Assembly: GCF_050920415.1 (NCBI RefSeq)
Contig: NZ_CP169309.1
DNA: 64,000 nt
Direction: 5' to 3' (one strand)
From: Escherichia coli
GTDB taxonomy: Bacteria; Pseudomonadota; Gammaproteobacteria; Enterobacterales; Enterobacteriaceae
Made by a program: the position numbers and the translations under genes. Below are positions 1-64,000 of the stretch, piece by piece; positions within the stretch are counted from its first letter, which is position 1, and every line of letters starts with the position of its first letter. Under the pieces are notes generated by a model, which ran no database searches, had not been told where the DNA came from, and was given only the letters and a program-made list of their open reading frames with translations.

Positions 1-30330: not shown

Positions 30331-30671
30331 AAATCATACTGCCTGTGGATGTGGTGTTGTAACGTTAAATTTTTGTGCCAATCCCTGGGGATGATACAGC
30401 GGTATATTTAAACAATTTTAGCGGGAAATACTCCCAACCAGGCGCGGCGAAGAATAGTTTTTCGATTTACCGCGTGAATGCAGTCAGTATGACAGCACCT
30501 GAAGCGCAATTTAAACGCTTATAACGTTTTAAAGCAAGAAGGGATCTAAAAACCAGAGGTATATAGCGATAAGAAATCACCAACCAGTATAAAACACTAT
30601 TTCCGTGAAAAAGACATGGCTAATCATGCGAACAAAAAATCACCAGCCGTTGTAAAATCTAACGCCCGTAT

Positions 30672-30710
30672 TTTGACTGCAAAGAAAATAAGCCAGCATC
30701 AGCTGGCTTA
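30672..30710 (-). terminator. rho-independent terminator downstream of phoR
   Basis: Minus strand: taagccagctgatgctggctta hairpin followed by ttttctttg. Confidence 0.6.
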
Positions 30711-30736
30711 TGGCAATAAAAGATGACAAAGGCGGA

Positions 30737-32032
30737 TTATTCGCTGTTTTTGGCAATTAAACGTTCCGGGATAACAAAACTGAAACGCGTACCTTTTCCC
30801 ACCGTACTCTCAATATGCAGGCGACTTTCGTGATGATTCACCGCATGTTTCACGATCGCTAACCCTAATCCGCTACCGCCAGTTTGTCGGGAACGTGCTT
30901 TATCAACGCGATAAAAACGCTCGGTCAGGCGCGGAATATGCTCCGGTGCGATGCCCGGTCCATTATCTTCAACGCTAAATTCGGCACCGTGCGGCACTCG
31001 CTGCCAGCGTACGGTGATATGCGTACCTTCCGGCGTATGATTCACGGCATTATAAACCAGGTTAGAAATCGCGCTGCGAAGTTGGTCTTCGTTGCCAGAC
31101 ACCTTGAGGTCGTTATCTATTTCAAAGGTAAATGTCTGTCTCTGCTGGCTCAGAGTCTGGGCCTCACGCTCAACGACCCGCAGCATCATCGGCACATCAA
31201 CCTTTTCATTAAGCAACTGCGTTGGCGCGGCTTCTATTTTTGACAGCGTCAGTAACTGCTTCACCAGCCCTTCCATCCGCTGGGTCTGCTCGCGCATGGT
31301 GTGCAACGCTTTTTCACGTACCGCACCTTGCAGTGGTTGCTCATCCATCATCTCCAGGTAACCCTGTAACACTGTCAATGGCGTACGCAACTCATGGCTC
31401 ACGTTGGCAAAAAAGTTACGCCGCGCCCCTTCCAGTTGATGCATTTGCGTGACATCACGCGCCACCATCAGCAACTGTTTGTGGGTATAAGGCATGACGC
31501 GAATTTCCAGATGCCGCCCGGTATTGAGCACCAGATTGAGCGGGCGAGAAAAATCACGCGTTTTCAGATATTGCGTAAACTCCGGATAACGCAGCAGATT
31601 AAGGATGTTCTGCCCATTATCTTCCGGCCAGCGCAAACCAAGAATTTGTTGCGCCAGACCATTACACCAGAAAATACCGCCCTCTTCCGTGGTCAGCACC
31701 ACCGCATCAGGCAGCGACTCCGCGCCGCTACGAAAGCGTTTAATCAGATTGCCCAGTTCGCGGCGACGTTTTTTATTACGCAGCTGCATCTGGTGTAAGC
31801 CGTATAGCAGCGGTTCCCAGCTACCACGCCCCGGAGGCGGGGTCATACTGCGATCCACCCACAGCCACCATGAAAGGCGCAATAAATTCCAAAAATGCCA
31901 GATAAGCAGTCCTGTTACCGATGCCAGCAAAAACCAAGGCAGGTAACCAAAAAATGCACCCAGGATGAAAGCCGGGAGGCAGCAAAGTAGCAGCTCCAGC
32001 ACCAGCCTTTTCCACGACAGCCGTTCCAGCAC
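30737..32032 (-). CDS. phoR: phosphate regulon sensor histidine kinase
   Basis: 431-aa ORF with H-box ([13 protein letters not shown]) and HATPase motifs (DNGPGI; [12 protein letters not shown]). Confidence 0.95.
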
Positions 32033-32089
32033 GTAAGATACTCCAGTTAAGAAATCATAAGCCCTGCTCTGCGTCCGATGAGCAAGGCG

Positions 32090-32779
32090 TTAAAAGCGGG
32101 TTGAAAAACGATATCCTGTACCGCGTACGGTCTGCACCATGCGGTCATGTCCGCCGGGCTCCAGTGCCTTACGCAGGCGACGAATGTGAACATCGACCGT
32201 GCGGTCTTCCACATATACGTTGGTTCCCCAGACGTGGTTTAACAGCTGCTCGCGGCTGTACACGCGCTCGGGATGTGTCATAAAAAAGTGCAGCAGTTTA
32301 AATTCTGTCGGCCCCATCTCCAGCGGTTCTTCGCCCGCCATCACCCGGTGAGATGTCGGGTCGAGACTGAGCCCCTGCATCTCGATCACCTCTTCCACCG
32401 CCATTGGCGAAATACGGCGCATTACCGCTTTGATTCGCGCCACCAGTTCCTTCGGCGAAAACGGCTTGGTGATATAGTCATCCGCACCGGTTTCAAGGCC
32501 GCGCACGCGATCTTCTTCTTCCCCTCTGGCGGTCAGCATCACCACTGGAATATCTCGGGTCATCGACTCGCGCTTGAGGTGTTTGATGAACTGGATACCG
32601 GAGCCGCCAGGTAACATCCAGTCAAGGAGAATTAAATCCGGCCAGGGTTCATTCAGTTGATTCACAGCACTGTCATAATCTTCCGCTTCGACCGGCTGAA
32701 AGCCATTTTGTTCGAGCACGAAGCAGACCATTTCGCGAATTGGAGCTTCATCTTCTACGACCAGAATACGTCTCGCCAT
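32090..32779 (-). CDS. phoB: phosphate regulon response regulator
   Basis: 229-aa [30 protein letters not shown]...; OmpR-type winged helix. Confidence 0.95.
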
Positions 32780-32830
32780 GATTTGCCCTGTTGTAATAAA
32801 TAGGTTGCGATCATTAATGCGACGTCATTA

Positions 32831-32860
32831 TGCGTCAGATTTATGACAGATTTATGAAAA
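32831..32860 (-). promoter_or_regulatory. Pho box (PhoB site) in phoBR promoter
   Basis: Minus strand TTTTCATAAATCTGTCATAAATCTGACGCA, direct CTGTCAT-type repeats about 50-80 nt upstream of phoB ATG. Confidence 0.7.
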
Positions 32861-32968
32861 GCACGTCGCACATATCTTCAGGTAGTTGATTTCCGTGGCG
32901 CAGAAAAAAGCAAATGGCACATCTGTTTGGGTATAATCGCGCCCATGCTTTTTCGCCAGGGAATCGTT

Positions 32969-34171
32969 ATGCGCATCCTTCACACCTCAGACTGGCATCT
33001 CGGCCAGAACTTCTACAGTAAAAGCCGCGAAGCTGAACACCAGGCCTTTCTTGACTGGCTGCTGGAAACAGCGCAAACCCATCAGGTGGATGCGATTATT
33101 GTTGCCGGTGATGTTTTCGATACCGGATCACCACCCAGTTACGCCCGCACGTTATACAACCGTTTTGTTGTCAATTTACAGCAAACGGGCTGTCATCTGG
33201 TGGTACTGGCAGGAAACCATGACTCGGTCGCCACGCTGAATGAATCGCGCGATATCATGGCGTTCCTCAATACTACCGTGGTCGCCAGCGCCGGACATGC
33301 GCCGCAAATCTTGCCTCGTCGCGACGGGACGCCAGGCGCAGTGCTGTGCCCCATTCCTTTTTTACGCCCGCGTGACATTATTACCAGCCAGGCGGGGCTT
33401 AACGGTATTGAAAAACAACAACATTTGCTGGCGGCTATTACCGATTATTACCAACAACATTATGCCGATGCCTGCAAACTGCGCGGCGATCAGCCTCTGC
33501 CCATCATCGCCACGGGGCATTTAACGACCGTTGGTGCCAGCAAAAGTGACGCCGTGCGTGACATTTATATTGGCACGCTGGACGCCTTCCCGGCACAAAA
33601 CTTTCCGCCAGCCGACTACATCGCGCTCGGGCATATTCACCGCGCACAGATTATTGGCGGCATGGAACATGTTCGCTATTGCGGTTCCCCCATTCCACTG
33701 AGTTTTGATGAATGCGGAAAAAGTAAATATGTCCATCTGGTGACATTTTCAAACGGCAAATTAGAGAGCGTGGAAAACCTGAGCGTGCCGATAACGCAAC
33801 CGATGGCGGTACTGAAAGGCGATCTGGCGTCGATTACCGAACAGCTGGAACAGTGGCGCGATGTATCACAGGAACCACCTGTCTGGCTGGATATCGAAAT
33901 CACTACTGATGAGTATCTGCATGATATTCAGCGCAAAATCCAGGCATTAACTGAATCACTGCCTGTCGAAGTATTGCTGGTACGCCGCAGCCGTGAACAG
34001 CGCGAGCGTGTGTTAGCCAGCCAACAGCGTGAAACCCTCAGCGAACTCAGCGTCGAAGAGGTGTTTAATCGTCGTCTCGCACTGGAAGAACTGGATGAAT
34101 CACAGCAGCAACGTCTGCAACATCTTTTCACCACGACGCTGCAGACCCTCGCCGGAGAACACGAAGCATGA
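32969..34171 (+). CDS. sbcD: SbcCD nuclease subunit D (Mre11-like)
   Basis: ORF 32927..34171; start set at [20 protein letters not shown] (calcineurin-like phosphoesterase), 400 aa. Confidence 0.92.
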
Positions 34172-37100
34172 AAATTCTCAGCCTGCGCCTGAAAAACCTG
34201 AACTCGTTAAAAGGCGAATGGAAGATTGATTTCACCCGCGAGCCGTTCGCCAGCAATGGGCTGTTTGCGATTACCGGCCCAACCGGCGCGGGGAAAACCA
34301 CCCTGCTGGATGCCATTTGCCTGGCGCTGTATCACGAAACTCCGCGCCTTTCTAACGTTTCACAATCGCAAAATGATCTAATGACCCGCGATACCGCCGA
34401 ATGTCTGGCGGAAGTGGAGTTTGAAGTCAAAGGTGAAGCGTACCGTGCCTTCTGGAGCCAGAATCGGGCGCGTAACCAGCCAGACGGTAATTTGCAGGTG
34501 CCGCGCGTAGAGCTGGCGCGCTGTACCGATGGCAAAATTCTCGCTGACAAAGTGAAAGATAAGCTGGAACTGACGGCGACGTTAACCGGACTGGATTATG
34601 GGCGTTTCACCCGTTCGATGCTGCTTTCGCAGGGGCAATTTGCTGCCTTCCTGAATGCCAAACCAAAAGAACGCGCGGAATTGCTCGAGGAATTAACCGG
34701 CACCGAAATCTACGGGCAAATCTCTGCGATGGTCTTTGAGCAGCACAAATCGGCCCGCACTGAGCTGGAGAAACTGCAAGCGCAGGCCAGCGGCGTCGCG
34801 TTATTAGCGCCAGAACAAGTGCAATCGCTGACAGAAAGTTTGCAGGTACTCACTGTCGAAGAGAAACAGTTACTCGCCGCACAGCAGCAAGAACAACAAT
34901 CGCTAAACTGGTTAACGCGTCTGGACGAATTGCAGCAAGAAGCCAGCCGCCGTCAGCAGGCATTGCAACAGGCGTTAGCCGAAGAAGAAAAAGCGCAACC
35001 TCAACTGGCGGCGCTCAGTCTGGCACAACCGGCGCGAAATCTTCGTCCGCACTGGGAACGCATCGCAGAACACACTGCGGCACTGGCGCATACTCGCCAG
35101 CAGATTGAAGAAGTAAATACTCGCTTACAGCGCACAATGGCGCTTCGTGCGAGCATTCGCCACCACGCGGCGAAGCAGTCTGCAGAATTACAGCAGCAGC
35201 AACAAAGCCTGAATGCCTGGTTACAGGAACACGACCGCTTCCGTCAGTGGAACAACGAACTGGCGGGTTGGCGTGCGCAGTTCTCCCAACAAACCAGCGA
35301 TCGCGAGCATCTGCGGCAATGGCAGCAACAGTTAACCCATGCAGAGCAAAAACTTAATTCACTTCCGGCGATCTCGTTGACGTTGAGCGCCGATGAAGTT
35401 GCTAGCGCCCTGGCGCAACATGCTGAGCAACGCACGCTGCGTCAGCGCCTGGTCGCGCTGCATGGGCAGATTGTTCCCCAACAAAAACGCCTGGCGCAAT
35501 TACAGGTCGCTATCCAGAATGTCACGCAGGAACAGACGCAACGTAACGCCGCACTTAACGAAATGCGCCAGCGTTATAAAGAAAAAACGCAACAACTTGC
35601 CGATGTGAAAACCATTTGCGAGCAGGAAGCGCGCATCAAAACGCTGGAAGCTCAACGTGCGCAGTTACAGGCAGGTCAGCCTTGCCCACTTTGTGGTTCC
35701 ACCAGCCACCCGGCAGTAGAGGCGTATCAGGCACTGGAACCGGGTGTTAATCAGGCCCGCTTACTGACGCTTGAAAACGAAGTGAAAAAGCTCGGGGAGG
35801 AAGGCGCGGCGCTGCGCGGGCAACTGGATGCATTAACGAAGCAGCTTCAGCGCGATGAGAACGAAGCGCAAAGCCTCCGACAAGATGAGCAAGCACTTAC
35901 TCAACAGTGGCGAGCTGTCACAGCCAGCCTCAATATCACCTTGCAGCCACAGAACGACATTCAACCGTGGCTGGATGCACAAGATGAACATGAACGCCAG
36001 TTGCGGTTACTCAGCCAACGACATGAATTACAAGGGCAGATTGCTGCGCATAATCAACAAATTATCCAGTATCAACAGCAAATTGAACAACGCCAGCAGC
36101 AACTCTCTGCGGCATTAGCGAGTTACGCGCTGGCATTGCCACAGGAAAATGAAGAAGAGAGCTGGTTAGCGACACGTCAGCAAGAAGCGCAGAGCTGGCA
36201 ACAGCGTCAGAACGAATTAACCACGCTGCAAAACCGTATTCAGCAACTGACGCCGATTCTGGATACGTTACCGCAAGGTGATGAGTTACCGCACAGCGAA
36301 GAAACAGTGGCACTGGAAAACTGGCGGCAAATTCATGAACAATGTCTCGCGTTACAAAGCCAGCAGCAAACGTTGCAGCAGCAGGGCGTTCTGGCGACAC
36401 AAAGTCTGCAAAAAGCCCAGGCGCAGTTTGACACCGCGCTACAGGCCAGCGTCTTTGACGATCAACAGGCGTTCCTTGCAGCACTGATGGATGAACGAAC
36501 ACTAACGCAACTGGAACAGCTCAAACAGAATCTGGAAAACCAGCGCCGTCAGGCGCAAACGTTGACCGCTCAGACAGCAGAAACGCTGGTACAGCATCAG
36601 CATCACCGACCTGACGGGTTAGATCTCTCTATGACGATGGAACAGATTAAACAAGAGTTAGCACAAACTAACCAAAAGTTGCGTGAAAACACCACGAGTC
36701 AGGGCGAGATTCGTCAACAGCTGAAACAGGATGCGGAAAACCGTCAGCAACAACAAACCTTAATGCAGCAAATTGCTCAAATGACGCAGCAGGTTGAGGA
36801 CTGGGGATATCTGAATTCGCTAATAGGTTCCAAAGAGGGCGATAAATTCCGCAAGTTTGCCCAGGGACTGACGCTGGATAATTTAGTCCATCTCGCTAAT
36901 CAGCAACTTACCCGGTTACACGGGCGCTATCTGTTACAGCGCAAAGCCAGCGAGGCGCTGGAAGTCGAGGTTGTCGATACCTGGCAGGCAGACGCGGTAC
37001 GCGATACCCGTACGCTTTCTGGCGGCGAAAGTTTTCTCGTCAGTCTGGCGCTGGCGCTGGCACTTTCGGATCTGGTCAGCCATAAAACGCGTATTGACTC

Positions 37101-37311
37101 GCTGTTCCTCGATGAAGGTTTCGGCACGCTGGATAGCGAAACACTGGATACCGCCCTTGATGCCCTGGATGCTCTGAATGCCAGTGGTAAAACTATCGGT
37201 GTGATTAGCCACGTTGAAGCGATGAAAGAGCGTATTCCGGTGCAGATCAAAGTGAAGAAGATCAACGGACTAGGCTACAGCAAGCTGGAAAATGCATTTG
37301 CAGTGAAATAA
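34168..37311 (+). CDS. sbcC: SbcCD nuclease ATPase subunit C (Rad50-like)
   Basis: 1047-aa ORF: Walker [10 protein letters not shown], long Q-rich coiled coil, CPLCGS zinc hook, C-terminal [15 protein letters not shown]...[10 protein letters not shown]; overlaps sbcD stop. Confidence 0.95.
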
Positions 37312-37436
37312 CTATTCAGCAGGATAATGAATACAGAGGGGCGAATTATCTCTTGGCCTCGCTGGCCGTTATCCTGCAAGCTATCACTTTATTGGCTACG
37401 GTGATTGGTAGCCGTTCTGGTGGTTGTGATGGTGGT

Positions 37437-38621
37437 ATGAAAAAAGTTATTTTATCTTTGGCTCTGGGCACGTTTGGTTTGGGAATGGCCGAATTTGGCA
37501 TTATGGGCGTGCTTACGGAGCTGGCACATAACGTAGGTATTTCGATTCCTGCCGCCGGGCATATGATCTCGTATTATGCGCTGGGGGTGGTGGTCGGTGC
37601 ACCAATCATCGCACTCTTTTCCAGCCGCTACTCGCTCAAACATATCTTGTTGTTTCTGGTGGCGTTGTGCGTTATTGGCAATGCCATGTTCACGCTCTCT
37701 TCGTCTTACCTGATGCTCGCCCTTGGTCGGCTGGTTTCCGGCTTTCCGCATGGCGCTTTTTTTGGCGTCGGGGCGATTGTGTTATCGAAAATTATCAAAC
37801 CCGGCAAAGTCACCGCCGCCGTGGCGGGGATGGTTTCGGGGATGACAGTTGCCAATTTGCTGGGCATTCCGCTGGGGACGTATTTAAGTCAGGAGTTTAG
37901 CTGGCGTTACACCTTTTTATTGATCTCTGTGTTTAATATCGCGGTGATGGCATCGGTCTATTTTTGGGTGCCGGATATTCGCGACGAGGCGAAAGGAAAG
38001 CTGCGCGAACAATTTCACTTTTTGCGCAGCCCGGCCCCGTGGTTAATTTTCGCTGCCACGATGTTTGGCAACGCGGGTGTATTTGCCTGGTTCAGCTACG
38101 TAAAGCCATACATGATGTTTATTTCCGGTTTTTCGGAAACGGCGATGACCTTTATTATGATGTTAGTTGGGCTGGGGATGGTGTTGGGGAATGTGCTAAG
38201 TGGCCGGATTTCAGGACGTTATTCACCACTACGCATTGCGGCAGTGACTGATTTCATTATTGTGCTGGCATTGCTGATGCTCTTTTTCTTCGGCGGCATG
38301 AAAACAACGTCGCTTATTTTTGCTTTTATTTGTTGCGCGGGATTATTTGCCCTTTCAGCACCACTGCAAATATTGTTACTGCAAAATGCCAAAGGTGGAG
38401 AATTATTAGGTGCCGCAGGTGGGCAAATAGCGTTTAACCTCGGTAGCGCGGTCGGCGCATATTGCGGAGGTATGATGCTGACGCTGGGGCTGACTTATAA
38501 TTACGTGGCGCTGCCTGCCGCCCTGCTTTCGTTTGCTGCGATGTCGTCGTTGCTGCTGTATGGTCGCTATAAGCGCCAGCAAGCGGCGGATAGTCCGGTG
38601 CTGGCGAAACCAGTGGGATAG
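37437..38621 (+). CDS. araJ: MFS transporter AraJ
   Basis: ORF 37353..38621; start set at MKKVILSLALGTFGLGMAEFGIMGVL, 394 aa. Confidence 0.88.
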   Translation: MKKVILSLALGTFGLGMAEFGIMGVLTELAHNVGISIPAAGHMISYYALGVVVGAPIIALFSSRYSLKHILLFLVALCVIGNAMFTLSSSYLMLALGRLVSGFPHGAFFGVGAIVLSKIIKPGKVTAAVAGMVSGMTVANLLGIPLGTYLSQEFSWRYTFLLISVFNIAVMASVYFWVPDIRDEAKGKLREQFHFLRSPAPWLIFAATMFGNAGVFAWFSYVKPYMMFISGFSETAMTFIMMLVGLGMVLGNVLSGRISGRYSPLRIAAVTDFIIVLALLMLFFFGGMKTTSLIFAFICCAGLFALSAPLQILLLQNAKGGELLGAAGGQIAFNLGSAVGAYCGGMMLTLGLTYNYVALPAALLSFAAMSSLLLYGRYKRQQAADSPVLAKPVG

Positions 38622-38640
38622 GTTGCAGTCACTGCTTGTT

Positions 38641-38728
38641 GTCGGATGCGGCGCGAGCGTCTTATCCGACCTACGCGGGCTGCTCATTTTGTAGGCCTGA
38701 TAAGACGCGGCAAGCGTCGCATCAGGCA
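38641..38728. repeat. BIME (two inverted REP units)
   Basis: gtcggatgcggcgcgagcgtcttatccgacctac ... gtaggcctgataagacgcggcaagcgtcgcatcaggca. Confidence 0.8.
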
Positions 38729-38752
38729 TGATGCACCAATTGCCTGGTTTTT

Positions 38753-39661
38753 TTACTCTTGTGGCCATAACCACGCAGCGCCGCGTACGCCACTGGAATC
38801 ACCATGTTTCGCCTTACGCACCGGCGTTTCACATTCGCCGCCGAAGACAAATTGTTTAATCAACTGCGGAACCGTTTGATATAAACGATCTACATTGCTC
38901 ATCCCTCCCCCCAACACAATCACATCCGGATCGAGAATATTCACTACGTGTGCCAGCGATTTTGCCAGCCGCAGCTCGTAGCGACGCAATGCCAGTTCCG
39001 CTACCGGATCGCTTTCTTCTACCAGGCGGATAATTTCACTGCCTTTCAGCGCATGTCCGCTCAAACGACGATAATCCGTCGCGAATCCCGTGCCCGAAAT
39101 AAAGGTTTCAATACAACCTTGTTTACCGCAATAACAAGGGACTTCCTCGCGATAACGCAGTTCATCTTCGTCCATCCACGGTAGCGGATTGTGTCCCCAC
39201 TCGCCTGCCGTGCCATTGCCGCCGATATGCGCTCGACCATTGAACGCTACGCCCGCGCCGCATCCCGTGCCGATAATCACGGCAAATACCGTCTGCGCTC
39301 CCGCTGCTGCGCCATCTACCGCTTCCGAGACCGCCAGACAGTTGGCGTCATTTGCCAACCGCACTTCCCGTTGCAACCGCGCGCTTAAATCTTTATCAAA
39401 TGGCTGACCGTTAAGCCAGGTTGAATTGGCATTTTTCACCACGCCAGTGTAAGGCGAAATCGAGCCTGGAATGCCCATGCCTACCGTTCCGCGCTGCCCT
39501 GTCGCCTGCTCCGCCATATCAACCAACGTGGCGATCGTTTCGATGGTCTGATGGTAATCATCACGCGGCGTGGGCAGACGATGACGATACAACTGCTCCC
39601 CTGCATCGCCCAGTGCAATCACTTCAGTTTTAGTGCCGCCTAAATCGATACCTATACGCAC
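38753..39661 (-). CDS. mak: manno(fructo)kinase, ROK family
   Basis: ORF 38753..39799; start set at GTG giving (M)[17 protein letters not shown]..., 302 aa. Confidence 0.85.
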
Positions 39662-39785
39662 GGTACTCTCCTTATTTTTTTCAATATCAATAGCGTAGAG
39701 ACGGACAACCGGATTGGCAATGCAAGGCCGCCGACAATTCGTTATCATGCCCGCTAAATTTAACGACAAGGCCGTGGAAATTATC

Positions 39786-40697
39786 ATGCTGTGGTTCAAA
39801 AATTTAATGGTTTACCGTCTTAGCCGCGAGATTTCGCTGCGTGCAGAAGAGATGGAAAAACAGCTAGCCTCGATGGCATTTACCCCATGCGGCAGACAGG
39901 ACATGGCGAAGATGGGCTGGGTTCCTCCGATGGGATCGCACAGCGATGCGTTAACGCACGTTGCCAATGGTCAAATTGTTATCTGCGCACGCAAAGAAGA
40001 AAAAATCCTCCCGTCTCCGGTGATTAAACAGGCGCTGGAAGCAAAAATCGCCAAGCTGGAAGCGGAACAGGCGCGCAAGCTGAAGAAAACCGAAAAAGAT
40101 TCGCTGAAAGATGAAGTGCTGCACTCTCTTCTGCCGCGCGCTTTCAGCCGTTTCAGCCAAACCATGATGTGGATCGACACGGTAAACGGTTTGATTATGG
40201 TGGACTGCGCCAGTGCCAAAAAAGCAGAAGATACGCTGGCATTACTGCGTAAAAGCCTGGGGTCGTTACCGGTTGTACCATTGAGCATGGAAAACCCGAT
40301 TGAACTGACGCTGACCGAATGGGTACGCTCTGGTAGTGCGGCACAAGGCTTCCAGCTGCTTGATGAAGCCGAACTGAAATCGTTGCTGGAAGATGGCGGC
40401 GTGATCCGCGCGAAGAAACAAGATTTGACCAGCGAAGAAATCACCAACCACATTGAAGCAGGAAAAGTGGTGACTAAACTGGCGCTCGACTGGCAGCAGC
40501 GCATTCAGTTTGTGATGTGCGACGATGGTTCACTCAAGCGTCTGAAGTTTTGCGACGAGCTGCGCGATCAAAACGAAGATATCGACCGTGAAGATTTTGC
40601 CCAACGTTTTGATGCCGATTTCATCCTGATGACCGGTGAACTGGCAGCATTAATCCACAACCTGATCGAAGGATTAGGTGGCGAAGCACAACGTTAA
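39786..40697 (+). CDS. rdgC: recombination-associated protein RdgC
   Basis: ORF 39714..40697; start set at [28 protein letters not shown], 303 aa. Confidence 0.92.
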
Positions 40698-40717
40698 TTG
40701 CTGATTTGCCTTTAATG

Positions 40718-40756
40718 CCGGATGCGACGCCTGCGGCGTCTTATCCGGCGTACGAA
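40718..40756. repeat. REP element
   Basis: atgccggatgcgacgcctgcggcgtcttatccggcgtac. Confidence 0.7.
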
Positions 40757-40774
40757 TCCACACCAGGCATATAA

Positions 40775-41137
40775 TCATTCGCTACGGCGGGCAATAATTT
40801 TTAGCGCAGCAATATTATGCGTTTTACGCCGTAACTGATCCAACCGTCTCATCCCTATTCGCCTGTCAGCGGCACGCAGAATATTCACTAACCCCCATTT
40901 ATCGCTGGTAAATTGTTTCGTTAACAGCTCCGCTTTTGGGGTATCAATATATTCACGCAATAAATCAGAAATTGAACAAATATCCGTCAGATAAGGATAC
41001 CAGCAAGTTTCACCATGAAAATTACGCACTCCACCATTGCCTGCCATAAAGTCTTTTGGGTAATCCCAGATCACGTCTTTATCCAACGTGATCCAATAAC
41101 GCGGTAAATCGGTGCTTCCACCATTTTGGCTGCGCAT
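40775..41137 (-). CDS. hypothetical protein, 120 aa (third gene of rdgC-ppnP insert)
   Basis: [53 protein letters not shown]...; no recognisable motif; 3' end abuts a REP, so the C-terminus may be remodelled. Confidence 0.55.
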
Positions 41138-41226
41138 GGGATAACGGGTACAGTGAATTTGCAGGTTGATCGTTGGCGTCAGTAAGTCATAAATCTCCCG
41201 CTGTAACTTGCTTCAGGGGCGTTGTG

Positions 41227-41631
41227 TCATTGTTTTTCCTCAAGCCGGTTACGCGCTTCACTGCGAATTTGCCGCGTTGCCCCGGTTTTCACTAAATCAC
41301 GTAACTGCGAAAGATCGGGCTGATCGACAAATAAGATTAATGATGGATCCTCTTTTAACCACGCCGTTTTCACATCGGCAGCCAACTGTGAATTATTAAT
41401 AGCCAGCGCCCGATCCTGTGACTCAGTCAATGTCGTTAACAAAGAGGCTGGGGTATGTACATTGTGCAACGCCGTCTGCCGCAAATGATCATTGTGACTT
41501 TTCAGCAATCCGCACCACCATTCATCATCTGATTTATCTTTTATCGTATCCAGCTCCGCAAAAATATCGCTTTCCTCATGATTCCAGCGGAGTAATCCTC
41601 TTTCACTTTGTCTACGGGTGCTATTTTTCAT
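41227..41631 (-). CDS. hypothetical protein, 134 aa
   Basis: ORF MKNSTRRQSERGLLRWNHEESDIFAELD...; starts 12 nt after the 623-aa ORF stop; repeat flavour resembles the upstream gene. Confidence 0.55.
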   Translation of the reverse strand: MKNSTRRQSERGLLRWNHEESDIFAELDTIKDKSDDEWWCGLLKSHNDHLRQTALHNVHTPASLLTTLTESQDRALAINNSQLAADVKTAWLKEDPSLILFVDQPDLSQLRDLVKTGATRQIRSEARNRLEEKQ

Positions 41632-41643
41632 ACTGACAACAGA

Positions 41644-43515
41644 CTACGCCCAGTCGGAGTTAAAACGATACTGTTGATCGAGTTTGTTGATAATTCCGGA
41701 GGGTAAATCTTTATTATCAAATAACTGGTTTCGCATCCGATAGCGGTATTCAGCAGGTAAATAAACCAGTAAATCGATAGCATTATTAAGCATCTCTTCG
41801 TCAATAATACCATTATCAATCAGCGCCAGCTGTACTTCGTAGGCTTGCTCTTGATCTTCTTGCCGTTTACTCATCATTAATTTTAAGGTGTGTTGCCATA
41901 ATTGTTTCTTATACTCCAGAGGTAACAATTTATCGCGTGCCAGCTCATACCAGATGCTGGGAATGTCATGCTGATTCAGTAGATAACTAATCCCTTCCTT
42001 CGAGGTCAGATAACGCATGCCGTCACGTAAATTGTGCACATCTTCTTTTGCCAAAGTCAGTTGACGCGACTCCGGCAAAGCGACAAATAACGCCTTCACG
42101 ATATTTTTATTTTCTTTATTATCCAGATACATTTGTTCTGCGATACGTTCAACATCCTCTGTCCTCAGGGTCGCTGACTGTTGGGTGATTTTTAGTTCAG
42201 TAAGCGTCCGGGCTAATGCTTGACGAACTTTCAGCGATTTATCTTTACTCAACAACACCGCTTGTTGTGCGGTTAAATCGGTTCCGGTAATTCTTTCGCG
42301 TAACTCCGGATCTTCGCTATTTATCAATTCATCAACCACTGCAGTTGGAACCAGCCAGGCGTAATCGTAATGGCTGATTAATGTCTTGCGCACACTGAGA
42401 AAAGGGCTTTGACTTAACGACACAACAATATCAGGAGAAAGATTATCCTGTCTGGCCTGCTCCAGCTGTACGCTCTCGACGGGTACAGACATTAATTTTT
42501 TATTCACTTCGGCGGAAATGTTACTGTTTTTAACCAGCCCTCTGGCAACAGCTTCATCTTTAATTAATTCATCGGTAAGCAAATGCATGTGTTGAGCAGG
42601 CCAGGACTGCGCCATTGATTCACGCGTCTGGTCATCGGGGTGCTGTAACAGTTGCAGCATAACGGCGGTTGACAAACTTTCTATATGAGTCAGAAAACGT
42701 GCCACCAGTGGATCTTCATGCTTTATTTTATCCGCAAGGAAATTATCGAGTTTCCCCGTTTCAATCCATTTTAATTTCTCATTAATTTCAGGAGCAGCTT
42801 TATCTCGAAAAACAGGTAACCCCTGAATTATATTGTCTACGACGCTATCATAGTCAGGATACGCATTGGAAATATTATCGGTTTCGATTTCAGTATGATC
42901 GTAAAAGTCGGGATTCACCAGTGAATAGGATTTTTGAATATTCTCATCCCAGCTATATCCTTCACCGCTTTCATCTTCATTGATATAAAACTCAGCTTTG
43001 ATGACCTCAAATTGCGTTGCTTTATCGGAAACAATAATGCCTCGCGCGCTAATTCCTTTCATCACTTCAAAGTTGTGATCATTATAATCAGCATAAACCA
43101 AACCTTTCGCTGTCATCTGCCCTTTCACATACGCGAAATCATGATTAATAAAGTTGTCGACAATAACATTACCTAATACAATCAGATGACCATTACCTGA
43201 CAGATAATCATCATAATCGCCGGAAATCGTTAAATTACCGTTCACCACCAGTTTATTTTGATTGCTGAAGTTAGCGGGTAATGATAGGTCACCATTATGA
43301 TAATACCAGCGGATATTATCTTTTAGCATATAAGCAGCTTCCATACTATCGTTGGTTGCCGCTTTAACCACGTTGCGCTCATCTGCCGTCATAAGATGAA
43401 AGTCAGAGGTGATAAGGTCCTCGCTACTGATCCACTCTGTGGCACATGCATTGCCAGTCATAAAAAACACGACCATACAGATGACCAATATATTAATTCT
43501 ATTCATAATCTTCAC
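41644..43515 (-). CDS. AT-rich putative secreted protein, 623 aa, unknown function
   Basis: N-terminal Sec signal peptide MKIMNRINILVICMVVFFMTGNACA; N-terminal G/N/V-rich segment (NKLVVNGNLTISGDYDDYLSGNGHLIVLGNVIVDNF); C-terminal alpha-helical repeats with D-P-[ED]-x-R-like turns; low GC. Confidence 0.7.
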   Translation of the reverse strand: MKIMNRINILVICMVVFFMTGNACATEWISSEDLITSDFHLMTADERNVVKAATNDSMEAAYMLKDNIRWYYHNGDLSLPANFSNQNKLVVNGNLTISGDYDDYLSGNGHLIVLGNVIVDNFINHDFAYVKGQMTAKGLVYADYNDHNFEVMKGISARGIIVSDKATQFEVIKAEFYINEDESGEGYSWDENIQKSYSLVNPDFYDHTEIETDNISNAYPDYDSVVDNIIQGLPVFRDKAAPEINEKLKWIETGKLDNFLADKIKHEDPLVARFLTHIESLSTAVMLQLLQHPDDQTRESMAQSWPAQHMHLLTDELIKDEAVARGLVKNSNISAEVNKKLMSVPVESVQLEQARQDNLSPDIVVSLSQSPFLSVRKTLISHYDYAWLVPTAVVDELINSEDPELRERITGTDLTAQQAVLLSKDKSLKVRQALARTLTELKITQQSATLRTEDVERIAEQMYLDNKENKNIVKALFVALPESRQLTLAKEDVHNLRDGMRYLTSKEGISYLLNQHDIPSIWYELARDKLLPLEYKKQLWQHTLKLMMSKRQEDQEQAYEVQLALIDNGIIDEEMLNNAIDLLVYLPAEYRYRMRNQLFDNKDLPSGIINKLDQQYRFNSDWA

Positions 43516-43589
43516 TGATATTTATATCAACCTTGATGAATTATGAATATATCGGAAATCGAAAAAATCTCAGCAAAGGAAATATTATT

Positions 43590-43627
43590 ATGGGTTAAAG
43601 AGAGGATATTTCAGAAAAATGCCCTCC
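43590..43627 (-). terminator. candidate intrinsic terminator downstream of ppnP
   Basis: Minus strand gccttccccatgaacgggagggc hairpin followed by atttttc. Confidence 0.45.
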
Positions 43628-43649
43628 CGTTCATGGGGAAGGCGAGGAA

Positions 43650-43934
43650 TTACAGATAGCGGCACAGATAAGAGGTGGGTTCGGCAACTTGCAGATGAAA
43701 CTCGCTGTGACCGGGAACATTAAACACCGAACCGGCTTCATACACTTGCCAGTCGGTCGCGTCAGGCAGTAACACATTCAGCGCACCACTGATTACCGTC
43801 ATCTCTTCAGGCTCAGCGGTGCTGAAGGTGTATTCGCCTTCAACCATAACACCCACGCTGGCGCGACCAGTGCTGCTGCTGGAAAAGCCGATCGATTTCA
43901 CTTTGCCGGAAAAGTACTCATTACTTTGAAGCAT
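43650..43934 (-). CDS. ppnP: pyrimidine/purine nucleoside phosphorylase (cupin)
   Basis: 94-aa [33 protein letters not shown]... (YaiE). Confidence 0.92.
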
Positions 43935-44005
43935 AAACTGGCCCTGTCTGGTAGTTGAACATCTACTTCACTATAGGGGCCAGAGGCGCTGGCTGTCACG
44001 CAAAA

Positions 44006-44683
44006 TTACACCAGTAATTCCGCAGCTAGCCGTGCAATCAATACGTTAGAGAGCAAGACAGGAACATCGAGCTGTTTTTGCAGTAAATCGCGATGACGTT
44101 GGTTAAATCCCAAACAATCCAGCATGATGACATCTGCGCCTTTTGCCAGTAATTCTTTCCCGGCATCAATGATTTTTTGTTCCGAATCATGAATGGGGTT
44201 ACCCAATGAAAATACTGGCGGTTTCTGCAAAATTTGCCATTTTTGCGCCTGAACGGTCAGTAGCTCTTCAACCGGTACGATAACCCCCACCTGATGATCT
44301 TCAACAATAGATGAAACCAGCGGTGGCAATATTCGCAACGGCTCAAGAAAGATCGTATTACGCGCAGTCATACTCCTAATGTTTGCTGTACTCATTAATA
44401 TAATGACGTCGTAGCCCTGATTATCGAGCACTTCAACCACACCTTGTAAGTCACGCTCCACTTTGCGACGCGAGACATGGGCCAGTTGGTTGTCATTTAA
44501 TAATGTGAGAATTGTGTCTTCGCCTGCTTCTGGCGCGTACTCCGCCATCACTTCTTCGCGGCTTAACTTCCCCAGCAGGCTATGATGGGAAATATTATCT
44601 TCGTCAATGTATTCTGTCAGGAGCGGCAAAACTTCCTGCATAGGTACAATGCCGATGGTCAGGATCGCCAACGACGCACTCAT
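44006..44683 (-). CDS. aroM: AroM family protein
   Basis: 225-aa [28 protein letters not shown]...; aroL-yaiA-aroM order. Confidence 0.88.
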
Positions 44684-44940
44684 TGTTCTTCCACCTTACT
44701 TTTATTTCGTCGTTAATTACCGGGCAAGCGCTAAGCACCACTGCCGACACTTACCTGTGCTACAAATGACAAAAAGCGTAGCAGCAGACCTGCACGGCAT
44801 AATGTAAAGATTCCAAATGATTCCAGTAATGGATTGTTATTGTTTAATATTCTAATTATTTGAAAAACATGAATTGTGAAAAATGTGACGCAGATCCCTT
44901 GTGGTGGCACTCAGAATCCCTTCCGAGCAGTCTGATGCGG

Positions 44941-45141
<201 letters not shown>

Positions 45142-45181
45142 TTATTTCACGGGATGAACGTTAAGTATAGGCGCTCGAAAA

Positions 45182-45706
45182 TCAACAATTGATCGTCTGT
45201 GCCAGGGCGCTACGAATTTCAGAAATCACCTGGCTGGGTTCGTTTGTTGCGTCGATGATAATATGCGCAACTTCGCGATATAGCGCATCGCGTTCTTCCA
45301 GCACTTCCTGAACTTCTTCGCTCAGCGGTTTCCCCGTTAAGGTTGGCCGTAAATCTTCTTCCGGTGCAGCTTGCAGTCGGTTAACCAGGACTGATACTGG
45401 CGCACACAAATAAACCACGATCCCGTTATTTTGCATAAAGTGACGATTAAATTCCGTCAGGATAATGCCGCCGCCCGTGGCGATAACGGTGGATGGCGCA
45501 GTTACCGCTTCCAACGCCGCCGTTTCTCTGGCGCGGAATCCCGCCCACTCTTCCCTTTCGACGATCTCCGCGACCGTCATATTGAGCTGTGATTGCAACC
45601 ACTGGTCGGTATCGACAAATCGACGGTTAAGCGAATCGGCAAGGGCCATTCCGACCGTTGTTTTACCACAGCCCCGAGGCCCGATCAGAAAAAGAGGTTG
45701 TGTCAT
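45182..45706 (-). CDS. aroL: shikimate kinase II
   Basis: 174-aa [26 protein letters not shown]... (Walker A). Confidence 0.95.
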
Positions 45707-45869
45707 CGTGGGTTTTCCCCAATAGGTCGCAATGCGGCGAAAGCCGGTGTCATGAGAATAGCGATCATACCATCAAACTAGTACAATTTCGATTGTAAAG
45801 AAAAAATTCCACTTAAAGTGAAAATTTTAATACATCCCTTACTATACCAATAAATTTTCAAGAATGAAG

Positions 45870-45887
45870 TGTAAATAATAAATTACA
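45870..45887. promoter_or_regulatory. candidate TyrR box upstream of aroL
   Basis: tgtaaataataaattaca fits TGTAAA-N6-TTTACA with one mismatch. Confidence 0.4.
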
Positions 45888-45888
45888 T

Positions 45889-46347
45889 TCAGCCACGACT
45901 ACGTTGCACTTCCAGCCACCACTTCTCCAGCTCCGCGGCAAAGGCCTGGCGGTCACGTTGTGAAAGGCTATCTGGTCCCCCGGTCTGGATCCCACTGGCG
46001 CGTAAGGTATCCATAAAATCGCGCATCGTCAGGCGCTCACGAATGGTCGCTGGTGTGTAACGTTCGCCGCGTGGATTAAGCGCCGCAGCGCCTTTCTCGA
46101 TGGCTTCAGCAGCCAAAGGAATATCTGCGGTGATCACCAAATCGCCAGCTTCACACTGCCGGACAATTTCGTTATCGGCAACGTCGAAACCTGCCGCGAC
46201 GCGCAGCGTTCGAATAAATCGCGAAGGCGGTACGCGTAAACTCTGGTTTGCTACCAGCACCAGCGGCATCTGCATACGTTCAGCCGCGCGATACAAAATC
46301 TCTTTAATTACATTGGGACACGCGTCGGCATCCACCCAAATTGTCAT
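45889..46347 (-). CDS. yaiI: UPF0178 protein YaiI
   Basis: ORF 45889..46467; start set at [26 protein letters not shown], 152 aa. Confidence 0.85.
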
Positions 46348-46466
46348 AAAGTCATCCTTTGTTGGGTAATTCTCTATTGTGTCGCGCTTTTGCCTTCCGG
46401 CATAGTTCTGTTTATGCTTCTGCCAGCGATTATCAAAACAATGAATTTCACGGCAGGAGTGAGGCA

Positions 46467-47276
46467 ATGGAAAAGAAAATCGGTTTTATTGGCTGCGGCA
46501 ATATGGGAAAAGCCATTCTCGGCGGTCTGATTGCCAGCGGTCAGGTGCTTCCAGGGCAAATCTGGGTATATACCCCCTCCCCGGATAAAGTCGCCGCCCT
46601 GCATGACCAGTTCGGCATCAACGCCGCAGAATCGGCGCAAGAAGTGGCGCAAATCGCCGACATCATTTTTGCCGCCGTTAAACCAGGCATCATGATTAAA
46701 GTGCTTAGCGAAATCACCTCCAGCCTGAATAAAGACTCTCTGGTCGTTTCTATTGCAGCAGGTGTCACGCTCGACCAGCTTGCCCGCGCGCTGGGCCATG
46801 ACCGGAAAATTATCCGCGCCATGCCGAACACTCCCGCACTGGTTAATGCCGGGATGACCTCCGTAACGCCAAACGCGCTGGTAACCCCAGAAGATACCGC
46901 TGATGTGCTGAATATTTTCCGCTGCTTTGGCGAAGCGGAAGTAATTGCCGAGCCGATGATCCACCCGGTGGTCGGTGTGAGCGGTTCTTCGCCAGCCTAC
47001 GTCTTTATGTTTATCGAAGCGATGGCCGACGCCGCCGTGCTGGGCGGGATGCCACGCGCCCAGGCGTATAAATTTGCCGCTCAGGCGGTAATGGGTTCCG
47101 CGAAAATGGTACTTGAAACGGGAGAACATCCGGGCGCACTGAAAGATATGGTCTGCTCACCAGGAGGCACTACTATTGAAGCGGTACGCGTACTGGAAGA
47201 GAAAGGCTTCCGTGCCGCAGTGATCGAAGCGATGACGAAGTGTATGGAAAAATCAGAAAAACTCAGCAAATCCTGA
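46467..47276 (+). CDS. proC: pyrroline-5-carboxylate reductase
   Basis: ORF 46359..47276; start set at [21 protein letters not shown] (Rossmann), 269 aa. Confidence 0.92.
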
Positions 47277-47292
47277 TGACTTTCGCCGGACG

Positions 47293-48408
47293 TCAGGCCG
47301 CCACTTCGGTGCGGTTACGTCCGGCTTTCTTTGCTTTGTAGAGCGCCAAATCTGCCGATTTCAACCACTCCCGATAGTGACTCATTTGTGGATTCAGCGG
47401 CGCGACACCCACACTAATCCGTAACATCACCTGCGGTGTATTCGGCAAACGTAACGTATTTAGCCCTTCATGTACCCGTAACATGGCGGTAATGGCGCTC
47501 TCAGCTGGCGTACCGGACATGATCACCGCAAACTCATCGCCACCAAACCGACCAATCACATCGCTACCGCGCAGGGTAATTTGTAATTGTCGGGTAAGCG
47601 CCACAATCGCTTCATCGCCCACATCATGGCCCCAGGTATCGTTGATGCTCTTGAAATGGTCGATATCGATAATCAGTAACGTCGCATCGCGGTTATGCCG
47701 CCGACAGTTATCAAATTCATTGCGTAACATCGTTTCCCAATGACGTCGGTTATACACGCCCGTCATACCGTCGCGGGTACTCATGACCTGCAACCTGCGT
47801 TTATGTTCCGCCAGTTTGGTTGCCGTCTGGTAGCTGACCCAGCCAAACAGCATAGGATAAATGACGATAATGGGAAGGGAGAGCCACCATTCCAGCGGCG
47901 CACTATTGAACGACACGGTGATGCCCGTCAATTCGAGGGTGACAAGGCAGGAAACCACCATCAACACCAGACCCGCGACAAACAGACGGGGGCCGCCTGC
48001 CCCCATCAAATTCAGACACATAATCATCAACATCGCGGTGGAAGGCAGCACGTTTACGCCCATTACGCCTACCCACATTCCCGCTAATACTGCATCGGTT
48101 TTTAAGTTATAAATTTCCCGGCTAAGCGGATCGACAGCCCTACTCGCAATCTGCCAGGCTAAATGCGGCCAGACGAACGCCCAGCCGACCAACACCAGCC
48201 ACCACCAGCCCGGCGGCGGGTGCGAAACCAGCGTTGAAGCAATCGGTAAGAACATGCCAGCCAGGCCAACCGCGCGGGGTAGTCTGACGCGACGGGCGAA
48301 GCGCAGCCCGGACCGCTGATGTTCGTTTTGAGGAGTTAAAGGAGGTTCCTCCCCATGCGCCGCCGCTTTTTTGAAAAAGTTTTCATCATTCATTATTTTT
48401 GGGAACAT
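47293..48408 (-). CDS. dgcC: diguanylate cyclase (GGDEF) with N-terminal membrane MASE2-like domain
   Basis: 371-aa ORF; polytopic N-terminus and GGDEF signature (RFGGDEFAVIM); formerly adrA/yaiC. Confidence 0.9.
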   Translation of the reverse strand: MFPKIMNDENFFKKAAAHGEEPPLTPQNEHQRSGLRFARRVRLPRAVGLAGMFLPIASTLVSHPPPGWWWLVLVGWAFVWPHLAWQIASRAVDPLSREIYNLKTDAVLAGMWVGVMGVNVLPSTAMLMIMCLNLMGAGGPRLFVAGLVLMVVSCLVTLELTGITVSFNSAPLEWWLSLPIIVIYPMLFGWVSYQTATKLAEHKRRLQVMSTRDGMTGVYNRRHWETMLRNEFDNCRRHNRDATLLIIDIDHFKSINDTWGHDVGDEAIVALTRQLQITLRGSDVIGRFGGDEFAVIMSGTPAESAITAMLRVHEGLNTLRLPNTPQVMLRISVGVAPLNPQMSHYREWLKSADLALYKAKKAGRNRTEVAA

Positions 48409-48509
48409 TCAGAAACAATTTTCCCAAATTATAGAGACGGGGCTAAAGGCAGAAGTATGAAATTTCGGGTGAGCCATTTTCGTAGCTCACCCGTTAGCAC
48501 TATCAGGTA

Positions 48510-48830
48510 TCAGGCGGCTTTCTTGAGGCAGGCGCTCATAAACTTATTACGATCATCACCTTTCAGAGATTGTTGCGTTGCTTGATTATTACATTCGCGC
48601 ATCTTTTGCTGCTGTGGCGTCAAACTTTTTTCACCAGGCGCAGACTTGCTGTTCTTCAGGCAATCACTCATGTAGGTCTTACGAGCATCCCCTTTCAACG
48701 CCTGCGCCGTCGCCTGCTGATTACAGGAGGTCATACGCTGTTGTTGCGGGGTTAAGGTTCTCTCGGCAGCGCCGACGGTGGTTAAAAAAACCAGTCCGAA
48801 AAGCAAGGTAACCAGTAATGTTATTTTCAT
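48510..48830 (-). CDS. psiF: phosphate starvation-inducible protein PsiF
   Basis: ORF 48510..48848; start at MKITLLVTLLFGLVFLTTVGA (signal peptide); two internal repeats (TPQQQ[RK]M..CN.QAT.Q.LKGD.R..[YF]MS.CLK). Confidence 0.88.
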   Translation of the reverse strand: MKITLLVTLLFGLVFLTTVGAAERTLTPQQQRMTSCNQQATAQALKGDARKTYMSDCLKNSKSAPGEKSLTPQQQKMRECNNQATQQSLKGDDRNKFMSACLKKAA

Positions 48831-48948
48831 AGCACCATCCCTCTTCATGTTTTAACCATGAGCGTTTGCGCCCGTGATCTGCCATTAAGTCTGGTTGCTA
48901 ACCGCAAAAAAACCACCCGACAGCGAAAATTCACCGCCGGGCGCGGTT

Positions 48949-50364
48949 TTATTTCAGCCCCAGGGCGGCTTTCATGGTGTAGAAGAGATCGGTCTGGTCG
49001 GTCAGTCCAACGACATTGGCGGCATGTGGGCCATACGCCGCAATACGCAGCTGACTACCGGTATGTTCTTGTGAATCCTCTTCGGAGTTCCCGTAACTCA
49101 TTACCATCACCGCGCCATCTTTGGTATTTAGCGCCTGGGTGAGGCCCGGCGCTTTGGTGTCCGGCGCGACAATCTGGCTGGCGTGGGCGTGATCAGCGGT
49201 GACTATGACCAGCGTGTTGCCATCCTTTTTAGCGAATTCCAGCGCCCGTTGTACGGCTTCGTCGAGATCGACCGTCTCGCCAATTTGCCCACAAGGATTC
49301 GCCGCGTGATCCTGTTTATCGATTGATGCACCTTCAACTTGCAGGAAAAAGCCTTTCTCATTTTTACTCAACAATTCAATGGCTTTATCAGTCATCTGCG
49401 CCAGGGTCGGTACGCTGTCATTACGTTGCGGATTAGGCGTACAGGTAACTGCGGGCTTGTCGATATTGCCGTGGTACGTTGCTTTCGGTCCTTGCCAGCG
49501 CACTGGCATATTGCCGTCAGCAAACAGGCCAAGCAGGGGTTTTTGCTGGTTCGCTTCCGTCACCGCGTTCAGCGAGGCAGCATCGTTCACTAACTGATAA
49601 CCACGCACCTGCGCCTGTTCACGCAGCGTTTTTCCCTGCCATTCACCAGCGGTTGCCGTTTCCGCAAAGGTTTTTGCGCCGCCGCCAAGCGTAACATCGG
49701 CACGGGCGTTAAGCAGCTGTTCGGTAATCGATCCTTTTCCGCCTTTTTCCAGCGCGTTACCCGGACATTTTTCACTGGTCGCGCTCGGACCGTAGCATTT
49801 GCGCGAAGTCACATGCGCCACCAACGCGGCGGGAGTGGCATCCTGCAACTCTGCGGTAGAAACGTTACCGGTCGCCAGCCCTGCGGCTTTTGCCATTTCC
49901 AGAATCGTTGGGTGATCTTTTTCATGAATATCGACACCCAATGCGCCATTATAGGTTTTGACACCGGTTGACCAGGCAGTTGCTGATGCAGCCGAGTCGG
50001 TAACGTAGTCCGGTTTGCCGGTTTTTTTATTCAGCGCATAGTGAGTGTATTGCCCAGTAAGCGGTAAGGCATCAATACCTTTAAAAAAGCCGCCCGCACC
50101 TTCGGCATAATTACGTGCGGCAGTAATTTCCGAATCCCCCATCCCATCGCCAATCAGCAAAATAATATTTTTTGCAGGCTTATCGCTAAGAGAATCACGC
50201 AGAGCGGCGCTCTGATCACCCGTTAAGCGGCGAGCACCGCCGGGTGCAGTAATATCGCCCTGAGCAGCCCGGTTTTCCAGAATAGGCATTTCTGGTGTCC
50301 GGGCTTTTGTCACAGGGGTAAACAGTAACGGTAAGAGTGCCAGTGCAATAGTGCTTTGTTTCAC
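48949..50364 (-). CDS. phoA: alkaline phosphatase
   Basis: ORF 48949..50406; start set at GTG giving (M)[20 protein letters not shown], 471 aa; active-site region [12 protein letters not shown]. Confidence 0.95.
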
Positions 50365-50425
50365 TTTATTTTCTCCATGTACAAATACATTAAAAAATAA
50401 AAACAAAGCGACTATAAGTCTCAGC

Positions 50426-50443
50426 CGTGACAGCTTTATGACA
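50426..50443 (-). promoter_or_regulatory. Pho box in phoA promoter
   Basis: Minus strand CTGTCATAAAGCTGTCAC, about 60-80 nt upstream of phoA start. Confidence 0.8.
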
Positions 50444-50464
50444 GCTGTTGAAAAGATTACCTTT

Positions 50465-50725
50465 TTACTGACGAGGATGCTTCAATAACTTCTTTACATA
50501 ATCGCGCAGCAGCTCCGTATCGTCGTCAGGAATGCTGGCATCGGGCTTTACCTCGTAAAGCGCCCCCTCTACCTGATCAATCAACCGCTGTTGGTCATTT
50601 TGCGCCATATTACGAAGCATTGCAGTGACGATAATCTCCAGTGCTTCTACCTGCGCGCACAGTTCTTTCGACTCTTCTTCTTTTTGGGCAAGCTTAAATA
50701 ACAACTCAGCAATGAGATTTTTCAT
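50465..50725 (-). CDS. iraP: anti-adaptor protein IraP
   Basis: 86-aa [34 protein letters not shown]... (YaiB). Confidence 0.9.
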
Positions 50726-51187
50726 GTCTGTATTTCCTTATCCAAAGTATGGAGAAGTTAACATTATGCTTCACAACTTCATAGTGTCTGGAGGTAGTAT
50801 TTTTATGACGAATGAAATACTTTGCGCAAATATTTTTTCCATATTTATCAGCGAAACGTTTCTCTTATTTAAATAAGTAACCATACAAAGTATAGGTTTT
50901 TAATTATCAACCTTTATTATAAGTAAAAGTTATGAAATATATTCTCTTTGCTAACTTATAATTAAGAGAAAAAAACTCACTGCATGGCCATTTAAACCAG
51001 GAATAAATTAGCTTCCCGTTCATCATTTTTGTGATCTTGCGCACATCTTTGAGATAACGCACTTTCTTCACCAGTACGTTGCACACTTTGTCAGTAGAAG
51101 ATTGCAACATTCTGTCAGAAGGCCGCGAATCCCCCGTTTTGTCGTGGTAATGTATGCACTTTGTGTTAGACGGGATAGGTTTTCAAG

Positions 51188-52282
51188 ATGGAAAAACTGC
51201 GGGTAGGAATCGTTTTTGGTGGTAAATCAGCGGAACATGAAGTGTCTTTGCAATCGGCAAAAAACATTGTCGATGCCATTGATAAAAGTCGCTTCGACGT
51301 TGTGCTGCTGGGCATTGATAAACAAGGGCAATGGCACGTCAGCGATGCCAACAATTATCTGCTAAATGCAGACGATCCTGCCCATATTGCGTTGCGCCCT
51401 TCGGCGACCAGTCTTGCGCAGGTGCCTGGTAAACATGAGCATCAGCTTATCGACGCGCAAAACGGTCAGCCATTGCCGACGGTGGATGTCATTTTCCCGA
51501 TTGTTCACGGTACGCTAGGCGAAGATGGTTCCTTGCAGGGAATGCTGCGGGTCGCCAATTTACCGTTTGTGGGTTCTGATGTTTTGGCGTCAGCGGCCTG
51601 TATGGATAAAGATGTCACCAAACGTCTGCTACGCGATGCCGGGCTGAACATTGCGCCATTTATTACCCTGACACGCACCAATCGTCAAAACATCAGTTTT
51701 GCCGAAGTGAAGTCAAAACTGGGGTTACCGCTGTTTGTAAAACCCGCTAACCAAGGCTCTTCTGTTGGTGTCAGCAAAGTAACCAGTGAAGAAGAGTACG
51801 CAATTGCCGTCGATCTGGCGTTCGAGTTCGATCATAAAGTGATCGTTGAGCAAGGGATCAAAGGTCGTGAGATCGAATGCGCGGTTCTGGGCAACGACAA
51901 TCCGCAAGCCAGTACCTGTGGCGAGATCGTACTAACCAGCGATTTCTATGCCTACGACACCAAGTACATTGACGAAGATGGCGCGAAAGTGGTGGTTCCG
52001 GCAGCCATTACGCCTGAAATTAACGATATGATCCGGGCAATTGCCGTTCAGGCTTATCAAACGTTGGGTTGCGCAGGCATGGCGCGTGTAGACGTGTTTT
52101 TAACCCCAGAGAACGAAGTGGTAATCAACGAGATCAACACACTGCCAGGCTTCACCAACATCAGTATGTATCCGAAGCTGTGGCAAGCCAGCGGTTTGGG
52201 TTACACCGACCTGATCACACGTCTGATCGAGTTGGCGCTGGAGCGTCACGCTGCGGATAACGCATTGAAAACCACGATGTAA
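51188..52282 (+). CDS. ddlA: D-alanine--D-alanine ligase A
   Basis: 364-aa [36 protein letters not shown]...; ATP-grasp. Confidence 0.95.
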
Positions 52283-52287
52283 TTTTT

Positions 52288-52316
52288 AAATGCCCAATAA
52301 CTGTTATTGGGCATTT
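52288..52316 (+). terminator. hairpin downstream of ddlA
   Basis: aaatgcccaataactgttattgggcattt perfect inverted repeat right after ddlA stop. Confidence 0.5.
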
Positions 52317-52330
52317 AAGACTGTAAGATT

Positions 52331-52419
52331 GCCTGATGCGCTTTGCTTATCAGGCCTACAAGATAATTGCAATATACTGATTTTGTAGGCAGGATAAGGC
52401 GTTCGCGCCGCATCCGGCA
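52331..52419. repeat. BIME (two REP units)
   Basis: gcctgatgcgctttgcttatcaggcctac ... gtaggcaggataaggcgttcgcgccgcatccggca. Confidence 0.8.
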
Positions 52420-52464
52420 AAAACAACGAGCACTTTGTCAGCCCCCAGAACGCCCAATCCTCTG

Positions 52465-52677
52465 TTATTGGGCGTTTTCAGTTTCTTCATCGCGACGACG
52501 AATAATCAGCCCCGCGAGCCAGAAACTAATCACCCACGTCACCAGACCAACGGCATAGGTCTGCCAACCTTTTGCTTCAAATCCCAGTAACCCCACCACG
52601 CCATTAAGAATGAATATCAGGCCAATGGCGAACGCATAGTAGTGCCAGTCACGGCGAATTTTTACAGGCAGACTCAT
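52465..52677 (-). CDS. yaiZ: small membrane protein YaiZ
   Basis: ORF 52465..52704; start set at MSLPVKIRRDWHYYAFAIGLIFILNGVVGLL, 70 aa. Confidence 0.75.
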   Translation of the reverse strand: MSLPVKIRRDWHYYAFAIGLIFILNGVVGLLGFEAKGWQTYAVGLVTWVISFWLAGLIIRRRDEETENAQ

Positions 52678-52936
52678 GGCAGCTCCGTTAACGAAAAATA
52701 ACATCTTCGCATAATCGATAACTTACGTCTGTGGGGTAGACAGCATTTCCCGTATCGTTAAAAAATTTAACTTAAAGTTACCGTTTTGTGACTCGTGACA
52801 AATATTCCCGCTTCGGGAATATTCCCAACATCAATTTACCATGATTCTGATATTGACAATCTTAATGACCTGTCAGACTTGCCATAAGCCGCTGGTATGA
52901 CACCAGAAGAGAAGCAGATGACTTCCGGAGGTTTTT

Positions 52937-53245
52937 ATGGCTGATTTCACCCTGTCAAAATCGCTGTTTAGCGGAAAATATCGCAATGCCTCTTCTACGC
53001 CTGGCAACATTGCCTATGCGTTGTTTGTGCTGTTTTGCTTTTGGGCTGGGGCGCAATTGCTGAACCTGTTAGTGCATGCGCCCGGCGTCTATGAGCGTTT
53101 AATGCAGGCTCAGGAAACAGGCCGCCCACGGGTGGAAATTGGTTTAGGTGTCGGTACCATTTTCGGGCTGATCCCATTTTTAATTGGCTGCTTCATTTTT
53201 GCAGTGGTGGCGCTATGGCTGCACTGGCGACATCGCCGCCAGTAA
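52937..53245 (+). CDS. yaiY: inner-membrane protein YaiY (DUF2755)
   Basis: 102-aa [44 protein letters not shown]... Confidence 0.8.
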
Positions 53246-53302
53246 GAGTAGGTTGCCAGATGCGGCCTAAAATGCCTTATCTGGCCTGGCGTTGCCTTTT
53301 GC

Positions 53303-64000: not shown

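Follow-up and report, generated by a model that had tools for sequence, protein, structure and literature searches.

The iraP gene, which encodes a controller of RpoS stability, has a control region to which several inputs have been ascribed. Its promoter is reportedly activated by ppGpp and DksA, CsgD is said to provide a further input, and in Salmonella the gene is reportedly under the control of PhoP. The region considered here belongs to the same gene and comprises the same upstream DNA, with start sites taken from published maps. Two other described systems are close to parts of this locus. Class II CRP-dependent promoters, such as galP1 and melR, carry the CRP site at the canonical position of −41.5, and the rbsD operator of K-12 is located just upstream of the rbsD start codon, where it overlaps the transcription start. 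The parts of the spacer between iraP and ddlA are of familiar kinds, namely a sigma-70 promoter of the extended −10 type, a CRP promoter of class II type, an operator of the LacI family and a spuriously called ORF.

The window analysed is a stretch of 64,000 nucleotides of Escherichia coli DNA, to which the coordinates below refer. In it, iraP occupies 50465–50725 on the minus strand and ddlA 51188–52282 on the plus strand, the two genes are divergent, and phoA (48949–50364, minus strand) follows beyond iraP, giving the order phoA, iraP, spacer, ddlA. The spacer (50726–51187) measures 462 bp and has a GC content of 0.342 compared to 0.499 in the whole window, which confirms the AT-rich gap of about 460 bp described in an earlier sequence-only reading. 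Composition is uneven along it: GC is 0.30–0.34 beside iraP, 0.44–0.46 beside ddlA and 0.225 over 50867–50995, a 129-bp core in which AT reaches 77.5%. The spacer is present in 5422 of 5426 complete E. coli genomes and is thus core E. coli DNA; it is 100% identical to that of strain 2013C-4282 and 94.4% identical to that of K-12. It contains three published start sites, one for ddlA and two for iraP, sigma-70 ChIP peaks have been published at both of its ends, and the frame of the 67-codon ORF discussed below is broken in relatives, all of which agrees with the earlier preference for promoter or regulatory DNA over coding sequence. It can be stated with considerable confidence that the spacer is non-coding regulatory DNA, which is long because two genes were lost between ddlA and iraP, leaving a deletion scar. 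The two-gene-loss origin, an orphaned CRP site and an RbsR-type operator are three points absent from the sequence-only reading, and no description of the gene-loss origin, the orphan MFS promoter or the RbsR-type operator was found in the searchable literature.

The origin of the spacer was examined in a synteny sample of 80 DdlA-anchored loci, with one genome per species. In 68 of the 80 loci, iraP and ddlA are separated by an MdtG-like MFS gene that has the orientation of iraP; its protein of 396–403 aa reaches 544.7 bits with the MdtG model of NCBIfam, for which the cut-off is slightly higher, at 571. A second gene, of 235–237 aa, is found between the MFS gene and ddlA in 39 of the 80 loci. 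Both genes occur in S. enterica and S. bongori, where the second encodes the Pfam domain Extensin-like_C; both or either are retained in most of the Enterobacteriaceae genera sampled, and both are absent from all Escherichia sequences examined. Parsimony across the sampled genera favors loss in Escherichia rather than gain elsewhere. The 120 matches listed in a protein search with the MFS sequence were all from Citrobacter and are uninformative on distribution.

The flanks of the lost genes can be followed by alignment. The stretch from 50726 to about 50880 aligns to the Citrobacter spacer between iraP and the MFS gene, and that from about 50944 to 51187 to its spacer between the MFS gene and ddlA; 50901–50942 aligns to the Salmonella MFS–iraP spacer, and 50996–51050 to the DNA just upstream of the MFS gene in relatives. 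At the ddlA side, 51106–51187 together with ATGTT aligns to the Salmonella spacer between ddlA and the extensin-like gene, where the start-codon region reads CTTCTGACAGA followed by ATGTT in the window and CTTCTGCCATA followed by ATGTT in Salmonella. Because this alignment extends up to the start of the Salmonella gene, the ATG at 51110–51108, which opens a 67-codon ORF discussed below, can be recognized by homology as the start codon left over from the lost extensin-like gene. The traceable extensin-like coding sequence amounts to this start codon and two further bases only. Searches by tblastn with the MFS and 235-aa proteins gave chance-level matches only in the spacer, and a tblastn search for remnants in other loci lacking the MFS gene (L009, L057, L062 and L064) gave nothing. 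Intact genes with homologous flanks are present in relatives, no residual coding fragments were found in the spacer, and the proposed deletion is based on synteny and flank homology, not on pseudogene fragments. The junctions are placed as ranges that are not base-precise, at 51046–51105 for the extensin-like loss and 50943–50995 for the MFS loss. The latter also removed a stem-loop that is found after the MFS stop codon in Salmonella and Citrobacter and that we read as the MFS terminator. In the ancestral order, on this reading, two genes stood between ddlA and iraP, both reading toward iraP: one with an Extensin-like_C domain and one for an MdtG-like MFS efflux protein. The bodies of both disappeared in Escherichia, and the control regions on either side were retained and are now fused. 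In order from ddlA, these are the ddlA promoter and leader, the relic ATG, the MFS promoter, AT-rich drift and the iraP control region.

Selective constraint along the spacer was judged against the fourfold-degenerate sites of ddlA, iraP and phoA, which served as a neutral yardstick and at which the divergence from the window is 0.126 for K-12, 0.258 for L078, 0.324 for E4208 and 0.412 for E. albertii. The resulting map sets four conserved blocks apart from two neutral ones. The conserved blocks are 50726–50775 (3/50 differences from E. albertii), 50847–50866 (1/21), 50996–51050 (9/55 from E. albertii, P = 7e-5, and 4/55 from E4208, P = 1e-5) and 51097–51187 (6/91 from E. albertii, P = 9e-14), while 50776–50846 is moderately constrained (19/74). 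The first neutral block, 50867–50995, differs at 45/132 positions from E. albertii and 43/132 from E4208; it is unconstrained AT-rich filler that holds the MFS-deletion junction, and in one E. coli strain an ISKpn26 insertion is found in it near 50970, between the CRP site and iraP. A NagC site predicted there by FITBAR (50872–50894) has been published; it lies in neutral DNA, is not conserved, differs from K-12 at 4 positions and was rejected. The second, 51051–51096, diverges at or above the neutral rate (22/46 from E. albertii and 18/46 from E4208), contains nothing that aligns to the Salmonella extensin-like gene, and probably holds the junction of the extensin-like loss.

The blocks at the two ends of the spacer correspond to the promoters of the flanking genes. 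The block at 51097–51187 is the ancestral ddlA promoter on the plus strand with a 28-nt 5'UTR. The ddlA start has been mapped by SMRT-Cappable-seq at NC_000913.3 400951 on the reverse strand, equivalent to 51160 in the window, 7 nt after the extended −10 element TGGTAATGT at 51145–51153; a sigma-70 ChIP peak at 400,216 is near this start, and across Citrobacter, Enterobacter, Kosakonia and Salmonella the block shows about 80% identity. A further ddlA promoter, activated by FNR and with the CRP site at −41.5, was considered in view of an anaerobic sigma-70 peak at 400,265 and was rejected: the place has no usable −10 and lies in unconstrained DNA, and ddlA is outside the table of FNR-dependent expression. 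At the other end, on the minus strand, two iraP starts are each supported by two independent datasets, with a sigma-70 ChIP peak at 400,584 over them. The proximal promoter and iraP 5'UTR occupy 50726–50775, with the start at 50748/50749 (SMRT-Cappable-seq 401362; Cappable-seq 400587 in U00096.2, score 168) and a likely −10 of TAACTT at 50760–50755, preceded by TG at 50763–50762. The distal promoter occupies 50776–50846 and starts at 50792/50793 (SMRT-Cappable-seq 401318; Cappable-seq 400543); with a Cappable-seq score of 298, this start is stronger than the proximal one and the strongest in the spacer within the iraP-strand part of that table. The hexamers assigned to it from sequence are −10 TAAAAA(T) at 50805–50799 and −35 TTGCGC at 50829–50824, with an A/T-rich stretch at 50830–50846 upstream of the −35. 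A consensus scan for promoters and terminators gave no more sites than shuffled sequence, and its −10 candidate for iraP, CATAAT at 50768–50763, does not fit the mapped start and was discarded.

The conserved block at 50996–51050 (minus strand) lies away from the mapped promoters. It contains a CRP site, TGTGATCTTGCGCACA, at 51030–51045, near the consensus TGTGA-N6-(T/G)CACA with 9/10 half-site bases, and a −10-like hexamer, TAATTT, at 51010–51005. In about 10 genera, including Citrobacter, Salmonella, Enterobacter, Lelliottia, Leclercia, Kluyvera, Pluralibacter, Pseudocitrobacter and others, the CRP site starts at a fixed 121–124 bp upstream of the MFS ATG, and ddlA lies anywhere from 143 to 837 bp away from it, according to whether the locus has the extensin-like gene. 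The half-sites are invariant in the alignment of this block (A1), and a −10-type hexamer is placed 27.5 bp from the site center, reading TAAAAT in Citrobacter, CAAAAT in Salmonella, TAATTT in E. coli and GAATTT in E. albertii; it is thus weaker in E. coli than in Citrobacter and weakest in E. albertii. A 2026 Footprint-seq preprint (PMC12871828) lists in its Table 1 a novel high-affinity CRP site at 'ddlA / iraP', with a Kd of 1.2 nM in vitro. The sequence TGTGATCTTGCGCACA is identical in K-12, and a consensus-type site bound by CRP is therefore present here. As in class II promoters, a near-consensus site with nanomolar affinity in vitro is located about 27.5 bp upstream of a −10-type hexamer; unlike them, the gene of the block is gone in Escherichia, the predicted start near 50998 puts CRP at about −39.5 instead of −41.5, and the hexamer has decayed from TAAAAT to TAATTT. 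The block is under purifying selection. Its fixed distance to the MFS ATG in relatives marks it as the promoter left behind by the lost MdtG-like MFS gene, with a class II-like layout; CRP binding in vitro and constraint are shown, and activity in Escherichia is predicted.

A member of the CRP/FNR family may still use this site. It has been reported by Myers et al. 2013 that an FNR ChIP peak lies 30–45 bp from the CRP site, that iraP is FNR-repressed in three datasets, with the iraP start site outside the peak, and that the FNR ChIP signal at the spacer rises from 0.44 to 0.96 upon deletion of hns and stpA. The best match to the FNR consensus in the neighborhood of the peak is 7/10 and lies 70–90 bp away, and since there is no better FNR motif nearby, the CRP-type site is probably the likeliest FNR target. 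The present analysis suggests that a CRP/FNR-family protein uses the orphan site and now influences iraP. The likeliest route would be read-through, because the stem-loop after the MFS gene has been deleted: an orphan transcript would run about 270 nt into iraP and would thereby provide a CRP/FNR-family input to it.

A further conserved element was found on the iraP side of the spacer. At 50847–50866 there is a palindrome, TCAGCGAAACGTTTCTCTTA, resembling an RbsR-type (LacI-family) operator; its center at 50856.5 is at −63.5 from the distal iraP start and at −107.5 from the proximal one. Compared with the K-12 rbsD operator, TCAGCGAAACGTTTCGCTGA, it matches at 18/20 positions overall and at 13/14 in the core, and the only match to GCGAAACGTTTC with at most one mismatch in the 64-kb window is this element, read on both strands. 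The operator core is invariant in 8 Escherichia sequences, and the core AAACGTTTCG is identical in 25/25 listed loci from about 10 named genera, among them both Salmonella species, Enterobacter, Kosakonia, Lelliottia, Phytobacter and others, where the flanks are unalignable. The element lies 123–141 bp upstream of the iraP ATG in 24 of these 25 loci, and at −205 in Kluyvera; the Citrobacter freundii complex, whose IraP is divergent as well, lacks the element. It is under purifying selection. Like the rbsD operator, the palindrome has a central CG and the half-site AGCGAAAC; unlike it, it is predicted by sequence, is placed at −63.5, upstream of the −35, and has one imperfect half-site (GAGAAAC). 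Two-fold symmetry, the central CG, the rbsD match and a phylogenetic footprint were thus all found, and placement over the core promoter, as for steric repression, was not. A functional site at that position would be expected to serve activation or anti-activation, or to work through looping. RbsR is the protein expected from the sequence to bind the palindrome, and no paper linking RbsR to the iraP promoter was found in the searchable literature.

Other readings of the locus were weighed against these. The sequence-only reading had left room for an unannotated small protein, and its basic ORF lacking a ribosome-binding site is indeed there, at 50907–51110 on the minus strand: 67 aa with 14 K+R against 3 D+E, and CTTCTGACAGA, which is not Shine–Dalgarno-like, 5' of the ATG. 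Almost all E. coli genomes sampled carry it as a 'hypothetical protein' in their PGAP annotation, and the window strain, K-12 and O157:H7 have an uninterrupted frame, so far as one might expect of a real, young, Escherichia-specific gene for a small basic protein. Against such a gene, in an alignment of the spacer the frame contains stops or frameshifts in 5/8 Escherichia sequences (E. coli GN02100 and MS14387, the divergent lineages L078 and E4208, and E. albertii), and PGAP itself flags the ORF as 'frameshifted' or 'internal stop' in two strains. Relative to K-12 there are 8 substitutions in 7 codons, 7/7 of them nonsynonymous, with ATG changed to TTG, whereas the 6 nucleotide changes of iraP in the same comparison cause 0 amino-acid changes; both ends of the ORF lie in neutrally evolving DNA, and its conserved part is only the overlap with the CRP block. 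Homologues of the protein are confined to Escherichia and Shigella, many of them truncated; the ORF is missing from the curated MG1655 annotation and its product is without a family match in NCBIfam. In the iraP-strand part of the K-12 Cappable-seq table, no start site on the ORF strand is listed between U00096.2 398,889 and 400,543, and the plus-strand rows of the K-12 Ribo-RET table of Stringer et al. contain no initiation peak between yaiZ and iraP, both datasets representing a few growth conditions. Frame conservation, purifying selection on the protein and a ribosome-binding, transcript or initiation signal were all sought and not found, and on the two counts by which the earlier reading had proposed to judge the ORF, frame conservation and ribosome footprints, it fails both within the Ribo-RET rows covered. 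Such a gene is hardly credible. The ORF, neither conserved nor detectably expressed, is a chance, chimeric relic frame and not a gene; it resembles spurious intergenic ORF calls in its automatic annotation, restriction to one genus, variable frame and lack of any sign of protein-level selection, and is unlike the typical ones in that its start codon is traceable, through positional homology, to the place where the extensin-like gene of Salmonella begins. The spacer's other small ORFs are broken in relatives or conserved only inside promoter blocks. An sRNA, which the earlier reading had also allowed, for instance a short CRP-dependent transcript from the orphan promoter, is very improbable as well. 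A conserved promoter-like block with a high-affinity CRP site would suit it, and the start-site data reportedly come from conditions of low CRP activity, the Cappable-seq cells having been grown in glucose medium, where CRP is inactive. But a permissive Rfam scan in a 1.2-kb search gave 6 matches, all with E-values of at least 0.7, at chance level and far below the gathering thresholds; the consensus scan found no terminator-like hairpin inside the spacer, and the DNA 3' of the predicted start diverges at the neutral rate. No start near 50998 is mapped by SMRT-Cappable-seq or in the Cappable-seq table, the latter covering the iraP strand, and within this coverage neither dataset has iraP-strand starts in the spacer other than the two of iraP. 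An own start site, a terminator and conserved sequence or structure, as expected of an sRNA gene, were thus not found.

The two conserved elements can also be read otherwise. It seems rather unlikely that a different LacI-family regulator, for example Cra or PurR, binds the palindrome at 50847–50866: the central AAACGTTT is common to RbsR, Cra and PurR operators, being part of the consensus for Cra and for PurR, the position upstream of the promoter is one from which Cra is known to activate, and the left half-site varies among genera (GAGAAAC, GAAAAAC, GTAAAAC and GTGAAAC), but the match to the rbsD operator is 18/20, the 16-bp core agrees with RbsR at 15/16 positions compared to about 10/16 for an ideal Cra or PurR site, and the best-conserved half, GTTTCGCTG, is an exact RbsR half-site. 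It is also unlikely, and a little more so, that the spacer is only H-NS-coated AT-rich promoter DNA in which the CRP-like and RbsR-like sequences are inert, through chance or as undecayed relics. The high AT content of the core and the doubling of FNR occupancy without H-NS and StpA are in keeping with this and lend indirect support to the nucleoid-protein binding envisaged earlier, although the peak table of the FNR ChIP paper has no H-NS peak start or end at U00096.2 399,900–400,499. The CRP site went unreported in earlier CRP studies and is called novel in the preprint (PMC12871828), and a summary of RbsR genomic SELEX gives only 5 sites with 3–4 targets. On the other side, both elements are far better conserved than fourfold sites and the adjoining DNA is not; the RbsR-like core is an island of identity within unalignable flanks, at a near-fixed distance from iraP, in about 10 named genera; CRP binds its site at 1.2 nM in vitro; and a CRP/FNR-family protein occupies the place in vivo, with iraP responding to fnr. 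The CRP block and the RbsR-like element may both have present roles in Escherichia.

It may be, then, that RbsR binds 50847–50866 and directly controls iraP, and that the orphan CRP/FNR site adds, by read-through, a carbon or oxygen input that is absent from Salmonella iraP; this combined proposal, drawn from sequence comparison, is put forward tentatively, and we would not yet count on it. In Salmonella, deletion of rbsR has been reported to reduce the RpoS protein level post-transcriptionally, in a way left unexplained, in a 2024 screen that also recovered iraP, and the same study cites a rival explanation of the rbsR effect on RpoS through rbsD mRNA (PMC10965054).

As first framed, the finding is ordinary, consisting of regulatory DNA and an annotation artefact, and the remaining interest lies in the two conserved putative protein-binding elements. 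The PGAP artefact, which recurs in almost all RefSeq E. coli genomes sampled, is a candidate for removal. In the spacer one has a clear and datable example of control regions outliving their gene, and the continued selection on the orphaned CRP site suggests rewiring to the neighboring gene. A conserved RbsR-type operator at iraP is a modest, testable lead; if true, it would tie the availability of ribose to RpoS proteolysis and would offer a mechanism for the effect of rbsR on RpoS in Salmonella.

Transcripts from the distal iraP start site contain, in their leader, an upstream ORF of 22 codons that begins with GTG (window 50706-50774, minus strand) and, in a different reading frame, overlaps the start codon of iraP. 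This ORF is conserved, as is the entire leader, and Ribo-RET gave no peak for it. On the ddlA side, Myers et al. (2013) reported an anaerobic sigma-70 ChIP-seq peak centred at U00096.2 400,265, which corresponds to window ~51070, and a ddlA sigma-70 signal that rises about 2.8-fold anaerobically. Relative to the mapped start site of ddlA, the peak is centred ~90 bp upstream, which places it between the orphan CRP site (51030-51045) and the ddlA promoter. In E. coli ECNB21-M121, the iraP-ddlA spacer carries an ISKpn26 (IS5-like) insertion (3245-4662 of the strain's locus L083, equivalent to window ~50970); its target is the AT-rich, neutrally evolving part of the spacer, and the element keeps the orphan CRP site and iraP apart in this strain.

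Downstream of ddlA, the gap to yaiZ contains a 161-bp insert (window 52302-52462) whose two palindromic, REP-like units make up a BIME. On its two sides, the arm of the shared terminator hairpin is present as a 16-nt direct repeat (CTGTTATTGGGCATTT / CTGTTATTGGGCGTTT). The insert is found neither in K-12 nor in strain 2013C-4282; because 2013C-4282 does not have it, the window strain is distinct from 2013C-4282 despite their 100% identical iraP-ddlA spacers.

The MFS 5' leader region of Salmonella and Citrobacter has a second conserved palindrome, TGTGAyrTATCGCAC, between the CRP site, which lies ~48 bp further upstream, and the MFS gene (2911-2926 in the Salmonella locus L089; ~2770-2790 in the Citrobacter locus L004). 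This element, lost in Escherichia, may be an operator for a regulator dedicated to the transporter. In the Citrobacter freundii complex (L004-L008 and L010; iraP at ~950-1290), the IraP homologue is alignable only over its first 59-66 residues, with 57-65% identity over the aligned part; the L004 iraP ORF as read encodes 81 aa with a different C-terminus, and the RbsR-type operator located upstream of iraP in other genera is missing from these six loci.

Citrobacter sp. R56 (L009), whose IraP is 93% identical to that of Salmonella, likewise has neither the MFS gene nor the extensin-like gene. Within its 604-bp spacer (2397-3000), the RbsR-type operator is retained together with a sequence resembling a CRP site (TGTGAAGCACATCACG), and the absence of the genes may represent an independent loss in which the same two elements were kept.
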